Shown: piece after piece, positions 1 to 64,000 of the stretch
Layout of the letters: each line of letters begins with the position of its first letter
Position numbering within the stretch: position 1 is the first letter of the stretch
Assembly (NCBI GenBank): GCA_964459145.1
Contig: CAYWKC010000001.1
Coordinates: 40,200 to 104,199 of the forward strand
Reading direction: 5' to 3'
Length of the DNA stretch: 64,000 nucleotides
From: an uncultured Candidatus Saccharibacteria bacterium
GTDB lineage: Bacteria; Patescibacteriota; Minisyncoccia; Phycocordibacterales; UBA12079
Notes under the pieces: model-generated
What the model was told of the DNA's origin: nothing
Seen by the model: the letters and a program-made list of their open reading frames with translations, nothing else
Databases searched by the model: none
Program-made: the position numbers and the translations under genes

Positions 1-368
1 CAGGAGAAAGAAAAATTGCTGTGTTAGGAGATATGTTAGAATTGGGTAAATATTCAACAGAAGAACATAAAAAATTAGGAAAAATTGTATCTACTAACTG
101 TGATTTTTTGATAGCTGTAGGGGTGAGAGCTAGAGAAATTGCAGAAGGAGCTTTATTAGGGGGGATGAGCGAAAAAAATATTTTACAATTTGAAACTTCT
201 GAAAGAGCAGGTAAATATTTACAAAATTTTATTGAAAAGGGAGACATTCTTCTAATAAAGGGTTCCCAATCTATTCGAACAGAAAAAGTGACAGAAGAAA
301 TCATGCTACACCCTGAAAATAAAGCAGATTTATTAGTACGTCAAGAAACGGAGTGGTTGAAAAGATAA
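1..368 (+). CDS. murF: UDP-MurNAc-tripeptide--D-Ala-D-Ala ligase MurF, C-terminal fragment (5' end outside window)
   Basis: C-terminal Mur ligase domain-like sequence (GDMLELGKYS...LIKGSQS). Lies with ftsW and murG nearby. Confidence 0.55.
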   Translation, partial: GERKIAVLGDMLELGKYSTEEHKKLGKIVSTNCDFLIAVGVRAREIAEGALLGGMSEKNILQFETSERAGKYLQNFIEKGDILLIKGSQSIRTEKVTEEIMLHPENKADLLVRQETEWLKR

Positions 369-376
369 ATACGATT

Positions 377-1249
377 TTAATTTAGGTAGATTTTGCCAAG
401 GGTTTCTTTGATGAAGCCCTTGATTTCCATAGCAGAAAGAATGATGTTAGTTTGACTGGCAGTTAATTGTGATTGTTGGATAAGGTCATTTTTATCTTTG
501 GGTTCTTTTAATAATTCCAAAATTTGTTGTTCTTCTTGAGAGCAGTCAGAAAAATTTATTTTTTTCTGATTTGATTTTTTATCAAAATTAAAACCCAAGG
601 TTTCCAAAAGTTCTTCGCTAGTATTAATGATAGTAGCTCCTTGTCGAATAAGTTTATTAGAACCAATTCCATAACGAGAAAAAATAGAGGCGGGGACTAC
701 ACAAACTTCTCGATTATAATCTAATGCCAAACGAGCCGTAATAAGTGTGCCTGATTTATCGGTGGCTTCTATTATTAAAGTGGCTTTAGATAAACCTGCC
801 ATGATTCTATTACGCTGAGGAAACATCCATGGGCTGGCCATTTCTAATGGATCAAATTCAGAAAGGAGAGTCCCCCCTGATTTTAAAATTTGTTTGGCTA
901 AATTTTCATTTGATTTCGGATAGAGCACCTTATTGTCTAAACCTGACCCGGGAACAGCAATTGTTTTTAGTTGATTAATTAGGGCAGTCTTGTGAGCAAT
1001 TCCATCAATACCTAAAGCTAAGCCAGAAACAATGGTGACATCATAACCTCTTAATCCTGAAATCAGTTTTTCACAGACCTCTTTTCCATATTGAGAATAC
1101 CTTCTAGAACCTACAACAGTGAGAAAAGTAGAACTCCAGTTAGGCTGTTGTCCACGATAGTTTAATTGTTGAGGAGGGTCATTTATTTCTAAAATTGCTT
1201 CTGGCCAGTCTTGTTTTTTTAGTTGTTTAATTTCCATCCTATTAGACAC
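377..1249 (-). CDS. dprA: DNA processing protein DprA (Smf)
   Basis: SGLALGIDGIAH, VPGSGLD and RNRIMAGLS motifs typical of the DprA Rossmann-like domain. Confidence 0.8.
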   Translation of the reverse strand: MSNRMEIKQLKKQDWPEAILEINDPPQQLNYRGQQPNWSSTFLTVVGSRRYSQYGKEVCEKLISGLRGYDVTIVSGLALGIDGIAHKTALINQLKTIAVPGSGLDNKVLYPKSNENLAKQILKSGGTLLSEFDPLEMASPWMFPQRNRIMAGLSKATLIIEATDKSGTLITARLALDYNREVCVVPASIFSRYGIGSNKLIRQGATIINTSEELLETLGFNFDKKSNQKKINFSDCSQEEQQILELLKEPKDKNDLIQQSQLTASQTNIILSAMEIKGFIKETLGKIYLN

Positions 1250-1368
1250 AATAAATTTTAAATAAATTTATTGTGTTTTAATTTAATTTGATAATATTTA
1301 ATCCCTGTTTGATTTATTTTAATTTTTAACAGGACAGGCTTTTTTAATTCTAACATTTTTGTTATTAT

Positions 1369-2697
1369 ATGGGTATTATGTTGGATATAAAATTTATAAG
1401 AGAAAATAAAAATTTAATTCAAGCTGGGGCCAAAAAGAAACATTTTGATTTTGATGTGGAAGATTTGTTAAAGATTGATGACGAAAGAAAAGCTCTTTTG
1501 GCAAAAGTTGAAAGGATGAGGAAAGAACAAAATATTTATACAGAGAAAATTACCAAGAGCTCTAGTGAAGCAGAAAAGTTTAAGTTGATAGAAGAAATGC
1601 AAATATTAAAAATAAAGTTGAAAGCAGATGAGGAGGACTTAAAGGAAATAATGAAAAGGTGGAGGTTGAGTATGTTGCAGGTGCCTAATATTCCAGATAT
1701 GTCTGTTCCAGAAGGGACTTCTGATGAAGAAAATCAAGAGATAAAAACTTGGGGAGAAAAACCAGTTTTTGATTTTGAACCGAAAGACCATGTTGAAATT
1801 ATGAATAATTTAGACATGGTTGATTTTGAAAGAGGAACAAAAGTTCATGGTTTTAGAGGTTATTATTTGAAAGGAGATGGAGCTAAATTATCTTGGGCAA
1901 TTTGGAATTATGCTAATGATTTTTTTAGTGAGAAAGGTTTCCTCCAGATAATTCCACCAACGATTGTCAGAAAGGAAAATCTTTATGGAACAGGTCATCT
2001 TCCTAATGAGGCTGATGATGTTTATTATACTCAGGATGGAGATTATTTAATTGGAACGGCTGAAATTCCTCTAACGGGTTATCACTCTGGAGAAATTTTG
2101 AAAAAAGAGGAATTACCCAAAAAGTATTTAGGGTTCTCGCCTTGTTTTAGAAGAGAGGCGGGGAGTTATGGTAAAGATACCAAAGGGCTTATTCGAGTAC
2201 ATGAATTTTTTAAGATAGAGCAGGTGATTTTATGTGAAGCTAGCCACGAAGAATCAGTTAAATGGCACGAGTGGATAAATCGTAATGCTGAAGAATTCAT
2301 TGAATCTTTAAAAATTCCTTATCACACTGTAATAAATTGTGGGGGGGATTTAGGACAAGGTCAAGTAAAAAAATATGATATTGAACTATGGGTGCCAGGG
2401 GAAAATAAATATCGGGAAATTTCTTCCGCTTCCTATTTTCACGATTTTCAATCTCGTCGGTTTAATATTCGCTATAAGGAAGGAGACACTAATCCTACTG
2501 AAGTCCGACCCGAAGGGAATAGAACGGATGGTCAAAGAGAAAAGACACATTATGTTCACACTCTAAACTCAACAGCCATTCCCACTCCAAGGATTTTAGT
2601 CTCTCTTGTCGAAAATTTTCAACAAGCAGATGGTTCGGTTAGAATTCCAGAAGTTCTTCAGAAGTATCTGGGGAAGGAAGTTATTTCTAAGAGTTAA
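1369..2697 (+). CDS. serS: seryl-tRNA synthetase
   Basis: N-terminal coiled-coil arm; class II motifs GFSPCFRREAGSYGKDTKGLIRVHEF and a C-terminal GSVRIPEVL-like tail. Confidence 0.9.
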   Translation: MGIMLDIKFIRENKNLIQAGAKKKHFDFDVEDLLKIDDERKALLAKVERMRKEQNIYTEKITKSSSEAEKFKLIEEMQILKIKLKADEEDLKEIMKRWRLSMLQVPNIPDMSVPEGTSDEENQEIKTWGEKPVFDFEPKDHVEIMNNLDMVDFERGTKVHGFRGYYLKGDGAKLSWAIWNYANDFFSEKGFLQIIPPTIVRKENLYGTGHLPNEADDVYYTQDGDYLIGTAEIPLTGYHSGEILKKEELPKKYLGFSPCFRREAGSYGKDTKGLIRVHEFFKIEQVILCEASHEESVKWHEWINRNAEEFIESLKIPYHTVINCGGDLGQGQVKKYDIELWVPGENKYREISSASYFHDFQSRRFNIRYKEGDTNPTEVRPEGNRTDGQREKTHYVHTLNSTAIPTPRILVSLVENFQQADGSVRIPEVLQKYLGKEVISKS

Positions 2698-2844
2698 TTT
2701 TTACCCTATTAAATAAATTTATTTTCCAAAATAAATTTAAAATTTGATGGAAAATGTGCTTAAAAATAGGTTAGATAGAAAAAATTATTAATTATAAAAT
2801 TTTTGTTAAATAAATAACCAAATTTTATTTAACAGGGTGAAATT

Positions 2845-3675
2845 ATGGCCAAGTATATTTCTCAAAGAGCCATACAAAGGCAAAGAAAAAGGTTTGGGAG
2901 AAGAGTAGTATTGTTAATATTAATTTTTTCCTTTTTACTTTTCCTTTTTTCATGGTTGTCTAAGCTAGAAAAATTTAATATTTCTAATATAGACATTAGT
3001 GGAAACTCTATTATTAAAGAAGAAGAAATTTTAGAAATAATAAACAAAAACATTACAGGTAAATATTTATGGTTGTTTTCTAAAAGTAATTTTTTAATTT
3101 ATCCTAAGTCAAAAATTAAAGAAGAGTTGTTAGAATCTTTTATCCAAATAAAAGAATTAAATATTACCTTCGGGGATTTCCAATCAATTGTTGTTGAGGT
3201 TATTGAAAGAAAACCCTATGCTCTTTGGTGTAACGGGATAGAGGAAAACGATTGTTATTTTATGGATAAGATGGCTTATCTTTATGATAAAGCTCCTCTT
3301 TTTTTGAATGATGTTTATTTTAAATATGTGGATGGTTTGTCGAGTGTTTCAACCTCAACTCCTTCTTCTGAGATTTTGCGACAAACTTATTTAGAGCAAA
3401 AGAAGGATGGTTATTTTGATAAAGTAAATTTATTTATTCGTTTATTGAAGGATATTAATATTAACGGTTATAGATTGGTTATCAAAGAAAATAATGATTA
3501 TGAATTATTTTTTAATGATGAAAATAAATTAATTTTTGATGGTAATCAAGATTTAGATGAAATTTTTGAAGATTTGCAAGCAGTACTGGTTGATTTAAAT
3601 GACTTAAAAGATCAGGAATTTGAGTATATTGATTTGAGATTTAAAAATAAAGTTTTATATAAGTTTAGAAATTAA
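2845..3675 (+). CDS. membrane-anchored FtsQ/DivIB-like (POTRA) protein
   Basis: Basic N-terminus, one TM helix, then a POTRA-like region (KPYALWCNG). Weak similarity only. Confidence 0.35.
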   Translation: MAKYISQRAIQRQRKRFGRRVVLLILIFSFLLFLFSWLSKLEKFNISNIDISGNSIIKEEEILEIINKNITGKYLWLFSKSNFLIYPKSKIKEELLESFIQIKELNITFGDFQSIVVEVIERKPYALWCNGIEENDCYFMDKMAYLYDKAPLFLNDVYFKYVDGLSSVSTSTPSSEILRQTYLEQKKDGYFDKVNLFIRLLKDININGYRLVIKENNDYELFFNDENKLIFDGNQDLDEIFEDLQAVLVDLNDLKDQEFEYIDLRFKNKVLYKFRN

Positions 3676-3707
3676 AAGAATAAAAGATTTTCAAAAGATA
3701 AAATTTA

Positions 3708-3839
3708 AGCAGTGAAAAATTTTTTCTTACAGAACACAAAACAATTACTTAAAAATTCCAAACTCCTCCCAGTAGGTCGTCAAACAGTGGAATTTTTTCT
3801 TGGCTAAAGCCAAGAACAGTAATTTTTTTGTTAAAAATT
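3708..3839 (-). repeat. repeat family copy A (inverted relative to copy B at 23534-23637)
   Basis: About 90 percent identity to 23534-23637 apart from a 30-bp hairpin insertion. Contains an AAAAATTCCA...TGGAATTTTT stem and a GGGAGGAG box. Confidence 0.65.
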
Positions 3840-3887
3840 TTAATGCTTAAATTTTATCTTTTGAAAATCTTTTAAAACAACATTGTA

Positions 3888-4898
3888 ATGGAAAATTTTT
3901 GGAAAAAATTAAGCAAAAAGAAAAAACCATTTTTTTGTTTGGCGCCGATGGCGGATGTAACCGACAGAGCTTTCCGACAAATTGTGGCTAAATATAGTAG
4001 ATTTATCTTACCCGACGGTAGCCAAGAAGGAGGGCCAGGTGTTTTCTTTACAGAGATGGTGGCCTGTGATGGTCTGTGTTCTCAGGGAAAGGAAAAATTA
4101 TTAGAACTTTTGAAATTTTCAAAAATTGAAAAACCAATTGTGGCGCAGTTATTTGGATCTCATCCAGAAAATTTTTATCAATCAGCTCAATTAGTAAAAA
4201 AATTGGGTTTTGATGGGATAGATATCAATATGGGTTGCCCTCAAAAAAATATTCTGAAACAAGGAGCAGGAGCCGATTTGATTAATCATCCTGAGTTAGC
4301 GAAGGAAATAATTCGTGCGACCAAACGGGGGGCAGGGGACTTACCTGTGTCTGTTAAGACACGGATTGGTTTCAATAAGAATGAGTTGAAAACATGGTTA
4401 CCAGTTTTGTTAGAAGAAAAACCGACCGTTATTACAATTCATGGTCGAACGAAGAAAGAAATGTCAAAAGTTCCAGCTCATTGGGATGTTATAAAAAGGG
4501 GAGTGGAAATGGCTAAAAATTCAGAGGTTCTAATTATTGGTAATGGTGATGTGCAAAATATTGAAGATGGACGACAAAAAGCCCAAGCAAGTGGGGTAGA
4601 TGGAATAATGGTAGGGCGAGCAATTTTAGGCAAACCGTGTTTATTTAATGACTTGGTAGTTGGATTGCCAAGTGAAAAAAAGAGATTAGAAATGTTGAAA
4701 AAACATCTGAAATTATTTGAAAAATTTTATGGAGGGAAAAAGAGAAGTAAGAATTTTGCTTTGATGAAAAAACATATGAAGGCCTATTTGTCTGGTTTTG
4801 AAAAGGCCAAAGAATTAAGAATTAAATTGATGAAATGTGGAAGCGAACAAGAAGCCATAGCAATAATTGATTTACTTAAAACTCCAAGCACTAAGTAA
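3888..4898 (+). CDS. dus: tRNA-dihydrouridine synthase
   Basis: CLAPMADVTDRAFR and DINMGCPQKN TIM-barrel Dus motifs. Confidence 0.8.
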   Translation: MENFWKKLSKKKKPFFCLAPMADVTDRAFRQIVAKYSRFILPDGSQEGGPGVFFTEMVACDGLCSQGKEKLLELLKFSKIEKPIVAQLFGSHPENFYQSAQLVKKLGFDGIDINMGCPQKNILKQGAGADLINHPELAKEIIRATKRGAGDLPVSVKTRIGFNKNELKTWLPVLLEEKPTVITIHGRTKKEMSKVPAHWDVIKRGVEMAKNSEVLIIGNGDVQNIEDGRQKAQASGVDGIMVGRAILGKPCLFNDLVVGLPSEKKRLEMLKKHLKLFEKFYGGKKRSKNFALMKKHMKAYLSGFEKAKELRIKLMKCGSEQEAIAIIDLLKTPSTK

Positions 4899-4912
4899 AA
4901 AAAATGGAATTA

Positions 4913-4948
4913 AAAACCACTTGGAAGCAAGGCCTCCAAGTGGTTTTT
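4913..4948. terminator. bidirectional intrinsic terminator (dus 3' end and RNase P RNA 3' end)
   Basis: AAAAACCACTTGGA-agcaaggcc-TCCAAGTGGTTTTT hairpin flanked by A and T runs. Confidence 0.6.
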
Positions 4949-4956
4949 AATGTGTT

Positions 4957-5470
4957 CTTTTATATCTATAAGCCGGATTCTGTTTACCCGACCATCGTAA
5001 AATGGTTTAGGGTTTGATAGCCATTTATCTAGGAAGATTGTTACCAATCTTCTCAAGCGGTACTTCCGGCACCACTTTTTTGAGAAGTTAAACTTCTCAA
5101 AAAAGTGGTGCCGGACACGACCTTGCACTTAGGTAAGGATTTAGCCGTTTCACCCCCTCACCCAGAACAGTGCCAACAAATTAAAATTTGTCAAAAATTA
5201 ACTAAATTTTAATTTACCATTAGGGACTGTTTTTGTGCTATTTTATGTTTGCAAAGCAAACAGCACTGTTCTGGGTGAGGGACTACACCCCCGAAAGGAT
5301 GCCTAAAATTCTTTCGAATTTTAGCGTCTCTGCTCGCACCTCTACAACCACAAAGTTGACGACGGGCGTTACCCGCTACCTTGCTCCGAGCACCAAAATA
5401 GTGCTGGAAGTGTCCGGACTTTCCTCCAAGCCTTATAAAAATAAGGCCCAGTAACTATCCGATATAAAAG
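4957..5470 (-). ncRNA. rnpB: RNase P RNA (bacterial type A) with large insertions
   Basis: Minus strand shows GGAGGAAAGTCCGGAC (P4 5' strand), GGTAACGCCCG (P10/11), ACAGAATCCGGCTTAT (P4 3' strand) and a P1 pairing CTTTTATATC/GATATAAAAG. A TAGTATAAT -10 box lies just upstream on the minus strand. Confidence 0.8.
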
Positions 5471-5636
5471 AACATTCTTATATTATACTATAAATCTAAT
5501 TTAGATGTAAAGAGTGGACAAACGATCTAAAAAGTGTTATTGCTCCTAATAGCAAGAGGAAAATGTATGTTTATATTCTAATCCCTTTGTCTGATGATGG
5601 GGGGAAAAAGGAGAAATGAGTTCATAAAGGTGAAAG

Positions 5637-5669
5637 GGTGGGATTGCGGAAGCAATTCCACCTTTTTTT
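5637..5669 (+). terminator. intrinsic terminator without an obvious upstream gene
   Basis: GGTGGGATTGC-ggaa-GCAATTCCACC followed by TTTTTTT. Confidence 0.45.
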
Positions 5670-5707
5670 GTTTTATTATCCAATAAAGATATAGTATAAT
5701 ATGCTAT

Positions 5708-6826
5708 ATGTCTCAAAAAAGAAGTTTTGATAAAGTTTTTGCAACGATAGTAATTGTCTTGATTTTGGCTGGCTTTTTTTTGTTTTTATCGGCTTCTCTA
5801 AGTTTATTGGCTAAAGAATCAGGGGCTCAATTTTCTTCAATTTTTTTTAGCCAATTTGTTTTTGGTTTAGGACTAGGTTTAGTTGCTTTATTTATTTTTT
5901 CAAAAATACATTATCGTAATTACAAAAAATACACTTTTTATCTATTCTTAATTTCTTTAGTTGTCTCTTTTTTGGTTTTTGTCCCCAATTTAGGGTTTGA
6001 ATATAATGGGGCTCATCGTTGGCTGTCTATTTTGGGAGTGTCTTTTCAACCAGCTGAACTGCTCAAGTTTAGCTTTGTTTTATATTTTGCCACTTTATTA
6101 TCTTCTTTTAAAGACAAAACTCACCAATGGAAATATCATATTTTGCCTATTTTAATTCTATTGGCAGTGGTCTCTGTTATTTCCTATTTACAACCAGATT
6201 ATGGAACTTTTATGATAATTGCTGTAACTGCTATGGCGATGTTTTTTGCTTCGGGAGTTCGTCTTAAGTATTTTTTTACGACTATTCTTATCGCAGGGGT
6301 CGGAGTAATTCCTATCATTTGTTCTAAACAATATATTTTGCAGAGATTTCTAACTTTTTTTAGTCCGGGGGAAGATGTTTTGGGAGCCGGTTATCAAATT
6401 AAACAATCACTAATTGCTATTGGTTCTGGTGGTTTCTGGGGAAATGGTTTTGGCAAAAGTATCCAAAAATTTGGAAGTTTACCTGAAGCAATTGGAGATT
6501 CAATTTTTTCTGTGACAGCTGAGGAATGGGGCTTTTTGGGAGCATCTTTTTTGGTGATACTTTTCTTCTTGTTTACTTATCGTGGTTTGAAAATTGCTTC
6601 TCGAGCAACAGATTCGTTTGGTGGACTATTAGTAGTGGGACTTGTTATACTAATAGCATCACAATCGTTTGTGAACATGGGTTCAATGTTGGGAATTTTC
6701 CCGATGATTGGAATGCCTCTTTTGTTTGTTAGTAAAGGAGGAACAGCTTTGTTATTTACTTTAGTAGAGGTGGGAATAATTTTGAATATTTCTAAATATC
6801 AAAAAAATAAAAATTATAAATTGTAG
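5708..6826 (+). CDS. ftsW: SEDS-family peptidoglycan glycosyltransferase FtsW/RodA
   Basis: About ten TM segments; C-terminal FtsW/RodA motifs. Lies immediately upstream of murG. Confidence 0.8.
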   Translation: MSQKRSFDKVFATIVIVLILAGFFLFLSASLSLLAKESGAQFSSIFFSQFVFGLGLGLVALFIFSKIHYRNYKKYTFYLFLISLVVSFLVFVPNLGFEYNGAHRWLSILGVSFQPAELLKFSFVLYFATLLSSFKDKTHQWKYHILPILILLAVVSVISYLQPDYGTFMIIAVTAMAMFFASGVRLKYFFTTILIAGVGVIPIICSKQYILQRFLTFFSPGEDVLGAGYQIKQSLIAIGSGGFWGNGFGKSIQKFGSLPEAIGDSIFSVTAEEWGFLGASFLVILFFLFTYRGLKIASRATDSFGGLLVVGLVILIASQSFVNMGSMLGIFPMIGMPLLFVSKGGTALLFTLVEVGIILNISKYQKNKNYKL

Positions 6827-6933
6827 ATTAAAAATCATGAGAAAAAACCATAACCCATAAAATTCACAGTTGTTTATTTATTTTTTGGACTATAAGTTTT
6901 TTAAAGTTTTAAATAAAGTTTAATTAATTATAT

Positions 6934-8067
6934 ATGAAAATAGTATTAGCAGGGGGGGGAACAGGGGGTCATTTTTATCCCTTGATAGCAGTGGCTGAAA
7001 AAATTAATAAATTGGTGGAAGAGAGGAAACTCTTAAAACCACAGATTTATTACTTATCCAATGCACCTTATGATAAAAAAATGTTATTTGAAAATGACAT
7101 TATTTTTAAAAAGGTGTCAGCGGGGAAATTAAGGCGGTATTTTTCTGTGCTAAATCTTTTCGGTTTGTTTAAAACGGGGTGGGGATTTATAAAATCATTC
7201 TTTTTGGTTTTCAGTATTTTTCCAGATGTTGTTTTTAGCAATGGTGGCAATGCAAGTTTCCCTGTCTTATTAAGTGCCAAAATTTTTAGGATTCCTGTTT
7301 TAATTCATATTTCTGATACAGTGCCTGGAAGAACCAATGCTTGGGCGGCTAAGTTTGCCAAGAAAGTCTCTTTAGGTTTTTCTGAAGCAGAAGAATTCCT
7401 ATCAATAAAAAAAGATAAAATAGCTGTTTTGGGGAATCCAGTCAGAAAAGAGTTAATGAAACCGCTTTCAGAAGGAGCGAGAGAATTTTTGGATTTAAGT
7501 GAGGGTATCCCAGTGATTTTGATTTTAGGGGGGTCAAGCGGTTCTCAAGCTATCAACGAAAGTATTGTTGATGCTTTACCTGAGTTAGTCCAAAAATACC
7601 AAATAATTCACCAGACAGGAAAACAAGGAATCACTGAAGTAGAAAATAGGGCAAGAGTCGTTTTAGAAAATAGTGAATATAAAGAGAGATATAAAGTTTT
7701 TGCTTATCTTAACACCTTGGCTTTGAGAATGTCAGCGGGCATAGCTGATTTAGTTATTTCCAGAGCGGGAGCTGGTTCTATTTCAGAAATAGCTCTTTGG
7801 GGATTACCAAGTATTGTTATTCCGATCCCTGAAGAAGTCAGTAGTGATCAAAGAAAAAATGCTTTTTCTTTTGCTCGAGCTGGGGCAACAGTTGTTATTG
7901 AGCAAGGAAATTTAACTACCCATATTCTCTTATCAGAAATAAAACATTTGATGGAAAATGAGACAAAAAGAAAGGAATTAGGAGAAAATGCTAAAAAGTT
8001 TGCAAAAGCAGATGCAGCTGAAAAAATTGCTCGAGGAATTCTTAATTTAGCTTTGGAACATGAATAA
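6934..8067 (+). CDS. murG: UDP-GlcNAc:lipid I GlcNAc transferase MurG
   Basis: MKIVLAGGGTGGHFYP N-terminal G-loop; GT28 C-terminal domain. Confidence 0.9.
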   Translation: MKIVLAGGGTGGHFYPLIAVAEKINKLVEERKLLKPQIYYLSNAPYDKKMLFENDIIFKKVSAGKLRRYFSVLNLFGLFKTGWGFIKSFFLVFSIFPDVVFSNGGNASFPVLLSAKIFRIPVLIHISDTVPGRTNAWAAKFAKKVSLGFSEAEEFLSIKKDKIAVLGNPVRKELMKPLSEGAREFLDLSEGIPVILILGGSSGSQAINESIVDALPELVQKYQIIHQTGKQGITEVENRARVVLENSEYKERYKVFAYLNTLALRMSAGIADLVISRAGAGSISEIALWGLPSIVIPIPEEVSSDQRKNAFSFARAGATVVIEQGNLTTHILLSEIKHLMENETKRKELGENAKKFAKADAAEKIARGILNLALEHE

Positions 8068-9400
8068 TTCAACAAAAATTATTACAAGATTTCCACCTTC
8101 TCCAACAGGATTTTTCCATATTGGAAGTGCTAGGACAGCTTTGTTTAATTATCTTTTTGCTACACAAAATAAGGGAGAAATGATAGTTCGGATTGAAGAT
8201 ACTGACCAAAGTAGGTCAAAAACAGAATATGAAAAAGATATTTTTGAAAGTTTGGTTTGGTTAGGTTTTAAATTTGATGAAAAGAAAATTCACAAACAGT
8301 CGGAAAAAAAAGAAATTTATAAAAAATACTTGAAAAAAATGATAGCAGAAGGGCGAGCTTTTGAAAGAGAGATTTCTCAAGAGGGAAGTGGAAAAGTGAT
8401 TCGCTTTAAAAATCCCAATAAAGAAATTATTTTTGATGACATTATCAGAGGAGAGATTAAATTTGATACTAGTGAATTGGGAGATTTTATTATTGCTAAA
8501 AGTTTAGAAGAACCACTTTATCACTTGGCAGTGGTAGTAGATGACGCGGAGAGCGGAGTAACCCATATTATCAGAGGAGAAGATGGAATTTCTAATACCC
8601 CACGGCAAATTTTAATTCAGGAAGCTCTTTGTTTTCCTCGGCCAGTTTATGCTCATTTACCCCTTATTTTGGTTTCTGATAAATCAAAAATGTCTAAAAG
8701 ACACGGGGCGGTTTCTTTGAATGAATATAAAGCACGAGGTTATTTACCCGAAGCATTGCTTAATTATTTAGCGTTGATAGGTTGGAATCCAGGGACAGAA
8801 CAAGAAATCTTTTCTCTTGATGAGTTGGTGAAAAAATTTAATTTAGGAAAGGTGCAAAAAGGAGGGGCTATTTTCAACCTAGAAAAATTAAATTGGATAA
8901 ATAGAGAACATCTTAAATTAATGTCTGACGAGAATTTTGGAAAAAGAGTGTTAGAATTTTTGCCAGACGAAATAAAAAAAATGGTTGTTGAAAATAAAGA
9001 AATGTTAATAAAAATTTTACCGGTATTACGAGAGAGAATAGAAAAATTTGGTGATGTTAAGACAATGGCAGAGACAGGGGAGTTAGCCTATTATTTTTCT
9101 CAACCAGAATATGCTGGAGAAAAATTATTATGGAAAGATGAAACTGATTTAATTAATGTTAAAAAACATTTAGAGAAAGTTATTAAGTTGCTTGATGGGG
9201 TTCAAGAATGGACAGCCGAAAATATTAAATTAGCACTTTGGGATTATGCAACGGAACAGGGAAGGGGGGTTGTTTTGTGGCCAATGAGATATGCTCTGTC
9301 AGGTAAGGAAAAATCGCCTGATCCATTTGTTTTAGCTGAAATTTTTGGTCAGCAGGAAACTCTTAGGCGTTTGCAATATGCAATTGGAAAAATTAATTAA
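8060..9400 (+). CDS. gltX: glutamyl-tRNA synthetase
   Basis: RFPPSPTGFFHIGSARTALFNY (HIGH region) and KMSKRHG (KMSKS). Confidence 0.9.
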   Translation: MNNSTKIITRFPPSPTGFFHIGSARTALFNYLFATQNKGEMIVRIEDTDQSRSKTEYEKDIFESLVWLGFKFDEKKIHKQSEKKEIYKKYLKKMIAEGRAFEREISQEGSGKVIRFKNPNKEIIFDDIIRGEIKFDTSELGDFIIAKSLEEPLYHLAVVVDDAESGVTHIIRGEDGISNTPRQILIQEALCFPRPVYAHLPLILVSDKSKMSKRHGAVSLNEYKARGYLPEALLNYLALIGWNPGTEQEIFSLDELVKKFNLGKVQKGGAIFNLEKLNWINREHLKLMSDENFGKRVLEFLPDEIKKMVVENKEMLIKILPVLRERIEKFGDVKTMAETGELAYYFSQPEYAGEKLLWKDETDLINVKKHLEKVIKLLDGVQEWTAENIKLALWDYATEQGRGVVLWPMRYALSGKEKSPDPFVLAEIFGQQETLRRLQYAIGKIN

Positions 9401-10712
9401 AATTAAAGCAAGGTTTTTTGCTTGGAAGAGTAATTTTCAAGTGGGGATTTTGTTGGTATTAGTGGCAGGAATAATTTGTCCAATCGGTATAAGGGCTGAC
9501 CAGATTGATGAATTGAAAGCAGAAATTTCTAAGAGAAGTGTAGAGATGAATGTCTTGGAAGAGGAAATTGCTACTTGGGAAAAAGAAATTGAAATTATTG
9601 GTCAAGAAAAGCAAAGTTTGGACAGAGATATTAAACAATTAGATACCACTCAAAAAAAATTAAATTCCAGTATTTACTTAACCAGTAACCAGATAAATAC
9701 CACCAGTTTAAAAATTGAAGAATTAGCCATTGGGATAGATGAAAAAAAAGACGAAATTGAAAAAAATTCGAGGGCTTTAGCGGAAGCTCTACGGTCAATT
9801 AATGAACAAGAAAGTTATTCTCTGCTGGAATCTATGTTGTCTAACGATAAGTTGTCAGAGTTTTGGAATGATTTAGAAGGTTTGCAAAAAGTGCAGACAG
9901 AAATAAGAAACAAGACCAGTGTTTTGAAAGAATTAAAAGAAGAATTGACTGTTGATAAACAACAGTCAGAAGAAGAGAAAGAAGATTTGTCTTCATATAA
10001 AATAAAATTGGCTGATCAGAAAGAAATCGTAGAAAATAATCAAGAAGAAAAAAGTAAATTACTTACGGAAACAAAAAACAAAGAATCAAATTATCAAACA
10101 ATTTTGGATGAGAAAAAAGCATTAAGGGACCAGTTTGAGGCAGAATTGATGGAGTATGAGAATCAGCTAAGATTGGTGATTGACCCTAATAGTATTCCTG
10201 TAGCGGGACATATTTTATCATGGCCAGTAGAGAATGTTTACATCACTCAATTTTTTGGCCATACACCTTTTGCTACTGCTAATCCGCAAGTATATGGAGA
10301 GGGGGGGCACAATGGAGTTGATTTTCGGGCGTCTATCGGGACAAATATAAAAACAGTACTGAGTGGAACTGTGACAGCGGTAGGAAACACAGATATTAAT
10401 TGTCCGGGAGCTTCTTATGGCAAGTGGGTTTTAGTAAGACATAATAATGGATTGTCTTCTTTGTATGCGCATTTATCTTTGATTAAAGTTTCAGTGGGGC
10501 AGGTGTTAGTGACAGGGGATACAGTTGGTTATAGCGGAAATACTGGATACTCCACTGGTCCTCATTTGCATTTAACTATTTATGCAACAGAAGGAGTTGA
10601 GGTAAAAGAATATCCTTTTAAGAGTTGTAAGGGAGCAACAACAATTATGCCTTTGGTTACTCGTCGAGACGCCTATTTAAATCCCTTGTCTTATTTACCA
10701 GAGTACAAGTAG
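9378..10712 (+). CDS. M23 (LytM-type) metallopeptidase with N-terminal coiled coil, EnvC-like
   Basis: Long coiled-coil N-terminus; C-terminal GHNGVDF...HLH M23 motifs. Start moved to the internal ATG at 9378 to avoid overlap with gltX. Confidence 0.75.
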   Translation: MQLEKLIKIKARFFAWKSNFQVGILLVLVAGIICPIGIRADQIDELKAEISKRSVEMNVLEEEIATWEKEIEIIGQEKQSLDRDIKQLDTTQKKLNSSIYLTSNQINTTSLKIEELAIGIDEKKDEIEKNSRALAEALRSINEQESYSLLESMLSNDKLSEFWNDLEGLQKVQTEIRNKTSVLKELKEELTVDKQQSEEEKEDLSSYKIKLADQKEIVENNQEEKSKLLTETKNKESNYQTILDEKKALRDQFEAELMEYENQLRLVIDPNSIPVAGHILSWPVENVYITQFFGHTPFATANPQVYGEGGHNGVDFRASIGTNIKTVLSGTVTAVGNTDINCPGASYGKWVLVRHNNGLSSLYAHLSLIKVSVGQVLVTGDTVGYSGNTGYSTGPHLHLTIYATEGVEVKEYPFKSCKGATTIMPLVTRRDAYLNPLSYLPEYK

Positions 10713-10839
10713 GTTTCTTGGTATCAGAATTGAAAAATAACGGAAGATTGACAATATCGTGAAGTTTTGATTGAATGAGAGAGGAAAAAGGGTAGTTCAT
10801 TTTAGATATATTGAGGGTGTTTTTTAAACCGTTAACTTT

Positions 10840-11367
10840 TTGAAAAAAAGGGGGGAAACGATGGCAAACGAGTGGGAAAAGTTATTAGAAGGAATCTATG
10901 GGGTTGAGACCGAAACAGCAGAAAAGGCGGAGAAATTCATGGAAGAGGCTGTCTTGGAGGCAACGAGGGTGAGCCACGAGGCTGAAGTGAAGTTTTATAT
11001 TAACACTTTAGCAGAGGTCAAAGCGGAACAAGTAGTTTGCCAGCAATCGCTGGCAAGAACAAGAGAAGACCTTGGAAAATCCCGAAAGGAGATAATTTTT
11101 CTCCTCAAGGAAAATTCCGAAAAAACTCAAAAAATTGAGATTCTAGAAACCCGGGTGGGGACAGAAGAAGGGTCTCGGGAATATTTTGAGAGGGAAGCGA
11201 GACATTGTCGCCATAAGAGTTCCCGTCAGAGAAGTATAATTGAGGGTTCTCTGGCACTTCTCAATTCTGTCCAAACGGTGGCAAGAACACCGCTTAAAGT
11301 GAAGGAAATGATAAAAAGAGTCTCGAAGATTTTGTGTGAGGCTCTCGATTACGAACCCCCGAAATAA
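10840..11367 (+). CDS. hypothetical alpha-helical protein, higher-GC region
   Basis: 175-aa ORF with GGGG-type RBS upstream and a terminator hairpin downstream (GGTCAGCTGGGAGGAGCTGACC + T-run). G+C visibly above the local average. Confidence 0.4.
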   Translation: MKKRGETMANEWEKLLEGIYGVETETAEKAEKFMEEAVLEATRVSHEAEVKFYINTLAEVKAEQVVCQQSLARTREDLGKSRKEIIFLLKENSEKTQKIEILETRVGTEEGSREYFEREARHCRHKSSRQRSIIEGSLALLNSVQTVARTPLKVKEMIKRVSKILCEALDYEPPK

Positions 11368-11576
11368 CACACAATAATACACAAGGAAAAGTGAAGGTCA
11401 GCTGGGAGGAGCTGACCTTTTTATTTTTTCATTTCTCTATTCTAACCGGAAAGAGTTGTTATGTTGATTGTTTGATGTCAGTACAAAAAACATTGACAAA
11501 ACCTATAAAATGGGGTATTTTGTGGTTAGGTAGGGGATTTGTATTTTTTTAAACACTTAAAAAAGGAGGAAGCGTT

Positions 11577-11807
11577 ATGTCTGAAAATATGGGTGATATT
11601 GATCGTTTGGAAGGAACTCTCCATAATGGGAGAGGGAAGGAGGAAAATGTAAAACTCCGGACAGTTATCGGGATAGCAGTTGATAAGCTCAAATTTTTGG
11701 TGTATCAAACCAATAACGGGATGATCGCCAATATTAAGGAGGTGGAGGAAGAGGTTAACTCTATTATAGCTGACCTCAGTCCTTTTGTTTTTGTTTCTAC
11801 TAAATAG
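11577..11807 (+). CDS. hypothetical small protein
   Basis: 76-aa ORF preceded by an AAAAAGGAGGA RBS. Confidence 0.35.
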   Translation: MSENMGDIDRLEGTLHNGRGKEENVKLRTVIGIAVDKLKFLVYQTNNGMIANIKEVEEEVNSIIADLSPFVFVSTK

Positions 11808-11869
11808 TGGTGAACCCTTTTTTAAAAAAATAGACGGGTCAGCTTTATGTTTATGAGTTGGCCTGTTTT

Positions 11870-12313
11870 TTATTTAAGAATGTAACGGACAGTGGGGCCG
11901 GCGGGGGAGGATTGAACGATTTTGTTTTCTGATTCTAATTCGTTAAGATACTTGAGGGCGGTCTTGTCGGAGACCTTTAATAAGTTTTCAACCTCTTCGC
12001 GGGGAATACCTACTGGTCTATTTTCAATACTACAATTTTTGAGGGCTTGTTGATGTTCGGTTTCTCTTTTTAAAAATTCTAAAATTTGGTTTTTGCGTTC
12101 CTCAGTTCGTTCGTCTAAAGCTTCTGTGGCTTTTTTTCTCAGATCTTGAAGTTCTGGGGGAGGAAGGGAACTAAAATTAGTAATGGATGCTTTTTTGGAA
12201 GCGCGGATTTTAGCAAATTTTTTACCTAAAATAAAACCGAGTATTCCTAAAAGAGCTAAACCTAAATAATAATACATATTTTTTGTTAGTAATAATGTTA
12301 ATAAAGAACTCAT
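11870..12313 (-). CDS. membrane-anchored putative winged-helix protein
   Basis: N-terminal TM helix, coiled-coil linker, C-terminal wHTH-like segment (VSDKTALKYLNELESENKIV...TVRYIL). Confidence 0.45.
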   Translation of the reverse strand: MSSLLTLLLTKNMYYYLGLALLGILGFILGKKFAKIRASKKASITNFSSLPPPELQDLRKKATEALDERTEERKNQILEFLKRETEHQQALKNCSIENRPVGIPREEVENLLKVSDKTALKYLNELESENKIVQSSPAGPTVRYILK

Positions 12314-12418
12314 TCCAGAAGAAGTAGGGCGGTTTGGGGTGAATAGGGTGGAATTATGGAGTTATTCGTTTCGGGAGGATTTGGGGAGGTCCGACCTCCC
12401 GAGATTGGTGGAGTAGGA

Positions 12419-13189
12419 TTATTCTTCTTTCTGGGTGGTTTGAAAAAAGACATTGTCGCAGGATGGGGATTTGGTGAAGCCGGCTGATTGAGCTTCTGCC
12501 TCGGTGCAGAAATAGGCCTCGCCTTTTTTGGGATCTATTTTTACTGATGAATAAGAAGGGCAATCGGGTAAAAAGTATAGGTTGCCAGCATCTATGGTAG
12601 AAATGTTACCTTTAATGATACAATCAGAGTTGTCTGGTTGTGCATCTATTGTCCCTTTAAAGTCTTTGGGTAATTTTTCGCAAGTCCCCCAAGCTCCTTT
12701 CTTGTATTGTTTGGCTTTGCCTTCGGCGTTAGATAGATAATCTTTATATCTAAAATCTGGTGGGGTGGGGAGAGCCACAGCAAAACCGTTGTCTATCATA
12801 TATTTACTAAGCATAATATCATCTTCCTTTTCTATGTTTGATGGAAGGAAAACATGGCGGAGCAGGCGACCGAAACGGTCTGTTCCTGAAGAATCTCTTT
12901 CTAAACGAACTTCTTTATCTAGAATCAAATCATTAAGGGCTTGGGTGGCTTCTGCAAAATAACATTCATTTTTTTCTGGTGCGGAGATATTTAGGATTCT
13001 GACTGTAACAACACCATCTTCTTCTTTAGCACCGGCAATTTCAAAAGTATCACCGTCAAGCACCCTTAAGACTTTGTGGAGATTGTCTGGTTGACCACTG
13101 TAATCTTTGGTTTTGATAATTTGGTAGCCGATTAGACCAGAACTGGCCAAGAGGGCAGTGATGGCTGAGAGAATGACTTTGGTTTTCAT
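12419..13189 (-). CDS. secreted thermonuclease (SNase-like) with C-terminal Cys-rich domain
   Basis: Signal or TM N-terminus; LRVLDGDTFEI...VRILNISAPE SNase motifs. C-terminal about 60 aa carry four Cys and an F.TEAEAQSAGF.K.PSC motif reminiscent of the Ada-type zinc-binding motif. Confidence 0.7.
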   Translation of the reverse strand: MKTKVILSAITALLASSGLIGYQIIKTKDYSGQPDNLHKVLRVLDGDTFEIAGAKEEDGVVTVRILNISAPEKNECYFAEATQALNDLILDKEVRLERDSSGTDRFGRLLRHVFLPSNIEKEDDIMLSKYMIDNGFAVALPTPPDFRYKDYLSNAEGKAKQYKKGAWGTCEKLPKDFKGTIDAQPDNSDCIIKGNISTIDAGNLYFLPDCPSYSSVKIDPKKGEAYFCTEAEAQSAGFTKSPSCDNVFFQTTQKEE

Positions 13190-13306
13190 ATTTAAATTAT
13201 ATCATAATTGGAAAAGAGAAGGGAATTAAATTTGTTTGGGTAGTGCATTTTTATATACACAGTTTAGTTTTGAAAAAAATAAAATTGTTATATAATTTAA
13301 ATAAGT

Positions 13307-13621
13307 ATGATGAAGTTTAAAAATGATAACAGGGGACTGATCAAATGGATTATTCTGATAGTGATAGCAGTGATTGTCTTGAGTTATTTTGGTTTTGACC
13401 TAAGGGCTATTATTGAGTCTGACAGAACTCAAAATAATTTGGGCTATTTATGGGGATTAGGAGTGACAGTTTGGAACGAATATTTATCACGCCCAGTTTT
13501 ATATTTTTGGAATAATATTTTTATTGATTTGCTATGGAATAGTTTTGTGGAAAATATGGAAAGAATTAAAGCTGGGCAAGCAACAACAATTGAAGAAATG
13601 GTGCCACAGTTACCAAGCTAA
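13307..13621 (+). CDS. hypothetical small membrane protein
   Basis: 104-aa ORF with one TM helix. Confidence 0.4.
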   Translation: MMKFKNDNRGLIKWIILIVIAVIVLSYFGFDLRAIIESDRTQNNLGYLWGLGVTVWNEYLSRPVLYFWNNIFIDLLWNSFVENMERIKAGQATTIEEMVPQLPS

Positions 13622-14020
13622 AGAAAAGAGTAGGGGATTAATAGTCAAAAGTCCATAAAGTCAGAAAAATTTGCAGAGCAAATTTTTCCCTTTTGACTTT
13701 TGACTTTATAAACCTTCGACTTAAAATAATTATGTGGGAAAAAATTTTGGTAATAGTTTTATTTGTTTTTGGTTTAGTTTTATATGCTTTTACTGTGCAT
13801 TTAGATAAGGTCTTAAATGATCCCATTATTCAGAATAATGTAGACTTTACTTATTAAGCATAGAATTTAAAAAACCCTCCGCCAAGCTTCCCCCAAACAG
13901 AACATAATATTTTTTTCTCCCTACGGGTCTGAAAAAAATTTATTCATTCCTTCTTCGCTCTGGCTCCGAAAGTCTGTTTGGTGGAACTTGGTTACGGGTT
14001 TCGAGAATTGGTAATTTCTT

Positions 14021-14452
14021 ATGAAAAATTGTAAATTAAAAATCAAAAAACTGGATAGGGAAGCTACCCTACCCGATTATGCTTATCTGGGAGATGCTGG
14101 TTTAGACTTATATTCTAATACTAACATTTTAATTAAATCTTTTGAGAGAAAAGTTATTCCTACTGGAGTGGCTATGGAAATTCCAGATGGCTATGTCGGT
14201 TTGATTTGGGATAAAAGTAGTTTAGGAATCAAAGAAATTTTAAAAACTTTGGGGGGAGTGGTTGATAGTGGTTATCGTGGAGAGATTAAAGTAGGATTGG
14301 TTAATCTTTCTAAAAAAGATTTTCAAATCTCTAAAGGGCAAAAAATTGCTCAGATGATTATTCAAAAGAAAGAGGAAGTTAAGGTAAAAGAGGTGGACGA
14401 TTTATCTGAAAGTGAGAGGGGAACTAAAAAGTTTGGGAGTAGTAATAGATAG
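14021..14452 (+). CDS. dut: dUTP diphosphatase
   Basis: GDAGLDLYS, IPDGYVGLIWDKSS and GGVVDSGYRGEI dUTPase motifs. Confidence 0.85.
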   Translation: MKNCKLKIKKLDREATLPDYAYLGDAGLDLYSNTNILIKSFERKVIPTGVAMEIPDGYVGLIWDKSSLGIKEILKTLGGVVDSGYRGEIKVGLVNLSKKDFQISKGQKIAQMIIQKKEEVKVKEVDDLSESERGTKKFGSSNR

Positions 14453-14496
14453 ATGATAGAGATTACATGTTAAAAGAAAAAACTGCTTAGAACTCA

Positions 14497-14525
14497 TTTT
14501 TAGCCCTTGTTTGAGGGCTAAAAAT
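14497..14525. terminator. bidirectional terminator after dut
   Basis: TTTTTAGCCC-ttgtttga-GGGCTAAAAA. Confidence 0.55.
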
Positions 14526-14551
14526 ATGAACATAGTTAAATGTCTATAAAG

Positions 14552-14572
14552 CCTGCCTGGCCGGCAGGCAGG
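14552..14572. repeat. 21-bp GC-rich palindrome flanked by 9-bp direct repeats
   Basis: CCTGCCTGGCCGGCAGGCAGG flanked on both sides by TCTATAAAG. Related copies at 20418-20438 and possibly 53883-53906. Confidence 0.5.
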
Positions 14573-14745
14573 TCTATAAAGTCGAAAGAAAATGCAGGGG
14601 AAGGGCTTTTTTAGAATACTATGTCGCAAAAGGTATATTGTGCGACGTAGTATTATTCTCCCCTTCTCCCTTTTTTAATATAAAAAATAAAAGCCACCAG
14701 ACACGAATGTCGGTGGCACCCCCTTTCTATTTTGGGAGATGTTTA

Positions 14746-14994
14746 TTAAGCTCTTTCCCAGTGGTTGGGGAAAAACTTACCTCTTTTCCCCTCCAGCCGA
14801 ATAAGACCGTCTAGGAGAACTTCACTAATAATTTCAATTTTGCCTCTTCTTCGCCCGGCGATAGCATCGCTCCGTCGAATAACCCTTTCCCCTATTTTGA
14901 ATTTTTGTAGAGGAATAGGTCTTCTGATAGTTATTTCTTCCATTCTTACCTCCTTAAAATTTCTTTTATTGTTTTTGTTTTTTTCTTTGGTCAA
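14746..14994 (-). CDS. hypothetical basic protein
   Basis: 82-aa ORF with its own downstream terminator (GCCACCGACATTCGTGTCTGGTGGC + T-run on the minus strand). Confidence 0.4.
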   Translation of the reverse strand: MTKEKNKNNKRNFKEVRMEEITIRRPIPLQKFKIGERVIRRSDAIAGRRRGKIEIISEVLLDGLIRLEGKRGKFFPNHWERA

Positions 14995-15246
14995 ATCAAT
15001 TTTATTTATCTTTTCTCTTAAAAAGGAAATTAAACATTAAGAACATTTCTATAAATAGAATAACATTATTTTGGATTTTTGTCCATATCTATGATTTTTT
15101 ATTTTTTGACTGGCATAACTAATCACAGAATAAATAATATAAGCCAAGATAGCTGAAAAGACTGCTGTAAAAATAGTCAAAAGAATTGTGGCTACTCTGA
15201 TAAGAACAAGGGAAATTTTTTATTAATTATTAATTGAAATTAAAGA

Positions 15247-15738
15247 TTAAAGATTATCGGGATTATCTAATATTTTTAATTTTTGTTTTAAGATAACATC
15301 ATTTTCTCCAAATAAAAACTTGCCTTTAAACTTTTTTCTTTCCAAAAATAAAGGTATCCAATGAATGTCGTCTGGCCACATCTCGGAATAAGGAATTTCA
15401 TCAATATGGAACCACTGGGGCTTCATTTCTTCACTTTCAATTGGTTGTCCATTAAATTTTTCTCCTCTAAAAATATGAACTTCTAAAATTTCTGGGTTGC
15501 CTTGAAATTCAAAATTTAAAATTCCAATTTTTTCTAGTTTCTGTTCAATTTCAATACCGGCTTCTTCTTTTATTTCTCTAACGGCAGCCTCTTCAATTGT
15601 TTCTCCTTTTTCTACTTTTCCCCCAAAACCATTCCATCTTCCCATTCCAAAACCACGTTTTTTCATTCCTAATAATATCTGAGAATGGTTATGAACAATA
15701 CAAAGTGTCATTTGTTTTTTCACTGTTTTTGCTTTCAA
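15247..15738 (-). CDS. NUDIX hydrolase
   Basis: Nudix box GGKVEKGETIEEAAVREIKEEAGIE. Confidence 0.8.
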   Translation of the reverse strand: MKAKTVKKQMTLCIVHNHSQILLGMKKRGFGMGRWNGFGGKVEKGETIEEAAVREIKEEAGIEIEQKLEKIGILNFEFQGNPEILEVHIFRGEKFNGQPIESEEMKPQWFHIDEIPYSEMWPDDIHWIPLFLERKKFKGKFLFGENDVILKQKLKILDNPDNL

Positions 15739-15792
15739 TTTTTAATTAATAATGACTTTTGACTTTATAAACTTTATGAACTTTTAACTCTT

Positions 15793-16194
15793 TTATATTC
15801 CTTTACAATTGCTAGCGGGGGTGTAGCCTGCCAATTCGGCTTCTTCTTTGCTATTAAACCAAATTTGATTGTCTGTTTTGATTCGTTGTGCTCCCGAACA
15901 CCACGGAGCATGATATTTATTGCTATTTTTTGAAGCCACGTACTTTCCTCCTAAAACCTGCGGGGGCTGAACTTCTTCTGTAGATTGGGATATTTGAGCT
16001 AAATTATTGTTTTCTAGGATTGAATTTTGAATTAAAATGGGTGTTTGATTTTTCTCTGTTTGAGATAATCTTCCTAAACCAAATGAGCAAAAGGCTGTCA
16101 TAATAATCAATATAATTATAAAAACGGCCTTATCTTTTGTGAGTGCATCAATTTTCTCCTTGATTTTATTGATAATTTCCTTTATACTTTTCAT
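15793..16194 (-). CDS. membrane-anchored protein with C-terminal Cys-motif domain
   Basis: N-terminal TM helix. C-terminus (YHAPWC...WFNSKEEAELAGYTPASNCKG) shares a motif with the C-terminus of the nuclease at 12419-13189. Confidence 0.5.
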   Translation of the reverse strand: MKSIKEIINKIKEKIDALTKDKAVFIIILIIMTAFCSFGLGRLSQTEKNQTPILIQNSILENNNLAQISQSTEEVQPPQVLGGKYVASKNSNKYHAPWCSGAQRIKTDNQIWFNSKEEAELAGYTPASNCKGI

Positions 16195-16255
16195 TAGTTT
16201 TAATATTAAGATATTAAAGCTATTTTAACAAAATTAATGAGTAAGTGGTAGTGGT

Positions 16256-16355
16256 TTTATTATCCGCCCAAGGCGGATGACATATTTACGACTATCAAAA
16301 TTCAATAATAACTGAGTGGTGGCTCCTGAAATTTTATCCGCCCAAGGCGGATGAC
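16256..16355 (+). promoter_or_regulatory. tandem hairpin repeats upstream of rpmA (putative leader)
   Basis: Two direct copies of TTATCCGCCCAAGGCGGATGAC (16256-16281 and 16332-16355), each a GC hairpin, about 30 nt before the L27 start. Confidence 0.4.
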
Positions 16356-16386
16356 TATTTTTGTAGTCGTTGCACTCCTCAAAAAT

Positions 16387-16659
16387 ATGTCACATAAAAA
16401 AGCGGGTGGATCAACCAAAAATTTAAGAGATTCAGGACCTCAATATTTGGGAACAAAGTTATATGATGGACAAAAGGCCAAAGTTGGTTCTATTGTGGTT
16501 CGCCAAAGAGGAACTAAAATTTTAGCTGGAAAAAATGTTCAAGTTGGTAAAGATCATACCCTTTTTGCTGTCAAGGAAGGCAAAGTAAAATTTACTAAAA
16601 AAAGAAAATTAAATTTTGATGGTTCTACTAGACGAAAAAAAGTAGCTAATATTATATAA
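16387..16659 (+). CDS. rpmA: 50S ribosomal protein L27
   Basis: [12 protein letters not shown]...[11 protein letters not shown]. Start placed at the internal ATG giving a canonical 90-aa L27. Confidence 0.9.
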
Positions 16660-16676
16660 AAAATAAGTAAAAATAA

Positions 16677-16706
16677 AAATTCCGAATTAATTAATTCGGA
16701 ATTTTT
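16677..16706 (+). terminator. terminator after rpmA
   Basis: AAATTCCGAATTAATTAATTCGGAATTTTT. Confidence 0.6.
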
Positions 16707-16738
16707 ATTTTTATATATAATTTTTTATTTATATAATT

Positions 16739-16793
16739 AATTTATGGCTATGCGATAGCCATAAATTATTATGGCTATCGCATAGCCATAATT
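16739..16793. repeat. two adjacent copies of a 29-bp REP-like perfect palindrome
   Basis: AATTTATGGCTATGCGATAGCCATAAATT then TTATGGCTATCGCATAGCCATAA (inverted centre). Same element at 25148-25176 and 53564-53592. Confidence 0.8.
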
Positions 16794-16875
16794 GGTTTTT
16801 AAAACCCAGACCCAAGCCCATACCATTTTAAAAACTAATATAGCCAAAGTTCCGGAATACTATAAAAACTTAAGT

Positions 16876-17319
16876 TTAGAGAGCTTTAATTTGGAGAGAG
16901 AATTTTCCTTCTTCCTGTTCTACCTTAATTTTTATTTCGTACTCCCCTACTTTCTTAAGAGGTTTCTCTAATTGTAGAATTTCTGGATCAATCTCTATCC
17001 CAGTTTTATCTTTAATAATTTTTGCAATTTCTTTTTTGTCTAGACCAGCAAACAGTTTTCCTTCCTGACTGGTTTTAACTTCTATGTCAATTACTTTTTC
17101 ATTTAGTTTCTTAATTAGTTCTTTTGAATTTTCAACCATTTTCTGCTGTTCCTGTTCGTGTTTTTCTTTCAAGTTAGTCAATTCTTTTATAACTTGATTG
17201 GTGGCTAATTTGGCTAACTTTTGTGGAAGCAAAAAATTAACAGCGTAACCATCTGAAATCGTCTTAATATCAAACTTTTTCCCCACTTTAGGAACATCTT
17301 GTAGTAAAATAACTTTCAT
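16876..17319 (-). CDS. rplI: 50S ribosomal protein L9
   Basis: MKVILLQDVPKVGKKFDIKTISDGYAVNFLLPQ. Confidence 0.85.
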   Translation of the reverse strand: MKVILLQDVPKVGKKFDIKTISDGYAVNFLLPQKLAKLATNQVIKELTNLKEKHEQEQQKMVENSKELIKKLNEKVIDIEVKTSQEGKLFAGLDKKEIAKIIKDKTGIEIDPEILQLEKPLKKVGEYEIKIKVEQEEGKFSLQIKAL

Positions 17320-17418
17320 ATTAGTTGTTTATTTAACTTTTTATATTTTATCTCTATTTGAAGAAAAAGCAATCAATAAAATACTTAGTTAATACTTAGT
17401 TATTTAGGCACCCGGTGC

Positions 17419-18714
17419 CTAAATGTTGTTGAGAGCTTCGATGGCTTTATCTAATTGGGGGTCTCCTCCACTTTTTATGTAGTCAACGTCGTCTTCAGTT
17501 ATCTCAATCTCAATATCAGGTTTTAATCCTTCATGGGAAAAAGAATTTCCATTGGGTGTCAACCAGCGTGCTACAGTTACTTTTAGAGAAGTTTCTGGGG
17601 TTATCTTAATTAATTCTTGAACAGAACCTTTTCCAAAGGTCTGAGTGCCAACCAAAATGGCTTTACCATATTCTTGTAAAGCTCCAGCTAAAATTTCAGA
17701 GGCGGAAGCCGAACCTTCGTTAACCAAAATAGCCATTTTTAAATTATCATTAAAAATATCGTAACCTTTGCTGTAATGAATTTTGTTTGCTTCTTTTCCG
17801 CCATAATCCTCAGTGACAACTACTTTTCCTATAGGGAGAAACCAACTGGCAATATCTGTAGCAGCTTCTAAATAACCACCTGGGTTTCCTCGCAAGTCCA
17901 GAATTAATTTATCAGTTTCTCCATTTTGAATGAATTTTCTTAAGGCCTCTCTAAAAAGATTAGGAGAAACAGCCGTAAAACTATAAAGACGAATAATAAA
18001 AACTCCATTTCTTATTTCAGACCCCTCTTTAACTTCAGTTTCAATCGTAGGAATATCAATAACATCTCGAGTGATAGAAACTTCAAAAGATTCTTTCTCC
18101 CCTTCTCTTGCTATCAACAGGACCACTGCTGTGCCTTTTTCTCCACGAATAAGTTTAACCGCATCAGTGGTGTCCATGTTTTTGGTTGATTTTCCGTCAA
18201 TTTCTAAAATTTTGTCTTTAGGTTGCATTCCAGCTCTTTCCGCTGGGGTATCTTTTAGAGGAGCAATGACGATTAAAGTATTGTCTTTAATTCCAATTTC
18301 CATACCGACTCCTTCAAAGTTGCCTTCAATGTCATCTTCAAACATTGCCGATTCCGACGGTGGCAAAAAAACAGTATAAGGGTCTCCAAAAGAATTAGTC
18401 AGGCCTTGGATTGCTCCCCAAATTTTATCTTGAGTGGTTATTTCTTTATCCTCGTCTTCTTTATCTTTAACGAACCTCTCATCTAAAATTTTCCATGTTT
18501 CCCAAAATGGTTTTAAACTAACTGCTTCAAATTCAGGGTTTTCTTTATCAAGAATGTTTGAAATTGATTCATTTTTAGAAAAATTAAATTGTGAGCCGAA
18601 GACAAAACTTCCAACCAAAAGAACTACAATGATTACACAGAAACCAATTTTTTTAGTTGTTTTTTTCTTAAAGATTTTCTTAATTTTTTTTAGAAAACGG
18701 TTGAATAATTCCAT
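17419..18714 (-). CDS. ctpA: C-terminal processing peptidase (S41, CtpA/Prc-like)
   Basis: N-terminal TM, PDZ domain, LDLRGNPGGYL and S41 catalytic region. Confidence 0.85.
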   Translation of the reverse strand: MELFNRFLKKIKKIFKKKTTKKIGFCVIIVVLLVGSFVFGSQFNFSKNESISNILDKENPEFEAVSLKPFWETWKILDERFVKDKEDEDKEITTQDKIWGAIQGLTNSFGDPYTVFLPPSESAMFEDDIEGNFEGVGMEIGIKDNTLIVIAPLKDTPAERAGMQPKDKILEIDGKSTKNMDTTDAVKLIRGEKGTAVVLLIAREGEKESFEVSITRDVIDIPTIETEVKEGSEIRNGVFIIRLYSFTAVSPNLFREALRKFIQNGETDKLILDLRGNPGGYLEAATDIASWFLPIGKVVVTEDYGGKEANKIHYSKGYDIFNDNLKMAILVNEGSASASEILAGALQEYGKAILVGTQTFGKGSVQELIKITPETSLKVTVARWLTPNGNSFSHEGLKPDIEIEITEDDVDYIKSGGDPQLDKAIEALNNI

Positions 18715-18836
18715 GTCCTTTCAATTAAATTTTTCGTATTTTTAATAAAGACTATAATAACACATTTATTTAACAATAAAAACTTGCTCCCTTTTTTAAT
18801 TTGTAATAACCAGAGATTATAGTAAAATAATACTTA

Positions 18837-19778
18837 TTGACATTAAATAAAATATTTATGATAAAAAAATATACTTCAAAAAATATCACTTGGATAGATA
18901 TGGAGGAACCTGACCGTCGAGAAATAAAATCCTTAATGAATGAATATAAAATTCATCCTTTAGTGGCCGAGGAACTTTTGATTTCTACCTTTCGACCAAC
19001 AGTTGATTTATATGATAATTTTATTTATCTTATCTTGCATTTTCCGATTTTAAGTCATTCTAATGGTGAGGTTAGTAGTTCTAACTTAGAAATTGATTTT
19101 ATTATTGGTAAAGATTTTTTCATTACAACTCGTTACAACGGAATAAACCCTTTACAAAAAACTTCCAAAATCTTTGAAATAGAAAATATTCTTAATGAAA
19201 AAAATCGTTGGGAACATGGGGGTTATCTTTTTTACTATGTGGCTCAACAATTATACAAAAATTTGATTGATGAATTGGATTATCTTGAAAATTTGCAGGA
19301 GGATATGGAAAGCGGTATTTTTGGTGGAAATGAAAAGAAAATGGTCAAGAAAATTTCGCAGGTTAGCCACAATTTGCTTGATTTTAGACAAGCTATTCTG
19401 CCACACAAAGAAGTTTTAGATTCATTAGAAAAAATCGGAGGTGAATTTTTCGGTAAAGATTTTTCTTATTATTTAAAGGATGTCAACAATAAATATCGTA
19501 AAGTGTCTCATATTATAGAAACGAATATAGAAAATTTAAAAGAATTAAGAATCACCAACGATTCTCTTTTGACAACCAAACAAAATGAAACCATGAAAAT
19601 TTTTACGATTTTAGCCTTCGTAACTTTTCCTCTGTCTTTGTTTGCTTCTCTTTTTGGTATGAATGCTGCCTTTATGCCAATTATTGGAATGAAATACGAT
19701 TTCTGGTACATTGTCGGGATTATGTTGTTTTTGACTGGATTAATGTTTACTTTTTTCAAATATAAAAAATGGTTCTAA
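18837..19778 (+). CDS. corA: CorA-family divalent cation transporter
   Basis: C-terminal two TM helices with the GMN motif (FGMNAAFMP). Confidence 0.75.
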   Translation: MTLNKIFMIKKYTSKNITWIDMEEPDRREIKSLMNEYKIHPLVAEELLISTFRPTVDLYDNFIYLILHFPILSHSNGEVSSSNLEIDFIIGKDFFITTRYNGINPLQKTSKIFEIENILNEKNRWEHGGYLFYYVAQQLYKNLIDELDYLENLQEDMESGIFGGNEKKMVKKISQVSHNLLDFRQAILPHKEVLDSLEKIGGEFFGKDFSYYLKDVNNKYRKVSHIIETNIENLKELRITNDSLLTTKQNETMKIFTILAFVTFPLSLFASLFGMNAAFMPIIGMKYDFWYIVGIMLFLTGLMFTFFKYKKWF

Positions 19779-21223
19779 AATTATTCAATACTTTAGGTAG
19801 AAAAAAACAAGAATTTAAACCACTAAAAGATGGACAAGTTTCTTTTTATTATTGTGGTCCGACTGTTTATTCTCAACAACATATTGGAAATTTAAGGGGG
19901 GCGGTCTGCGCTGATAGTATTCGTCGTTCTTTAGAATATTTGGGTTATTCAGTTAATTTTGTTTCTAATTATACTGATGTGGGACATTTAACTTCGGATG
20001 AAGATGAGGGTGAAGATAAAATTGAACAAGGAGCTAAAAAAGAAGGTCTCTCCCCTGCTGATATTACTAACAAATATATTAAAATTTATGAAAAAGACAC
20101 CGAAAAATTGAATATTCTTCCTCCCACTACTCGTTGTCGAGCCACTGACTATATCAAACCAATGGAAGAAATGGTGGCAACTCTTTTAAAAAAAGGTTTT
20201 GCTTATCAAACTGAATTAGCTATTTATTTTGATGTTTCTAAAGCAAATAATTATACTCAACTATCAGGACAAAATTTAGAAGATTTAAAAACGGGAGCGG
20301 GAACGGGCGATGTAGTTGACCCACAGAAAAAAAATCAAAATGATTTTGTTCTTTGGTTTTTCAAAACAGGCGTTCATGCTAAGGCCTTGCAGACATGGGA
20401 GTCCCCGTGGGGTGAAGCCTGCCTGCCGGCAAGGCAGGGTTTTCCAGGGTGGCATATTGAATGTTCGGTTATGGCAAAGAAACATCTGGGAGAAACCCTT
20501 GATATTCACATGGGAGGAATTGAACATATCCCTATTCATCACACTAACGAAATAGCTCAAAGTGAGTCAGCGAATGGAGTAAAATATGTTAATTATTGGT
20601 TGCATAATGAACATTTGGGAATTGATAATACCAAAATGAGCAAGTCGTTAGGTAATGTTGTTTATGTAAATAACATTGAAGAAAAAGGTTTCCACCCTTT
20701 AGCTTTAAGATTTTTCTTCTTGCAAGCTCATTACCGTTCTAAACAAAATTTTACTTGGAAGGCTATGGAAGCAGCTAAAAATGGATTAACTCATCTTGAT
20801 AACCAAAGGGCTGATTTAGGTGATGAAGTAGGAAAAATTTCAAAAGAATTTAAACAAAAATTTATAGAAAAAATTAGTGATGATTTTAATTTACCACAAG
20901 CCTTGGCTATTGTTTCAGAGGTTCTTAAATCTGACTTATCAAAAGCAGACAAACTAGCGACTATTTTGGATTTTGATAAAGTTTTGGGGTTAAATTTAAA
21001 ACAAAAAAGGTTTAATTTGTTCACAAAAACAACAAAGTTTATTACAAAAGGATATGATGTAGAAATGACCCTTAACAATAAAATTTCTAATTTGTTAAAA
21101 GAAAGAGATGCTGCTCGGAAAAATAAAGATTGGGCTGAGTCTGATAGGATTAGAGATGAAATAGAATCTCAAGGTTATACTGTTAAAGACACTCCAGACG
21201 GAACTCAAATCTTTAATCCTTGA
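19769..21223 (+). CDS. cysS: cysteinyl-tRNA synthetase
   Basis: YYCGPTVYSQQHIGNLRGA (HIGH) and KMSKSLGN. Carries a GC-rich in-frame insertion between SPWG and PGWHIEC. Confidence 0.9.
   Translation: MVLKLFNTLGRKKQEFKPLKDGQVSFYYCGPTVYSQQHIGNLRGAVCADSIRRSLEYLGYSVNFVSNYTDVGHLTSDEDEGEDKIEQGAKKEGLSPADITNKYIKIYEKDTEKLNILPPTTRCRATDYIKPMEEMVATLLKKGFAYQTELAIYFDVSKANNYTQLSGQNLEDLKTGAGTGDVVDPQKKNQNDFVLWFFKTGVHAKALQTWESPWGEACLPARQGFPGWHIECSVMAKKHLGETLDIHMGGIEHIPIHHTNEIAQSESANGVKYVNYWLHNEHLGIDNTKMSKSLGNVVYVNNIEEKGFHPLALRFFFLQAHYRSKQNFTWKAMEAAKNGLTHLDNQRADLGDEVGKISKEFKQKFIEKISDDFNLPQALAIVSEVLKSDLSKADKLATILDFDKVLGLNLKQKRFNLFTKTTKFITKGYDVEMTLNNKISNLLKERDAARKNKDWAESDRIRDEIESQGYTVKDTPDGTQIFNP
20418..20438. 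repeat. GC-rich palindrome embedded in-frame in cysS
   Basis: CCTGCCTGCCGGCAAGGCAGG encodes ACLPARQ between the conserved SPWG and PGWHIEC motifs. Near-identical to the intergenic palindrome at 14552-14572. Confidence 0.55.
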
Positions 21224-21274
21224 AAAATAAAAAACCTCTGATATATCAGAGGTTTTTTATTTTATAGGTTTTAT

Positions 21275-22972
21275 TTATTTTGTATAAGATAGACAAAAAC
21301 TGTCTTTGGAATTTGTTCCAATTCCTCGACACCACCATTGATAATGGTCTCCTCCTAGATTGCTAAAAGTTACAGCACTTGGCGTTCCAGAGTTACAAAG
21401 ATTGGTTGTGGGAGCAAAATCAACAGAAATCAAATTGGAAGAACCACAGGCCCCATCAGTTATACTTCCTAAAATATAAAAGAAATCATCGCTCAAATCT
21501 TGAATGGGCGAACCCTTGGTACTTAAGCCAATTTCTATTTTGAAAGTTCCTACTGTCGATAGAAAAACAAGACTATCTGGAATAGTCCATTGATAACTAC
21601 CATTGTTAGGAATTGAGCCAAAATCATAAACAGAATTGCCTTCTTCATCCAAAAGATTTATGAAAACATTTTTGCCTGAGAAATTAGTAGACTCCCATTT
21701 AATTTCGTAAGCGAAGCCTGCTTTCCAAGTTTCTCCTCCATTGGGTGATAAAATACTATGAGAAAATATTTCTGTTGAAAGACAAGCTCCCCCACGGCAA
21801 CCATTGGCACAAGAATAATTACTAACTCCAACCGCTAAGATATCTGTGTTGGAAGATTGACAAAAATATTCTTTAACAATAGCTTCTGTTGAACAATAAT
21901 CTTCCCAAATTTTTGTAGTAGGACCTTGAGCCAAAATTGTTCCGAAAGTTAAACCCTTAGTGAAAAAATCTTTTCCACCATCAGAATCAGAACAAGCGGT
22001 GGTTGTCTCTGACAAAATATCAAACAATTCACTTTTATCTTCAGAGGTTTTTAAATTAGTGGCGCTAAGTTGAAGCTGATAATTTGAAGCAACCATAACA
22101 TCAAATGGAATTGTCCATTCAAATTTGTTTTCGAAGCCATCCACTGTTCCAATATATCTAACGGTTGTTGGATCTAAATTACCTCCTATCAAATAAATTG
22201 AATAACTTTCCGCCTGGGGGTCATTATTTATCCAAGTAATATTGTAGGTCTGTCCTCGAATGAGTTGTTCATTGGCTTGAGGTGAAGTAACGGTGAAAGT
22301 GTTTGTTAAATTATTGTCATAAGCATAACAACTAACATTTTTCCCCCAGTTTAATCCTGTACAAATCCAAGTATAACGAATAATTCCTCCTGTTTGTTCT
22401 TCTGTGCTAACTGTGGAGGCCGTTCCTGTTGCGCAAAGATTTACTACTGGTTTGTAAGCAAAAGATTGCCCATGAGCAGAACCGCAAGAAGCATTAATTG
22501 TGGCTGATGATTGTGTTAAAGAATTTGTTTTTTCACAACCAGATAATTGGTTTAATTTTTTTCTTGTAGTAGCTCCTACATAACCAGAACCATAAGTAAG
22601 ACCCCAAGGAGCTAAAATTTCACTTTTGTATTTTTGTTGAAAACTAATTACTGCTGAAGAAGTATTTTCTCCAAAATAACCATCTTTGTCTTTTGAAATG
22701 CCAAAACCCTCTTTTTTTAAAACTTGTTGGAGAGCTTCTACTTCTTCCCCGCTATTTCCGTATTTTAAATTGGTATCAAAATCGTGGCACCATTCTTCTG
22801 AAGGAGTTTCTCCTGTTTGTTGAGCTATTTGTTGCTGTAGACTAGTAATTTGTGCCAACAGAGAATTTAACATCGCGGTTAACTCAGCAATGGTTGAGGC
22901 TGAAGATATATTAGGAAAAACCAATATTCCTAAAAATAGAATTGATAAGATAACTTCTTTTATTTTACTCAT
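21275..22972 (-). CDS. secreted protein with peptidoglycan-binding domain and Cys-rich repeats
   Basis: Signal peptide; PG_binding_1-like segment (YGNSGEEVEALQQVLKKEGF...FGENTSSAVISFQQKY); repeated C..C..C modules. Confidence 0.55.
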   Translation of the reverse strand: MSKIKEVILSILFLGILVFPNISSASTIAELTAMLNSLLAQITSLQQQIAQQTGETPSEEWCHDFDTNLKYGNSGEEVEALQQVLKKEGFGISKDKDGYFGENTSSAVISFQQKYKSEILAPWGLTYGSGYVGATTRKKLNQLSGCEKTNSLTQSSATINASCGSAHGQSFAYKPVVNLCATGTASTVSTEEQTGGIIRYTWICTGLNWGKNVSCYAYDNNLTNTFTVTSPQANEQLIRGQTYNITWINNDPQAESYSIYLIGGNLDPTTVRYIGTVDGFENKFEWTIPFDVMVASNYQLQLSATNLKTSEDKSELFDILSETTTACSDSDGGKDFFTKGLTFGTILAQGPTTKIWEDYCSTEAIVKEYFCQSSNTDILAVGVSNYSCANGCRGGACLSTEIFSHSILSPNGGETWKAGFAYEIKWESTNFSGKNVFINLLDEEGNSVYDFGSIPNNGSYQWTIPDSLVFLSTVGTFKIEIGLSTKGSPIQDLSDDFFYILGSITDGACGSSNLISVDFAPTTNLCNSGTPSAVTFSNLGGDHYQWWCRGIGTNSKDSFCLSYTK

Positions 22973-23077
22973 TATAGTTTTTATTGGGGATTAATAAATT
23001 ACTTAATTACTCATTGTAAATAATAACATACATATATGTATAAAGTTATCCATATAGAATTTTAAAATAAAAAAATC

Positions 23078-23441
23078 ACCGATACCCGCTTATGCGTTGG
23101 AGTATCGGTGATTACTTAAAGCGGCCATGGCTTAGGTTGATCCGGCGAGGGATATTGATACCCCAGAGGATTCGTCCGTAAACCAAACCTGACCGAGGGA
23201 CAAAAGTAGGTTGAGAGAATCTTCCTCTCTCTGGCTTATCCGATGTTCGCAATCGCGTTGCGAAGGATAGGAGGCGCTCTGAATTTGAGAGCCCATCCAT
23301 GCGCCTGAGCCGTCTTTATCTTGGACAGGCGTCGGTGGGGATTATTTCTCCCCAGAATAATGGGCTGCACCGTTGTAGTTACGGCGGAAGGCGGCCTTAT
23401 CGCCAGCCATAAGCCCGTGTCCTCAAAACATTCTCTCAACC
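23078..23441 (-). ncRNA. unclassified GC-rich structured RNA with own promoter and terminator
   Basis: Minus strand has TTGACA-17-TATCAT (plus 23449-23477) and a terminator hairpin at 23086-23111 plus T-run. 13-bp long-range pairing GGGTTGAGAGAAT/ATTCTCTCAACC; G+C far above flanks; no coherent ORF. Confidence 0.4.
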
Positions 23442-23533
23442 CACCTGTATGATAAGACACAGTTTAATTATTGTCAAGCATTTTTATTTTCTTCCACACA
23501 GAAATAAGGGGGAAAAGCCAATTTTGAGGATTA

Positions 23534-23637
23534 AAATTTTTAACAAAAAAATTCCACTGTTTAACGACCTATTGGGAGGAGTTTGAAATTTTTAAGGAAT
23601 TGTTTTGTGGTGTTTCAACAAAAAATTTTTTACTGCT
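23534..23637 (+). repeat. repeat family copy B upstream of dnaB
   Basis: AATTTTTAACAAAAAAATTCCACTGTTTAACGACCTATTGGGAGGAGTTTGAAATTTTTAAGGAATTGTTTTGTGG...TACTGCT. Confidence 0.65.
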
Positions 23638-23747
23638 CAAAAATTAGCTTCTTTCCTTATTTCTTTTACATTTATCCCCTCTCTATCCCCTCTTTTTTCC
23701 CTATTTTCCATCTTTTGAAATTTAACAATTATGATAAAATACAAAAT

Positions 23748-25148
23748 ATGGAAGTGATTAATAATAATCCTAATTTAAGAATTCCTCCTCAAAACATTGA
23801 TTCCGAAAAGGCCTTGTTGGGTTCTATTATGTTAAGACCAGAAGTCATCTATGATGTTTTAGATATTATTTCTGAAGATTGTTTCTATTCTGAAAAACAT
23901 CGCATTGTGTTCAAAGCAATGTTAGATTTATTTTCTAAAAAAGAACCGATTGATTTATTAACTTTATCTTCAATTCTGAAAGAACAAAAACAATTAGAAC
24001 AAATTGGTGGAACTACTTTTTTGACAGAATTAGTAGAAACAGTTCCCTCTTCAGCCAATGCTGAACACTACGCTAAAATTGTTCACAAAAAATATATGAT
24101 GCGACGATTGATTGGAGCGGGAGAAGAAATTTCCAATTTGGGTTATAACGAAACAGAAAATTTGGAGATAGCTTTAGACAAAGCGGAAAAAAGTATTTTT
24201 ACTGTAACGGGGTCTTTGATTTCCCGTTCTTTTATAAAAATAAAAGAGGCTTTAGGTGAAGCTTGGGAGAGATTGGATAGATTACATAAATCAGAAGGTA
24301 AATTAAGAGGAGTGCCAACTGGTTTTAAAGAATTAGATGATAAATTATCTGGTTTTCAAAATTCTGATTTAATTATTATCGCAGCTCGCCCTTCAATAGG
24401 AAAAACATCTTTGGCTCTTGATATTGCTAGAAAGGTGGCGATTAATTATAATTTGCCAGTCGCTATTTTTTCTTTAGAAATGAGTTCCCAACAATTAGTG
24501 GACAGAATGTTGGCGGCTGATTCTAATGTAGATGCTTGGAAATTAAGAACAGGACGGTTAACAAGAGATGAAGAATTCAATTCTATTAGGGAATCCCTGG
24601 ACCGTCTCTCTAAAGCCCCTATTTTTATAGATGACCAAGCTTCAAATAATATTTTGAATATGCGTTCGGTAGCCCGTAAGCTAAAAAGACAACATGGTTT
24701 GAAATTAATTATTGTTGATTATTTACAATTGATGGCACCGACTGAATCTAGAGGGTCTGATTCAATGGTACAACAGGTCACAGAAATTTCTCGCTCTCTT
24801 AAACATTTGGCTCGAGAATTAGATATACCAGTAATTGCTTTGTCCCAGTTAAGCCGAGCAGTAGAAAGTCGAGGGGGGCGTCCTCGATTGTCTGATTTGC
24901 GTGATTCTGGTTCTATTGAACAAGATGCTGATTTAGTAGCATTTATTCACAGAGAAAATAATGAAGATGGTTCGGGTAAATCATGTTTAGCCGAAATTTT
25001 GATAGAAAAACACAGAAATGGACCTACGGGAAAAGTAGAACTTAATTTTAATGAGAAGAAAGCTACCTTTCAGAGTGTAGAAAAAAATGATTTTAGTGAT
25101 TTTGCTATTAAAGAGGAAGAAGAAACTGAACAAAGCGATGATTTTTAA
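23748..25148 (+). CDS. dnaB: replicative DNA helicase DnaB
   Basis: N-terminal DnaB domain, Walker A (AARPSIGKTSLALDIA), H4 motif. Start set at MEVINNN; the upstream 55 codons of the ORF lie in the repeat element. Confidence 0.9.
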   Translation: MEVINNNPNLRIPPQNIDSEKALLGSIMLRPEVIYDVLDIISEDCFYSEKHRIVFKAMLDLFSKKEPIDLLTLSSILKEQKQLEQIGGTTFLTELVETVPSSANAEHYAKIVHKKYMMRRLIGAGEEISNLGYNETENLEIALDKAEKSIFTVTGSLISRSFIKIKEALGEAWERLDRLHKSEGKLRGVPTGFKELDDKLSGFQNSDLIIIAARPSIGKTSLALDIARKVAINYNLPVAIFSLEMSSQQLVDRMLAADSNVDAWKLRTGRLTRDEEFNSIRESLDRLSKAPIFIDDQASNNILNMRSVARKLKRQHGLKLIIVDYLQLMAPTESRGSDSMVQQVTEISRSLKHLARELDIPVIALSQLSRAVESRGGRPRLSDLRDSGSIEQDADLVAFIHRENNEDGSGKSCLAEILIEKHRNGPTGKVELNFNEKKATFQSVEKNDFSDFAIKEEEETEQSDDF

Positions 25149-25176
25149 ATTTATGGCTATGCGATAGCCATAAATT
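25148..25176. repeat. 29-bp REP-like palindrome overlapping the dnaB stop codon
   Basis: AATTTATGGCTATGCGATAGCCATAAATT. Confidence 0.8.
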
Positions 25177-25186
25177 AATTATATAA

Positions 25187-25807
25187 ATGATGAATTCAAT
25201 TGATAAATTAGCTGAATATTTTTCTAAGTTTCCAGGAATTGGAGCGAGGCAGTCCAAAAGATTTGTTTATTTTTTATTGACAAGAAATAATGGCTTCTTA
25301 TATGAGCTGACTGATTTAATCAAACAATTAAAGAAAGATGTTAAGATATGTGAAAATTGTTCTTGTTTTTATTCTTTGGATGATCATTCCAATTTGTGTC
25401 GTATCTGTAAAAATCCGAATAGAGACCAATCTTTGTTAATGGTAGTGGCCAAAGACGCTGATTTAGAAAATATAGAGAGGATTGGAAATTATAATGGAAT
25501 ATATTTTGTGTTAGGGGGTTTGTTGCCTATTTTAGAAAAACAACCTGAACAAAGAATTAGATTAAAAAAGCTTCTAGAGCTTATCCAGAAAAAAATTAAA
25601 ACTAAAGAATTAAAAGAAATTATTTTAGCTTTAAGTTTAAACCCCGAAGGAGAAAATACTCTTGATTTTCTTTCTCAACAGATTAAATCGTTGATTAAAA
25701 AATACCCATTAAAAATAACAACCTTGGGAAGAGGGTTATCTACTGGCACAGAGTTGGAATATTTAGATAACAATACTTTTGAGAATGCTTTTAAAAACCG
25801 CACTTAA
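25187..25807 (+). CDS. recR: recombination protein RecR
   Basis: C4 zinc finger (CENCSCF...CRIC) and Toprim domain. Confidence 0.9.
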   Translation: MMNSIDKLAEYFSKFPGIGARQSKRFVYFLLTRNNGFLYELTDLIKQLKKDVKICENCSCFYSLDDHSNLCRICKNPNRDQSLLMVVAKDADLENIERIGNYNGIYFVLGGLLPILEKQPEQRIRLKKLLELIQKKIKTKELKEIILALSLNPEGENTLDFLSQQIKSLIKKYPLKITTLGRGLSTGTELEYLDNNTFENAFKNRT

Positions 25808-25853
25808 AAATAAGTTCATCTGAGCCTATTTTTAATTGCGGTTTTGAATTATG

Positions 25854-26600
25854 CTATTCATCTTCTAAAATAGAAAATGAATATTGAATAGTTTCCCTGA
25901 TTGAAGAAGATAGAGAACAGAAAGGAGCTGGTGCTGGACAAGATTGTGGACTAAGTCCAAACACAAAAACATAATTATTATTTTCTCCTAAATAAGTACC
26001 GAAAGGATACCCGTCTTTTTGATCTTTTCCCCACACAATTCGATAATCTCTTCGTCCTATAATATTACATTCATTATAAACTTCTTCTATTTTAGTATTT
26101 TCATAAAACCAATTTTTTTCATAAATATCAATGGAAGCAAAACTAGAGTTTTTGAAGTCTTTAAAAGAAAAATATACTGTGGCCTCTCTTCCTTTTTCGG
26201 TTTTCGCATATTTAAATACGCTACTTTCTACAATATCACCATAGGCTTTTTGATATCCAGTACTAAATTCATATTCTTCATTTCTATATTTTTCAAAAGA
26301 ATATGTGTCGCCCCATGATATTCTCATCAATATAAGACAGTCTTCTGACGGGTCTGTTTCTTTTGTGCAAGTGATTAGTTCTGAATTTTCAATTGTTTCC
26401 TCTGGTGTATTAACATCATCAACAGATGTTGAATTTTTTACACCTAAAAAATAAAGTCCTCCTATAGCAATTACTAAAACAATAGTAGTAATTAAAACGA
26501 CGTTTTTTACCCACTTTTTCTTTGAAATGACCACATTATTGTTTTTTGATACAGGTTCTTGATTTTCCGGGTTGGAAGGATTATTTAGATTGTTTTCCAT
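25854..26600 (-). CDS. hypothetical membrane-anchored protein
   Basis: 248 aa, N-terminal TM helix, no recognised motifs. Confidence 0.45.
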   Translation of the reverse strand: MENNLNNPSNPENQEPVSKNNNVVISKKKWVKNVVLITTIVLVIAIGGLYFLGVKNSTSVDDVNTPEETIENSELITCTKETDPSEDCLILMRISWGDTYSFEKYRNEEYEFSTGYQKAYGDIVESSVFKYAKTEKGREATVYFSFKDFKNSSFASIDIYEKNWFYENTKIEEVYNECNIIGRRDYRIVWGKDQKDGYPFGTYLGENNNYVFVFGLSPQSCPAPAPFCSLSSSIRETIQYSFSILEDE

Positions 26601-26767
26601 ATTTTTTCTTGCTCGACCATTTTTGATGGTTTAGGATTGTTAATTAATATTAATTTGTATTTAAAATATAACTATTAACAATTATAGTATGAATAAACAA
26701 CTAAATCACTTTAAACTAGTGGATAAGGATTTTAATAAAAAAATTTAACACTGAGTGTTAAATTTTT

Positions 26768-27079
26768 TTAGATTTGAGTAATTTTGATTTGGGCGTAGGG
26801 TTGACGATGCCCCATTCTTTTCAGATAGTTACTTTTGGATTTGAATTGGCGGATTCTAATTTTTGGTCCCCTGCCCTCAGCTAAAAATTCAGCGGTCACT
26901 TTACCTGTCAAATAGGGAGTTCCAATTTTCGTGGTTTTTTCATCATCTAAAAGTAATACTTTATCAAGAGTGATTTTATCCCCAGCTTTATATTCGGCAG
27001 GAAATTTTTCAACCTTAAGAATGTCTCCTTCAGAGACCTTATATTGTTTTCCTCCTATTTCTACAACTGCAAATTTCAT
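26768..27079 (-). CDS. rplU: 50S ribosomal protein L21
   Basis: MKFAVVEIGGKQYKVSEGD. Confidence 0.9.
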   Translation of the reverse strand: MKFAVVEIGGKQYKVSEGDILKVEKFPAEYKAGDKITLDKVLLLDDEKTTKIGTPYLTGKVTAEFLAEGRGPKIRIRQFKSKSNYLKRMGHRQPYAQIKITQI

Positions 27080-27210
27080 GGTCTATATATTACATTATTT
27101 CTTGATAAAATCAAGAAAAAAGATTATGGAATGGGTAATTCTGTAAGAAATGGGGCGATTTGGGGTGGTTCAGCAGAAAAACATAAGATTTGTGGGCAAT
27201 TTGAGACCTA

Positions 27211-28245
27211 TTATTTTTTGTTTAGAAGTAAAAGAGTTAACCCGATTATTTTATCTTTGTCTTGTGATTTACTTTCCGCTACTAATAAAGTTAATGCTGT
27301 TAAAGCTTCAGGAGTTAAACTAATTCTAAGAAGACCTGTCTTTCTAAGAAACCACACAAAAGAAAAAGCTCCGCTTCTTTTGTTGCCGTCAGTAAATGGA
27401 TGATTTTTAACAATAAAATACAGAAGATGGGCAGCTTTTTCTTCGGTAGTCGGGTAAACATCTTTTTTACCAAAGGTCTGAAAAACATTACCAACAATTC
27501 CTCCAATCGCATCTTTATTTCTCTCTTGTCCAAATAATTCAGTGGTTTGTTTTTTAGTAAGCAAAGTTTTCTTTAGATCATGAAGAGCTTGATTTAATTC
27601 TTCTGCGGTAAAAATTATTTGTTTTTTAGTGATGCCTTTTTTGGGGAAACTTTCTTTATCATAAGCATCCAGAGAAAACCATGTGCTAGCAAACACGTTA
27701 ATCAACTCTAAGATGTTCTTGGTATCAACAATATTTCCAGCCGGTAATAAAGCTTTGATTTCTGAAACAGCTTGCAAGAATTTTTGATAATTAGCCCCGA
27801 CTCGCTGTTTATTAATGGTATAGCCATCAACTAAATGCTGTTTTAAAGTCTTGGTCGCCCAGATGCGGAAAGCGATTGCTTTTGAAGAATTCGTCCTATA
27901 ACCCACCGCTAAAATGATATCTAAAGAGTAAAATGTGACAGGCTTGTCTGAATTTGCAATATGCATTTTTTGCATATTGCTTTTTTCATCAATTTCGCCA
28001 TCTTTGAAAATGTTAGTAATATGACGAGAGACAACTGATTGGTCAATGCCAAAAATATTTATTATTTGTGCTTGTGTTGCCCAAATTGTTTCATTATCAA
28101 AATCACCACGCAGTTCAATGGCCCCGTTTTTGGCTTGGTAAATCATTAATTGTTTTTTTAATTCGGTCTTGGTCATCTTGGTGTTTGTATTATAACAGGT
28201 TTTTGGGGAAAAGTGTTCCAAGGTGATGTAATCAAGCACGGTCAC
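27211..28245 (-). CDS. RhuM-like N-terminal domain fused to Fic/DOC domain protein
   Basis: C-terminal Fic motif HPFTDGNKRSGA; N-terminal region resembles RhuM-family proteins. The N-terminal extent is uncertain. Confidence 0.65.
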   Translation of the reverse strand: MTVLDYITLEHFSPKTCYNTNTKMTKTELKKQLMIYQAKNGAIELRGDFDNETIWATQAQIINIFGIDQSVVSRHITNIFKDGEIDEKSNMQKMHIANSDKPVTFYSLDIILAVGYRTNSSKAIAFRIWATKTLKQHLVDGYTINKQRVGANYQKFLQAVSEIKALLPAGNIVDTKNILELINVFASTWFSLDAYDKESFPKKGITKKQIIFTAEELNQALHDLKKTLLTKKQTTELFGQERNKDAIGGIVGNVFQTFGKKDVYPTTEEKAAHLLYFIVKNHPFTDGNKRSGAFSFVWFLRKTGLLRISLTPEALTALTLLVAESKSQDKDKIIGLTLLLLNKK

Positions 28246-28539
28246 GCTTACAAAGGAACTGTGGCAACAGAAAGTGGCGAAGAGGTTGGCTTCAAAATCA
28301 TCTTTGTCATTCCTCTCTCAAAACTCCTTGATGAAAGGTACGCCAGTTCAGATGTAGAGTTGACAGAGAAAAAAAGCCCTGCGGAGATTCGCCGCTTTCT
28401 CTATCTCGAGATACGCAGGAAGGGAAAAGAAGAAGAAATTTCAGATGTTGAATATCTTTCGTTTATGGAGATAATATGCCCTGAAATTTTCAAAAATTTC
28501 CGTCGGTATAGTTGGTTGCATAAAATGGTTAAGAGCTAG
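28213..28539 (+). CDS. hypothetical protein
   Basis: 108-aa ORF followed by a strong terminator (CCGCTCAACG...CGTTGAGCGG TTTT). Confidence 0.25.
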   Translation: MFQGDVIKHGHAYKGTVATESGEEVGFKIIFVIPLSKLLDERYASSDVELTEKKSPAEIRRFLYLEIRRKGKEEEISDVEYLSFMEIICPEIFKNFRRYSWLHKMVKS

Positions 28540-28750
28540 GCGGAACACCCCCCGGCACCCGCTCAACGAAAATCGCTTAACAGCTATTGTCGTTGAGCGG
28601 TTTTCTTTTTGTCTTTTTTTTGATGGATCGGCATAGAATTGGGCTGGTTTTATGCTGAGTGGTGGTTAAAAATAGGAAATTTGTGGATAACTTGAGATTT
28701 TAATTGAGATTGTTGGTATAATTTTCTGTGTATTAGTTAATAATAAAATT

Positions 28751-29515
28751 ATGGAAAAAGGATTTGGGTTGAGGGGTGTTTTAATAGTTATTGGAATTAT
28801 TGCCCTTGCGGGTGTTGGTTATTATTATGTCAAAAATGATACTTCTCTACCTGAAGAAAATACAATTGGTGATAAAAAAGACACTGGTAATTTGTCTATC
28901 GATGATTGTAAAGATTTGGAAAATTATAAACAAGAAGTGTGGTATCCGAATTTTAAGGTCAAAATTGAAAATTTAGATTTCTTTAGCCAGGCTGATGCCG
29001 AATGGCTTTTCGAAATGAATAAACACTCCTATAATTCACCTCAAGATATAATTGACCAAAGAGGAAAATACACAATCGAAAATGTCGGTCAAGTTTGTTA
29101 CTCAAATAGTGGTTATCTTTTCGCTATAATTCCAAGTGAATATGGAGGAGGAGGTTTTAAATTCATCCTTTACGATACAAAACTCGATACAATTAATATA
29201 GCAAAAAGAGAGGATATTGATGGGGGTAAAAATACACCTTGGTATTCATACAATAAGAATATGGTCGAACAAAGAAACGAAATTATAAAAACAGGTGCCC
29301 CTGAGCAAGTAAAAGAGATATATAAATGGTTTGGAACTCCTAGTAAATTCCAAGAAATAAACCAAGAAAACATAAAATTATCTGGAAGTACAGGAGACGC
29401 AGGGTGTGGCTCGAAAAGTTTTTATAATTATTCTCTAAAAGAGAATTATATTACTATTAAAGAAATTTGTTTTTCTTGCGAAGGAGATGAAGAAGCGACT
29501 TGTTATTCATTTTAA
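28751..29515 (+). CDS. hypothetical membrane-anchored or secreted protein
   Basis: N-terminal TM helix, Cys-containing C-terminus, terminator at 29540-29563. Confidence 0.45.
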   Translation: MEKGFGLRGVLIVIGIIALAGVGYYYVKNDTSLPEENTIGDKKDTGNLSIDDCKDLENYKQEVWYPNFKVKIENLDFFSQADAEWLFEMNKHSYNSPQDIIDQRGKYTIENVGQVCYSNSGYLFAIIPSEYGGGGFKFILYDTKLDTINIAKREDIDGGKNTPWYSYNKNMVEQRNEIIKTGAPEQVKEIYKWFGTPSKFQEINQENIKLSGSTGDAGCGSKSFYNYSLKENYITIKEICFSCEGDEEATCYSF

Positions 29516-29578
29516 ATCGATCATAAATTGCTAAATATATTTTTTTAAAACAGCCCGTTGGGGCTGTTTTAATATTCT

Positions 29579-29784
29579 GGTGCGCCGGGCAGGATTCGGT
29601 CACTCTCGTGGATATTTTTGTTCGCTTCGCTCCAAAAATATCTCACTTCATTGACCTCCACTCACTCGTATTTTTTCTTCACTGCGTTACGAAAAAATAT
29701 ACTCGTTCGGTTCGAATCCTGACTGTACGAAGTACAGTAAGAAAAAAAGCCTATCCAAACTGGATAGACCTTTTTCTCTTAGGG
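29579..29784 (-). repeat. tRNA-linked element downstream of tRNA-Tyr, ending in a tRNA 3'-end copy
   Basis: Exact 20-nt copy of the tRNA-Tyr 3' end (29580-29599 matches 29783-29802). Contains a terminator hairpin (29742-29776), an inverted T-arm copy CAGGATTCGAACC, and a GAGCGAAGCGAA box. Confidence 0.6.
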
Positions 29785-29867
29785 TGCGCCGGGCAGGATT
29801 CGAACCTGCGTAGCCGTAAGGCGCGAGTTTTACAGACTCGTGTAATTGACCGCTCTACCACCGACGC
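29785..29867 (-). tRNA. tRNA-Tyr (GUA), long variable arm
   Basis: Cloverleaf: acceptor GCGTCGG/CCGGCGC, anticodon loop CTGTAAA, T-arm GCAGGTTCGAATCCTGC. Confidence 0.85.
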
Positions 29868-29876
29868 ATATTTTAT

Positions 29877-32600
29877 TTATACCAGCACTTTTGCTTTTCT
29901 CTTCTTGCTTTGAGAATGATTCGTTGGAGAAATATTTTTCTTAGGGCTTTTCTGTTCTTTCTTAACTACAGAGAAACCCTTCTTTTTTCTGACAGTAAAA
30001 GTTAATTTATTATTCTCTACACCAATAGTTACAGAACCTCCTTGCATCATTCCCTGAGAAATCATCTGAGTAGCAATTGGAGTTAACACTTCATTCTGAA
30101 TAACTCTCTTCAAAGGTCTAGCCCCATATTGCGGATTATAGCCCTTTTTAACTAGATAGGAAAGAGCTGAATTAGTAATGGATAATGAAATATCCTTTCC
30201 TTTTAATCTCTTTTTGATTGAAGCTATTTGGATGTCAACAATTTCTCTGAGGGAATCTTCTCTTAAAATATCAAAGACGACAATATCATCTAAACGGTTT
30301 AAGAACTCTGGTCGGAAATAATCTTTCAGAGAATCCAAAACTTTTTGTTTGGTCTCTTCATATTGTTCTTCATTAGAATTATTATTGAACCCAATGGTCT
30401 CCATTTCATTCACATATTTAGAACCGATATTAGAAGTTAAAATAAGAATAGTGTTTTTAAAATTAGTCACTTTCCCCTTGGCATCAGTTAAAATACCATC
30501 ATCTAAAACTTGTAACAAAAGATTAAAAACTTCTGGGTGGGCTTTTTCAATTTCATCAAAAAGAATGATAGAATAAGGTCTATGGCGAACTGTTTCAGTC
30601 AAAGTTCCCCCTTCTTCATGACCAACATAGCCAGGTGGAGCTCCAATTAATTTGGAAACACTATGTTTTTCCATAAACTCTGACATATCTATTCTTATCA
30701 AAGCTTTCTCGTCGTTGAACATAATTTCAGCTAAACGTTTAGTCAACTCTGTTTTTCCTACTCCTGTAGGACCCAAAAACATAAAGGAGCCAATCGGTCG
30801 GTTAGGGTCTGAAATTCCCACACGAGACCTTTTAATGGCATCCGTTATTTTTTTAATAGCAACATCTTGTCCAATAACAACTTTTTTTAAGCCGTCTTCT
30901 AAACGTTTTAGTTTTTCTGTTTCTTCTTCCAGCATTCTAGTGATAGGTACCCCTGTCCAACGGCTGACCACATCAGCAATGTCTTCTGCTGTAATTTCTT
31001 CATTTAAAATCCGCCCAGTTCTTTTCAACTTTTTAAGGTGGTTGGTTTTTTCTTTTAATTCTTTCTCAGCCTGAGGAATTTCGGAATAACGAATTTCCGC
31101 TGTTCGACCCAAATCAGTCATGGCTTCACTTTGGTCAGACTCAATTCTTAATTGTTCTAAACTTTCTTTGATGGTTTTTATTTCGGCCAAAAGTTTCTTT
31201 TCATTATTCCACTTAATAGATAATTCTGAATTTTTTTCTTTGAGATCAGCAATTATTTTATCTATTTCTTTTAGGCGATCATTGTTTTTTGTTTTGGCTT
31301 CTTTTTTAAGCGCCTCTTTCTCAATTTCTAATCGTCGGATATTTCTGTCAGCTTCTTCTAAAACTGGTGGTTTATTTTCTAAAGAAATTTTAAGCGAAGA
31401 AGCTGATTCATCAATTAAATCAATGGCCTTATCTGGTAAAAATCTATCTGTAATGTAACGACTGGATAAATTAACTGCAGCGACAATGGCTTCATCAATA
31501 ATTTTGACTCCATGATAAAGTTCATATTTTTCTTTTAATCCTCTCAAAATAGCAATGGCATCTTCAATTGAGGGCTCGCTAACATAAACTGGTTGAAAAC
31601 GTCTTGTTAGAGCAGGGTCTTTTTCAATGTATCTTTGATATTCTCGCAAAGTGGTAGCTCCAATTGCTTGCAATTCTCCTCTCGCTAAAGCTGGTTTTAA
31701 CATATTAGAGGCATCCATAGAGCCATCAGCAGCTCCCGCTCCGACAATCGTGTGGATTTCGTCTATAAACAAAATAATTTTCCCCTCAGCTTGTTGAATT
31801 TCTTTTATAATAGATTTCAAACGGTCTTCAAATTCTCCGCGATATTTAGTCCCAGCTACCAATAAACCTAAATCCAAAGACACTAGTTTTTTATCTTTGA
31901 GAGAGTCTGGGATGTCGCCTTGAACAATACGCAAAGCTAAACCTTCGGCAATTGCTGTTTTTCCTACTCCAGCGTCCCCAATCAAAATGGGATTGTTTTT
32001 TGTTCGGCGAGACAAAATTTGGACAATTCGTCTAACTTCATTATCTCTCCCAATGACTGGATCTAATTTATTTTCATTAGCTAACTGGGTTAAATTTCTT
32101 GTAAATCTTGTTAAAGTTTTGTATTTTTTGGGTTTTTTAATGTTGGTGATTTTACCTTCTTTGATTTCTTGGAGAATGGTTTGGACATCTTCTTTTTTGA
32201 TATTAAATCTTGTCATTATTTCGTGAGTGTCTCCTGGAATATCAAATAAAGCTAAAAATAAATGTTCTACTGAAACAAAATCATCATTTAAGTCCTGTGC
32301 AATTGTAACTGATTTTTGTAAGACCTGTGCTAATTCAGGTGTTAAAAAGATTTGGTAAGAAGGCGTTAGGGTAGTAGTTTTTTCGGGGATTTCAATTAAT
32401 TCTAATAAAGTATCTGCTAAAAGAATAACATCTACATTTAATTTTTCTAAGATAGATATAACCACATTTTCTTCCTGAGTTAAGATTGCTGTAAAAAGGT
32501 GTAAATGATTAACATGATTTTGCCCACGTTCAATAGCTAACTCGTGAGAAAGACGAATAACTTCTTTAGCTTTAGTTGTAAAATTTTGGAAAGGAGGCAT
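29877..32600 (-). CDS. clpB: ATP-dependent chaperone ClpB
   Basis: Clp_N repeats, two AAA+ modules (GDAGVGKT and GPTGVGKT), long coiled-coil middle domain, Lys-rich C-terminal tail. Confidence 0.9.
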
Positions 32601-32629
32601 AATTTAAAAATATTAGAGCAAAAGAAAAA

Positions 32630-33532
32630 TTATATTCCTTGACTGGAATTAATTGTTTCTGAATTGGTTTGATGAGGTTTGTCTAAATCTCGCTTGATTA
32701 GATTTACAGGAATGAAAAAACTTGATTTTGATTTGATTCCGATAACTTTTCCGTCCAAATCTATCAATAAACTCATGGGCAACTGCAAATCAAGGTTTGT
32801 TTCAATTTCAGTTGTCATAATTTTTAGCTCTGTTTTGGAACTTTCAATCGGTGGTTCACCAGTAGTTGCTACGAGTGATAATTTGTCTCTTTTTAAATTT
32901 GAAATAATCCCAGTTGAAGCAACATTGGATGTTTCTCCGCCCAAAGAAATAACTGATTGTCCTAATTTCAAAACATCAGAATCACCTAATTCAATGGGAG
33001 TAAAAATTAATTCTTCTTCTCCTAAAACTTCGGGACTAGGTGTTTGAATTTTTAATAAAGTTAGGTCATCATCCATTAAATTATTTTCAAAAGCTAACTT
33101 TAAATTTAAGTTACCGTCAGTAATAAAATAATTACCTTCTTTGGATAAACCTTTTCCATCTATTAGTATTTCATTCTCTTTAGAAATAATAACACCTAAG
33201 CTAATAAAATTAGCTTGGTCTTTTCCTTCTTTATCTTTGGTTAAACTAAAAACCCTGACCAATGAGCTTGAATTTTTTTCAATGGCTTTAATAACAAAGT
33301 CCTCATCACTAACAATAATAGTCTCTGTATTTTCAATAATAGTAGCTTTTTGCTCACCAGGGACAACTCGCTCCACTGTTTTTTCAATAACTTTGTGGAC
33401 TGTATCAGTTACAACTTTAGGAGCTTGGTTCATCAAGGAAACAGTCACAATACCCGTAGCAATAGAAGTGATAAAACTGATTAAGAGAGTTAAGAGGATT
33501 ATTTGAGTTTTGTTTAATTCTTCTATGTTCAT
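32630..33532 (-). CDS. membrane-anchored HtrA-like (S1C) domain protein, probably non-catalytic
   Basis: TM N-terminus; resembles the trypsin-like fold around GGETSNVASTGIISN, but the GNSGG serine motif is replaced by MSLLIDLDGKVIGI. Confidence 0.45.
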   Translation of the reverse strand: MNIEELNKTQIILLTLLISFITSIATGIVTVSLMNQAPKVVTDTVHKVIEKTVERVVPGEQKATIIENTETIIVSDEDFVIKAIEKNSSSLVRVFSLTKDKEGKDQANFISLGVIISKENEILIDGKGLSKEGNYFITDGNLNLKLAFENNLMDDDLTLLKIQTPSPEVLGEEELIFTPIELGDSDVLKLGQSVISLGGETSNVASTGIISNLKRDKLSLVATTGEPPIESSKTELKIMTTEIETNLDLQLPMSLLIDLDGKVIGIKSKSSFFIPVNLIKRDLDKPHQTNSETINSSQGI

Positions 33533-33661
33533 AAATTTAGTGATTAAGATTTAGGTGTTAGGAGTTAGGAGAGGAAAAATCGCTTTGCGATTTTTCCTCT
33601 AAAACCTAAATAACTAACCTCTGAATACCTACTTGATATTATAGACAAAAAAGTTATAAAA

Positions 33662-34831
33662 TCAAATTGAACAAATTTTAATTAAACATTTAATTAAATA
33701 ATCAATATTTTTTTTGGTAGTGGATTTTCCCATCGTAAAACGGATTGAACCTTTATCTCGATTTTCTCTATTTCCTAATGAGTTAACCACATAAGAAGTT
33801 TTCCCTGTTAAACAAGCTGATTTAGTAGAACAAGCAATTCCCAGTTGGTCTAATTGAATGATCATAAATTCATTATTCTTGTTAGGAAAAAAAATATTGG
33901 CATTATTAGCTAACCTTTGGTTAAGGTTGCCGTTTAGTTTGGTGCCTGGAATTTTTTCTAAAATTTTCTTAATAAAATAATTTCTCAATTTTATTAATCG
34001 TTGGCTTTCTCTTTTCTTGTCTTGTTCTGCCATTTCCAAAGCTTTAGCGAAACCAACAACGAGAGGTGTATTTTCGGTTCCCGGTCGAAGACCACTCTCT
34101 TGGCCTCCTCCCATAATCAAAGGATTAATTTCAATATTTTTTTTCACAAAAAGAATTCCTACTCCTTTCGGTCCATATATTTTTTGAGCATCAAAACTTA
34201 TCATATCGATATTTAATTTTTGAATATCAATAGGTAAAAACAATAAAGCTTGAGCTGCGTCGCTATGAAAAATTGGAAAGGCTGAGGATTGTGGTTGTCG
34301 TCTTTTAAAATTTTGTATGATTTTTACTATTTCTTCTATTGGCTGAATAGTCCCGATTTCATTATTTACGAACATAATTGAAATTAGAACTATCTTAGAT
34401 GTGATTATTTTTTTTAACTGTTCAAGATCAACTATCCCCTCTTGGTTAATGTCTAAATAATCAACCTGAGCGCCTTTTTCTTCAAAATATTTAAAACACT
34501 GTAAAACTGAAGGATGTTCAAAAACAGTGGTAATTAAGTGCATTTCTTTAACTTGTTGTCCTGCTTCAATTAATTTATTAAGAATACCAAAGATAGCTAG
34601 ATTATTTGCTTCTGTCCCCCCTGAAGTAAAAATCAATTCTTCGGATTGAGCATTTACAAGTTTGGCTATTTTTTTTCGAGATTCAGTCAAGGCCTGTTTT
34701 GCTATGATTCCTTCAGTATGATTGGCTCCTGCATTTCCGAAATCAACATTCCAAAATCTTTCCATGGCTTTTTTAACCTCTTTCCTCACAGGAGTGGCAG
34801 CAGCGTGGTCTAAATAGATTCTTTTTTTCAT
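33662..34831 (-). CDS. cysteine desulfurase / class V aminotransferase
   Basis: PLP lysine region SFDAQKIYGPKGVG; class V fold. Confidence 0.85.
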   Translation of the reverse strand: MKKRIYLDHAAATPVRKEVKKAMERFWNVDFGNAGANHTEGIIAKQALTESRKKIAKLVNAQSEELIFTSGGTEANNLAIFGILNKLIEAGQQVKEMHLITTVFEHPSVLQCFKYFEEKGAQVDYLDINQEGIVDLEQLKKIITSKIVLISIMFVNNEIGTIQPIEEIVKIIQNFKRRQPQSSAFPIFHSDAAQALLFLPIDIQKLNIDMISFDAQKIYGPKGVGILFVKKNIEINPLIMGGGQESGLRPGTENTPLVVGFAKALEMAEQDKKRESQRLIKLRNYFIKKILEKIPGTKLNGNLNQRLANNANIFFPNKNNEFMIIQLDQLGIACSTKSACLTGKTSYVVNSLGNRENRDKGSIRFTMGKSTTKKNIDYLIKCLIKICSI

Positions 34832-34899
34832 TAATCGTTATTTTACTATGGTTTTTCTAAATTGCAAAAAAGTGTTTGTAGTGTATAATTTTTGGTATT

Positions 34900-35367
34900 A
34901 TGACTTTTACTTTAGAAGAGCTAGCTTTATATGTTCTTGTCGGGGTTAACATCCTTTTTGTTCTGTGGTTAACAAGATTAGAAGTAAAAAGTAAAGATAT
35001 TAATTTAATTAGAGATAAGAAAGGATTACGAAATAAAATTGATTCTATTGAAAACAAGATTGAAGAATTACAACAATTTGGAAATGAAACTATAGATAAA
35101 CTGGATGTTTTAGAGAATAAGTTGAAAAATAGTATTCAAAATATAGAGATTGTAAGATTTAATCCTTTTAAAAAAGATGGAGTCGGTGGGGATCAAAGCT
35201 TTGCGACAACTTTTTTGAATAAAAAAGGAAAAGGAATAGTGATGTCTAGTTTATATACTAGAGATAAAGTTAGTATCTTTGCTAAACCCATTGAAAATTG
35301 GCAGTCAAAATATGAACTTTCTGAAGAGGAAACCAAAGTTCTAAATGAGACCAAAAATTCTCTTTAA
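34900..35367 (+). CDS. hypothetical membrane-anchored coiled-coil protein
   Basis: 155-aa ORF immediately upstream of infB. Confidence 0.4.
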   Translation: MTFTLEELALYVLVGVNILFVLWLTRLEVKSKDINLIRDKKGLRNKIDSIENKIEELQQFGNETIDKLDVLENKLKNSIQNIEIVRFNPFKKDGVGGDQSFATTFLNKKGKGIVMSSLYTRDKVSIFAKPIENWQSKYELSEEETKVLNETKNSL

Positions 35368-35371
35368 AATT

Positions 35372-36895
35372 ATGAGTAAAAAAATCAGGGAAAATTTAAT
35401 AGAAAGACCGCCAGTTGTTGTTGTCATGGGGCATATTGACCACGGAAAATCAACCTTGTTGGATTTCATCAGGAAAACCAATGTCGTTGAAAATGAGGCC
35501 GGGAGTATTACTCAGCATATTTCTGCTTATGAAGTTCTTTATGAAAAAAATAAAAAAGAAAAGAAAAAAATTACTTTTATTGATACTCCTGGACATGCTG
35601 CTTTTTCAAACGTCCGTGCTACTGGAGTCTGTTTGGCTGATATAGCCATTTTAATAATTTCAGCCGAAGATGGAGTTAAACCTCAAACAATTGAAGCCTA
35701 TAAAAGTATTCAGGAATCTAACATTCCAGTGGTGGTAGCTATCAATAAAATTGACAAACAAAATGCAAATGTTGAAAAAATTAAACAAGAATTATTAGAA
35801 AACGAAATTTTTCTTGAAGGGTTAGGTGGAAATATTCCGTTTAATATGATTTCAGCCAAAACAGGACAAGGTGTTTCTGAGCTTTTGGAGACAGTGCTTT
35901 TGGTAGCTGATATGGAGGAATTAACAGGTAATCAAGGCGAACCAGCAAGTGGTTTTGTCTTGGAATCAAAAATTAATACTCAAAAAGGAACAGAAATTAC
36001 GGCTATAATAAAAAATGGAAGAATGAAAAAAGGTGATTTTATTGTGATAAACAATAAAGTAAGTCCAATTAGAGGGTTAGAAAATGTTTTAGGAGAACCT
36101 ATTAATGAGGCTACTTTTTCAAATCCAATTAAATTGATTGGAATTAAAGCGGTTCCCGAAACAGGAACCAGTTTTGTAACTTTTCTATCAAAAAAAGAAG
36201 CCGAAAACTTTATTAGTAATCAAGTAAATAAATCAGATGTTTTAACCAAAAGATTTTCTCAAAAAATAAACACTTCTGACAATGAAGAAAAAACAAAAAT
36301 TTTAATAATAATTAAGGCTGATGTTTCTGGAACAATTGATGCCATTCAACAAGAAATAAAAAAGATTGAACAAGAAAGAGCTGACATTCAAATCATTTCA
36401 GCTGGAGTGGGAGATATAAACGAGAACGATATAAAATTAGCTGGGAATAAGGGAGATGTTTTAATCGTTGGTTTTAATGTAAAAATTAATCAACAAATAA
36501 AAAGTCTAGCGGAAAGATCAAATATTAAAATTGTTATTGTTGATGTCATTTATAAATTGACGGAATGGTTAGAAGAAAACATTAAAAACCTTATTCCTAA
36601 AATAAAAGTAGAGGAACAAACTGGTTCAGCTAAAATTATGAAACTCTTTAGTAAATCTAAAGACGGACAAATAATCGGAGGAAAGGTAAAAGAGGGTAAG
36701 ATAATATTATCTTCTGATGTAAAGATTTTGAGAAGAGATTATGAAATTGGAAAAGGGATAATTATTAATCTTCAAAAACAGAAAATTCAAGTTAAAGAAG
36801 TAAGTGAGGGAGATGAATTTGGAATGAATTTAAAATCAAAAATCGATGTTGCTTCTGGTGACGTTCTCTCAGCTTACAAAATTATTGAAAAATAA
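35372..36895 (+). CDS. infB: translation initiation factor IF-2 (short form)
   Basis: G-domain VVVVMGHIDHGKSTLLD, DTPGH, NKID. Start at MSKKIREN. Confidence 0.9.
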   Translation: MSKKIRENLIERPPVVVVMGHIDHGKSTLLDFIRKTNVVENEAGSITQHISAYEVLYEKNKKEKKKITFIDTPGHAAFSNVRATGVCLADIAILIISAEDGVKPQTIEAYKSIQESNIPVVVAINKIDKQNANVEKIKQELLENEIFLEGLGGNIPFNMISAKTGQGVSELLETVLLVADMEELTGNQGEPASGFVLESKINTQKGTEITAIIKNGRMKKGDFIVINNKVSPIRGLENVLGEPINEATFSNPIKLIGIKAVPETGTSFVTFLSKKEAENFISNQVNKSDVLTKRFSQKINTSDNEEKTKILIIIKADVSGTIDAIQQEIKKIEQERADIQIISAGVGDINENDIKLAGNKGDVLIVGFNVKINQQIKSLAERSNIKIVIVDVIYKLTEWLEENIKNLIPKIKVEEQTGSAKIMKLFSKSKDGQIIGGKVKEGKIILSSDVKILRRDYEIGKGIIINLQKQKIQVKEVSEGDEFGMNLKSKIDVASGDVLSAYKIIEK

Positions 36896-36900
36896 AAACA

Positions 36901-37224
36901 ATGACATTGAGACAAGAAAAAGTACGAGAAAATATTAAAAACTTAGCTGCTCAATTTTTGGAAAAAGAATCGAATAGAACTTCCCTAATTACAATAACTG
37001 ATGCTGATGTTTCTAAGGACCTTAAGCAGGCAACAATTTTTATAACAGTTTTGCCAACCTCAAACGAACAATCCGCTTTAGATTTTGTTAAACGACAAAG
37101 AAGCGATTTTAGACATTTCCTTCAATCTAAACTTAAAATGAAATTTACTCCTTTCCTTGATTTTGCAATAGATGAAGGTGAAAAAAATCGCCAAAGAATT
37201 GACGAATTGTCTCAAGATTTGTAG
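36901..37224 (+). CDS. rbfA: ribosome-binding factor A
   Basis: Typical RbfA N-terminal region; follows infB. Confidence 0.85.
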   Translation: MTLRQEKVRENIKNLAAQFLEKESNRTSLITITDADVSKDLKQATIFITVLPTSNEQSALDFVKRQRSDFRHFLQSKLKMKFTPFLDFAIDEGEKNRQRIDELSQDL

Positions 37225-37244
37225 ACTATAAGAAGTTTAAAAAA

Positions 37245-37316
37245 GGCCTGGTGGCGAAGTAGAAACGCTTCGGTCTGCAAAACCGACATGCGCGGGTGCG
37301 ATTCCCGCCCAGGCCT
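37245..37316 (+). tRNA. tRNA-Cys (GCA)
   Basis: Acceptor GGCCTGG/CCAGGCC, anticodon loop CTGCAAA, T-arm GCGGGTGCGATTCCCGC. Confidence 0.85.
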
Positions 37317-37511
37317 CAAGTAAAATAATTAGGAAATTCTTTTCTTCATTATTTTACTTTGGAGGTTCTGGTAGGAATCGCACGGTGGTAGGAAAAAGTC
37401 CCGTGGACTTTTTCCGAGTCGCGACCAGCAGTACTTTAGTTTTTCAAGTTTGAGTTTACGAAAACTAAGAAAAACTTTAGTAACTGTGGATCGATTCCCG
37501 CCCAGGCCTCA
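37317..37511 (+). repeat. tRNA-linked element after tRNA-Cys, ending in a 20-nt copy of the tRNA-Cys 3' end
   Basis: 37492-37511 (CGATTCCCGCCCAGGCCTCA) matches the tRNA 3' end. Hairpin GGAAAAAGTCC-cgt-GGACTTTTTCC at 37391-37415. Inverted T-arm copy GGAATCGCAC at 37374-37383. Confidence 0.6.
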
Positions 37512-37524
37512 GGAAAAATAAAAT

Positions 37525-37606
37525 GCCTGGGTGGCGGAATTGGTATACGCGCACGACTTAAAATCGTGTCTTTCACGAGATGCGGGTTCGACTCCCGCCC
37601 CAGGCA
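37525..37606 (+). tRNA. tRNA-Leu (UAA), long variable arm
   Basis: Acceptor GCCTGGG/CCCAGGC, anticodon loop CTTAAAA, T-arm GCGGGTTCGACTCCCGC. Confidence 0.85.
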
Positions 37607-37627
37607 CAAAAAAGAAATAAACGATAT

Positions 37628-37700
37628 CCGCCCATAGCTTAGCTGGTAAAGCAGTCGGCTCTTAACCGAAAGACCGTAGGTTCGAATCCTACTGGGCGGA
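37628..37700 (+). tRNA. tRNA-Lys (CUU)
   Basis: Acceptor CCGCCCA/TGGGCGG (C1-G72), anticodon loop CTCTTAA, T-arm GTAGGTTCGAATCCTAC, A73. Confidence 0.7.
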
Positions 37701-37704
37701 CAAA

Positions 37705-37764
37705 TGTAGCGAAGCGGAATTTGTTAACCTAAGGCAAAAAAGATATTTAGTATTTAGTAATAGC
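37705..37764 (+). repeat. partial tRNA-linked element after tRNA-Lys (GCGAAG box only)
   Basis: TAGCGAAGCGGAA...AAAAAAGATATTTAGTA resembles the 3' half of the Trp element but has no hairpin and no tRNA-end copy. Confidence 0.35.
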
Positions 37765-37871
37765 AAAACAAACCTAACAGATAGGACCATTTGTTGATAA
37801 TATTTTACCATTGTTATATACTTTTAGTAGTTTGTAAATATTGAAAACCTAAAAAACAAAAGGAGGTTGTT

Positions 37872-38342
37872 ATGGAAATACCCACTAATATTAAAAAGGA
37901 AATTTCCTTAATTGAAAAGGGTAAGAGGCTGAAAAAGAGAAGGGTTGAACAGAAAATCCCCTATTCTCAATTGCTTTCCCTCGCGAAAAATAATTTAACA
38001 TTTCTTGATAGAATTGCTAATGCCGAGCCCATCCTCTCTTTTCTTCGCAAAAATTCAAGACGAATATTAATTGTTAACTGGTTTAACTCTACTTACCCAC
38101 AGCATAATTCACGAGATAACTTAGGGCGGCTGATTCTAACAGTTATAAACGAAAAGGCATCCCTCTATGATTGGATTGACGCTGACTACCCTGCGAATAG
38201 AAGTAATCGAGACTATACATTGGTTACCGAGAAGGAATTAGAAAAATGGCACCCCAAGAGTCTTGAACGATTTGCTCTTCTTACAGAAAAAGCCGTCTGG
38301 AAAAATATTTTTCAAAAGCTAAGGATTATGAGAAGTTATTAA
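37872..38342 (+). CDS. hypothetical protein
   Basis: 156-aa ORF with AAAAGGAGG RBS and a downstream terminator (AAATCCCCTGTT...AACAGGGGATTT). Confidence 0.4.
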   Translation: MEIPTNIKKEISLIEKGKRLKKRRVEQKIPYSQLLSLAKNNLTFLDRIANAEPILSFLRKNSRRILIVNWFNSTYPQHNSRDNLGRLILTVINEKASLYDWIDADYPANRSNRDYTLVTEKELEKWHPKSLERFALLTEKAVWKNIFQKLRIMRSY

Positions 38343-38500
38343 ATTTTAGTTTTCAAAAATCCCCTGTTTTGCCCCTTTGGGGCTTAACAGGGGATTTTCA
38401 TTAAAAACCTCTTGATTATAATCAGAATATTCTATATAATACTCACATGTCACCACAGCCCTATTTTTTTGTCAGATAATTTAATTAGGGTTTCAAAAAT

Positions 38501-38659
38501 ATGTCACAAGATAATTTAATTAAAATGACTTGCCAAGATTGTAAAAGAAACAATTACTGGACAAGAAAAAACAAAAAAGGAGTAGAACGAAAATTGGAAT
38601 TCAAGAAATTTTGTAAGTGGTGCAGAAAGCACGTTATGCATAAAGAAACCAAGAAATAA
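38501..38659 (+). CDS. rpmG: 50S ribosomal protein L33 (below the ORF-track size cutoff)
   Basis: MSQDNLIKMTCQDCKRNNYWTRKNKKGVERKLEFKKFCKWCRKHVMHKETKK. C..C/C..C zinc-ribbon and KNK...LE.KK.C..C..H pattern of L33. Terminator at 38665-38690. Confidence 0.75.
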   Translation: MSQDNLIKMTCQDCKRNNYWTRKNKKGVERKLEFKKFCKWCRKHVMHKETKK

Positions 38660-38739
38660 AAGTTAAAAAAGTCGCCATGCGACTTTTTTTAGTGCTTTTA
38701 GCTTTTAATTTGGATATAATTAACTTATACTATTTTTAT

Positions 38740-38811
38740 GGGTCTATAGTTTAGTTGGTAAAACAGCGGTCTCCAAAACCGCCATCCGAGGTTCGAGTCC
38801 TCGTGGACCCG
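38740..38811 (+). tRNA. tRNA-Trp (CCA)
   Basis: Acceptor GGGTCTA/TGGACCC, anticodon loop CTCCAAA, T-arm CGAGGTTCGAGTCCTCG. Confidence 0.85.
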
Positions 38812-38999
38812 CAATAATAAAAATCATTAAATTTTATATTGGGTGATTTTTGTTATTTATGATTTTGACAGGGCTCGAACGGTAATAGGAAAAGTGCTAA
38901 ACGCACTTTTCCGAGCCACGGCCAGCAGTACTTAGCAGATTTTGAGCGAAGCGAAAAAAGATGTTTAGTAATTGTGGGTCGAATTCTCGTGGACCCGCA
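38812..38999 (+). repeat. tRNA-linked element after tRNA-Trp, ending in a 14-nt copy of the tRNA-Trp 3' end
   Basis: 38986-38999 CTCGTGGACCCGCA matches the tRNA 3' end. Hairpin GGAAAAGTGC-taaac-GCACTTTTCC at 38888-38912. GAGCGAAGCGAA box. Terminal GTGGGTCGAATTC T-arm-like segment. Confidence 0.6.
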
Positions 39000-39000
39000 T

Positions 39001-39930
39001 ATGAATACCCAAACTAAATTACTTGATAAAAATTTTCACCCTTGTGTAATAAATGCTTCAGGAGTAAAGGATACTACTTTTGAAGAATTAGAATCTTTAG
39101 CAAAAAGTGATTCTGGTGCGATTGTGATGAAAACTTGCACTCTTGAACCAAGAAAAGGTAACTCCGAACCTCGTTGCTCCACTACCCCCTTTGGTTTAAT
39201 TCAAAGTATGGGTTGGCCTAATTTAGGTTATAAAAAATATATTGAATTTGCAGAAAAAATAAAAGAAAAATATGATAAACCAATAATTGCTAGTATTGGT
39301 GGATTTTCAACAGAGGATTATAAAAAGATGACGTTAGCTTTTCAAAACAGCAAGGTCGATCTGATTGAAATTAGTCTCTCCTGTCCTAACTTAGAAGGAC
39401 ACCCTCAAATTGGATATGACTTTGGTGAAACAGAAAAATTATTATCACAATTAATTAATTTAGGAAAAAAGCCAATCGGTCTAAAATTACCTGCTTATCT
39501 TGATTCAATTTTGCAAGAAAAAATGGCGAGGATAATTCTAAAATATAAGATCTCTTTCATCACCTGTATCAATTCTTTGGGTAATAGCTTAATCATTGAC
39601 TCCCAGTCAGAAAAACCACTAATTAAACCAAGAAATGGAAGTGGTGGGTTGTCTGGAGATTATATAAAACCAGTAGCCTTAGGTAATATTTGTGGTTTTT
39701 ATAATCTTCTGAAAGACAAAGTATTTATTTTTGGAGTAGGAGGAATTAAAACAGGAAAAGACGCTTTTGAATTTTTTTTAGCTGGGGCAAATGCCGTTCA
39801 AATTGGAACTACTTTTGAAAAAGAAGGGGTTTCTTGCTTTGGGAGAATTAATAAAGAGCTAAAAGAAATTTTAGAAAGAAAGGGATATAAAAATATTCAA
39901 GAGGCAATAGGCAATCTAAAATTTCTTTAA
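39001..39930 (+). CDS. pyrD: dihydroorotate dehydrogenase (class 1)
   Basis: NASGVKDTT, SIGGFS and C-terminal TIM-barrel motifs. Start set at MNTQ; upstream in-frame codons belong to the tRNA-end copy. Confidence 0.85.
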   Translation: MNTQTKLLDKNFHPCVINASGVKDTTFEELESLAKSDSGAIVMKTCTLEPRKGNSEPRCSTTPFGLIQSMGWPNLGYKKYIEFAEKIKEKYDKPIIASIGGFSTEDYKKMTLAFQNSKVDLIEISLSCPNLEGHPQIGYDFGETEKLLSQLINLGKKPIGLKLPAYLDSILQEKMARIILKYKISFITCINSLGNSLIIDSQSEKPLIKPRNGSGGLSGDYIKPVALGNICGFYNLLKDKVFIFGVGGIKTGKDAFEFFLAGANAVQIGTTFEKEGVSCFGRINKELKEILERKGYKNIQEAIGNLKFL

Positions 39931-39933
39931 TTT

Positions 39934-41574
39934 TCAAATCAATAATCTTACCACCCTTATTTCATCAAAAGAATATTTATCACCTAAAATTCTTTTTACA
40001 GGGGTTAATTTGTCTCCCTTGATTTTCTGCCAAGCTTGTTTAATCTTTTCAAAATCTTTAATATCGTTTTTCAAATAATCTAGATTCACTTTATTAGTCC
40101 CCTGTTCCCCTACTAATTTTTCTAAGTGATTGATAATAGTTGCTATTGTCATTTTTCTCTCTCGAGCCATATCTTCAATTGTCATTTCTTGAACAACTAA
40201 TTGTTTGGTCAAATCATAAGTTGAGATTTTTTCTCCCACCGGCACATCTACCACAGCTTTATTTAAAAATTCTTTTTGTAAATTATTTTTTCTTTCTTTG
40301 GGAGTTATTTTTAATTGACGGGCTGTTTGTTCAGATTTTTTCTTCAATTCTTCATCAAAACTCAAAATATCTTTATTTATAGATAAGGCCATTTTGTTAA
40401 TTCCTTTCAAATATAAACCATCAAGAGACCTCACGCGAGACAATGCCACATAACCCATTCCAGCCACGAAAGACCTTGAAAGGTCAATTTCAGCCGCATC
40501 CAAGCTCATTCCTTGGCTCTTATGAACAGTAATCGCCCAAGCTAACCGAAGCGGGATTTGAGTGATTTTAGCCTTAATTACTCCGTCTTCTTCTATGTGC
40601 CATGATTCATAATTTACGATTATCTCTTTTCCCCCATAAGTTCTAATCACTGGCAAGTTTCCGTCAAAATCAACTACCACTCCTAAGGTCCCATTAACAT
40701 AACCAACTTCAAAATTATTTTTTACAAACATTACCACTGCATCTTTTTTTAATTGCAGTTCTTCCATTGCCAAACAACTTTTTTTCAAAGTTTCAGATAA
40801 CTTTTTTGTTCCGCTACATTGCATTTGGTAAATCTGAGGAAAGCCTTTAATTTTTTCTAATTGTTCAAAATTTAAGCGATCCACTTCCTTATTATGTGTG
40901 TAAAGTTTCGTTGGGACAATTTTCTCCTGTTTAATTTTTTGCCTTTTCCGTAAAAGCTCTTGAGTTTTTTTGCTGATTTCATTTTGCCGAATATCTTTCA
41001 AAATACTTAATAAGTCATCTTCTAAATCTTGTCGATATTGATCGCTTAAATAACAAATCTGTAAATCCATATTTTTCCAGATCTCAGCTTGATAAGCAAA
41101 ATCTACATTCATCCCCTTTTTATTAATTGGCGGAAGTTGAAAAAAATCTCCACATAAAACAATTTGTATTCCCCCAAAAGGTTCCGAGGATTGTTTGAAA
41201 GCTCGACAAATTTTATCTACAGTATCTAATTGCCAACCACTTAACATTGAAATTTCATCAATTACCAACACTTGAGTATATTTAAATTTTTTCTTGAGAT
41301 AATTTTTACTTGATAATTTTTCAATTTCAATATCAGACAAACTGTCCTTAATTCCTAAACCTGACCAAGAATGAATAGTAATTCCATTTAAGTGAGTCGC
41401 CGCAATTCCTGTAGAGGCAGTTATCCCCACTGGAACTTTTTTTGCTTTAAGAAAATCAATATATTGATTTAAAACATAGGTTTTCCCACTCCCCGCTGGA
41501 CCAGTCAAGAAAACATTTTTCCCCATCTTTAAAATTTCTAAAGTTTCTTGTTGTCGCATATTACATTTCCTCAA
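39934..41574 (-). CDS. Pif1/RecD-like SF1 DNA helicase with C-terminal HTH-like region
   Basis: Walker A GPAGSGKTYVL, motif II VLVIDEISMLS, C-terminal helical or HTH segment. Confidence 0.65.
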   Translation of the reverse strand: MRKCNMRQQETLEILKMGKNVFLTGPAGSGKTYVLNQYIDFLKAKKVPVGITASTGIAATHLNGITIHSWSGLGIKDSLSDIEIEKLSSKNYLKKKFKYTQVLVIDEISMLSGWQLDTVDKICRAFKQSSEPFGGIQIVLCGDFFQLPPINKKGMNVDFAYQAEIWKNMDLQICYLSDQYRQDLEDDLLSILKDIRQNEISKKTQELLRKRQKIKQEKIVPTKLYTHNKEVDRLNFEQLEKIKGFPQIYQMQCSGTKKLSETLKKSCLAMEELQLKKDAVVMFVKNNFEVGYVNGTLGVVVDFDGNLPVIRTYGGKEIIVNYESWHIEEDGVIKAKITQIPLRLAWAITVHKSQGMSLDAAEIDLSRSFVAGMGYVALSRVRSLDGLYLKGINKMALSINKDILSFDEELKKKSEQTARQLKITPKERKNNLQKEFLNKAVVDVPVGEKISTYDLTKQLVVQEMTIEDMARERKMTIATIINHLEKLVGEQGTNKVNLDYLKNDIKDFEKIKQAWQKIKGDKLTPVKRILGDKYSFDEIRVVRLLI

Positions 41575-43348
41575 TGGTTTCTATCCCTAACAAGCCCAAA
41601 CCATTTTTGAGAACTTGAGCTACTCCTTCTGTAATGGCTAAACGAAACTCTTTCTCTCTATCTGAAGCATCCAAAACTGGGCAATGAGCATAAAATGAAT
41701 TAAACCTTTGAGCTAATTCAAATAGATAAACACATAATAAGTGAGGAGCTACTTCTACCCCTGCCCGATAAGTTACTTGGGGATAGTGAGCTAACCATTT
41801 TAACAAACTTTTCTCAAATCCCCCTCTACTTCCAACCTTGCTAACTTCGGGAGGTTGGATCTCCCGAAGTTGTGATTTTTTAAGAATAGTTTTAGCTCGC
41901 ACGTAGGCATAGAGAATATAAGGGCCAGAATAGCCTTCAAAATTAACAAATCTTTCTGGATCGTAATTTACATTCTTATTAAATTCATGAGACAAAATTA
42001 AAAATTTTAATCCAGCTAAAGACACCACTCGGGCTATCTTCTCCCTTTTACTTTCGTCATAATCTTTCAATTCAACAATTTTTGTCTTAGCAATTCTTAA
42101 CGACTCTTCCAAAATATCAGTCCCTTTTATATTCTTTCCACTACGTGAACTGGTTTTTTTCCCATCCATTAACAACCAACCAAAAGATAGATGAAAATAT
42201 TTATTTTTGAATTTATTATCTAATCTTTCTAAGATTTTGATAATTGCTCTGAAATAATTCTCTTGCTCTATTGCAGTTAAAGTTAGGTTCAAATATAAAT
42301 CTGGGTAATCTTCAAATTTTTGAAATCCTAAAGCAATGTCTTTAGCAGAATAAGTCGGGTTTTCTTCACTTGTTTGCATCACCCAAGTAGCCAAACCATC
42401 TTTTTCCCCATCATAAACAATGGCTCCTTGACTCTTTTTAAAGATTCCTTTTTCATCTTTATCTATAATTTTTTTAGCCTCTGCAAAAACCTGACTTTCT
42501 GAATATTGTTTATCATAAACTACTCCCAAATCTGAAAAAATAATTGTCTGATGTTCTAAACTCCATTCTTTAATTTTTTCATACAAATCAGTTGCTTCAT
42601 TTTTTACTCCATCATAAATATCCTGATTTATCTGTTTGATAGCTTTTTCATTGGTGTCAAAATTATCAGAAGCATAAACATAGGCATCAGCAATAAAATC
42701 CATCTTTTTGTGTTTGTTCCAAGATTTAAAATTGTCTGGCAACCCTTTTTGCATTACTCCCCATGTGCATTTAGCAGTGTGCATTCCAATATCACCATAA
42801 TAATTAGTTTTTATCACCTTATAACCTAAGTTTTCAATTAATTTACAGACAGCTAATCCTGAAATTGCTCCTTTAATATGTCCTACCGTAAAAGCTTTAT
42901 GGGTATTAGGTTGACCAAACTCTACCATTATTTTTTTGTTGTTCTCCTTAAATCTTCCATAATTTTCCTTTTCAGCTAAAATATTTTTTAATTCACTCTC
43001 AAAATAATTCTGTTTAATTGTAAAATTAATAAATCCTGGAGTCGCTATTTCCACTTTTTCTAATAAATCAGGGAGGTCTATTTTTTCAACTATTTCTCGA
43101 GCTATCTTTAAAGGATTTTTTTTCAAAACTCCCGCCAAAGCCATGGCTACATTAGTAGCATAATCCCCGTGAGATTCTTCAGTGGAATTTTCCACCGTAA
43201 AATCAACCTCTTTTTCAGTTTTCTGCCTTGAGAAATATTCCTTTATTGATTCAGAGATCTTTGTCTCAAGAATCTCTTTGGCTGAAAAATTTGCCTTATC
43301 AAGAAAATTTCCAATAATATTATTTTTTAAAATTTCTGAGAGTTCCAT
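41561..43348 (-). CDS. argS: arginyl-tRNA synthetase
   Basis: N-terminal Arg add-1 domain (HGDYATNVAMA), HIGH-like FTVGHIKG, DALR anticodon-binding C-terminus. Confidence 0.85.
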   Translation of the reverse strand: MELSEILKNNIIGNFLDKANFSAKEILETKISESIKEYFSRQKTEKEVDFTVENSTEESHGDYATNVAMALAGVLKKNPLKIAREIVEKIDLPDLLEKVEIATPGFINFTIKQNYFESELKNILAEKENYGRFKENNKKIMVEFGQPNTHKAFTVGHIKGAISGLAVCKLIENLGYKVIKTNYYGDIGMHTAKCTWGVMQKGLPDNFKSWNKHKKMDFIADAYVYASDNFDTNEKAIKQINQDIYDGVKNEATDLYEKIKEWSLEHQTIIFSDLGVVYDKQYSESQVFAEAKKIIDKDEKGIFKKSQGAIVYDGEKDGLATWVMQTSEENPTYSAKDIALGFQKFEDYPDLYLNLTLTAIEQENYFRAIIKILERLDNKFKNKYFHLSFGWLLMDGKKTSSRSGKNIKGTDILEESLRIAKTKIVELKDYDESKREKIARVVSLAGLKFLILSHEFNKNVNYDPERFVNFEGYSGPYILYAYVRAKTILKKSQLREIQPPEVSKVGSRGGFEKSLLKWLAHYPQVTYRAGVEVAPHLLCVYLFELAQRFNSFYAHCPVLDASDREKEFRLAITEGVAQVLKNGLGLLGIETIEEM

Positions 43349-43407
43349 TAAATTAATAATAACATATTATTAGTGTATAAAAAATTTTAAACCTAATTAT
43401 CATTAAT

Positions 43408-43899
43408 TTATTCAAACAAAATAGGTATTTCTAGAGCATTATCGTTTTCTGGTAAATCTGAGGGATTATCTTTTTTAAGAATTAAAAAACCTTTCTCTCC
43501 ATAATCTGGCTTATCAAATTGTAATTCACCTTCAAACTGAACAAGGTCTTCTGTCATCCAATCACTCTGAGCCATTGCATATCCCTCAGCAATAATTAAA
43601 CCATCCCAATTAGTTAAAATTACAGGAAAATCACCTTCAAAATACCAAGTTCCTCTTGCTTGTCCTTTTAACAACAATGGGCTAGAAATTTTATCATTAG
43701 GTTGAATTGAATCTAATTTAATTAAATCTTTTAAATTTTTTTCCTCTTCACAAAGTTGTTCTGGTTTTTCAGCAGAGGGGCTCCCATGTTTAACCCATTC
43801 CCCTTTTTGACAAATCCAAATATCTTCATCTCCTCTAAGAATTAAAAGCAAAAAAACAATCCCCATTAAAACTAAAATTATTATGCCTATTTTCTTCAT
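43408..43899 (-). CDS. hypothetical membrane-anchored protein
   Basis: 163 aa, N-terminal TM helix. Confidence 0.4.
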   Translation of the reverse strand: MKKIGIIILVLMGIVFLLLILRGDEDIWICQKGEWVKHGSPSAEKPEQLCEEEKNLKDLIKLDSIQPNDKISSPLLLKGQARGTWYFEGDFPVILTNWDGLIIAEGYAMAQSDWMTEDLVQFEGELQFDKPDYGEKGFLILKKDNPSDLPENDNALEIPILFE

Positions 43900-43906
43900 A
43901 AATTCT

Positions 43907-44254
43907 TTATTCTTTAATTAATGGTAGCTTATTCTTTTTCCATTCTAGAAGACCTCCTTGCATATCTTTAACATTTTTAAAACCCAAAGTTTTTAAAACA
44001 TTGAAAATAATTTGGCTTCGAACTCCATTCCGACAATAAGCAATGATAGAATTCTTTTTTTTGTCAATCAAACCAATTTTTTTTAAATCCTTTAAAAAAT
44101 CTTCTGAAAGATTTAACAAAATAGCATTTTTTATGTGTCCTGCTTTATATTCCATCAAAGTTCGCACATCTAATAAAGTAAAATCACTTCCTTTTTGAGT
44201 TTTTTTATATAAATCATTAACCGAAATAATATCCCGATTTTCCTTTGTTTTCAT
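43907..44254 (-). CDS. rhodanese-domain protein
   Basis: Active-site loop CRNGVRS. Confidence 0.75.
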   Translation of the reverse strand: MKTKENRDIISVNDLYKKTQKGSDFTLLDVRTLMEYKAGHIKNAILLNLSEDFLKDLKKIGLIDKKKNSIIAYCRNGVRSQIIFNVLKTLGFKNVKDMQGGLLEWKKNKLPLIKE

Positions 44255-44370
44255 GAATTTATTATACCATAGATTTTCTTTTTTGTTTCCGCCTATTCGA
44301 CGAGTTGTTGGAGAGGTAATTTCCGTTTTAATTTCACCAAATATAGAATTAGTGGTATAATCATATTAAT

Positions 44371-45303
44371 ATGAAATCATTTTTTACAAAAATAGAAGGT
44401 GTTTATATAACAATCTTATCAGTTTTTGTTATTTCCGCTGGCACTTTTAGTTATTTGGTTTGGTCAGGAAATAATCATTTAAAATCTATAGATGAAAAAT
44501 TTTCTTTAATTAATTCAAATTTAGAACTTTTGGAAAGAAAACTGGCTTCTACCACAGCAGAATTACAAGGAGATATTGTCCAAACTTATACAAATTTATC
44601 TCAAGCCTTAAGCAATGAAAAAGAAAACGTTGGAAAAATAGAAAATTTGTTGGGTACTTATAAAGAGGAGGTTGGAAATATAACTGGTACAGTAACGAAT
44701 CTTGAAAAATTAAGTAAAACCGATCCAGAATTATTACAAAAATATTCCAAAGTTTTCTTTTTAAATGAACATTATGCCCCAGCTCGTCTGTCAGAAATAC
44801 CAAATAACTACGAATACTTTGAAGCCAAATATTCTAAAATAGATTCACAAGTCTGGCCTTATTTAGAAAAGATGTTAAAAGCTTCTCTTAATGCTGATTT
44901 AGAAATTTATGTCTATTCGGCTTATCGCTCTTTTAATGAGCAAACTGCTCTCAAAAATCAATATGCTATTATCTACGGAGATGGCACTGCTAATCAATTT
45001 TCAGCCGACCAAGGTTATTCTGAACACCAATTAGGCACAGCCGTTGATTTAATCACGACTGGAATTGGAGGAACGCTGGAAGGATTTGAACAAACAATAG
45101 CTTATCAGTGGTTGCTTAATAATGCTTACAAATACGGTTTTATAATGTCCTATCCCGACGATAATAGTTATTATGTTTTTGAACCATGGCATTGGCGTTT
45201 TGTCGGTGTTAAATTGGCAACGGACTTGCACACCAGTGGAAAAAATTTTTACGATTTAGACCAACGAGAAATTGACGAATATTTAGTTAATTTATTTGAA
45301 TAG
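44371..45303 (+). CDS. VanY/M15-family D-Ala-D-Ala carboxypeptidase, membrane anchored
   Basis: SEHQLGTAVDL and EPWHWRFVG LAS-fold motifs; N-terminal TM plus coiled coil. Confidence 0.75.
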   Translation: MKSFFTKIEGVYITILSVFVISAGTFSYLVWSGNNHLKSIDEKFSLINSNLELLERKLASTTAELQGDIVQTYTNLSQALSNEKENVGKIENLLGTYKEEVGNITGTVTNLEKLSKTDPELLQKYSKVFFLNEHYAPARLSEIPNNYEYFEAKYSKIDSQVWPYLEKMLKASLNADLEIYVYSAYRSFNEQTALKNQYAIIYGDGTANQFSADQGYSEHQLGTAVDLITTGIGGTLEGFEQTIAYQWLLNNAYKYGFIMSYPDDNSYYVFEPWHWRFVGVKLATDLHTSGKNFYDLDQREIDEYLVNLFE

Positions 45304-45543
45304 TTTAAAATCTGCCTATTAAGAAACAAATTTAAAACAACAACCAACTCGGTAACGAGTTAGTTGTTGTTTTGGTCGAGAAAAAGATTGCTCCTTTTTA
45401 GGCTTTTTAGAGCCATTTGTTAAAAAACACTTTAAAATCACCCCTACTTCTTGGTCATTAAACCAAAAAAACCATTTTTCGTAAAAAAAGCGAAAAAACA
45501 ATTTCCACTTTTTTATTAAAATTTTTCTCTCAGTATTTTATAA

Positions 45544-46146
45544 CTAAACTAATTTCTCCGAAATAAAATTTAAATAATTTTTTGTGTTTGGTCTGAATTC
45601 TTTAAAATATATAATCCTAAACTTATATTGCCTAAGTAGATCTTCTACTTCATTCTTCGTGTAAAAGCTAAACCAACGTGGTTCACCCACTTTCTTAGTC
45701 TCACGATACTCTTCATTTATCCCTTCAATAAGTCCTAATCCAAAAATACCATCGGGCTTTAACACCCGCTTAATTTCCTGCATTGGTTTACTAATCTCAT
45801 TTTTGGGAACGTGGAGCAAGGAAGTATATGCCCATATTCCATCAAAAAAATTATCTTCAAAAGGAAGTTGGTTAAAATCAGCTTTAATAGAGGTTAATCC
45901 TTTTGATTGTGACAGTTTAATCATTGCTTCTGAAGCATCTAAACAAACAACTTGCATTCCCGCTTGTTGCAAAATAAGTCCATCTCTTCCTGGGCCACTT
46001 CCAATGTCTAAGATTTTTTTCTCGTTCTTGATTGATCCAATAAATTTTTTTAAAAAAGTTTGTGGGAATTTACTCCAAAAATCAAAAGTTTCTTCATCAT
46101 ATTTTTGAGCAAAATTATTGTAGGCATCAATAGTTTTTTTATTCAT
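45544..46146 (-). CDS. class I SAM-dependent methyltransferase
   Basis: Motif I ILDIGSGPGRDG. Confidence 0.75.
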   Translation of the reverse strand: MNKKTIDAYNNFAQKYDEETFDFWSKFPQTFLKKFIGSIKNEKKILDIGSGPGRDGLILQQAGMQVVCLDASEAMIKLSQSKGLTSIKADFNQLPFEDNFFDGIWAYTSLLHVPKNEISKPMQEIKRVLKPDGIFGLGLIEGINEEYRETKKVGEPRWFSFYTKNEVEDLLRQYKFRIIYFKEFRPNTKNYLNFISEKLV

Positions 46147-46163
46147 ATTTTATTCAAGAAACA

Positions 46164-46364
46164 CAATTTTGTTGCCAGACTAGGATTCGTCCTGACGGTC
46201 TCTAAATAAAATTCTTCGCTAACCACTTGAATTTTATTAAGAGCCACGGGACACGGCTCGTTGTTGCTCCCCACGGTCGCAACATACTCCGTTGTTCGAA
46301 TCCTATCCAAAATGTGCGTAGGCACATTTCTTCTGGCAATAAAATTTCGTCGCTCTCAATTTTG
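46164..46364 (-). repeat. tRNA-linked element downstream of tRNA-Gln, ending in a 26-nt copy of the tRNA-Gln 3' end plus flank
   Basis: 46164-46189 matches 46357-46382. Hairpin AAAATGTGC-gtag-GCACATTT at 46309-46329. Inverted T-arm copy TAGGATTCGAAC. GAGAGCGACGAA and TAGCGAAGAA boxes. Confidence 0.6.
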
Positions 46365-46436
46365 TTGCCAGACTAGGATTCGAACCTAGATAACCAGCTC
46401 CAAAAGCTGATGTCCTACCATTAGACGATCTGGCAA
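46365..46436 (-). tRNA. tRNA-Gln (UUG)
   Basis: Acceptor TGCCAGA/TCTGGCA, anticodon loop TTTTGGA, T-arm CTAGGTTCGAATCCTAG. Confidence 0.8.
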
Positions 46437-46446
46437 TATTTCTTTA

Positions 46447-47496
46447 TTATTTTACATTTTTTGCTAAGTTTATCAATAATAATTCTAGCGGAAGTTGAGG
46501 AATATAGGAGAGCTTTATTTGAGCAAATACATCAATTAACTCATCTATTAGCCCTGCATTTATACCTGAATCGGCCTTTTTGCTCAATTTTTGTAAGAAT
46601 TTGAAATCAACTTCAGAAAATTCTTCTTTAAACATTTTTTCTGCCTCTTGAGAAAATCTTAGTAACAAAATAGCTCTAATTTTATGTAAAATTAATTTTA
46701 CAAAAATTTGCATATCAATATTATTTTCTAAGGCAATTTTTATCTTTTCTAATCCTATTCCTATATTTTTTTCTGCAAGAGCCAAAATAAACTGATTAAC
46801 CAGTTCCCCACTCGGAGCTCCAGTGATTCTTTCTACTTCCTTCAAAGAGATTTTTTTATCAGCCGAAGCACTAATAACTTTTTGCAAAATTCCCAAAGTA
46901 TCACGAAAAGAACCGTCTCCTAACAAAGCAATTAATTCCTCTGTCCCTTTTTCTAATTTGATTTTTTCTTTTTTAGCAATATCTAAAATAATTTCTGTCA
47001 AAATTTGTTGTGACGGTTTTTTAAACACAAATGTCTGGCAACGAGAAACTATGGTGTCAGGAATTTTTTCTACTTCCGTTGTAGCTAACACAAAGACTAC
47101 ATGTTGGGGTGGTTCTTCTAACGTTTTCAAAAGAGCATTAAAAGCATCTTTGGTTAACATATGGACCTCATCAATAATATAAACTTTATAAGGAGATTCA
47201 AAAGGTAAAACATTCACTGCTTCCCGCAATTCTCTAATAGCATCAATTCCCCGATTAGAAGCAGCGTCTATTTCATTCAAATCATTAACAGAACATTTTA
47301 TCTCTTGCGCTAAAATTCTCGCCACAGTAGTTTTTCCCGTTCCTCTTGTTCCTGAAAATAAATAGGCATGGGAAATATTTCCTAATTTGATAGCTTTTTT
47401 AAGAGTGGCTGTAATATGATTTTGTCCCAAAACTTCGTTGAAACTTTGAGGCCGATATTTACGATAAAGTACTAAATTGTCATTCATTAAAATCAT
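46447..47496 (-). CDS. dnaX: DNA polymerase III gamma/tau subunit (short)
   Basis: AAA+ clamp-loader N-terminus YRPQSFNEVLGQ...GTRGTGKTT, sensor motifs. Confidence 0.8.
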   Translation of the reverse strand: MILMNDNLVLYRKYRPQSFNEVLGQNHITATLKKAIKLGNISHAYLFSGTRGTGKTTVARILAQEIKCSVNDLNEIDAASNRGIDAIRELREAVNVLPFESPYKVYIIDEVHMLTKDAFNALLKTLEEPPQHVVFVLATTEVEKIPDTIVSRCQTFVFKKPSQQILTEIILDIAKKEKIKLEKGTEELIALLGDGSFRDTLGILQKVISASADKKISLKEVERITGAPSGELVNQFILALAEKNIGIGLEKIKIALENNIDMQIFVKLILHKIRAILLLRFSQEAEKMFKEEFSEVDFKFLQKLSKKADSGINAGLIDELIDVFAQIKLSYIPQLPLELLLINLAKNVK

Positions 47497-47682
47497 TATA
47501 ACAAAATTAACCCAACTGAGACAATAGATCTATAATTTTCAATTCCCAATTTACAATTTTCAATGAATTTCCAATGATTGAATTTTAAATAAAGACGAAT
47601 TTTGGCAAAACCAAAATTCGTCTTTGAAAATTGAAAATTTTTACATTGTTTGAAAATTGAAAATTAGAAATTAAAGATTCTC

Positions 47683-48375
47683 TTAACCCCATTGTTTGGC
47701 TTTGAGAGCTTCCTCGGCCGCTGATTGTTCTGCTTCTTGTTTAGAAACCCCTTCTCCCTCTGCCACTAATTTATTGTTTAAAAATACTCCCACTCTAAAT
47801 CTTTTATCATGGTCAGGTCCAGTCTCTTCTAAAACTTGATAATTGGGTGTTATTTTCACAATTTCTTGAGCTTTTTCTTGAAAATTACTTTTGGCATCTT
47901 GCCACAAATTATTTTTAACCACTTCATTTATCTTTCCAAAAAAGTTATCAGCAATAAATTTTTGAACAATGACATAACCTTGGTCTAAATAAATTGCCCC
48001 AATAATCGCTTCTACTGCATTGGCCATAATAAAAGTCCGTGCTCTGCCTGTATCTTTAGCTTCACCCTTTGATAATTGTAAAAAATTATTTATTTCTAAT
48101 TTCTCTGCTACTTGAGATAAAGAAGTAGTATTGACTAAAGCTGACCGGTAAGCTGTTAAAGCTCCTTCATTCTCTTGTGAAAATTTTTCATAGAGATAAT
48201 GAGTAGTCACCAACTCCAAAACAGCATCACCTAAATACTCTAATCTTTCGTTATGTTCAGAAACTTCATTTTGATGTTCATTAACATAAGAACGATGAGT
48301 TAGAGCTGTTTTTAGTAATTCTTTATTCTTAAATTTTAATCCAATTTTTTCTTCAAATTTTGTAAAATCAATCAT
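47683..48375 (-). CDS. rnc: ribonuclease III
   Basis: ERLEYLGDAVL signature; C-terminal dsRBD. Confidence 0.9.
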   Translation of the reverse strand: MIDFTKFEEKIGLKFKNKELLKTALTHRSYVNEHQNEVSEHNERLEYLGDAVLELVTTHYLYEKFSQENEGALTAYRSALVNTTSLSQVAEKLEINNFLQLSKGEAKDTGRARTFIMANAVEAIIGAIYLDQGYVIVQKFIADNFFGKINEVVKNNLWQDAKSNFQEKAQEIVKITPNYQVLEETGPDHDKRFRVGVFLNNKLVAEGEGVSKQEAEQSAAEEALKAKQWG

Positions 48376-48517
48376 ATTTTTCTTATAAACGAAGCGAATT
48401 AGAAAAATATGACCCTACTAAACCAAATTTTGTAGAAATTTGAGTCATTTGATTTTTTGTTAAAAAATCAAATGATATTTAGTATGGGTGATTTTAATAA
48501 TTCCACACTATTAATAA

Positions 48518-49471
48518 TTATTTTCTTTGGACTTGAGACTTTATTAGCTCAACTCCTTTGTTAATTATTGGTCTTAAATCTTCATAAGTTCCAATTTCAT
48601 CAATTTTAGATAATTCAAACCACCTGACATCATCCAGAGTTCCTCGCTCTCCCCCATTCTCTTCTAACTCAAGAATATTAAAATCAGCTTTAGCCAAAAA
48701 ATAAGTAACTTTCCTTCTTGTGCGTGAACCACCTTCTTGGGTGCTATCTTCTTCATAAAGAGTGGCCACATATTCATTACTATTTACTTTGCCTTCTACC
48801 ACTACATCTAAACCTGTTCCTTCTTTGGCTTCTCTTCTTACACATTCTTCAAGAGTTTCGCCTTTTTCTTTTGTCCCCTTAACCAATGTCCAAAAACCAA
48901 AAACATTATGAACAAAAACTAAAAGAGTTTTTCCTTCCTTTTCTGTATAAATAATTGCCCCCCCTAATTCTTGAAGGGGCAAATTTTTTATATCCTCATC
49001 ATCTTTAAAATCTTTTTTAGGTTTATCCTTGGTTGTTTCATATTTTCTTGGTTCACCTAATTCTTTATAAATAGTTCCTAAAACACCACTTACAAATTTT
49101 CCACTATTTTCTCCTCCAAAGGCTTTGGCCAATTCTATGGCCTCATTGATAGCTACTTTAGGCGGAACTTCTTGTTTATCAGAAAACAATAATTCGTAAA
49201 TTCCAATACGTAAAATATTTCTATCTACAATAGAAATCTTATCTATCGGCCATTGTGGAGCAGCTTGTTGAATAATATTATCAAGATTTTCTTTTTCTTT
49301 TAGAATTCCTGTGATTAAAGATTTAGCAAAAAGATTTTCCTCTGAAATAATAGCAAATTCCTTTAGATTATAATCTAAAATATCAAATATGTTTGTTTTC
49401 TCTTCCTCCTTGAAATCCCATTCAAAAAGAGTTTGTAAAACTATTGATCTTGAAAGGTGCCTATTCAACAT
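48518..49471 (-). CDS. nusB: NusB antitermination factor fused to a C-terminal NUDIX hydrolase domain
   Basis: NusB motifs (RHLSRSIVLQTLFEWDF, DRNILRIGIYEL) in the N-terminal about 140 aa. Nudix box GTKEKGETLEECVRREAKEGTGL in the C-terminal half. Confidence 0.65.
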   Translation of the reverse strand: MLNRHLSRSIVLQTLFEWDFKEEEKTNIFDILDYNLKEFAIISEENLFAKSLITGILKEKENLDNIIQQAAPQWPIDKISIVDRNILRIGIYELLFSDKQEVPPKVAINEAIELAKAFGGENSGKFVSGVLGTIYKELGEPRKYETTKDKPKKDFKDDEDIKNLPLQELGGAIIYTEKEGKTLLVFVHNVFGFWTLVKGTKEKGETLEECVRREAKEGTGLDVVVEGKVNSNEYVATLYEEDSTQEGGSRTRRKVTYFLAKADFNILELEENGGERGTLDDVRWFELSKIDEIGTYEDLRPIINKGVELIKSQVQRK

Positions 49472-49518
49472 AAACCTAAATTGTTGAAGGTTGTCAAACC
49501 CGATAAATTTTTAAAAAA

Positions 49519-49818
49519 CTATTTTGTTTTCTTAGATAACTTTTTAGCATCTAAGACCTTTTCTTTTTCTTCTGATTTTGTGCTGGAATCTTTACCCAAT
49601 TCTTTCATCTTCGCTTTTTTTCTCTCAGTTTTCTTTTCTATTTGTGTTTGAACATCAATTACCTGCCTACTCCTATATTCACCACAAACTCCACAAACAC
49701 GATGACGCAAATGAAAGGAACCACACTTTGAACATTTAGAAAGTCGTGGTTCTGTTAAGCTATGATGTGATCGCCTATTTTTAGTATGACCACTAGTGTG
49801 CCGCATTCTGACTGACAT
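49519..49818 (-). CDS. rpmF: 50S ribosomal protein L32 with Lys-rich C-terminal extension
   Basis: MSVRMRHTSGHTKNRRSHHSLT...CSKCGSFHLRHRVCGVCGEY L32 zinc-ribbon core plus a 45-aa K/E-rich tail. Confidence 0.8.
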   Translation of the reverse strand: MSVRMRHTSGHTKNRRSHHSLTEPRLSKCSKCGSFHLRHRVCGVCGEYRSRQVIDVQTQIEKKTERKKAKMKELGKDSSTKSEEKEKVLDAKKLSKKTK

Positions 49819-49929
49819 ATTAAGAATTATTATAGCTAATTTTGTAAAAAAAGCAAATTAAAGAAATAAAACAAAAACAGGTTTCGCCTCCGGCGAAACC
49901 TGCTGTCAAACTGTAAGATTTTCTCTCTA

Positions 49930-50265
49930 CTACCAAATAGTATACCGTGGGCCAAGATCAAAAACGAACAAACAACCAAGACAGAGACTGATGACTATGA
50001 AAAGTAATCTCTTTCTTTGTTCTTTCCCCATGACGATAAAAAAGTCAAGGACGGCACCAAAGAATATGATTAGGCTAATGATATAAGCAACTATTGGGCT
50101 TACTAAAGAAAAAAATATTAGTAAGCCACAGCTGATAAAGAGAAATGCCCAAGCGAAAGAGAATGCAGAGAACTTTTCTTCTGCAAAGGCTTTCACTAAA
50201 AAATAAGCAAGACACATTCCCCCTATCGCCAAGCAACCACCAGAAACTCTGCTTAAATTTTCCAT
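49930..50265 (-). CDS. hypothetical small membrane protein
   Basis: 111 aa, about three TM helices, terminator downstream (CAGGTTTCGCC...GGCGAAACCTG). Confidence 0.35.
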   Translation of the reverse strand: MENLSRVSGGCLAIGGMCLAYFLVKAFAEEKFSAFSFAWAFLFISCGLLIFFSLVSPIVAYIISLIIFFGAVLDFFIVMGKEQRKRLLFIVISLCLGCLFVFDLGPRYTIW

Positions 50266-50387
50266 TTTTAATACCCCCCATTTTTGGTTTAATTTAAGTT
50301 ATCTCACTCAAAGGACCACTGATTGTTTTATACCACAAAGTAGGATTTTGTCAATCATTCTGAAATATTTTTAAGTTCTGCTATAAT

Positions 50388-53300
50388 ATGACTATGTCTG
50401 AATTTTCTCACCTACACACCCACAGCCACTATAGCCTATTAAATGCTTTACCTAGAATTAAGGAGTTGGTAGCTCGTGCTAAAGAAAATACGATGCCTGC
50501 TTTAGCCTTAACTGATAATGGAAATATGTATGGCACCATTGAGTTTTACCAAGAATGTTTAAAACAAGATATTAAACCAATTTTGGGTGTAGATTTTTAT
50601 GTCGCTCTTAAAACCCGTCATGATAGACGGTCAGGAATTGATAATCGCAACAATCGTTTAGTCCTCTTGGCTAAAAACGAACAGGGTTATAAAAATTTAA
50701 TCAAATTAGTCAGTCAATCATTTTTAGAGGGATTTTATTACAGACCCAGAATTGATAAAGAACTCATTGAGCAATACAAAGAAGGATTAATCTGTATTAT
50801 GCCCCAGTTTAGTGGAGAAATCTCCAAAGCTCTTCAAATTAATGATAAAGAAAAAGCTAAAGAAGTCGCCGAATGGTACAAACAAAATTTCGGAAGTTTT
50901 TTTCTAGAAATAACTCATCACCCTGAAATTGAAGGCCAATTAAAATTAAAAGAACAAATTATAAATTTTGCTAATGACGAAGACCTTCCTTTGGTGGCTT
51001 GCCAAGATGTTTATTATTTAAATCCTGAAGATAAAAAAGCTCGCGATATTTTAATGTCTATCCAAAATTCAATTCCCCACCGCCGGAATGAACAAGAAGA
51101 TTTTTCTTTTATCAATCAAGAAACCGCTAATGAGTATTTCAAAAACACCCCTGAAGCATTAAAAAATATCCAAAAAATAGTAGATAAATGCAATATTAAG
51201 TTAGATATTGATAGTTGGTATTTCCCTGATATTGAAATCCCTGAAGGAGAAACTTACGATTCTCAATTAAGAAAAACTACCTACGCTGGAATAAAAGAAC
51301 GGGGTTTAGAAAAAACTAAAGAAATTGAAGACCGCATTGAATATGAATTAGAAATTATCAGAAATAAGGGATATTCTTCTTATTTTTTGATTGTCTCTGA
51401 CTTAATCAAACATGCTCGGAGTGAAGGAATTTTAACTAACACCCGAGGTTCTGCCGCCGGTTCTTTAGTTTCTTACTTAAATTTTATTACTAAAATTAAT
51501 CCGCTGGAATTAAAACTCCCTTTTGAAAGATTTATGAACCCAGAACGCCCTGGTATCCCTGATATTGATGTAGATATTGCTGATAACCGTCGAGATGATG
51601 TCATTGACTATATGAGAAGCAAGTATGGAGAAGAAGCTGTGGCACAAATTGGAACTTTTGGAACTATGGCTGCTCGTGGGTCTGTCCGCGATGTTACCAG
51701 AGCTTTAGGTCACCCTTATGAACTGGGCGATAAGATTGCTAAATTAATTCCTATTGGTTCTCAAGGATTCCCCATGACCATATCAAGAGCTCTTGATATG
51801 GAAGAAGAACTTAGAAAACTCCAAGAAGATAATCCCGATGTTCGGGAAATAATAAAATATGCTCAAAAGATTGAGGGTTGTGCTCGACATATTTCCACTC
51901 ACGCTGCAGGAGTTCTAATTTCTCCCACCCGAATTGATGATTATACCCCTGTTCAACTGGATAAAGATGGGAAAATTATTACTCAATATGATATGTATAC
52001 AGGAGGACAAGACGGCGTAGTTAATTTACCTAAATTTGATATCTTGGGAATTAAAAATTTATCAATTCTTTCTAATGCCATTCAATTAGCCAAAAAATTG
52101 AGGAGGATAGAAGTTGATTTAGATAATATTGATTTAAAAAATAAAAAAACTTATGAAATGTTAGCTCGCGGAGAAACTTTGGGAACTTTTCAATTAAATG
52201 GACAAGGGATGACCCAATACTTAAAAGAACTAAAACCAAAATCAATTTGGGATATTATGGCGATGGTAGCTCTTTATCGTCCAGGACCAATGGCCTTTAT
52301 CCCAGATTATATTAAAAGAAAAGAAAATCCTCGTTTAGTCACTTATCTTCATCCTGAGCTAAAAAATATTTTGGAACCAACTTATGGAATTATCATTTAC
52401 CAAGATGATGTTATGCTTATCGCTGTAAACTTGGCTGGCTATACATGGGCAGAAGCTGATAAATTTAGGAAAGCCATGGGGAAAAAAATTCCAGAAATGA
52501 TGCAAGAACAAAAAGACAAGTTTTTTAAGGGATGTTCAGAACATGGGATAGAACAAAAAATCATACAAAAACTGTGGGAGACCATAGAGACCTTTGCCGC
52601 TTATGGTTTTAACAAAGCTCATTCAGCTTCTTATGGACGAGTAGCTTATGAGACCTCTTATATGAAAGCTAACTTCCCTATTGAATATATGACCGCTTTG
52701 TTAATGGCCGACTCTGGCGACACAGAAAAAATAGCTGAAATTATTACTGAATGTAAAAGATTAGACATTGAAGTGCTCCCACCCGATATCAATGAATCTT
52801 TCACAGATTTTACAATAGTTCTTGATAAAAAGACCAAAAAAGAAGCTATTCGTTTTGGTTTACAAACTATTAAAAATTTTGGAGAAGGAATCGCCAATTC
52901 TATAATTTCTGAAAGAAAGAAAAACGGACCTTTTAAATCTTTAATTGATTTTTTAGAACGAGTTCAAGATAGAAATTTAAATAAAAAATCCTTAGAAGCT
53001 CTAACTATGTGTGGGGCCATGGATAAGTTAGGCGAAAGAAAACAAATTGTAGAAAATATGCCTGATTTATTAAAATACAATAAAGATTTTGGATTAAAAC
53101 CAAAAGAACAAGATTCTTTATTTGGGAATAATTTTCAGACTCCTCAAATCACTTTGAGAAAAGTAACCCCTGCTACTACTGAAGAAAAACTTGTTTGGGA
53201 AAAAGAACTTTTGGGTTTATATATCTCTGGTCACCCCTTGGACAAATTTAGCCAACAATTATTAAAAAGCAAAACAAATTTAAGTAGGATTAAAAAAAGA

Positions 53301-53558
53301 GCATCAGAAGGAGTCACCACTGTTGTGGCTGGTTTAATTGAGGATTGTAGACCAATTTTAACCAGAAAGGGAGATAAAATGGTCTTCCTCAAATTATCAG
53401 ATTTTAGTGATAGCATAGAGGTAGTCGTCTTTCCTAAAATTTATTCAGACTTTGTTGAATTATTACAAAATGAAAAATGTGTTTTAATTAAAGGTAGAAT
53501 TTCAAAAAGAAATGAAGACACTTCTCTTATTGCCGAAAGCATCCGAGAATTGAAATAA
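50388..53558 (+). CDS. dnaE: DNA polymerase III alpha subunit
   Basis: N-terminal PHP domain (HLHTHSHYSLL), polymerase core and OB fold. Confidence 0.9.
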   Translation: MTMSEFSHLHTHSHYSLLNALPRIKELVARAKENTMPALALTDNGNMYGTIEFYQECLKQDIKPILGVDFYVALKTRHDRRSGIDNRNNRLVLLAKNEQGYKNLIKLVSQSFLEGFYYRPRIDKELIEQYKEGLICIMPQFSGEISKALQINDKEKAKEVAEWYKQNFGSFFLEITHHPEIEGQLKLKEQIINFANDEDLPLVACQDVYYLNPEDKKARDILMSIQNSIPHRRNEQEDFSFINQETANEYFKNTPEALKNIQKIVDKCNIKLDIDSWYFPDIEIPEGETYDSQLRKTTYAGIKERGLEKTKEIEDRIEYELEIIRNKGYSSYFLIVSDLIKHARSEGILTNTRGSAAGSLVSYLNFITKINPLELKLPFERFMNPERPGIPDIDVDIADNRRDDVIDYMRSKYGEEAVAQIGTFGTMAARGSVRDVTRALGHPYELGDKIAKLIPIGSQGFPMTISRALDMEEELRKLQEDNPDVREIIKYAQKIEGCARHISTHAAGVLISPTRIDDYTPVQLDKDGKIITQYDMYTGGQDGVVNLPKFDILGIKNLSILSNAIQLAKKLRRIEVDLDNIDLKNKKTYEMLARGETLGTFQLNGQGMTQYLKELKPKSIWDIMAMVALYRPGPMAFIPDYIKRKENPRLVTYLHPELKNILEPTYGIIIYQDDVMLIAVNLAGYTWAEADKFRKAMGKKIPEMMQEQKDKFFKGCSEHGIEQKIIQKLWETIETFAAYGFNKAHSASYGRVAYETSYMKANFPIEYMTALLMADSGDTEKIAEIITECKRLDIEVLPPDINESFTDFTIVLDKKTKKEAIRFGLQTIKNFGEGIANSIISERKKNGPFKSLIDFLERVQDRNLNKKSLEALTMCGAMDKLGERKQIVENMPDLLKYNKDFGLKPKEQDSLFGNNFQTPQITLRKVTPATTEEKLVWEKELLGLYISGHPLDKFSQQLLKSKTNLSRIKKRASEGVTTVVAGLIEDCRPILTRKGDKMVFLKLSDFSDSIEVVVFPKIYSDFVELLQNEKCVLIKGRISKRNEDTSLIAESIRELK

Positions 53559-53563
53559 ATCAA

Positions 53564-53592
53564 AATTTATGGCTATGCGATAGCCGTAAATT
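53564..53592. repeat. 29-bp REP-like palindrome after dnaE (one mismatch)
   Basis: AATTTATGGCTATGCGATAGCCGTAAATT. Confidence 0.75.
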
Positions 53593-53599
53593 TTGATTG

Positions 53600-53632
53600 A
53601 ACCCCCAAGAATCAGGGCCGGTTGGGGGGGGT
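53600..53632. terminator. bidirectional terminator (dnaE and tRNA-Glu)
   Basis: AACCCCCAAGAATCAGGGCCGGTTGGGGGGGTT with flanking T and A runs. Confidence 0.55.
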
Positions 53633-53657
53633 TAGGGTGTTTTTAGTACCAAAAGAG

Positions 53658-53729
53658 TAGCTCTACCGGGAATTGAACCCGGATTTCCGCCTTGAGAAGG
53701 CGATGTCCTAACCGTTAGACGATAGAGCC
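53658..53729 (-). tRNA. tRNA-Glu (CUC)
   Basis: Acceptor GGCTCTA/TAGAGCT, D-arm TCGTCTAACGGTTAGGAC, anticodon loop TTCTCAA, T-arm CCGGGTTCAATTCCCGG. Confidence 0.8.
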
Positions 53730-53951
53730 AAATATTATTTAAAAATTAAACTTGTTACTATATTAACATTTTTCTTAGAACATCGCCTTCTATGATGCTC
53801 TCTCTATTTTCTATCTCACTATCGTTCAATAAAGAAAATTTTTTCTTTCAGAAAAACCGGATGAAAAGCCAAGTAGCCTGTCTGCCGACAGAGGCAGGTT
53901 GGCTTTTCATTCCAATACCCATTAGACGATAGAGCCAAATACTCCTATATG
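53730..53951 (+). repeat. tRNA-Glu 5'-side element ending in a 20-nt copy of the tRNA 5' end plus flank
   Basis: 53932-53951 TTAGACGATAGAGCCAAATA matches 53715-53734. Hairpin GAAAAGCCAA...TTGGCTTTTC at 53873-53918 encloses a GC palindrome related to that at 14552. Confidence 0.45.
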
Positions 53952-54143
53952 TTACTGTTTTTCTACTAAAAATCAAAGTTATTTACATGAACCCCCCCCC
54001 AATCACCCCCAATCACCCCAAAACCGCCCTACTTCTTAGGGGTTTAACCTTATTTATGAAGTATCTGTGAAGGTTATCCGCAAAGGTTCAACCTCCGCGA
54101 ACCAAAAAAACAACTCGGCAATTAAAAATATGTCATTTCTATT

Positions 54144-54392
54144 TTATAAATCATTTAAAGCTGTTAATTCAGCATTATTATATTCTTCTTCCGTAATCTC
54201 TTCGCCACTCGTTAAAACTTCAAACACAACTTTATTACCATACGGAACTTCAGATTCTCCCTGAGTAGTTTTTATAAACCCGACATAAGGAGCGTCAACT
54301 CCTGTTGTTGGAACAGTCCGAATAAACTCCCCCAAACCTTTGGCAAACACCTTCTCTCTAAACGCCTTCATTGTTAAATGATTTTCTGACAT
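54144..54392 (-). CDS. hypothetical protein, last gene of the restriction-modification operon
   Basis: 82-aa ORF co-oriented with and downstream of the nuclease gene. Confidence 0.35.
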   Translation of the reverse strand: MSENHLTMKAFREKVFAKGLGEFIRTVPTTGVDAPYVGFIKTTQGESEVPYGNKVVFEVLTSGEEITEEEYNNAELTALNDL

Positions 54393-54491
54393 AATTTTTA
54401 TTTTCCCTCATAACCCAATCTCGCGTTAAAATAATCACAAAATTCACAATCTTTTCCTGACTCTGGCATCTGTTCACTGTCTAAACATTTT

Positions 54492-55151
54492 TTAATTTCT
54501 CCAATCATCCCCCCCCACCCAACTGTCATCCCCTTCATAGGCAATCAGCTTGACATCAAAATCAATCTTCCCATCAAACGCTTCCCGATCTAACTTCCCC
54601 GTGCAATAAACAAAGTAGCCCGTCTTAGAAACTTTCAACCCAGTCTTTCTCAATAACCACTGATAAACTTCCATTTGTCTTTTATAGCCGTCTTGCCATT
54701 CTTTATCTAATTCTACCACTGGTTCATCTTTCGCGGTCGCTTTATAATCAACGACAATATATTCCCCCTGACTATTTATCCAAAGATCATCAATCGCCCC
54801 GGTGATGACCAAACCAGTTTTTTTGTCCTCGTAACGAACACCTTTAAAATTCTCCCTCCAAATATCCAACTCCTCATGAGCGACCGGCCGAGCATCTACC
54901 CCATATTGCTCCTGTAAAGGATGTTGTTCCCCTTTCGCCCGATGAATATCAAATTCTTTTTTAAGTAGAGTATCAACCGCACTGTTGATAGCAAAAGGAA
55001 ACCCCGGCGGTCTCTTCGTTCCCAATTTATTATCAATATAAAAACAACGAGGACATTGCCGAAACAAATCTATCTTAGACCGACTCAGTTTCCATTGCTT
55101 TCCTCCGTAATTCCACGAAGCTTTTCTGTTGGAGTTATAATAATCTGACAT
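54492..55151 (-). CDS. PD-(D/E)xK nuclease, Cas4/RecB-like
   Basis: N-terminal LSRSKIDLFRQCPRCFY motif, GAIDDL and IVVDYKAT nuclease motifs. Confidence 0.6.
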   Translation of the reverse strand: MSDYYNSNRKASWNYGGKQWKLSRSKIDLFRQCPRCFYIDNKLGTKRPPGFPFAINSAVDTLLKKEFDIHRAKGEQHPLQEQYGVDARPVAHEELDIWRENFKGVRYEDKKTGLVITGAIDDLWINSQGEYIVVDYKATAKDEPVVELDKEWQDGYKRQMEVYQWLLRKTGLKVSKTGYFVYCTGKLDREAFDGKIDFDVKLIAYEGDDSWVGGDDWRN

Positions 55152-55181
55152 GGTTTTAATTTAAAATTTATAATTTTTAAT

Positions 55182-57419
55182 CTACAAGTTTAAATTTTTC
55201 CATTCTTTTAAATCCGAATCTTTTGCAATCTTCCACAAACCAGATACTTCTTTTATCAAACCCCCTTTAAATTTTTTATTTTCTTTTAACCAATTTTCTA
55301 ACGCTCTTGCTCTCATTCTTGCACCTTCTCCCTCCGCAGTAAAGCCACTTTTTGTATCCACAATCCAAATATTATTTTTGGTTTTTATAAACCAATCAGG
55401 AAAAAATAACCTTCCGTCCTCCCTTTTCACAGAAAAATTATCTGACCCATTATCCCCATTCTTATACCACCAAATAACACTTTTATTTTTCTCCAAATAA
55501 TCCACAAAACTTTTTTCATTTTTATTTTCTTTTTCTAAGTAACAAGGCTCTAAAGCACATTTTTTGCTTTCTATTTCTTTATACAAAGAATTATATCTAA
55601 CTTCTGACAAAGGAATTTTTATCGGTTTCGTTTCATCTATCCTTTTTTCTTTTTCATTTTCTTCTATTTTTCGTACCTCTTTATATTTCAAAAGGGCTTC
55701 ATTTATTATAGGAACCAGAGTACTATTTGATCCTTTCATTAAATCATTAACAATATAATGATAATATTCTTTCTTCTCCCCTATTTTTAAAATATCTTCA
55801 AAAAATACATTCAAAGCTGATTTTAATACTCCATAGGAACGAATTATTCCACCATATTTTGATTCTTCTTCCTGTTTAGACAATACTTCAATACAAAGTT
55901 TCTTATATAGTTTTTCTACATCTGGATAAGACATTTCTTGTCCAAAATCTTTTGCTTCTTTTAATCGTTTTATAAACTTATCATAATCAGTAATTTTTTG
56001 GTCAACTATTAAATTCAAATCTAAATGATTATTAAAATAAAAACCAGCTTTTTTTAAGGCTTCTTTGTTTTTAAAATATTTTTTTGCAACCTCAATAAAA
56101 GTGAATTGAAAAGTTTTTCCTAAATCATTATAACTAGTTCTTTGAGAGACAAAAGTTTTTAAATCAATTTGTTCTACATCTTTTTTTATTTTTGCTACAA
56201 GAAGTTTTGTTTCATTTGGTCCTATTCCTTGAAAATTTTTATAACTGTCTATAATTTCATTTTTTGTGTAAGTCGTATATAAATAAGAATGATTAAGGAT
56301 AGACTCTAAATATTTTTTTGCTTCTGGCATTCTCAAAACTCTTCCTAAAAGCTGAATTTGAAAGACTGGGCTCTTGGTTTCCCTATACATCAACATCACT
56401 TGGGCTCTAGGGCAATCCCATCCAGTCGCTGGGGCTTGTTTAAAAAGTAAAACATCAACTTTATTATTATGTTTTGTTATATTTTCTAAGTTTTCTTTAT
56501 CAGAACCAGTCAACCACACTGCTATTTTATTTTTTTCAACACCTTTTTCTTCTAAATACCCCAAAACAATATCTTTTTGTTTTCTCTCTTCTTGATCTTT
56601 CTTTTCATCATTAGGAAGTTGAATCATCAAAAGAGGATTAACATCAATATTATTTTTTTCATAAACTTTTTTTAATTCTTCTCTTTTTTTAAGAGCCAGA
56701 TCTAAAACATACCTATCTAAATCTTCTTCTTTTTTATCTTTAAAATCTTCTTTTGTTTGTGATAAAATACCCTCTTTAATAAGTCCTGCATTAACAACAT
56801 CTTCATAAGGTATATCTACATCAACATTCTCACTATCATGAGTAGCCGTTATTTTTAAAATGATTCTAGGGTTTATTTCTTTTATAACTTCATCAGCTAA
56901 TTGAGTTCTCACTTCCCTATGGGCTTCATCAATTATTAAAATAATATTTCTATCTTCTAATTTGGTTCTTTCTATCATTCCATCCCAAGTAATCTCTGTT
57001 TCTCCCTCTCTTCTTAATTTTCTTCCCTCTTTGTTCGCAGTTTTTATCTTAGACCAATTAAAAAACAAAATTTCATTTTGTTCTAAAATTTTACCTCTAC
57101 TTAAATCATTCAAATCAGTAATATCTATGGCAACATTTCCATCATAGTATTGCATAAATTTATTTTTACTTTGGGAAGCAAGATCTCCGTCTTTTGACCC
57201 TCCAATACTAACCCACAAAAAAGTTAAATCAGCCTCAACAAGTCTTGGGTCATTTGTAAGGTCTTTTATAAATTGAGCCATCATCACAGTTTTCCCCGAT
57301 CCTGTTGGAGCTTGAAATCTTATAGATTGCATTGATTCTTTTTTCCACTTATGAAGAAACTCGTCCATCAACTTTTCTGTAGCTTCTATTTGAAATGGTT
57401 TCAATATTATTTGTTTCAT
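55182..57419 (-). CDS. res: Type III restriction enzyme Res subunit (SF2 helicase plus PD-(D/E)xK)
   Basis: Motif I FQAPTGSGKT, DEAH box IIDEAHR, C-terminal FPD...IVDTK endonuclease motif. Confidence 0.8.
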   Translation of the reverse strand: MKQIILKPFQIEATEKLMDEFLHKWKKESMQSIRFQAPTGSGKTVMMAQFIKDLTNDPRLVEADLTFLWVSIGGSKDGDLASQSKNKFMQYYDGNVAIDITDLNDLSRGKILEQNEILFFNWSKIKTANKEGRKLRREGETEITWDGMIERTKLEDRNIILIIDEAHREVRTQLADEVIKEINPRIILKITATHDSENVDVDIPYEDVVNAGLIKEGILSQTKEDFKDKKEEDLDRYVLDLALKKREELKKVYEKNNIDVNPLLMIQLPNDEKKDQEERKQKDIVLGYLEEKGVEKNKIAVWLTGSDKENLENITKHNNKVDVLLFKQAPATGWDCPRAQVMLMYRETKSPVFQIQLLGRVLRMPEAKKYLESILNHSYLYTTYTKNEIIDSYKNFQGIGPNETKLLVAKIKKDVEQIDLKTFVSQRTSYNDLGKTFQFTFIEVAKKYFKNKEALKKAGFYFNNHLDLNLIVDQKITDYDKFIKRLKEAKDFGQEMSYPDVEKLYKKLCIEVLSKQEEESKYGGIIRSYGVLKSALNVFFEDILKIGEKKEYYHYIVNDLMKGSNSTLVPIINEALLKYKEVRKIEENEKEKRIDETKPIKIPLSEVRYNSLYKEIESKKCALEPCYLEKENKNEKSFVDYLEKNKSVIWWYKNGDNGSDNFSVKREDGRLFFPDWFIKTKNNIWIVDTKSGFTAEGEGARMRARALENWLKENKKFKGGLIKEVSGLWKIAKDSDLKEWKNLNL

Positions 57420-57420
57420 A

Positions 57421-59316
57421 TTAGTTGTTCAAACTCTTATATATTTTTAATATCGGTTCCGGAATATGTTCTACTTTAACATTTTTATATTCTGCATAAT
57501 CATTTTTAAAATCATTCCCCCCATAAGAAAAAATATAAATTTTCACTTCTTTCTTATCTAATATTTTTTTCTCCATTTCTGGTAAATTATCCAAATTCTC
57601 TCTAAAATAGATTCCCACAAATTTATCTTTTTCGTCAGTAAAAATTTGATAATACTTATTTTTAACGATTTCCTTAAATGTATCTTCCTTTAAAGCTATC
57701 ATTTGCCCAGCTTCGTGAGTAAACTCTAATTTCTTTTTATCAGAAACATTTTTAATATTTTCTACATCTACAAATTCAGTTTTAAAATATTCTAAAGCTC
57801 CTCCCAATCCCCCCACTTTTTCCCCATTGGGTTTTGTATACCCTTTTATAACTTTTTTAATTCTTGGTTGAGTTATCCTCCTACAAATTCCATACTCTTG
57901 AATTTCTTTTGCACTCATACCTTTTTCTTGCAATTCTTTTTCAAACCCATTCAATTCATTGTTGGTACACAAAATAAATCTCCTATTTCCTCCGTCTTCT
58001 TTGTTTAAATCTAAAACCGCATGTCCTGTTGTTCCAGAACCAGCCATAAAATCAAGAATTACTGAATTTTTCTTCTCAGAGATTTTTATTAACAATTTTA
58101 TTAAACCAATTGGTTTTGGTGATGTAAAATATGAATTTGAACCAAAAAGTTCCTCTATTTCTTTTGAAGCATTTTCATTTGTTGCCACATTATCAAACCA
58201 AGTATCTACTATCTGACCTTGAATCTCTGATAAAAATAATTTTCTATTAGGAACACCATTTTTTGAAACAACAAGTCTCCCGTCTTTTATATATTTATCA
58301 AATGTACTTTTTGAACATCTCCATTTTCCTTTTATAATCCTACCATCTGGCATCTTTATAGAAAATTCTTTGTTTTTAGAACTATCAGGTTGCAATAATG
58401 GAACCAAACGCCAATCACCCCGAGGATCATTATCAGGGTTTTTATATGTTTTTTTAACGTAATCTTCGTTTAAAGGAATATTATTTAGTTGACTCAAATC
58501 AATATTTTTTGTGTAGCAAAATATGTAATCATGAACACGAGCAACATTTTTAGATAATCTTGGTGGAGTTTTTGTTCTACGCCATAAAAAATTAGCTATA
58601 AAATTTTCTCCCCCAAAAATTCCATCGCAAAGAATTTTTAATTGGGCCATCTCATTATCATCAATAGATATAAAAATAACCCCATCATTTTTTAATATTT
58701 TTTTTGCCAACACTAACCTTTTTTCCATAAAAGAAAGCCACTTTGAATGTCTAAAAGTATCTTCTCTATCTACGAAAGAATCATTATAAATAAAATCTTT
58801 ATTGCCTGTATTATATGGGGGATCAATATAAATAACATCAATTTTATTTTTATGAGTATAATTTAAAACTTGCAAAGCATGATAATTATCTCCCTCAATT
58901 AAAATATTTTTAGGTTTATTTAAGTCTTTATCTTTAATTCGTTTATCTTCTTTAGAAACTAAAATTGGGGCTTCTGTTTTACATCTTTCAACGACTTCTT
59001 CCTTGTGGTCTTCCCAAACAAGTCCGTACTTTTTCTGCTTTTTTAAAAGTTGCAATTCTTTGATAAGTTCGTCTTTTGTATATTCTTCAAAATCTTTTTT
59101 ACTTACAGGACTTTTTTTGGCTAAATCAGAAACTAAACCCTTTTCTTTAATCTCTCTAATATGAGCCACTGTATATCTTCTGTCTTTTCTCTTCCCAATT
59201 CTATCAGGCACAATAAAACCCTCCTTTTCCCAATTCCGCAAAGTGTCCTCATGCACACCCAAAAGCTCCGCCACCTCCCCAATCTTATATAATTTTTCCC
59301 TATTTTCTTTTTTCAT
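57421..59316 (-). CDS. mod: Type III Mod-like DNA methyltransferase with N-terminal MerR-type HTH
   Basis: Beta-class order: motif IV IYIDPPYNTGN precedes motif I FMAGSGTTGHA. N-terminal LYKIGEVAELLGVHEDTLRNWEKEGF HTH. Stop and start overlap with res. Confidence 0.8.
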   Translation of the reverse strand: MKKENREKLYKIGEVAELLGVHEDTLRNWEKEGFIVPDRIGKRKDRRYTVAHIREIKEKGLVSDLAKKSPVSKKDFEEYTKDELIKELQLLKKQKKYGLVWEDHKEEVVERCKTEAPILVSKEDKRIKDKDLNKPKNILIEGDNYHALQVLNYTHKNKIDVIYIDPPYNTGNKDFIYNDSFVDREDTFRHSKWLSFMEKRLVLAKKILKNDGVIFISIDDNEMAQLKILCDGIFGGENFIANFLWRRTKTPPRLSKNVARVHDYIFCYTKNIDLSQLNNIPLNEDYVKKTYKNPDNDPRGDWRLVPLLQPDSSKNKEFSIKMPDGRIIKGKWRCSKSTFDKYIKDGRLVVSKNGVPNRKLFLSEIQGQIVDTWFDNVATNENASKEIEELFGSNSYFTSPKPIGLIKLLIKISEKKNSVILDFMAGSGTTGHAVLDLNKEDGGNRRFILCTNNELNGFEKELQEKGMSAKEIQEYGICRRITQPRIKKVIKGYTKPNGEKVGGLGGALEYFKTEFVDVENIKNVSDKKKLEFTHEAGQMIALKEDTFKEIVKNKYYQIFTDEKDKFVGIYFRENLDNLPEMEKKILDKKEVKIYIFSYGGNDFKNDYAEYKNVKVEHIPEPILKIYKSLNN

Positions 59317-59328
59317 TGTTTTGTTTTA

Positions 59329-59565
59329 TTAAAAAATTACAGCCAAAAGGGTTGTTATCAAAATAAGACCAATTCCTACCAACCAAGGATTATTCCAGTT
59401 AACTTTCCTAAATTTTATATTATCATAATACCAATTTTTAAAAAATAATTTTCTATGACAGACTGGATTAAATCTATATTCCCATATTTTCCTTTTTTCC
59501 CATTTACTACTGGAATCTTCAGGATTTTTATATTTAATGAATATTGTTTTTCCTTTATTATTCAT
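59329..59565 (-). CDS. hypothetical small membrane protein
   Basis: 78 aa with a C-terminal TM helix; in the operon upstream of mod. Confidence 0.35.
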   Translation of the reverse strand: MNNKGKTIFIKYKNPEDSSSKWEKRKIWEYRFNPVCHRKLFFKNWYYDNIKFRKVNWNNPWLVGIGLILITTLLAVIF

Positions 59566-59569
59566 TTTT

Positions 59570-60418
59570 TTATTTTTTGATATTATTTTTCTTTTTATCT
59601 AATATTTTTTTCATACTATCAGTAAATTCTTTATTTTCATCCTTTTCCCTTAAAACTTTTTTAAATAAAAAAGTTAATGATTTTTTTATTGCATCAGATA
59701 ATTCTAAACACTCATCATCATTTTCAGCATGCAAACCTTGACTTAACGAAGAATGTAAAATACCTAAAGGATTCACTCCATTAGGACAAAGAGAACTTGG
59801 AATTAAATCTTTAACTAAATCAATTTTTTCTTGAGCAACTCTTGTGGTTTTTGTTTTTTCAAAAGCTTCTTTATATTTCTCTAAATCTTCTCCTTTTAAT
59901 AAATCACTCGTGAACTTAAGAAGTTCATCAATGACACCTTCTACTATTCTACGAAAATAAGCAAAAGCACCTACACCATAGCCCTGAGATTCACAAATTA
60001 ACCCATTTTTATAATATTCAGTATATTCTTCTAAATTTTTCTCTAACTCTTTATCTATATCAATACTCCATGCTGGAATTTGCCCAACCTTCTCCATATA
60101 AATAATTTCTTCTGTTTCTTCTTCATTTTCTTTTTTTATCTCCGCCAAGCCAAAATTAACAAAAAATATTCTAAAGGAATTATTACACGCCGAACATTTA
60201 TATTTTAATCTAACTATCTTATTAGGAATCTTTTCCCATTCATCATAATCAACTTCGTCATATTTATTTATCATGTTAAAAGTCTGATCTGAATCACAAT
60301 TATCACAATGCATATGTATTGCTGGTTTAGGTAATTGACTTAATTCGTCCGACTTATAAAAATCTGTAGTAAATTTTTTATACAAAGGATATTCTTCTAA
60401 AAACTTTTTATTTGCCAT
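59570..60418 (-). CDS. hypothetical protein with N-terminal C4 zinc ribbon
   Basis: HCDNCDS...CSACNN four-Cys motif; otherwise helical, no recognised motifs. Confidence 0.45.
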   Translation of the reverse strand: MANKKFLEEYPLYKKFTTDFYKSDELSQLPKPAIHMHCDNCDSDQTFNMINKYDEVDYDEWEKIPNKIVRLKYKCSACNNSFRIFFVNFGLAEIKKENEEETEEIIYMEKVGQIPAWSIDIDKELEKNLEEYTEYYKNGLICESQGYGVGAFAYFRRIVEGVIDELLKFTSDLLKGEDLEKYKEAFEKTKTTRVAQEKIDLVKDLIPSSLCPNGVNPLGILHSSLSQGLHAENDDECLELSDAIKKSLTFLFKKVLREKDENKEFTDSMKKILDKKKNNIKK

Positions 60419-60432
60419 AATTTTATTTTTTA

Positions 60433-60675
60433 CTATCTAATTTTTCCATTTATATTATCTAATAAATATGTCATATTTTTTACTTTATCTTCTAAACTTT
60501 TTACTTCTTTGTGTAAATCATCAATTTTAGCCCAAGCTTGATAATATTCTGTAACTCCCACAACTCCACCACATGAAGAACATTGTATAAAGAAAAATTT
60601 ATATCTAGAATAATTAGGTGAATTTTCGGCTAACTCAAATCGAGTATTCCCACATTTTGTGCATTTTGAAACCAT
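60433..60675 (-). CDS. small zinc-ribbon protein with C-terminal coiled coil
   Basis: CTKCGN...CSSCGG; first gene of the operon. Extended -10 TGTGATATACT on the minus strand around plus 60735-60750. Confidence 0.4.
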   Translation of the reverse strand: MVSKCTKCGNTRFELAENSPNYSRYKFFFIQCSSCGGVVGVTEYYQAWAKIDDLHKEVKSLEDKVKNMTYLLDNINGKIR

Positions 60676-60977
60676 ATTTTTATTTAAATTAACTTCCTAA
60701 TAATCTCTTATTTATTAAAGAATTTTTATCACTACTGCTAGTATATCACAAAGCACCCCGAAATGCAAGCATTCTCTGAATTTTCATAACTTATCGAGGT
60801 CAAATCCATTTCCACCTCTTCGATGGGTCGCCGATGAGACAACTACCCCAAAAAACCTCACCTCACAAACCCCCTAAAACAAAATCTTCGATTTTGTTCG
60901 GGCGAACATCAAAGATGTTTTAGCCCCACCCAACTTGGTACCTTTTTCAAACGGTCGTTCAAAAAGGGTACCTATTA

Positions 60978-61006
60978 AAAATAGGAGTGCTTCAAGCACT
61001 CCTATT
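60978..61006. terminator. perfect hairpin terminator after murJ
   Basis: AAATAGGAGTGCTT-caa-GCACTCCTATTT. Confidence 0.55.
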
Positions 61007-61045
61007 TAAAACTATCAACTTCCCCATCCATCCAACCTCCTCACA

Positions 61046-61091
61046 ATTCAGTACTCTGACTACTAAATTTACAGTAGTCGGAGTACTGAAT
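61046..61091. repeat. 19-bp-arm inverted repeat directly 3' of murJ
   Basis: ATTCAGTACTCTGACTACT-aaattt-ACAGTAGTCGGAGTACTGAAT. Confidence 0.5.
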
Positions 61092-61146
61092 CTAGGTCAT
61101 TCGGCATAACTATCGGCATAAAACTATCCACAAAAACCTAGCTTTA

Positions 61147-62784
61147 TTAACCTAAATGAAGTTTGCGTTTTAGGGTTAAGGTGACTTCATCAATCTCTCT
61201 GTTTTTTAATAATTTTAAGACCAAAACTAAAACAACTAAACCAATAATTCCAGAAAAAAGACCCTGCAAAAATATTCCCCCAAAAGTAGTAATGTCAAGA
61301 ATAAAACTCCACAGGTTTAAAGAGAAATAAGCAAAAATACCCATTATAAAAGAAGCCAAGAGAGTTTGGAAAAATGACTTTTTGAGAGAAGAGGAAAAAC
61401 GATTAAAATCTTTCTGAAAAAAGAACCACAACAAACTCGCATTAACAAATGTCCCTAAAGAATAACTCATCGGTAAAACAAGCACATTGATATTTTGAAT
61501 ATCACTAATCCGAAAAATCAATCCTATAATTTCTTTAATAAATTCTACATTTATAAACAACCATTTAAAAAAGAAAGCTGAAATAATAATAACAATAGCC
61601 GAAAAAATGCTGATTAAAACTGGCTTGATTGTTTTCCCCGCAGCATAATAGCCACGAAGAAATAATAAAACTAAACTTTGTGCTGTTACCGATAAAGCAA
61701 AAGCTGCTAAACAAGCTGCCGTCAAACGAGTATCCACCCAGTCAAATTTTCCAGACCCTAAAATAGTTCTAACTATTTGGGCTCTCAAAACAATAAATAA
61801 AACCAAAACAACTGTTGTCCAAAAAACAATATGTCGAGCAGCAGTGGTAATTTGTTGGAAAAAAACATCAACTTGATTGTTTGAAAAAAGTTTAGCTAAA
61901 ACTGGGAAAGCGGCAATAGAATAACTAACTCCAATAATACTTAGAGGGACCGATTGCAAACTAAAAGAAAAAGTAAAAATAGAAACAGCTCCCTCTCCAA
62001 GTGTGGAAGCTAAACCAACCAGAAAAATCAAGGCCAAATTACTTGTGGAAAGAGCTAAAGTTCTTGGTAAGGACAAAATAATTATTTCCTTTATTTTTTT
62101 AAAATTAAAAGTATAAACAAATTTTGGTAAAGACCCTAAGCGATAAATAGAAGGTAATTGGATAATAAGATGGAAAAAAGCTCCCAAAATTACACCGAAA
62201 ACCAAACCTTTTAATCCCCAAATTGGATAAAAAAAGACAATACCAATTATTATTCCAATATTGTAAAGAAGAGGACTCAGAGCATAGATAAAGAATTTTT
62301 GATTAATTTGAATAATACTGGTAAAAAAATTAGATAAACCAAGGAGAACAGGAGATAACAAAAGAATTCTAGATAAATTAATAACTTGATTAATGGCTTC
62401 TTGAGAAAAACCAACCAAAATAAGTGGTGTGACCTTAGGAATTAAGAAAAAGGCGAAAGAACAGACAATTATAATTAGCAAAAGAAAAACTGAAAAGACT
62501 TCACTCATAAACCGTTTCCCCTGTTCCCTATTTATTTCTTCTGCTAAAAATGGAACTAAGACTGAAATGGAAACAATAGAAGCCACCATTATAAAAATGA
62601 AATCTGGAATACGAAAAGAAGCATAATAGATATCCAAAATTCCCCCCGCCCCAAATGAATGAGCCAAAAGACGATCCCTGAGCAAAGCTAATAGTTGAGA
62701 AAGTAAAGCAAAAAATGCCAAAAGATAAGCGGTCTGATGAAGACCGCTTATATTATTCAATAAATTAAAAGCCTTTTTAATCAT
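61147..62784 (-). CDS. murJ: lipid II flippase MurJ (MviN)
   Basis: 14-TM MOP-family topology; N-terminal MurJ motifs (RDRLLAHSFGAG...YYASFRIPD). Confidence 0.85.
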   Translation of the reverse strand: MIKKAFNLLNNISGLHQTAYLLAFFALLSQLLALLRDRLLAHSFGAGGILDIYYASFRIPDFIFIMVASIVSISVLVPFLAEEINREQGKRFMSEVFSVFLLLIIIVCSFAFFLIPKVTPLILVGFSQEAINQVINLSRILLLSPVLLGLSNFFTSIIQINQKFFIYALSPLLYNIGIIIGIVFFYPIWGLKGLVFGVILGAFFHLIIQLPSIYRLGSLPKFVYTFNFKKIKEIIILSLPRTLALSTSNLALIFLVGLASTLGEGAVSIFTFSFSLQSVPLSIIGVSYSIAAFPVLAKLFSNNQVDVFFQQITTAARHIVFWTTVVLVLFIVLRAQIVRTILGSGKFDWVDTRLTAACLAAFALSVTAQSLVLLFLRGYYAAGKTIKPVLISIFSAIVIIISAFFFKWLFINVEFIKEIIGLIFRISDIQNINVLVLPMSYSLGTFVNASLLWFFFQKDFNRFSSSLKKSFFQTLLASFIMGIFAYFSLNLWSFILDITTFGGIFLQGLFSGIIGLVVLVLVLKLLKNREIDEVTLTLKRKLHLG

Positions 62785-62826
62785 CTTATTTAATTTCTAC
62801 TGTATTTTATTCTTCCTGAACCCTTG

Positions 62827-64000
62827 TTATATTTCAGTCGCCGATTCAGTTATATTATTTTCAATTGATTGTCCAGTTAAACCAGAAAGCGGAGCTTTCC
62901 CATTTCTAAGATTTTCTAAAATTGAGGAAATTGAAGTATCATTTGGAAGCAAACTTTGTAGATAATCAAAAACCTTAACAGCTTCTTCTCTCTCTCCAGT
63001 TTCACTATAACTTAACCCTAAAAGATAAATAGTATCAACTGAGTAAGGATTTAGATTAAAAGACTGCTCCAAAGAAGCAATGGCTTCTTTATAATCCCTT
63101 GTATTATATTCTAAAGCCCCCAACTGTAAAAAAGCTTGTGAATCGTTGGGAGTTACTTGGGTTAAGGTCTTAAGAATGTTAACTGCTCCTTCTTGATTTC
63201 CTCCATTTAATTCTATTTGAGATAATAAGTAATAAGCATCCGAATAATTGTTTTTCATTTGAATAGAGGTGTTTAAATATCCCTTAGCTTTTTCTACATC
63301 ACCATTAGCAATTTCTAAATTAGCCAGAGACAAAGCAATTAAGGGATTATATGGGTTAAAAATGATAGCATTACTGTAAGATTTCAACGCATTATCATAA
63401 GCCCCTTCAATTTTTAAGGGAACAACCGATCTATAAACATTTCCTAAAGACAACCAATTTTGATAATTTTTTGAATCTTTACTTATAGCAGTATTCGCAT
63501 TAGTAATAGCGCTATCAAGAGCTGTTTGAAATTGTTTTGCCACTGTCTCCTCGGCAACATCTGTTTGGTTCAAAACCGCTTGTAATTGAAATATATTAAT
63601 ATTGGATAATAGCCGATAATATAAATCATAACCTGAATTTTTGGCAGCTTTTTCCATTAATTCAACAGATTTTCCTAAATCTCCTTCTGAGTTTAGAGCC
63701 AAAAAACTTTTTTGTGCTTGAAAAGAGGCATTGGTTTTATTGATAAATAAAAACATCCCAAACATAGATAACAAAAGAAACCCTGCCATAACAACGAGAA
63801 AAATAAAACCTTTTCCTCTATTTTTTAATAATGAAATAACTTCTACTTTGACTATTTTTTCTTGATAAAACAAAGATAACAACAAACCAGAAAATAAGAA
63901 ACTTAAACTTAGAACGACAATTCCTGGAACATAAATAAATGAAAATACCCATAAGTAAATAGTGGCTGAAAAAACTGACCAAGCAATATATCGGTCAAAT
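62827..64000 (-). CDS. polytopic membrane protein with C-terminal TPR repeats (N-terminus outside window)
   Basis: Reading frame stays open to the window edge upstream of the listed TTG start; the extra N-terminal segment is hydrophobic. The C-terminal 300 aa are TPR repeats. Confidence 0.55.
   Translation of the reverse strand, partial: FDRYIAWSVFSATIYLWVFSFIYVPGIVVLSLSFLFSGLLLSLFYQEKIVKVEVISLLKNRGKGFIFLVVMAGFLLLSMFGMFLFINKTNASFQAQKSFLALNSEGDLGKSVELMEKAAKNSGYDLYYRLLSNINIFQLQAVLNQTDVAEETVAKQFQTALDSAITNANTAISKDSKNYQNWLSLGNVYRSVVPLKIEGAYDNALKSYSNAIIFNPYNPLIALSLANLEIANGDVEKAKGYLNTSIQMKNNYSDAYYLLSQIELNGGNQEGAVNILKTLTQVTPNDSQAFLQLGALEYNTRDYKEAIASLEQSFNLNPYSVDTIYLLGLSYSETGEREEAVKVFDYLQSLLPNDTSISSILENLRNGKAPLSGLTGQSIENNITESATEI

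What the first reader, a model, noticed from the sequence alone, without database searches (positions are those of the whole stretch)
3708..3839. A roughly 105-130-bp repeat present twice in inverted orientation (upstream of dusB and of dnaB)
3708-3839 (reverse complement) and 23534-23637 are about 90 percent identical. Copy A has an extra 30-bp hairpin (CTTGGCTAAAGCCAAG). Both contain an AAAAATTCCA...TGGAATTTTT stem enclosing CCACTGTTTRACGACCTAYTGGGAGGAGTTTG, and both end with AAAAAATTTTTYACTGCT. Copy B accounts for the artificial 55-codon N-terminal extension of the dnaB ORF. Possible roles are a MITE-like repeat, a bidirectional terminator or attenuator module, or a small RNA.
Basis: seen in the sequence. 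Interest (0 to 1): 0.5.

Follow-up and report, generated by a model that had tools for sequence, protein, structure and literature searches.

The report
Two-copy palindromic intergenic repeat (MITE-like)
A 165-195-bp non-coding DNA segment that folds back on itself sits at two intergenic sites of a tiny-genome (Patescibacteria) bacterium where close relatives have nothing or a different hairpin element, so it is most likely a small mobile "foldback" repeat, not a regulator of dusB or dnaB.

Summary
Copy A is 3681-3874 (matching strand is -). Copy B is 23498-23666 (+). A 64-nt core is 94% identical between the copies, and the homologous part overall is about 87%. A carries an extra 30-nt hairpin.

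Each copy is a nested imperfect palindrome with arms of about 45 nt. The outer arms differ completely between A and B, yet within each copy they mirror each other: 10 of 31 arm pairs changed on both sides.

No third copy turned up in the window, in 8.8 kb beyond it, in 1.95 Mb of relatives' loci, in GTDB species genomes, in JGI metagenome contigs, in IMG/VR, or in Rfam.

Relatives with 88-92% DnaB identity lack it upstream of dnaB. Relatives' ftsQ-like/dusB spacers are either 3-14 nt long or hold unrelated palindromic elements.

dnaB has a conserved extended -10 box 7 nt before its ATG, so copy B lies outside the dnaB mRNA, between divergent promoters. That rules out an attenuator or terminator role there.

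Best reading: a lineage-specific, non-autonomous palindromic insertion element of the MITE/REPIN/ERIC kind. It is one of several such families in this clade. Its transposase, target duplication and genome-wide copy number are all unknown. Interest is low to moderate.

The parts
3681..3874 (-). Copy A, whole element (194 nt): a nested imperfect palindrome between the ftsQ-like ORF (stop at 3675) and dusB (ATG at 3888).
   Evidence: I1, I3, I5. Folds end to end at -68.7 kcal/mol, z -9.65. nhmmer match at 3697-3860.
3833..3874 (-). Copy A, 5' arm in element orientation. Contains a promoter-like site, TTCAAA-17-TAAAAT (3865-3837).
   Evidence: I3 (42 nt, 90% complementary to 3681-3722). Promoter scan (9 of 12 matches, no more than shuffles give).
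3681..3722 (-). Copy A, 3' arm in element orientation.
   Evidence: I3. Four-arm alignment.
3799..3828 (-). A-only 30-nt segment flanked by the direct repeat AAAAAATT. It holds the hairpin CTTGGCTTTAGCCAAG. On the + strand (3797-3816) this reads as a terminator-like stem followed by CAGTAATTTTTTT, downstream of the ftsQ-like ORF.
3735..3798 (-). Copy A core (64 nt): an AAAAATTCCA/TGGAATTTTT stem around CTGTTTGACGACCTACTGGGAGGAGT, then AAGTAATTGTTTTGTG.
   Evidence: 60 of 64 positions identical to B.
23498..23666 (+). Copy B, whole element (169 nt) including its own outer arms. It lies between the ncRNA promoter (- strand) and the DnaA-box-like pair upstream of dnaB.
   Evidence: Folds end to end: RNA -36.8 kcal/mol, z -1.8; DNA z -3.2. 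nhmmer match at 23516-23651.
23498..23541 (+). Copy B left arm. The outer part, ACAGAAATAAGG, is unrelated to A's outer arm.
23620..23666 (+). Copy B right arm. The outer part, CCTTATTTCTTT, mirrors B's left arm.
23546..23609 (+). Copy B core (64 nt).
23732..23740 (+). Context: dnaB extended -10 box TGATAAAAT, 7 nt before the true ATG (23748). It places copy B outside the dnaB mRNA.
   Evidence: The same TGnTAnAAT, 6-7 nt, ATG layout is seen in 12 relatives. Coordinates.
23672..23690 (+). Context: two DnaA-box-like 8-mers (TTATCCCC, CTATCCCC) 11 bp apart, starting 6 nt after copy B ends. They are conserved in all relatives examined.

Best explanation
The two copies belong to a small, non-coding, non-autonomous palindromic insertion element. 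It is a foldback repeat of the same general kind as bacterial MITEs, REPINs and ERIC/Correia elements.

Shown:
- A conserved asymmetric core of about 64-105 nt sits inside long nested inverted repeats.
- Both copies occupy intergenic sites that are empty, or differently occupied, in the closest available relatives.
- The arms of each copy stay self-complementary even where their sequence differs between the copies.
- Several other families with the same architecture are scattered over different loci and genomes of this Paceibacteria clade.

Inferred:
- The element was copied into each site by a trans-acting enzyme or a hairpin-dependent process that needs the foldback. This would explain why the pairing is maintained and the arm sequence is not.
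- At site B it may have landed in the loop of a small pre-existing hairpin.
- Its effects on the host are side effects. Copy A splits a formerly contiguous ftsQ-like/dusB pair, placing a very stable hairpin and a terminator-like stem-loop in their joint transcript. Copy B only pushes the ncRNA promoter and the dnaB control region 170 bp apart.
For: - Repeat significance and extent.
- Nested palindrome.
- Arm covariation: four-arm alignment. In the 31-pair outer helix, 10 pairs changed on both sides and 1 on one side. Slid controls give 1-5, and 2 of 500 shuffles reach the observed value.
- Empty or differently filled sites upstream of dnaB: L087 (92% DnaB identity), L174 and L177 (91%), L178 (90%), L005 and L006 (88-89%).
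- L005 has a small hairpin, ATAGAAAATAG-TC-TTATTTTCTAT, where B's outer arms sit (hairpin-only z 3.5, 12 of 2000 shuffles reach it).
- ftsQ-like/dusB spacers are only 3-14 nt in L090, L091, L092 and L094. L088, L089 and L093 hold other hairpin elements there.
- Same architecture in other dispersed families: window 13870-14000 matches the L089 spacer and L007:64-112. The L178 dnaB-upstream element matches L089:665-862, again with mirrored arm changes. L007 'element X' has 2 copies and also occurs in L177.
- No conserved ORF across the element: a 1-nt indel shifts the frame between copies.
- No Rfam family.
- Precedent: compensatory changes across the hairpin of mobile REPINs are reported in PMC3116915.
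Against: - Only two copies are known. None was found in 8.8 kb beyond the window, in 1.95 Mb of relatives' loci, in GTDB species representatives, in JGI contigs (that scan demonstrably misses at least one contig carrying the element, L086), in IMG/VR, or among predicted proteins read through the core.
- No target-site duplication can be shown. A TA at both ends of A is possible but trivial in DNA with about 32% G+C.
- No transposase or RAYT is present among the 30 window ORFs scanned against Pfam, nor among the called genes of the loci fetched by protein look-up.
- Unlike classical MITEs, the ends are the least conserved part and the centre the most conserved.
- Arm symmetry could also arise without selection, through template-switch 'quasipalindrome correction' during replication.
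Confidence: 0.55

Rival explanations
1. One-off duplication. A palindromic stretch that arose at one site was copied once to the other by illegitimate recombination or repair. There is no dedicated mobility and no family.
For: Exactly two copies are known. All searches for more were negative.
Against: Neither site carries it in relatives, so neither copy looks ancestral. The copies differ by about 13% plus a 30-nt indel and have unrelated outer arms, so this is not a recent simple copy. Several other families of the same architecture are dispersed over loci and genomes of the clade, which argues for a recurring process.
Confidence: 0.17
2. Host-selected cis-acting RNA structure. A long hairpin in mRNA acts as a terminator, attenuator, RNase III site or stabiliser that tunes expression of the flanking genes.
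For: Pairing is maintained by double changes. Copy A lies inside a probable ftsQ-like/dusB transcript, and its extra hairpin is terminator-like on the + strand. The window encodes RNase III at 47683-48375.
Against: Copy B lies between divergent promoters, upstream of the conserved near-ATG promoter of dnaB, so no predicted mRNA contains it. The two copies face opposite ways relative to the downstream gene. The element is absent from relatives at both loci. B folds no better than shuffled sequence as RNA over its central 116 nt (z +0.4) and only weakly over its full length (z -1.8).
Confidence: 0.12
3. Independent small-RNA gene present in two copies, transcribed from a promoter in the 5' arm.
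For: In A, TTCAAA-17-TAAAAT sits in the 5' arm on the element's sense strand. L007 has TTGACA-16-TAAAAT, with 23 of 23 identity to A's arm, at the equivalent place upstream of dnaB.
Against: B has no acceptable -35 box, and the scan finds no promoter there. Promoter-like hits in A are no more frequent than in shuffles. There is no terminator after the core in either copy, no Rfam hit, and the core is absent from all relatives.
Confidence: 0.07
4. DNA-level module: a cruciform or protein-binding site that insulates or modulates neighbouring promoters, for example the DnaA-box-controlled dnaB promoter.
For: B ends 5 nt before the first DnaA-box-like motif, with 5 nt between them. In relatives the same position holds other palindromes, some abutting or including the box (L174, L178, L012). 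B folds better than shuffles with DNA parameters (z -3.2).
Against: Copy A has no such promoter context. Closest relatives L087, L005 and L006 manage without any large element at this position. There is no evidence of a binding protein.
Confidence: 0.05
5. Degenerate type I toxin-antitoxin-like cassette. A strong GGGAGGAG ribosome-binding site inside a hairpin is followed by a tiny ORF (A: MEFLSNCFVFCKKKFFTA).
For: SD-like GGGAGGAG and a TTG start are sequestered in the core stem. The first 10 codons are similar in A and B.
Against: The SD-to-TTG spacing is only about 3 nt. The peptide is 18 aa and not a clear membrane helix. A 1-nt indel shifts the frame in B, fusing it to dnaB. No predicted protein in 5.8 billion shares words with the core translations.
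Confidence: 0.02

Closest known systems
REPINs (REP doublets forming hairpins, mobilised by RAYT transposases; PMC3116915)
   Same: Non-coding extragenic element whose unit is a long imperfect hairpin. Changes on one side of the hairpin are mirrored on the other (compared with the paper's statement read).
   Different: In REPINs the two ends (REP 16-mers) are the conserved part and the middle varies. Here the middle is conserved and the ends vary. REPINs occur in tens to hundreds of copies with a RAYT gene. Here 2 copies are known and no RAYT has been seen. REPINs are not described in Patescibacteria.
Bacterial MITEs such as Correia/NEMIS (Neisseria) and RUP (Streptococcus pneumoniae) (own knowledge; reviews PMC2229807 and PMC10969869 were listed but not read)
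   Same: Size of 100-200 bp, terminal inverted repeats, intergenic location often just upstream of a start codon, long and short variants differing by an internal block (the 30-nt segment here), and promoter-like and terminator-like motifs carried along.
   Different: No demonstrable TA or other target duplication. The terminal repeats are not conserved between copies. No cognate IS is known. No sequence similarity was tested or claimed.
ERIC/IRU elements of enterobacteria (own knowledge)
   Same: Imperfect palindrome of about 127 bp in transcribed intergenic regions of operons, with size variants produced by internal insertions at fixed points. Like copy A versus copy B.
   Different: Unrelated taxon and sequence. 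ERIC copies are numerous and conserved across species.
Intrinsic (Rho-independent) terminators
   Same: The A-only hairpin TTCTTGGCTAAAGCCAAGAA plus a T-run, on the + strand after the ftsQ-like ORF.
   Different: The hairpin is only one module of one copy. The shared element has AT-rich stems with no adjacent U-run, and copy B is not downstream of any gene.

Membership tests
MITE | Small (<~500 bp) and without coding capacity | tested here: met
   The copies are 194 and 169 nt. The only ORFs are 20-45 codons and are not conserved between the copies; a 1-nt indel shifts the frame.
MITE | Terminal inverted repeats | tested here: met
   A has 42-nt arms, 90% complementary. B has arms of about 45 nt. 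However, the outer arm sequences are not shared between the copies.
MITE | Target-site duplication flanking each copy | tested here: inconclusive
   A could be read as TA|...|TA. B shows no duplication at its outer ends. Relatives are too diverged to define exact empty sites.
MITE | Multiple dispersed copies in a genome | tested here: inconclusive
   There are 2 copies in about 73 kb of this genome. The rest of the genome could not be reached.
MITE | Autonomous IS or transposase with matching ends | tested here: inconclusive
   No transposase domain in the 30 window ORFs scanned against Pfam. The arm sequence does not recur in the window. The whole genome is not available.
MITE | Presence/absence polymorphism against related genomes | tested here: met
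   Absent upstream of dnaB in L087, L174, L177, L178, L005 and L006. Absent from the ftsQ-like/dusB spacer in L088-L095.
REPIN | Two inverted repeats plus spacer forming a hairpin, with compensatory changes | tested here: met
   10 of 31 outer pairs changed on both sides.
REPIN | Conserved REP sequence at both ends, shared by all copies | tested here: not met
   The outer ~20 nt of the arms are unrelated between A and B. The conserved part is the centre.
REPIN | Cognate RAYT (Y1 transposase) gene flanked by the repeats | not testable with these tools
   None in the window. The rest of the genome was not retrievable.
Intrinsic terminator / attenuator of the downstream gene | Lies within the transcript, in the sense orientation, with a G+C-rich stem followed by a U-run | tested here: not met
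   B is upstream of the dnaB promoter (extended -10 box 7 nt before the ATG, conserved in 12 relatives) and upstream of the divergent ncRNA promoter. No terminator-like site was found in B. Only the A-specific hairpin qualifies, and only on the + strand.
Any Rfam RNA family | Covariance-model match at or near the gathering score | tested here: not met
   Nothing at gathering thresholds. The best sub-threshold hits have E of about 1 or higher.

The most novel reading that the evidence does not exclude
Family 1 and the other families seen here (window 13870-14000 / L089 / L007; L178 / L089:665-862) could represent a class of Patescibacteria elements built differently from MITEs and REPINs. In this reading a conserved asymmetric core is carried inside arms whose sequence is free but whose pairing is enforced. 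That would be either because the core inserts into the loops of pre-existing intergenic hairpins, or because it is mobilised as a single-stranded foldback by an unidentified enzyme. The same intergenic slots (upstream of dnaB, between the ftsQ-like ORF and dusB) would then be recurrent landing sites across species.
Probability: 0.15. Interest if true: 0.55.

Novelty: new member of a known kind. Interest (0 to 1): 0.3.

Why it matters
Patescibacteria (CPR) have very small, streamlined genomes, and two targeted full-text searches turned up no description of small non-autonomous repeats in them. One large MITE survey (PMC11602168) does not mention the group.

Several hairpin-element families appear to turn over at the same intergenic slots in this clade. 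If that holds up, these genomes are less static than assumed, and the elements would be useful strain markers.

There is also a practical point. The element creates a false 55-codon N-terminal extension of dnaB, and its 30-nt perfect inverted ends break short-read assemblies: two Logan contigs end exactly there.

For the biology of dusB and dnaB themselves it probably matters little.

Tried and rejected
- Rfam at gathering and permissive thresholds on both copies and on relatives: nothing.
- Exact-pattern scans for the core in GTDB species genomes, JGI metagenome contigs and IMG/VR: 0 hits. The JGI scan is not exhaustive, because JGI contig L086 carries copy B.
- Search of 5.8 billion predicted proteins with the four open translations of the core, to catch copies read through by gene callers: no candidate.
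- Attempts to extend beyond the window. Two look-ups failed because the ORF starts I gave were not the called ones. A third gave 8.8 kb of new sequence with no copy.
- nhmmer profiles of the whole element and of the core against 1.95 Mb of relatives' loci: nothing below E = 0.4.
- DGR template/variable repeat pair: rejected. Both copies are intergenic and the mismatches are not adenine-specific.
- Composite transposon or invertible 19.7-kb segment bounded by the inverted copies: rejected. Gene order across both boundaries is the same as in relatives, and the interior is housekeeping (ftsW, murG, L27, L9, cysS).
- Integron attC site: the R''/R' consensus is not present (read by eye).
- Homology of the core to 'element X' of L177/L007: there is a shared 11-mer, CGACCTATTGG (seen by eye in the L177 sequence), but local alignment was not significant. 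Left as a lead.

Full report
**Organism and setting.** The window is from a low-G+C (about 32%) member of the Patescibacteria, class Paceibacteria, near Campbellbacteria. The best DnaB matches are unnamed metagenome proteins at 92-88% identity, followed by 'Patescibacteria group', 'Pacebacteria' and 'Campbellbacteria' MAGs.

Copy A lies between a 276-aa ORF (2845-3675, no Pfam hit; I call it ftsQ-like because of its neighbours ftsW and murG) and a Dus-family gene (3888-4898). Copy B lies upstream of dnaB, whose true ATG is at 23748.

- The two stretches match in inverted orientation: 84 nt at 87%, 105 nt at 86.7% plus 34 nt at 91%.
- A 64-nt core has only 4 differences.
- A 22-mer of the core occurs twice in the window, against 0.00 expected.
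- Copy A has 30 extra nucleotides (3799-3828), bounded by the direct repeat AAAAAATT and containing the hairpin CTTGGCTTTAGCCAAG.
- The 521-codon 'dnaB' ORF starts at a TTG inside copy B. Homologues, and the gene callers of public contigs, start at 23748.

**The element is larger than reported and is a nested palindrome.** Copy A is flanked by a 42-nt inverted repeat (3681-3722 / 3833-3874, 90% complementary). It folds end to end at -68.7 kcal/mol, with a z-score of -9.65 against shuffles. Aligning the four arms shows that copy B also has arms of about 45 nt (23498-23541 / 23620-23666). B folds end to end less stably (RNA z -1.8, DNA z -3.2).

The outer ~20 nt of the arms are unrelated between the copies: TAAAAGATTTTC... 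in A and ACAGAAATAAGG... in B. Within each copy, however, the two arms mirror each other. In the inner arms, where A and B can be aligned, differences are mirrored too (TAAG to TGAG, AAAATTT to AATTTT on both arms).

Counted on A's fold, the 31-pair outer helix has 10 pairs changed on both sides and 1 changed on one side. Slid controls give 1-5, and 2 of 500 shuffles reach the observed value. Seven further pairs are broken in B, mostly by a 1-nt register shift. The T-to-G difference AAGTAATT to AAGGAATT restores pairing with AATTCC, which the 30-nt indel brings opposite it. With two sequences this is suggestive, not proof. The pattern is clear, though: pairing is kept, sequence is not, and the centre is the conserved part.

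**Both copies sit where relatives have something else.**

*Upstream of dnaB:*
- L087 (92% DnaB identity) has a different upstream gene and no element.
- L174 (91%) has only the cysS terminator hairpin.
- L005 and L006 (88-89%) have the same divergent ncRNA as the window, but only about 40-60 nt between its promoter and the DnaA-box-like pair.
- L178 (90%) has, at that spot, an unrelated 160-nt foldback with 31-nt arms.
- L177 (91%) and L007 (83%) have yet another hairpin element there ('X').
- L005 carries a small hairpin, ATAGAAAATAG-TC-TTATTTTCTAT, exactly where B's outer arms (AGAAATAAGG / CCTTATTTCT) lie. A modelled 'empty' window site aligns to it (hairpin-only z 3.5, 12 of 2000 shuffles reach it). 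This hints that B sits in the loop of an older hairpin.

*Between the ftsQ-like ORF and dusB:*
- The spacer is 3-14 nt or overlapping in L090, L091, L092 and L094.
- L088, L089 and L093 hold other hairpin-rich inserts.
- The nearest DusB relatives anywhere are only 78% identical, so these are the closest available.

**No further copies were found.** I checked the window, 8.8 kb beyond its right end, and 1.95 Mb of relatives' loci with nhmmer. I also checked 185,579 GTDB species genomes, JGI contigs, IMG/VR and predicted proteins. The JGI scan is incomplete, because JGI contig L086 contains copy B. The only outside similarity is a 23 of 23 match of A's arm (AAAATTTAAGCATTAAAATTTTT) upstream of dnaB in L007, where it forms a TTGACA-16-TAAAAT promoter-like site.

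**Functional readings tied to the neighbouring genes do not hold.** In the window and 12 relatives, dnaB has an extended -10 box (TGnTAnAAT) 6-7 nt before the ATG. The dnaB mRNA is therefore leaderless or nearly so, and starts about 80 nt downstream of copy B. On the other side of B is the -35/-10 of a divergent ncRNA (23477-23449; 11 of 12 matches). Copy B is thus between two outward-facing promoters and should not be transcribed, so it cannot be a terminator, attenuator or leader.

The two copies also face opposite ways relative to the downstream genes. A promoter-like site occurs only in A (9 of 12 matches, no better than shuffles). No terminator-like site follows the core. The one terminator-like feature is the A-only hairpin, read on the + strand after the ftsQ-like ORF. 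No ORF is conserved between the copies. Rfam has nothing.

**The same architecture recurs in other families of this clade.**
- The L089 ftsQ-like/dusB spacer element is 79-89% identical to window 13870-14000 (upstream of a dUTPase-like ORF by its sequence; not scanned against Pfam) and to L007:64-112. Its L089 copy carries an extra TTTTGGCAAAGCCAAAA hairpin module, much like A's.
- The L178 dnaB-upstream element matches L089:665-862. The inner arms and an asymmetric core are conserved. The outer arms differ but mirror each other, and the central module is swapped.
- L007 'X' has a second copy 7 kb away and a relative in L177.

So several families of 130-280-nt foldback elements are dispersed over loci and genomes here. 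The dnaB-upstream and ftsQ-like/dusB slots are repeatedly occupied by different ones.

**Interpretation.** The most economical reading is a non-autonomous palindromic insertion element whose foldback is what is maintained. REPINs are the known case where mobile hairpin elements show compensatory changes (PMC3116915). Correia- and ERIC-type elements (own knowledge) are known cases of long and short variants that differ by internal blocks and sit in operon spacers.

It is not a member of any of these families. The conserved-ends criterion of REPINs fails. A target duplication cannot be shown. No transposase was found in the window. Only two copies are known, so a one-off duplication remains a real alternative. 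Symmetry of the arms could also come from replication template switching, not from selection.

**Likely consequences (inferred).** Copy A interrupts an ancestrally contiguous gene pair with a very stable hairpin and a weak terminator. Copy B adds about 170 bp between two divergent promoters. Neither effect has been tested.

**Verdict.** The repeat is real and its anatomy is now better defined. It is a new, so far lineage-restricted example of a known kind of element. Interest is low to moderate.

Noticed in passing
window 23068-23452 (- strand); homologues L005:9535-9868, L006:200-498, L178:925-1378: A G+C-rich, unannotated RNA gene of about 385 nt lies divergent from dnaB. It has a near-consensus promoter (TTGACA-17-TATCAT, 23477-23449) and a terminator hairpin (~23073-23115). 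It is conserved next to dnaB in several relatives, with a long-range closing helix that covaries (9 pairs with double changes) and invariant blocks such as CTCAGGCGCATGG and GGATAAGCCAGAGAGAGGAAGATTCT. There is no Rfam match. This may be more interesting than the assigned finding.
   Followed up: partly
window 23672-23750: dnaB appears to be made as a leaderless mRNA. An extended -10 box (TGATAAAAT, 23732-23740) lies 7 nt before the ATG. Two DnaA-box-like 8-mers (TTATCCCC / CTATCCCC, 11 bp apart) lie just upstream. Both features are conserved in all 12 relatives inspected, suggesting DnaA control of dnaB in this clade.
   Followed up: partly
window 13870-14000: A second long-hairpin intergenic element (RNA fold z -4.6) lies upstream of a dUTPase-like ORF. 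It is 79-89% identical to the element in the ftsQ-like/dusB spacer of relative L089 and to L007:64-112. The L089 copy has an extra TTTTGGCAAAGCCAAAA hairpin module.
   Followed up: partly
L178:1484-1641 and L089:665-862: A third foldback family is shared by two different genomes at different loci. The inner arms and an asymmetric core are about 90% conserved. The outer arms differ but are mirrored within each copy, and the central palindromic module is exchanged.
   Followed up: partly
window 16739-16772, 16766-16799, 25148-25181, 53564-53597: A 29-nt perfect palindrome, AATTTATGGCTATGCGATAGCCATAAATT, occurs four times, each directly after a stop codon (for example the dnaB stop at 25148). It is probably a repeated terminator-type hairpin. 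A separate 66-nt perfect-arm palindrome lies at 16658-16723.
   Followed up: no
window 12319-12420 and 54001-54037 (rc): A G-rich motif, GTAGGGCGGTTTGGGGTGA, is repeated in two intergenic regions. The first is followed by GGAGGTCCGACCTCC...ATTGGTGG, which resembles 'element X' of L007 (two copies) and L177. Its function is unknown.
   Followed up: no
window 4953-5470 (- strand): The RNase P RNA (class A) spans 518 nt against a 367-position model and scores only just above the gathering threshold (105.8 vs 100). It must therefore carry large insertions.
   Followed up: no
L003 and L004 (Logan contigs), ends at window ~3874: Two short-read contigs end exactly in the outer 30 nt of copy A's arm. 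The perfect 30-nt inverted ends act as an assembly breakpoint.
   Followed up: no
window 54492-59316 (- strand): A cluster encodes a MerR-fused N6/N4 DNA methyltransferase, a ResIII/SNF2-like helicase and a PD-(D/E)XK nuclease, according to the Pfam tags of the matching public contig. It looks like a restriction or defence island next to dnaE.
   Followed up: no

Follow-up and report, generated by a model that had tools for sequence, protein, structure and literature searches.

A GC-rich palindrome of only 20 nucleotides, which we call P (consensus CCTGCCTGCCGGCAGGCAGG, with heritable variants of 21 to 22 nucleotides), behaves like a very small mobile palindrome, with a mechanism that we infer. 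It has been copied among sites and among very different genomes, and is probably a non-autonomous insertion element that is moved in trans at the DNA level. Three members of the P family are present in the window, by which we mean the whole stretch of 64,000 nucleotides analysed here; it derives from a lineage of Patescibacteria (CPR), has a GC content of about 33%, and encodes a bacterial RNase P RNA and seven tRNAs. One copy is intergenic, one lies inside the gene for cysteinyl-tRNA synthetase (CysRS), and a third, diverged copy is described further below together with the tRNA-Glu locus in which it sits. The features that concern the first two copies are the following.

14543 to 14551, no strand assigned: left 9-mer TCTATAAAG, a pre-existing tandem unit as judged from the comparison with L248 and from the segment length
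14552 to 14572, no strand assigned: intergenic copy of P, the 21-nucleotide variant CCTGCCTGGCCGGCAGGCAGG, which is the consensus plus one central G
14573 to 14581, no strand assigned: right 9-mer TCTATAAAG, the second pre-existing tandem unit by the same comparison
19769 to 21223, forward strand: cysS, cysteine-tRNA ligase (484 aa), whose homologues are named cysteine--tRNA ligase and carry PF01406
20418 to 20438, forward strand: copy of P within cysS, the 21-nucleotide variant CCTGCCTGCCGGCAAGGCAGG

The pattern CCTGCC-N3-15-GGCAGG occurs at these two places only in the window, and in 0 of 100 dinucleotide-preserving shuffles. The intergenic palindrome consists of arms of 8 bp around a centre of 5 nucleotides, and as single-stranded DNA it folds with an energy of −10.1 kcal/mol (z = −4.1); its locus has no credible match in Rfam, even at permissive thresholds. 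The same arrangement is base-identical in eight separately assembled contigs (from JGI, ENA and Logan, with eight sample or run accessions), and an artefact of assembly is therefore excluded. No presence/absence polymorphism of P in the window's own population was seen among these eight contigs. For the family as a whole, an origin from adapters or from assembly was likewise considered and ruled out: the copies are internal to their contigs and reproducible across samples, and between species they are diverged at orthologous sites and preserve the reading frame. The three copies of the window look like fixed relics.

The preliminary description of this DNA had drawn attention to a palindrome of 21 bp with direct repeats of 9 bp on either side, in the manner of a target-site duplication around a miniature insertion. 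The repeats are indeed perfect, and lie at the positions listed above; their reading as a target-site duplication does not hold. Gene order in this region (dut ... NUDIX ... L27 ... L9 ... S41 peptidase ... CorA ... cysS) is kept in relatives, and in the closest syntenic relative, L248, the intergenic region can be aligned nearly base for base. At the corresponding site L248 reads AAATG TCTATAAAG TCCATAAAG TCGAAAG, with the palindrome absent, and the segment between conserved anchors has the same length, 48 nucleotides, in both L248 and L001 and, after subtraction of the 21 nucleotides of the palindrome, also in the window. Relative to both L248 and L001, the copy at 14552 is an exact insertion of 21 nucleotides. 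Since both 9-mers are adjacent to each other in the palindrome-free L248 and the length of the segment is constant, the 9-mers are older than the insertion: the palindrome landed exactly between two older tandem 9-mers.

A second claim of the same description, that the palindrome in cysS adds residues in frame between the conserved SPWG and PGWHIEC motifs, is confirmed by alignment of CysRS orthologues, in which this interval contains a true insertion of seven codons where relatives have EGF. The codons GCC TGC CTG CCG GCA AGG CAG are translated as ACLPARQ (residues 217-223), such that the loop reads SPWG-E[ACLPARQ]GF-PGWHIEC in the window versus SPWG-EGF-PGWHIEC in the relative L001 (70% identity); nine further short-loop orthologues have SPWG-xGF-PGWH. 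In the DNA, the seven codons are bounded by GAA and GGT in the window, while L001 has GAG GGT: the insert amounts to 21 extra bases, the ambiguity of the junction is at most 1 nucleotide, and duplication is absent. The CysRS of the window is nearest to proteins of Patescibacteria (CPR), with identities of up to 72%. A loop that is unrelated but likewise longer by seven residues (SPFxSPLVENGxGF) is found in many other CPR CysRS, which argues that the loop tolerates changes in length. In an AlphaFold2 model based on an alignment of 49 sequences (mean pLDDT 85.4), residues 217-223 form a coil between the strands 210-212 and 222-226, with pLDDT values below 50 at residues 217-219; the model fits a location of the insert in a predicted surface loop, with which the low pLDDT is consistent.

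Among the best 120 CysRS clusters, two others carry an insert at the identical site, ACLPVRQ in P0004 (DNA CCTGCCTGCCGGTGAGGCAGG) and ACLPTRQ in P0005 (DNA CCTGCCTGCCGACAAGGCAAG), and two further clusters of the same 120 have remnants of 15 nucleotides there, KPDERQ and KPDPRQ. Relatives with extra residues at this position have palindromic DNA in the first two cases and its decayed remnants in the other two, and the possibility that had been raised against an insertion, namely that relatives share the residues without the palindrome, does not apply. In a neighbour-joining tree every insert-bearing CysRS is sister to sequences that lack the insert, and the three insert-bearing cysS genes have one and the same left arm (GCC TGC CTG CCG), while adjacent synonymous sites differ. 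The three scattered lineages with an occupied site can be interpreted either as repeated gain at a hotspot, or as one old gain followed by many exact losses, with constraint at the DNA level. The 21-nucleotide variant found in cysS is also present, twice, in the unrelated contig L178.

The mode of insertion can be studied at base level by comparing filled with empty sites. About a dozen sites, including the two of the window at 14552 and in cysS, are suitable for this comparison, and all of them contain exact blocks of 20 or 21 nucleotides with zero duplication. As an example, a phage tRNA-Met gene reads GAGG[P]TCGCCGG in the filled contig L113, versus GAGGTCGCCGG in the empty contigs L254 and L255, which share the downstream gene. 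Eight paralogous pairs of filled and empty sites come from duplicated 5' segments of tRNA genes, each differing by exactly 20 nucleotides (one site each in L120, L167, L173 and L196, two in L217 and two in L222), the intact copy being a few hundred bases off. The orthologue, in L004, of the window ORF at 15793-16194 has EVQP-RLPDRQA-PQV where the window has EVQP-PQV, which corresponds to an in-frame insert of exactly 21 nucleotides, again with duplication absent. In L109 one member of a hairpin-repeat family is filled with P while the other members are empty; this comparison is looser, because the repeat copies of L109 are only about 73% alike. For the viral copies in L091 and L107, which have adjacent repeats, a search for empty sites returned filled contigs only. 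These comparisons, together with the many copies found elsewhere, bear out the earlier proposal that the palindromes at 14552 and in cysS are copies of one and the same miniature palindromic insertion.

No conserved target motif or tetranucleotide could be recognized over 336 ends of P, at which A is only slightly under-represented as the first base outward. Inverted repeats of at least 9 nucleotides are found in the 25-nucleotide flanks of 3.1% of the copies versus 0.2%. A general preference for hairpin apices was not seen when P was folded with 20-nucleotide flanks (6.47 flank-flank pairs versus 6.97 at random genomic split points).

The search for more copies that the preliminary description had called for was productive in CPR loci, in viral contigs and in metagenome contigs. 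With up to 4 edits allowed, 80 CPR loci and the window, together about 1.28 Mb, contained 20 P-like matches, compared with 0.7 in shuffles; the 80 loci (1.2 Mb) had been chosen solely for carrying cysS, and two of the 20 matches are perfect 20-mers. The exact 20-mer is present in 35 IMG/VR viral contig stretches and in at least 120 metagenome contigs, from which the abundance and taxonomic range of P are to be read as lower bounds. The contigs with P range in GC content from 29 to 71%, and their habitats are groundwater, sediments, wetlands and soils; a 20/20 match is absent from 2.3 Gb of cultured phage records and from 7.3 Gb of plasmid records. The many uncultured hosts include Patescibacteria and at least one genome of Bacteroidota, besides phage contigs rich in GC, and the contexts comprise intergenic DNA, tRNA genes and fragments of tRNA genes, and protein-coding genes. 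The non-CPR host contig, L153, encodes a GH115 protein whose named relatives are from Chitinophagaceae (Bacteroidota); the insert SLPAGRQ is seen in 1 of 120 homologues, and the nearest homologue (85% identity) is without it. The open-access literature contained no match for the 20-mer, for its 16-mer core, or for the peptides LPAGRQ, CLPAGR and PACRQAG, and a search of the same literature by topic yielded nothing relevant and no description of P.

None of the three frames of P, which are read as PACRQAG, LPAGRQ and CLPAGR, contains a stop codon, and copies inside genes add 6-7 residues, usually as xLPAGRQx or ACLPxRQ. The frame xLPAGRQx, which is the sole one without cysteine, is used in 10 of 12 ORFs with the exact 20-mer. 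In low-GC contigs 6 of 9 21-mers are located inside long ORFs, versus 12 of 83 20-mers (Fisher p = 0.0015); this enrichment is the signature of selection for events that preserve the frame. Pfam domains also continue across the exact 20-mer in PheS, RecR, RNase J, UvrC, GH115, PurH, SecA, a P-type ATPase and LigA, the last of which has three insertions of P, in frame. Taken together, the constraint on the frame and the continuity of the Pfam domains imply that P is translated rather than spliced out; as far as can be judged from the sequences, translation appears to be the fate of P inside genes. Where exact 20-mers are in frame within genes, a consistent duplication of 1 nucleotide at the junction is absent, and some junctions must therefore be imprecise or compensated. 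Inside genes P persists where the frame stays open and the added residues fall in a tolerant loop, and the CysRS of the window is one such case.

Most variants of P deviate from the consensus at or near its centre (TGGCCGGCA, TGCCGGCAA, TACCGGACA, TGCGGGCA), and paired variants of 21-22 nucleotides are found in L122 and in L098. The recurrence of the same variants within and between contigs suggests that they are copied from existing copies, and not produced by untemplated synthesis; in general, the variation points to copies of P being made from copies.

The ORFs at distances of up to 1.5 kb from about 170 copies were collected and clustered. Apart from genes shared by related phage contigs, the sole protein family that recurrently adjoins P is that of a GIY-YIG nuclease (PF01541), which is stand-alone and has a length of about 85 aa, present in 7 contigs, in 6 of which it is within 70 nucleotides of P; among the same ORFs there is no recurrent transposase, Y1 transposase or reverse transcriptase. 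The cassettes have a constant layout, in which a displaced 5' tRNA segment with one or two copies of P is followed by the GIY-YIG gene and then by an intact tRNA with the same 5' sequence, and within the displaced segments P is positioned at the junctions of the D-stem and D-loop. The combination of a GIY-YIG ORF, an adjacent palindrome and a duplicated tRNA segment can be recognized in L120, L167, L173, L196, L217 and L222, and cassettes that were sampled independently of P (L023, L057, L175) share this layout and contain other GC palindromes. Only about 4% of the P copies adjoin a GIY-YIG gene, and the association may be an indirect one: by producing tRNA fragments that can be dispensed with, the cassettes provide places where insertions survive. 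A single GIY-YIG cassette protein used as query matched only itself.

These results can be interpreted as follows. An enzyme acting in trans would recognise the hairpin or palindrome of P, and would cut and rejoin the target DNA without staggered nicks; among targets, folded single-stranded DNA such as that of the D-arms of tRNA genes seems to be preferred. The best candidate for such an enzyme may be the small stand-alone GIY-YIG nuclease, whose tRNA-gene cassettes carry both P and other GC palindromes. There is a real chance that the mechanism by which P moves is new. In its most specific form, an undescribed mode of transposition in which a stand-alone GIY-YIG nuclease (Slx1-like, structure-specific) or some other enzyme cuts folded single-stranded DNA, ligates a 20-nucleotide hairpin into it and leaves the target unduplicated, we regard the idea as rather unlikely; if true, this mode would let a single 20-mer spread across phyla and phages, adding peptide loops to essential proteins on its way.

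Other explanations each account for some of the facts and conflict with others. A MITE-like miniature transposon, moved by a transposase whose staggered cuts produce a target-site duplication of fixed length (9 bp here), would explain the perfect 9-mers around the intergenic copy, and would be in line with the directly adjacent repeats at some other copies (8 bp in L091, 7 bp in L107, 14 bp in L097) and with the enrichment of direct repeats of at least 8 nucleotides in the 25-nucleotide flanks (9.9% of the P copies versus 1.6%). Further copies with flanking direct repeats, for which the preliminary description had proposed to look, do exist, but about 90% of the copies have none, the length of the repeats varies from 7 to 14 nucleotides, and many flanks of P resemble tandem units of 7-9 nucleotides. 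Against staggered cuts there is also the presence of both 9-mers without the palindrome in L248, in a segment of conserved length, besides ten other base-level comparisons of filled and empty sites without duplication and the near absence of junction ambiguity in cysS; no transposase family recurs near P, and terminal inverted repeats matching a resident IS were not found, the whole of P being one palindrome. With neither a target-site duplication nor a parent IS, P does not qualify as a MITE; we consider this reading very improbable overall, and largely refuted for the window. Spread at the RNA level, whereby a hairpin RNA is ligated into the loops of folded RNAs (D, variable and T loops of tRNAs, hairpins of mRNAs) and then reverse-transcribed, or P is a tiny intron-like element, is suggested by the fact that the points of insertion in tRNAs are stem/loop junctions of the cloverleaf, a fold native to RNA: P is in the D-arm of L120, L202, L196, L173, L217 and L222, in the variable loop of L113 and in the T-arm of L158, and the L113 gene is still recognised as tRNA-Met by ARAGORN, which treats P as an additional arm. 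The same fold is, however, available to the single-stranded DNA of a tRNA gene, and most tRNA-borne copies are in truncated gene fragments and not in working tRNAs. Reverse transcriptases are not recurrent near P, and copies inside genes are subject to a frame constraint, as seen in the excess of 21-mers in ORFs and in the Pfam domains that extend across P, which leaves this explanation improbable.

A palindrome could also be retained by selection instead of being inserted, if it were a conserved functional site, for instance an operator bound by a dimeric protein, a recombination site or a terminator. Dimeric proteins typically bind sites shaped like this perfect palindrome of 20 bp; between the S41 peptidase gene and rplI of L003 and L004 there is a copy, followed in L004 by a T-run that makes it terminator-like; and the identity of the left arm in three cysS lineages, despite differing synonymous flanks, fits constraint at the DNA level. 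Selection of this kind is difficult to reconcile with copies inside many unrelated housekeeping genes and tRNA fragments, at positions that are not constant relative to genes, with empty orthologous sites in relatives, and with the occurrence of P in unrelated phyla and phages; a simple terminator scan of 14300-14900 found no terminator-like site. Conservation as a functional site is highly improbable as an explanation for the family, while the co-option of single copies for a function is possible. Least probable, in our opinion, is a repair scar, left by a double-strand break that receives the same 10 nucleotides (CCTGCCTGCC) at each of its 3' ends, or into which a defined hairpin oligonucleotide is ligated, before the ends are joined. 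A palindrome with a variable centre would arise automatically in this way, and most variants do differ at or near the centre; the insertions are exact and free of duplication, as expected for blunt breaks, and P is associated with a family of nuclease genes. The recurrence of identical off-centre variants (the cysS 21-mer twice in L178, the pairs in L122 and L098) speaks instead for copying and not for junction noise, and no templating enzyme recurs near P.

In the light of systems already known, P is closest, by analogy, to Rickettsia palindromic elements (RPEs) and yeast mitochondrial GC clusters in its behaviour, and to REP/RAYT or IS200/IS605 in the chemistry of its insertion. The likeness to RPEs had been noticed in the preliminary description: in-frame palindromic insertions in essential genes are indeed analogous, but by size and sequence P does not belong to the RPE family. 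Like RPEs, P is a short dispersed palindrome found in frame in essential genes, where it adds a peptide at tolerated surface positions, and it is found in intergenic and RNA-gene contexts too; the host genes stay intact with the in-frame insert (cysS, PheS, RecR, RNase J, UvrC, PurH, SecA, LigA, GH115). RPEs are roughly 100-150 bp long and confined to Rickettsia and relatives, whereas P has 20-21 nucleotides, encodes 6-7 residues, is unrelated in sequence, and is identical across phyla and phages; no RPE-sized repeat was found around the copies at 14552 and in cysS. The GC clusters of yeast and fungal mitochondria, and the double-hairpin or byp elements, are likewise GC-rich palindromic mini-insertions in AT-rich genomes, located between genes and sometimes in coding sequence, which appear mobile and encode no enzyme themselves. 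GC clusters belong to organelles, measure about 30-50 bp and often have short duplicated AT/TAG motifs at their sides, and ribosomes bypass byp elements; P, in contrast, is bacterial and phage-borne, free of duplication, and apparently translated. The window does provide a GC-rich palindrome in a genome of 33% GC, but its host is not an organelle, as the bacterial RNase P RNA, the tRNAs and cysS indicate.

REP/REPIN-RAYT systems (HUH Y1) and IS200/IS605 elements share with P palindromes of 20-40 nucleotides, the lack of a target-site duplication, non-autonomy, and a probable dependence on folded single-stranded DNA. REPs are species-specific and extragenic, with a conserved GTAG foot that is recognised by RAYT. 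P differs in having no conserved flanking tetranucleotide, in lying inside genes, and in having no recurrent Y1 transposase nearby: GTAG adjoins only a few copies (at 53873-53876 in the window, and in L109), and P is neither extragenic nor species-specific, being found in genes and in contigs of 29-71% GC from Patescibacteria, Bacteroidota and phage. Free-standing GIY-YIG homing cassettes, of which SegB in a tRNA gene cluster of phage T4 is an example, resemble the cassettes described here in that small GIY-YIG genes (PF01541 is confirmed in our case) reside within tRNA genes, and duplication of a tRNA segment makes the tRNA gene whole again. In GIY-YIG homing it is the nuclease gene itself that moves, by gene conversion, and we know of no GIY-YIG enzyme that disperses a 20-nucleotide palindrome; most copies of P, moreover, are solitary and far from any such gene. 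Finally, the transposing short tRNA introns of Thermoproteales (bulge-helix-bulge) are very short, near-identical inserts at many non-canonical tRNA positions. Their hosts are archaea, and the splicing endonuclease removes them, whereas P is found in bacteria and phages, mostly in truncated tRNA copies, and also in frame in protein genes; intron-like removal, with no constraint on the frame, would not agree with this pattern.

If P is what we propose, it is among the smallest repeat elements showing signs of mobility known to us, with 20 nucleotides, no gene and no target duplication, and conserved essential enzymes of streamlined genomes (CysRS, SecA, LigA, PheRS, RecR, RNase J) have been altered by its insertions of 6-7 residues. 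Its reach is unusual, since identical copies occur in Patescibacteria, in Bacteroidota and in GC-rich phage contigs and yet are missing from collections of cultured phages and plasmids. In practice, P can be used as a marker of recent DNA traffic in uncultured communities, and can account for unusual LPAGRQ loops and for disrupted tRNA calls in metagenome annotation; its link to the GIY-YIG cassettes of tRNA genes is a concrete handle for finding the enzyme. The 14.5-kb site serves as a reminder that direct repeats on both sides of an insertion, even perfect ones, need not be target-site duplications.

The third copy of the window is part of a tRNA-Glu locus with the following features.

53657 to 53729, reverse strand: intact tRNA-Glu (CUC)
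53861 to 53910, no strand assigned: larger hairpin ATGAAAAGCCAA ... TTGGCTTTTCAT with the third copy of P at its apex (fold −16.8 kcal/mol, z = −5.9)
53877 to 53898, no strand assigned: diverged third copy of P, CCTGTCTGCCGACAGAGGCAGG, from the fuzzy search with up to 4 edits
53919 to 53940, reverse strand: duplicated 5' fragment of tRNA-Glu, atttGGCTCTATCGTCTAATGG, upstream of the intact gene

A third related hairpin had been placed at tRNA-Glu in the preliminary description. The G-run hairpin at 53615-53631, next to the tRNA gene, was considered as a member of the family and turned out to be unrelated to P; the locus does contain a diverged member, the one listed here at 53877-53898. With a tRNA fragment, a P-like copy and an intact tRNA, the layout is that of the GIY-YIG cassettes found elsewhere, minus the nuclease gene, and no GIY-YIG ORF was found in the 64 kb of the window. 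A variant related to the third copy is present at L003:4994 in the same search with up to 4 edits.

Several copies of P, the GC-rich palindrome regarded as a miniature insertion element, were seen within a single coding sequence on a contig of 37% GC:

L178:6731-8905, minus strand, NAD-dependent DNA ligase gene

This gene carries three separate in-frame insertions of P, each flanked by similar direct repeats of the heptamer type (GATTTTTGATTTT, GGTTTTAGGTT and GGTTTTGGGTTTT). The recurrence of these repeats at all three insertions suggests that P either can travel together with its flanking repeats or targets such repeats.

The size of the insert in cysS can be set beside the natural variation of the encoded protein. 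Among the CPR loci retrieved for this gene (L001-L080), two forms of the loop that precedes the PGWHIEC zinc-site motif (residues 210-229 of the window's CysRS) are found in Patescibacteria, a short one of the type SPWGxGF and a long one of the type SPFxSxLVxNGxGF. The difference between them is exactly 7 residues, which matches the P insert in size; the long form is encoded without palindromic DNA.

Insertion of P is also seen in an RNA gene, as in a phage-encoded tRNA-Met (L113:2239-2330) P lies within the variable loop, and the tRNA is still called, with a long extra arm. On a related contig (L090:8616) a 13-nt deletion beside P has taken out part of the T-arm. Genes for small GIY-YIG proteins (about 85 aa, PF01541) are likewise found inside tRNA genes, at L120, L167, L173, L196, L217, L222, L023, L057 and L175. 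In these cassettes a duplicated 5' tRNA segment, dense with GC palindromes, lies upstream of the GIY-YIG gene, and an intact tRNA lies downstream; they look like a tRNA-targeting selfish family of uncultured low-GC bacteria.

P is often housed in a long hairpin repeat of the GTCATTCCGAGCGAAGCG... type (L213:5260-5538, and also L201, L168, L142 and L027), a repeat common in metagenomes and a source of spurious ORFs. The composite repeat at L213:5260-5538 lies immediately downstream of a GIY-YIG gene. Nesting of repeats is also a feature of one further contig:

L109, whole locus, 'viral' contig IMGVR_UViG_3300037242_000417, 60% GC

This contig is crowded with several nested families of hairpin repeats (for example, GGGTGCCCCATCCTTG...CAAGGGTGGGTC with varying centres), and contains 6 copies of P over 29.5 kb, one of them within another repeat.

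In the window, the palindrome at 14552-14572 is located just upstream of a second element:

14583-14690, strongly conserved long hairpin in the intergenic region that separates dut from a small ORF on the minus strand

The layout of this hairpin is GGGGAAGGG ... ATGTCGCAAAAGGTATATTGTGCGAC ... CCCCTTCTCCC. Its core is identical across three relatives (L248, L001 and L002), while the proteins encoded there are only ~70-80% identical. A comparison with Rfam gave no credible match, and the element may represent an undescribed small RNA. At the position equivalent to that of P, one relative (L002:5330-5450) instead carries a different small GC hairpin twice, as GAGGTTCAACCTCGG and as GAGGTTGAACCTCGA, spaced by ~60 nt.

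Three other features of the window were recorded:

16259-16283 and 16333-16357, directly repeated 7-bp GC hairpin TTATCCGCCCAAGGCGGATGAC
53985-54030, C-rich short tandem repeat CCCCCCCCCAATCACCCCCAATCACCCCAAAACCGCCC, adjoining the tRNA-Glu fragment and P-like locus
4953-5470, minus strand, RNase P RNA, bacterial class A

The two TTATCCGCCCAAGGCGGATGAC copies, whose palindrome is distinct from P, lie at a spacing of 74 nt in the leader of the gene for L27 (16351-16659). The C-rich repeat is unusual in a genome of 33% GC. Since the RNase P RNA is 518 nt long versus the 367 positions of the model, and its score of 105.8 is only slightly over the gathering threshold of 100, it must contain large insertions.

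Follow-up and report, generated by a model that had tools for sequence, protein, structure and literature searches.

The question raised by this locus is why a single short hairpin should recur behind rpmA, dnaB and dnaE in a 64-kb stretch of DNA with a G+C content of 33% (the window, meaning the whole stretch that was analysed), and what kind of element this hairpin represents. A sequence-only reading had reported that the repeat occurs four times, and the count holds: two copies are exact, one carries a single mismatch and one has an inverted centre, where none would be expected by chance. Its description as a perfect palindrome with a 12-bp stem has to be amended. The 29-mer, AATTTATGGCTATGCGATAGCCATAAATT when written out in full, has the form AATTTATGGCTAT-GCG-ATAGCCATAAATT, with 13-bp arms (three of the 13 pairs being G-C) around an asymmetric centre of 3 nt. 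Since the centre GCG is not palindromic, every copy of the 29-mer has an orientation. Pattern searches place the exact 29-mer at 16739-16767 and 25148-25176, and a copy with one mismatch, A to G at position 53586, at 53564-53592; matches were found in none of 100 dinucleotide-preserving shuffles of the window, the chance expectation being 0. The core TATGGCTAT-NNN-ATAGCCATA additionally recovers a fourth copy (16770-16790), in which the centre is inverted and reads CGC, against an expectation of 0.02. The four copies in the 64 kb are distributed over three intergenic sites. A relaxed search of the window revealed no additional or degenerate copies and no half-sites above chance. The possibility of a CRISPR array was rejected, as the copies are not regularly spaced.

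At the first site, between the convergent rpmA and rplI genes, an exact consensus monomer with its GCG loop on the plus strand (16739-16767) is predicted to fold as a DNA hairpin of -11.3 kcal/mol (z = -6.7). It is followed directly by an inverted monomer on the minus strand (16768-16793), which presents CGC on the plus strand. The earlier description of two adjacent copies, the second with an inverted centre, is thus accurate as to arrangement, although the arms of the second copy are only 11 bp long (ATTATGGCTAT-CGC-ATAGCCATAAT at 16768-16792). Together the pair forms a REPIN/BIME-like inverted dimer (16739-16793, not assigned to either strand) which folds as a single 23-bp hairpin spanning 16742-16791 with a 4-nt loop; its predicted energy as DNA is -26.5 kcal/mol (z = -9.3), and as RNA it adopts an identical fold on both strands. 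The second site harbours an exact consensus monomer (25148-25176, plus strand) whose first base is also the last of the dnaB stop codon; 10 nt separate its end from the recR ATG. The third (53564-53592, plus strand), convergent with a tRNA-Glu gene, is the monomer with one substitution. The single mismatch had been noted correctly, but the copy starts 5 nt rather than 6 nt after the dnaE stop and is embedded in a longer, 19-bp stem (53558-53598), in which the substitution at 53586 gives a G.T/G.U pair on the plus strand; the hairpin is predicted at -15.6 kcal/mol on the plus strand and -13.4 kcal/mol on the minus strand. Single monomers as DNA reach about -11 kcal/mol each, with z around -6.5.

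Across 20 unique copies from all sources the conserved block is exactly the 29-mer, with AATT at either end, and the consensus shows no conserved asymmetric flank and no GTAG or CGTC tag. GTAG is present only in the distant variant at locus L013, where it is paired inside the stem. No Rfam family reached its gathering score for any copy, and permissive E-values returned hairpin look-alikes such as miRNA models. The loop reads GCG on the plus strand at all sites in the window, two of which lie in a part with positive GC skew and one in a part with negative skew, a sample (n = 3) too small to test. The skew flips from positive to negative near position 40,000 of the window, where the genes turn mostly to the minus strand; this switch may mark a replication terminus or origin region.

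The gene context of the three sites was checked with Pfam and ARAGORN, which confirmed their 3' intergenic positions as well as the 1-nt overlap with the dnaB stop. Genes for L27 (16351-16659, plus strand) and L9 (16876-17319, minus strand) converge on the doublet. The DnaB stop codon occupies 25146-25148 and RecR is encoded downstream (from 25187, plus strand), whilst the DnaE stop (53556-53558) faces the tRNA-Glu gene at 53657-53729 on the minus strand. The view that the repeat is not a simple terminator is also reasonable, in that the single copies lack a T-run and separate terminator-like hairpins lie nearby: a bidirectional one at 16667-16714 and, after the dnaE copy, a G/C-rich one with trailing T residues at about 53600-53645. 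No terminator-like call was made at 25148-25176, nor on the sense strand at 53564-53592, both of which are without a T-run. Only the doublet with the trailing TGGTTTTT passes a simple terminator scan.

Several other structured elements were seen in the window. Terminator hairpins with a common AAAGTCCATAAAGTC-like motif occur at 13643-13700 of the window, at 2590-2690 of locus L048 and at 6405-6463 of locus L022; the window and L022 versions are 91% identical, and this looks like a conserved terminator-adjacent motif in these bacteria. RNase P RNA is encoded at 4953-5470 on the minus strand (Rfam, 105.8 bits), its 518 nt comparing with 367 positions in the model, and an insertion within it forms a perfect 25-bp hairpin (inverted repeat 5065-5089/5091-5115). 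A non-coding segment at 48371-48487, upstream of the minus-strand gene 47683-48375, is 83-84% identical to non-coding DNA of other organisms (L022 and L006) and contains a 14-bp perfect hairpin (48445-48475); it has no Rfam match at E <= 0.1.

Outside the window few copies of the repeat are known. An exact-pattern scan of one genome per species (185,579 species) gave 18 loci, only three of which have a GCG/CGC centre. All three belong to MAGs of Patescibacteria groups, namely two contigs of GCA_043812415.1 and one Saccharibacteria MAG. The remaining 15 have other loops and unrelated high-GC hosts, and were treated as chance or unrelated matches. An identical 21-mer, TATGGCTATAATATAGCCATA, with the loop AAT, is shared by L001, L002, L005 and L009, which are from four unrelated MAGs or genomes (Chitinophagales, an unclassified bacterium, Chloroflexota and Erwinia dacicola) of 47-65% G+C; this 21-mer has no relation to the GCG-loop REP. 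A metagenome scan yielded nine low-GC loci with the full 29-mer or close variants, some of them representing one site, and in eight of the nine the G+C content is 31-35%. Three metagenome matches at 49-56% G+C have only the 19-nt core in common and look like chance. One of the low-GC loci, L019, carries four copies in 3.4 kb and is considered below. Elsewhere the 29-mer adjoins a MazE-like/RelE-like pair, a MazF-like toxin operon, a PD-(D/E)XK nuclease gene and hypothetical genes. Among IMG/VR viral contigs no match to the REP core was found, so that there is no sign of phage carriage. A scan of viral contigs with CCCAGACCNAAGCCCANACC, the loop motif of a neighbouring hairpin, returned 50 loci which were dismissed as irrelevant; the spacing of these matches at multiples of 12 nt points to proline-rich coding repeats.

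Comparison with relatives indicates how the copies came to lie where they do. The nearest proteins to the window's RecR are named from Patescibacteria, Paceibacteria and Pacebacteria, and the dnaB-recR spacer was compared in three relatives, only one of which (L048) also spans the rpmA-rplI spacer. In the closest (L054/L055, RecR 88% identical) the dnaB-recR spacer holds a different hairpin, not the REP. In L048 (RecR 85% identical) ordinary terminators, without the REP, are found at rpmA-rplI and after dnaB, and there is an additional gene between dnaB and recR. In the third (L050/L051, RecR 81% identical) the dnaB-recR spacer consists of an ordinary A/T-flanked terminator, again without the REP. 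As the relatives lack the element at the orthologous spacers, the window copies are lineage-specific insertions. The dnaB-recR copy is kept in all six metagenome contigs of the window species; no insertion polymorphism that would indicate recent mobility was seen among these same-species samples. A link between the repeat and replication or essential genes, raised by the sequence-only reading, does not survive: the 29-mer elsewhere adjoins toxin-antitoxin, hypothetical and transposase genes, the corresponding spacers of relatives are empty, and the association with replication genes was coincidental.

A second structured element lies beside the REP doublet, at 16794-16841. This is a hairpin with a conserved 21-nt loop, CCCAGACCYAAGCCCAYACCA, which is also present at 3700-3760 of L054 and in L055, where its stem is altered by compensatory changes. 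In this relative with the 88% identical RecR, it fills the dnaB-recR spacer, the position at which the window has a REP. It has one copy in the window and no Rfam match; it may represent a small RNA, or else a further element dispersed between genes.

As to the placement of the copies relative to genes, non-coding DNA makes up 13.5% of the window, and all three independent sites fall within it (P = 0.0025). Over nine loci, 17 of 17 copies are intergenic; the sole overlap with an ORF, in L006, involves a 107-aa ORF in a hairpin-filled region which looks spurious. Classified by flanking genes, about five sites are convergent, six lie between genes of the same direction and two are divergent, one of the latter being the upstream region of the transposase gene itself. 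A like bias toward convergent and same-direction gene spacers is known from REP-rich genomes (PMC3733652). The orientation of the loop relative to the upstream transcript is mixed, at about seven GCG to three CGC. In seven of the 17 copies the start lies no more than 10 nt from a facing stop codon, whereas random non-coding positions in the same loci, with admittedly crude gene calls, would give 9.9% (binomial P = 8e-4). This excess may reflect a target preference, given that the 29-mer has AATT at both ends and frequently adjoins TAA, or tolerance of or selection for that position; a side effect at 3' ends is also possible.

A candidate for the activity that disperses the repeat is encoded at L019. 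Here an ORF at 857-1498 specifies a protein of 213 aa, P0001, which is bracketed by three of the four L019 copies. In L019 and L031 only 2 nt separate the stop codon of the transposase gene from an exact 29-mer, and upstream there are two further copies, those in L019 forming an inverted pair (766-784 and 821-839). P0001 contains an HUH motif (MPNHFHIF, with NHFH) and the motif YYILSNP. Its sole NCBIfam match is to the REP-associated tyrosine transposases (REP_Tyr_transpos, NF047646; E = 6e-8), albeit under the curated cut-offs, with 32.6 against 80 bits for the NCBIfam model and 17 against 23 bits for Pfam Y1_Tnp. Among 28 diverse homologues, 25 match the RAYT model (best E-value 2.5e-13) and 17 match Y1_Tnp, whilst no other family is matched. 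The P0001 family is a divergent clade outside the curated RAYT equivalog. It is a large one: clustered at 50% identity, it has 7,523 representatives at E <= 0.001 and 1,314 at the stricter E <= 1e-10, and its named sources are mostly Patescibacteria groups.

Structural comparison points in the same direction. In a profile search of the PDB with the homologue profile, the best match was 4ER8, the E. coli TnpA_REP (E = 9e-4), followed by ISDra2 TnpA. An AlphaFold model of P0001 (pLDDT 88.3) has 4ER8_A as its top Foldseek match in the PDB (E = 6.4e-5, probability 1.00, TM 0.43/0.54), the next matches being IS200/IS605 TnpA structures. Residues H69, H71, Y131 and N135 are invariant in the 28 homologues and align with H59, H61, Y115 and N119 of TnpA_REP, which are respectively the HUH histidines, the catalytic tyrosine and a metal ligand (PMC3479197). 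The description of the repeat as REP-like is thus backed by a cognate family of RAYT-type transposases. P0001 occurs on seven contigs on which the neighbouring genes are always alike. REP copies outnumber the transposase gene in every dataset: the window has four and no gene, and the gene is found on one of 12 metagenome loci.

The pairing of hairpin and transposase extends to homologues of P0001. All seven of the homologous genes examined are flanked by hairpins of like build, with stems that differ. The gene at L019 (100% identity to P0001) is flanked by TTATGGCTAT-GCG; L037 (73%) has TTATGGCCAT-CCG and GTCGGCTAT-GCG; L038 (66%) has five copies of TTTGTGGCTAT-GCG; L041 (52%) has CATTGGCTAT-CGC; L053 (48%) has CACTTGGCT(A/T)T-CGC; L013 (46%) has TGTAGGACAT-CCG; and L052 (44%) has ATACGGAGGT-GCG. 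The flanking hairpins are inverted in L019, L037, L038 and L041, and direct in L052, L053 and, apparently, L013; in L037, L038 and L041 the repeats overlap the 3' end of the transposase gene. When 17 flanking hairpins were aligned on the loop, 10 of the 13 stem pairs showed two-sided changes. Paired bases made up 93.7% of cells, a fraction which is partly built in, as the hairpins were chosen with a hairpin finder; in a control in which the partner was slid by 1-3 columns it was 28-42%. The fixed positions are two G-C (GG/CC) pairs, the closing T·A pair and, in the loop, the final two bases (xCG). The informative result is that the stem sequence tracks the transposase lineage whilst the apex stays fixed.

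Other hairpins of related build were encountered alongside this series. REP-like copies (GGCTATGCGAAAGCC) lie within the RAYT coding sequence of two homologues (L041, 2932-2946; L053, 8124-8148), where they occupy a variable linker some 58 codons into the gene. A GGAGGT-NNN-ACCTCC hairpin family is found at 12384-12400 of the window, at 2236-2250 of L006, at 1968-1982 of L048 and at 9955-9969 and 10692-10706 of L052; it lies on both sides of the RAYT homologue in L052 and beside a window-type REP in L006. It is probably a second REP type of these lineages, with one copy in the window. A single-copy hairpin at 17402-17424 of the window, ATTTAGGCAC-CCG-GTGCCTAAAT, overlaps the stop codon of an S41 peptidase gene and has the REP-like build of a 3-nt, S-rich loop.

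No homologue of the transposase was found in the 64-kb window itself by tblastn, and its connection with the window genome is indirect. A RecR protein 100% identical to that of the window (P0121) is encoded on contigs which reproduce the gene order and REP copies of the window; these come from ERZ27248937, ERZ27248920, ERZ27248895, ERZ27248939 and ERZ27248953 (ENA) and from 3300028168 (JGI). The P0001 contig is present in ERZ27248937, ERZ27248920, ERZ27248895 and ERZ27248939, together with the sister JGI datasets 3300028299 and 3300028191, so that it co-occurs with the window species in all four of its ENA assemblies. The related MAG GCA_043812415.1, which is syntenic with the window over 5.7-10.7 kb at 67-69% identity, combines a transposase 73% identical to P0001 (L037) with dispersed copies of the window type (L004 and L006). 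Tetranucleotide correlation does not discriminate, since r is 0.94-0.99 for all low-GC loci except L006, which has 43% G+C. On the basis of sample co-occurrence and identity of the repeat sequence, the window chromosome is likely to encode P0001.

Together this evidence makes it very probable that the four copies are REP elements, the non-autonomous mobile DNA of a REPtron system, and that the adjacent pair is an inverted dimer of REPIN/BIME type. The system has the structural features by which a REPtron is defined: an extragenic palindrome, inverted dimers, a repeat-flanked HUH/Y1 gene, the catalytic residues and the fold. In the proposed mechanism, one HUH Y1 transposase of the RAYT/TnpA_REP type, whose gene would lie elsewhere in the genome between copies of these hairpins, would recognise the hairpin when extruded on single-stranded DNA, and would cleave and rejoin beside it, seeding copies into intergenic DNA. 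This envisages a transposase that is active. The earlier suggestion of a protein-binding site would hold in so far as such transposases take REP hairpins as their single-stranded DNA substrates. Since the 29-mer is symmetric save for its 3-nt centre and has no GTAG tag, strand choice would be read from the apical T-GCG-A loop. TnpA_REP is known for strand-specific binding and cleavage of folded single-stranded REPs and for its single REP-bordered locus (PMC3333891, PMC3479197), and experiments on the small perfect-palindrome REPs of group 3 have shown a critical role for the bases of the loop (PMC8266576).

Once transcribed, the hairpins may also protect mRNA 3' ends, and those abutting stop codons may hinder termination, by analogy with E. 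coli REPs. The latter make the mRNA upstream of them more stable, and translation is reportedly lowered by REPs that lie no more than about 15 nt from a stop codon, in work by Liang, Rudd and Deutscher from 2015. Effects on mRNA decay, transcription termination or translation termination at abutting stops are therefore plausible for the present copies.

Such effects are the starting point of one alternative, which is that the repeat is a host-evolved RNA element at gene 3' ends, blocking 3' exonucleases, terminating transcription or modulating translation termination. Convergent genes enclose two of the three window sites, seven of 17 copies start within 10 nt of a facing stop (P = 8e-4), the substitution at 53586 keeps its pairing as G.U on the sense strand, and the doublet with TGGTTTTT matches a simple terminator scan, all of which would suit this explanation. 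It is nevertheless unlikely as an account of origin. Identity over 29 nt across unrelated loci and organisms would not be expected of independently evolved terminators, the single copies lack a T-run, and rpmA and dnaE are already served by separate terminator-like hairpins. Copies also occur between divergent genes and upstream of genes, with the loop in mixed orientation, whilst the orthologous sites of relatives are empty and hold ordinary terminators instead. The link to a transposase accounts for the dispersal, and an RNA function is best regarded as a possible secondary effect of the copies rather than their origin. An operator for a dimeric transcription factor or some other palindrome-binding protein, acting as double-stranded DNA, is the least credible of the alternatives and very improbable. 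A 13-3-13 inverted repeat is operator-like, the dnaB-recR copy lies just upstream of recR, and some copies elsewhere precede genes, for example near toxin-antitoxin modules. Two of the three window sites, however, lie between convergent genes, with no promoter to control, and the neighbouring genes share no common function; the orthologous sites in relatives are empty, and the co-variation of the stems with pairing kept argues for selection on a hairpin, not on a fixed duplex sequence.

A further alternative would keep the mobile origin and change the agent, the 29-mers being ends or solo ends of an autonomous element of the IS200/IS605 family. Transposase gene and hairpins would then move together as one unit, and the 29-mers would be ends left behind or PATE-like miniature derivatives. 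The protein does belong to the Y1/HUH superfamily, with IS200/IS605 TnpA structures as its next-best fold matches, and the direct flanking hairpins of L052, L053 and L013 are arranged as in IS200/IS605. The best matches, however, are to the RAYT family and not to IS200. There is no adjacent tnpB, the upstream and downstream hairpins are alike in sequence, where a distinct left and right end would be expected, and there are far more hairpin copies than transposase genes. Furthermore, the constant neighbours on the seven P0001 contigs indicate one locus, not multiple insertions. This explanation is accordingly considered improbable, somewhat more so than that of an RNA element, and REP elements mobilised by a RAYT-type transposase are the preferred reading.

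If the copies are REPs, a bolder proposal can be entertained tentatively, although it is more likely to be wrong than right. A distinct RAYT clade with untagged, loop-read REPs (invariant T-(G/C)CG-A apex and two G-C pairs) might persist in Patescibacteria whose streamlined genomes measure about 1 Mb; the REP copies would preferentially land or be kept against the stops of core genes such as dnaB and dnaE and there tune termination or mRNA decay. This would constitute a domesticated repeat system in organisms thought to be almost free of repeats. The known copy number is low, with four copies in 64 kb and three loci in 185,579 species-representative genomes. The excess at stop codons provides a testable link to the REP-dependent control of translation in E. 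coli.

Nearly all work on REP/RAYT systems concerns Proteobacteria, a few other phyla being represented by scattered reports, and full-text literature searches found no description of them in Patescibacteria; one preprint merely mentions a K07491 match in an archaeon. The kind of element is itself known, and what is added is that a cognate pair of hairpin and transposase exists in minimal Patescibacteria genomes. The co-varying pairs make up a compact natural series for asking how Y1 transposases read symmetric, untagged hairpins. There is also a warning for annotation, in that the hairpins should not be taken for gene-specific regulatory sites of dnaB, dnaE or rpmA.

A number of parallels can be drawn with known systems. 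The group 3 REP/REPIN-RAYT systems of Pseudomonas, Stenotrophomonas and Marinomonas (PMC3116915, PMC8266576) likewise have short perfect-palindrome hairpins, inverted dimers (REPINs), a REP-flanked RAYT gene and an intergenic placement mostly after genes. The loop nucleotides are critical there, and by analogy would be so here. The Patescibacteria system differs in having no GTAG tetranucleotide at the foot of the hairpin, in a longer transposase (about 210-240 aa, with a helical C-terminal region) which falls below the curated RAYT cut-off, and in a copy number that appears much lower, in a host lineage of small genomes. E. coli REP/BIME and TnpA_REP (PMC3333891, PMC3479197, PDB 4ER8) provide the best structural and profile match to P0001, with the HUH motif, the catalytic tyrosine and the asparagine metal ligand all kept, and they share a REP-bordered gene, apparently at a single locus, and REPs lying after genes. 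The structure-based sequence identity of P0001 and TnpA_REP is, however, only about 15%. In E. coli the REP is a bulged, imperfect palindrome to which an unpaired 5' GTAG is essential, whereas the stem here is perfect and untagged and the conserved part is the apical loop with two G-C pairs; furthermore, enterobacteria have hundreds of copies per genome, compared with the few known here.

IS200/IS605 elements such as IS608 and ISDra2 belong to the same superfamily and share the recognition of subterminal hairpins on single-stranded DNA. In those elements, however, the moving unit includes the transposase gene, its left and right ends differ and it has guide tetranucleotides, in contrast to the solo, identical hairpins which here far outnumber the gene. 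In the TIRYT or 'TIRtron' systems (PMC3733652) a RAYT-like gene is flanked by untagged self-complementary repeats belonging to small to moderate repeat families, and an overlap of these flanks with the 3' end of the gene can occur, as it does in L037, L038 and L041. The GGGGWSAS motif of some TIRs is absent here, and the likeness to TIRYT is drawn from the repeats and the gene that they flank. Overall the system resembles the group 3 REPs, and perhaps the untagged TIRYT systems.

Follow-up and report, generated by a model that had tools for sequence, protein, structure and literature searches.

The locus lies between two groups of protein-coding genes in the window, by which we mean the whole stretch of 64,000 nucleotides that was analysed. 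On one side are a corA-like gene, cysS and then a gene for a secreted protein (22972-21275); on the other are dnaB, whose true start is the ATG at 23748, and recR. Judged by the relatives of its DnaB, the organism is a Paceibacteria/Campbellbacteria-like member of the Patescibacteria. The space between them holds an island of 51.3% G+C (23068-23443) in a window that averages 32.8%, and a G+C island in an AT-rich genome is the signature exploited by GC-IGR searches (PMC8632094, PMC11109978). On the minus strand, the island is preceded by a sigma-70-type promoter (Table 1), which is the sole site of its grade within the 1.5 kb scanned; the weaker promoter-like sites in the same 1.5 kb are in total no more numerous than expected by chance. 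The predicted transcription start is a G at about 23442-23444. At the other end lies an intrinsic terminator that an automatic scan missed because its loop exceeds the 8-nt limit of the scanner. All the homologs described below have TTGACA and a TATAAT-like hexamer at a constant distance from the closing helix P1, and all terminate in a GC-rich hairpin followed by a U-run. As read from these consensus signals, the locus is an autonomous transcription unit, with a predicted transcript of about 375 nt (376 nt) that runs from about 23443 to about 23069 on the minus strand.

Table 1. Predicted features of the RNA gene (positions in the window; MFE, minimum free energy)
Feature	Positions	Strand	Basis
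Sigma-70-type promoter: TTGACA, 17-nt spacer, TATCAT	TTGACA 23477-23472; TATCAT 23454-23449	(-)	11 of 12 consensus matches; counterparts in homologs
P1, 5' strand UGGGUUGAGAGAAU, closing helix	23430-23443	(-)	MFE folds and covariation
P2, 5' strand GUUUU (GUCUUUU in most homologs), abuts P1 directly	23425-23429	(-)	
Hypervariable domain on P2, multi-helix, GC-rich; 60-160 nt in homologs	23318-23424	(-)	Alignable only with L102
P2, 3' strand AAAGAC (AAAGAGAC in most homologs)	23312-23317	(-)	
Px, 5' strand CUCAGGC, invariant in 8 of 8	23303-23309	(-)	MFE folds and alignment
P3 hairpin, GG..GG-GCUCU / AGAGC-CC..CC	23270-23298	(-)	In MFE folds of all sequences
P4 (UAUCC/GGAUA) enclosing P4a hairpin (UUCGCAA-CGCGA-UUGCGAA)	23237-23269	(-)	
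Px, 3' strand GCCAGAG	23229-23235	(-)	MFE folds and alignment
Purine-rich junction strand AGAGGAAG; AGGAAG invariant in 8 of 8	23221-23228	(-)	Alignments; unpaired in most MFE folds
P1, 3' strand AUUCUCUCAACCUA	23207-23220	(-)	MFE folds and covariation
3' extension: long helix and GGGGUAUCAAUAUCCC hairpin	23114-23206	(-)	Common to L102 only
Intrinsic terminator: 12-bp stem AAUCACCGAUAC/GUAUCGGUGAUU, 15-nt loop, U7	23069-23113	(-)	

A preliminary description of this DNA had read the island as an unclassified structured RNA with its own near-consensus promoter and strong terminator, and every element that it named is present. The 376-nt RNA has a predicted folding energy of -145.4 kcal/mol (z = -5.6), and none of 100 dinucleotide shuffles was equally stable. 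The MFE fold contains several internal helices as well as the pairing, noted previously as a helix of 13 bp, of the 5' end with a segment about 210 nt away; we find 13-14 bp. Comparison with the homologs adds what a single sequence could not offer, namely that the transcript in the window is a composite of a conserved core of only about 237 nt (23443-23207), a lineage-specific 3' domain (23206-23114) and the terminator.

The absence of a coherent open reading frame, also noted previously, was confirmed. The island contains five short, overlapping open reading frames (43-74 aa) that are not conserved as proteins in the homologs. In tblastn searches, these frames returned only patches of 10-26 residues, which coincide with the invariant nucleotide blocks and occur on both strands and in two overlapping frames; the comparison with the homolog L102 gave patches of about 50 residues on opposite strands. 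We rejected the coding hypothesis because this pattern is that of nucleotide-level and not of protein conservation; among the homologs, we found neither a conserved open reading frame nor a tag reading frame.

The orthologous regions that the preliminary description proposed to compare do exist. Anchoring on dnaB in GTDB genomes yielded L001 and L002, and a search of JGI metagenomes with an exact 18-mer of the most conserved block yielded, besides unrelated chance matches, at least four further distinct sequences (L081, L082, L085 and L089). L082 is identical to L088, L090 and L092. Contigs encoding close relatives of DnaB added the divergent L102, L104, which is identical to L088, and L105, which resembles L085 and is cut by the contig end. 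Together with the copy in the window, the family comprises eight distinct sequences (window, L001, L002, L081, L082, L085, L089 and L102), and its position is the same in every copy: cysS, an optional gene for a secreted protein, the RNA and dnaB, always in related genomes of Paceibacteria. Beside dnaB in 80 GTDB species of Paceibacteria, nhmmer, a fuzzy motif search and a covariance model brought up no members outside the close clade; L003 and L004 have GC-rich islands upstream of dnaB, which were considered and set aside as not clearly homologous. A covariance model run over 1.0 Mb, consisting of the window and related dnaB regions, found the nine known loci only, with no second copy in the window. 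The copy in the window scores 44 bits (E = 1e-9) against the covariance model R1, which was itself built from the family including this copy.

When the eight cores (195-293 nt) were folded independently, their MFE structures had a common layout, in which P1 is stacked on P2, Px encloses P3 and P4/P4a, and a purine strand (AGGAAG) returns to P1. In the homologs, P2 pairs as GUCUUUU/AAA-G-AGAC and is followed by a two-nucleotide linker and then by Px, which pairs as CUC-A-GGC/GCC-A-GAG and is predicted outright in the MFE folds of L002, L082, L085 and L089. The three strands of the resulting three-way junction measure 0 nt, AG and AGAGGAAG. About 45 nucleotides of the junction are almost invariant, and the peripheral helices covary freely.

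Because full-sequence MAFFT alignments were structurally unsound, covariation was assessed in a hand-curated alignment of 156 columns, from which bulges, loops and the variable domain were removed, with N in place of gaps, and which is biased towards structure. Standard pairs account for 97.8% of the 365 cells of this alignment, compared to 81.5% when the 3' partners were shuffled among sequences and 34-53% when the partners were slid by 1-3 columns. Changes on both sides were found in 24 of the 52 pairs, a number that was reached in none of 500 shuffles. The helices contribute to this total to different extents. Across the eight sequences, 10 of the 16 pairs of P1 changed on both sides (99% of cells paired), as did six of 11 in P3, its three segments taken together (100% paired); compensatory changes were found in five of the seven pairs of P4a. 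L102 is the source of all the changes in P4, one compensatory and two from U-A to U-G, and also of the two compensatory pairs of P2 (out of seven), a helix in which the window has a matched two-sided deletion of 2 bp. Px is paired in 100% of the cells and never varies, which makes this helix a purely thermodynamic prediction. The covariation for the common fold is strong by these counts; as statistics on eight sequences from about five lineages, and not a formal R-scape analysis, they are suggestive.

Two tertiary contacts were considered and rejected. The first is a pseudoknot that would join the purine strand to a CU-rich loop in all members: this pairing exists in L001, L002 and L081, where the loop of P4a reads UUUCCUCC, and the 3' extensions of the window and L102 may also have it, but it is missing from L082, L085 and L089 and accordingly is not a feature of the family. 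The second is a GAAA-tetraloop receptor, as which CAUGG...CCUAUC could be read; the flanking helices do not continue as this motif requires.

The purine strand is central to one alternative view of the RNA, namely that it is a base-pairing sRNA in which the single-stranded purine tract GAGAGAGGAAG serves as the seed and the rest as a stabilising scaffold, with CU-rich mRNA sites (complementary to GAGAGGAAG) or the anti-Shine-Dalgarno end of 16S rRNA as targets. The strand is indeed invariant and mostly unpaired in the MFE folds, and the potential of the P4a loop in three of the homologs to pair with GAGGAA(G) shows that it is open to Watson-Crick pairing. Four sites in the window complement the tract with one mismatch, where 0.9 would be expected, but they are few, none is at a start site or an obvious ribosome-binding site, and CT-rich runs are low-complexity sequence. 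Moreover, a seed does not explain why conservation reaches the helices P2, Px and P4, and a multi-helix fold of 200-460 nt would be unusually elaborate for a seed carrier. We regard this alternative as unlikely.

Outside the junction, the family is far more plastic. The hypervariable domain on P2 differs almost beyond alignment among the homologs, and the 3' extension is lacking in the six homologs other than L102, where the terminator directly follows P1. L102, the nearest RNA-bearing relative of the copy in the window, shares with it the GGGGUAUCAAUAYCCC hairpin of the extension and the terminator; the enclosing helix differs between the two in a compensatory way, and L102 bears a further insertion of about 120 nt. 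In size, the family ranges from about 230 nt (L088 with its terminator) to 464 nt (L102), and the shortest core measures 195 nt (L088).

Comparison with the catalogued RNA families, which the preliminary description had suggested, gave no match at the locus. With the 4227 covariance models of Rfam 15 at gathering thresholds, the 64-kb window yielded only RNase P RNA (4953-5470, that is, elsewhere in the window, as noted before) and seven tRNAs, all of them outside the locus. The RNase P RNA of the window barely passes the Rfam threshold (105.8 versus 100). When the cutoff was relaxed to E<=10, the matches at the locus were noise (terminator look-alikes and models of miRNAs and snoRNAs), and those in the homologs L088 and L089 were noise or nothing; at gathering thresholds, six homologous loci gave tRNAs only. 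There was no match to the Rfam HEARO model. In the literature on CPR, Parcubacteria and Paceibacteria, we found no lineage-specific structured RNA described for Patescibacteria.

The family could, in principle, be a tmRNA, SRP RNA or 6S RNA so divergent in CPR bacteria that Rfam does not recognise it. The size of about 200-460 nt, the G+C island and the dedicated promoter and terminator resemble tmRNA and 6S genes, none of these three RNAs was detected in the 64-kb window, and the score of the RNase P RNA shows that CPR RNAs can diverge strongly. However, ARAGORN found no tmRNA in the window, whether standard or permuted, and none of the eight members has a tRNA-like acceptor, a T-arm (GGUUCGAnUCC), a CCA end or a tag frame; the partner of the 5' end is an internal segment that is followed by the terminator or the extension and not by CCA. 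These results, like the lack of an SRP domain IV hairpin, agree with the preliminary description, which had seen no motifs of either RNA. The invariant blocks CUCAGGC and GGAUAAGCCAGAG enclose two hairpins rather than the tetraloop of SRP domain IV, and the consensus is branched, with 0 nt on the 5' side between P1 and P2, in place of a 6S-like rod with a two-sided central bubble. Even at E<=10, the tmRNA, SRP and 6S models of Rfam gave no weak matches on the locus, L088 and L089. Finally, tmRNA and SRP RNA are essential or near-universal single-copy genes and would be expected in all close relatives, whereas this gene is absent at the orthologous locus in L097-L101. We consider a divergent universal RNA to be very improbable.

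Given that the locus and its homologs match no catalogued RNA family, the comparisons indicate that this is a new, clade-restricted family of structured RNA. We propose to define it, provisionally, by a P1/P2/Px three-way junction with the signatures GAAU|GU.., CUCAG..GGC, GCC..GAG and AGGAAG|AUUC, by its own promoter and terminator, and by its position between cysS and dnaB; the copy in the window has every element of this definition. Neither an Rfam match nor conserved coding capacity was found, and the interpretation offered in the preliminary description is supported. That this is a genuine new gene for a structured non-coding RNA we consider very likely.

The order of the neighbouring genes bears on another possibility, that the RNA is a cis-regulatory 5' leader, a riboswitch or an attenuator, of the secreted-protein gene on the same strand (22972-21275). 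Both the window and L081 have a homologous gene for a secreted protein about 95-225 nt downstream of the RNA and in the same orientation, and the terminator could serve as an expression platform. In the other six of the eight loci (L001, L002, L085, L088, L089 and L102), however, the next downstream gene, cysS or another, is convergent and leaves the RNA nothing to regulate, which speaks against a 5' leader. Furthermore, the same-strand gene is optional, L097 has the secreted-protein gene without the RNA, L081 has a second promoter and a small RNA between the RNA and that gene, and no alternative anti-terminator pairing is evident. The gene order largely refutes the leader model, which appears extremely unlikely.

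The DnaB tree places every genome with the RNA in a single clade, with at least 86% identity to the DnaB of the window, and every locus outside this clade is without the RNA. Genomes that lack it are interspersed in the clade: one of them, L097, is the sister of the window, and a separate group consists of L098, L099 and L100. Altogether, the gene is absent at the orthologous locus in five relatives (L097-L101), inside or next to the RNA-bearing clade, and at these empty loci the gap before dnaB is just 85-180 nt. A single origin followed by at least two losses is the most parsimonious history. Since relatives within the clade appear to have lost the gene from this locus (about 8-13 kb was covered per relative), the RNA is probably dispensable and its function would be non-essential. 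This restriction to one clade of Paceibacteria and the dispensability of the gene go beyond what could be seen in the window. Where the gene is kept, sequence conservation indicates that its core is under strong constraint: the CysRS proteins of these genomes are only 62-70% identical, yet seven of the eight members agree at every position of two RNA blocks of 17 and 21 nt. No gene was found to co-occur consistently with the RNA.

A marginal or selfish element could likewise show so narrow a range and such repeated loss, and the patchy presence within one clade would be accounted for if the RNA were part of a mobile or defence element or the remnant of one; candidates are the msr/msd of a retron, a guide or bridge RNA encoded by an IS, and an omega RNA. 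The closing inverted repeat and the hypervariable internal hairpin superficially recall the a1/a2 and msd of retrons; in L085, a transposase-like ORF abuts the RNA, and in L102, a MITE-like inverted repeat adjoins it. Each of these insertions, however, is unique to one locus. The neighbours of the RNA are cysS, dnaB, recR and genes for secreted proteins; neither IscB/TnpB, IS110 recombinase nor cas genes flank any of the nine loci, and no reverse transcriptase gene was found within 3-6 kb at any of them. The domain order, with the long variable hairpin first, is the reverse of that of a retron, and both ends of the RNA are locked in P1 or the terminator, as opposed to the variable guide segment at one end of guide RNAs. 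The chromosomal position is fixed, the comparison of filled and empty sites disclosed no repeats, target-site duplications or terminal repeats at the boundaries, and a search of viral contigs and phage genomes gave no match. A mobile or defence origin is accordingly quite improbable in our judgement.

Among known systems, the closest are the orphan, stand-alone structured RNAs of bacteria, such as the raiA motif RNA, OLE and ROOL/GOLLD, the functions of which are unknown or have only recently begun to emerge. The new family shares with them a discrete gene with its own promoter and terminator that is not a leader, and a fold of several helices in which the stems covary and the junction nucleotides do not change. 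It differs from them in that it has no match in Rfam 15 and a far narrower range, a single clade of Paceibacteria; it is also smaller than OLE, ROOL and GOLLD, and its hosts are CPR bacteria. 6S RNA is an abundantly transcribed RNA that forms a rod with a large two-sided central bubble and mimics an open promoter. The members of the new family resemble it in their size of about 200 nt, their predicted sigma-70 promoter, the long helix in which the 5' and 3' ends close the fold and, presumably, in being non-essential and in acting in trans by binding a protein, but there are 0 nt on the 5' side of their junction, and the 3' side holds a branched domain of about 90 nt. The copy in the window, with its length of about 375 nt, G+C-rich island, own promoter and terminator, and housekeeping neighbourhood, is also reminiscent of tmRNA; unlike tmRNA, the family lacks a series of pseudoknots along with the tRNA-like domain and tag frame, is probably dispensable and has members as short as 195 nt. 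CsrB and RsmZ are protein-sequestering sRNAs with many repeated GGA hairpin loops, and Hfq ligands are rich in (AG)n. By analogy, the invariant purine strand with GGA and AG repeats beside stable helices, in an RNA that is probably trans-acting and dispensable, may be comparable to these, although it is a single tract and not a set of GGA hairpin loops; the sequence examined yielded no gene for CsrA or Hfq.

Taken together, these results can be cast as a simple model, which we hold to be somewhat better than an even bet: the locus is an independent gene for a stable structured non-coding RNA of an uncatalogued family, found in one clade of Paceibacteria (Patescibacteria/CPR), that likely serves as a trans-acting junction platform. 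Under this model, the sigma-70 promoter would start transcription exactly at the first base of the closing helix P1, the RNA would fold as a three-way junction that is closed by the AGGAAG strand, and the intrinsic terminator would end the transcript just after the fold. The RNA would most likely act in trans because the junction is near-invariant, the peripheral helices covary, and there is no gene to regulate in cis. The junction core would then offer a specific binding platform. The bound partner would be a protein, with the RNA acting as part of an RNP or as a sequestering RNA on the model of the 6S, CsrB, Y or raiA RNAs; a small ligand is a further possibility. Given that the invariance spans both the junction strands and the helices P2, Px and P4, sequence-specific recognition by a macromolecule seems preferable to a small-ligand pocket, and this favours the protein-binding platform or sequestering RNA, a mechanism to which we tentatively give about one chance in three. 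As for the variable domain and the 3' extension, they would be expansions of the sort often seen in CPR RNAs, and dispensable.

An orphan aptamer or ribozyme, trans-acting or self-processing, with the invariant three-way junction as its active site, would likewise combine an invariant junction with covarying peripheral helices, as is typical of riboswitch aptamers and small ribozymes, and the fold is very stable. Yet there is no match to the ribozyme or riboswitch models of Rfam and no downstream gene to regulate, and the invariance of whole helices fits recognition of a protein or nucleic acid better. To our knowledge, moreover, the junction strands match neither the hammerhead core nor the core of any other ribozyme. 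This alternative to the protein-binding platform is, in our view, improbable. A broader and more speculative proposal, which we think has only a small chance of being correct, is that the junction is the active site of a new CPR-specific class of RNA, be it a ribozyme, a trans-acting metabolite sensor or an RNP subunit, that arose recently in Paceibacteria and has been accreting expansion domains.

The family described here is new but of a familiar kind, being a structured small RNA specific to one lineage, and gives no sign yet of a new mechanism. The Patescibacteria (CPR) are a large and mostly uncultured group of ultra-small bacteria, for which this locus supplies a lineage-specific structured RNA, and the covariation-supported structure, the predicted ends and the invariant core of about 45 nt make this RNA directly testable. 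Within its narrow phylogenetic range, the family displays a stable core beside a domain that has been replaced almost wholesale between relatives; with a 3' domain gained in one sub-lineage and a gene apparently lost at least twice, it offers a case of the growth and death of a structured RNA. Should a partner protein or ligand be found, the family would become a new RNA class; otherwise, it would be one more orphan motif with a narrow host range. If the junction does prove to be the active site of a new class, the family would provide a rare view of the birth, elaboration and loss of a complex RNA within a single family.

In several relatives, the RNA is followed immediately downstream by a second small RNA unit, unclassified and about 115 nt long, whose sequence (AUCAGGAGAUCUUUUUGGGG...AGUAGCGACGAGCGAAGAG...GUCUCUUGAU) is predicted to include a promoter and a terminator of its own. 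This unit yielded zero Rfam matches, and an nhmmer search did not find it in the window. A similar string, GCGACGAAGCGA, is included in the GC-rich island upstream of dnaB in L004, another Paceibacteria locus. As for the invariant purine tract of the RNA itself, its complement, CTTCCTCTCTC, has 4 one-mismatch matches in the window compared to 0.9 expected from shuffled sequences, none of the four lying obviously at a ribosome-binding site.

Features detected in the window and in related loci
Feature	Location	Strand	Remarks
Second small RNA unit	L081:936-1090	(+)	
Second small RNA unit	L088:8130-8257	(+)	
Second small RNA unit	L104:817-944	(-)	
Second small RNA unit	L102:720-859	(-)	
Second small RNA unit	L001:3207-3327	(-)	
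One-mismatch match to CTTCCTCTCTC	window 10777-10787	(-)	
One-mismatch match to CTTCCTCTCTC	window 14368-14378	(-)	
One-mismatch match to CTTCCTCTCTC	window 28309-28319	(+)	
One-mismatch match to CTTCCTCTCTC	window 62982-62992	(+)	
Promoter and short hairpin	L003:5560-5672	(-)	Hairpin GGUUGAG-CAGAAGAUAUUGGGA-CUCAACC 3' of promoter
dnaB mechanical ORF	window 23583-25148	(+)	Begins at TTG 23583
DnaA-box-like motif pair, TTATCC[A/C]C..TCTATCCCCT	window ~23655-23690	(+)	~60-90 nt upstream of dnaB start
Inverted-repeat element, ~150 nt	L102 ~1480-1640		Terminal inverted repeats ~30 nt (AUCCUGAAAAGACNUUUUUGAUAAGC...)
Transposase-like ORF, 313 aa	L085:9021-9962	(+)	Inserted ~30 nt upstream of RNA promoter
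Small hydrophobic ORF, ~110 aa	L088 ~7400-7830; also L104, L105	Same as RNA	
RNase P RNA, bacterial class A	window 4953-5470	(-)	518 nt vs 367-position model

Outside the RNA-bearing clade, the dnaB locus L003 retains a promoter homologous to that in the window (AAAAATGCTTGACAA...TTATCCT), and the hairpin that follows it resembles P1, the closing helix of the RNA, with the interior deleted. This could represent a deletion remnant, although the alignment is ambiguous.

Several loci carry additional elements beside the RNA. The MITE-like inverted-repeat element of L102 is an insertion that separates the RNA promoter from dnaB, and the transposase-like ORF is present in the L085 locus only. The small hydrophobic ORF, confined to L088/L085-type loci, is preceded by a strong AAGGAGG ribosome-binding site and stops about 10 nt ahead of the −35 box of the RNA.

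Expansion segments are typical of CPR RNAs, and the RNase P RNA of the window, which scores narrowly above the gathering threshold (105.8 bits against 100) and contains large insertions of about 90 and 150 nt, is an instance of these.

The RNA promoter diverges from the DnaA-box region upstream of dnaB. Judging by homology, the true start of dnaB is the ATG at 23748 (MEVINNNPNLRIPPQN...); the 55 codons ahead of it in the mechanical ORF overlap the DnaA-box region and show no conservation. The DnaA-box-like pair occupies the equivalent position in L001, L081 and L088, which carry the RNA, and in L097 and L098, which lack it. Because this pair is kept in all loci, whether the RNA gene is present or not, its conservation suggests that dnaB is under the control of DnaA.
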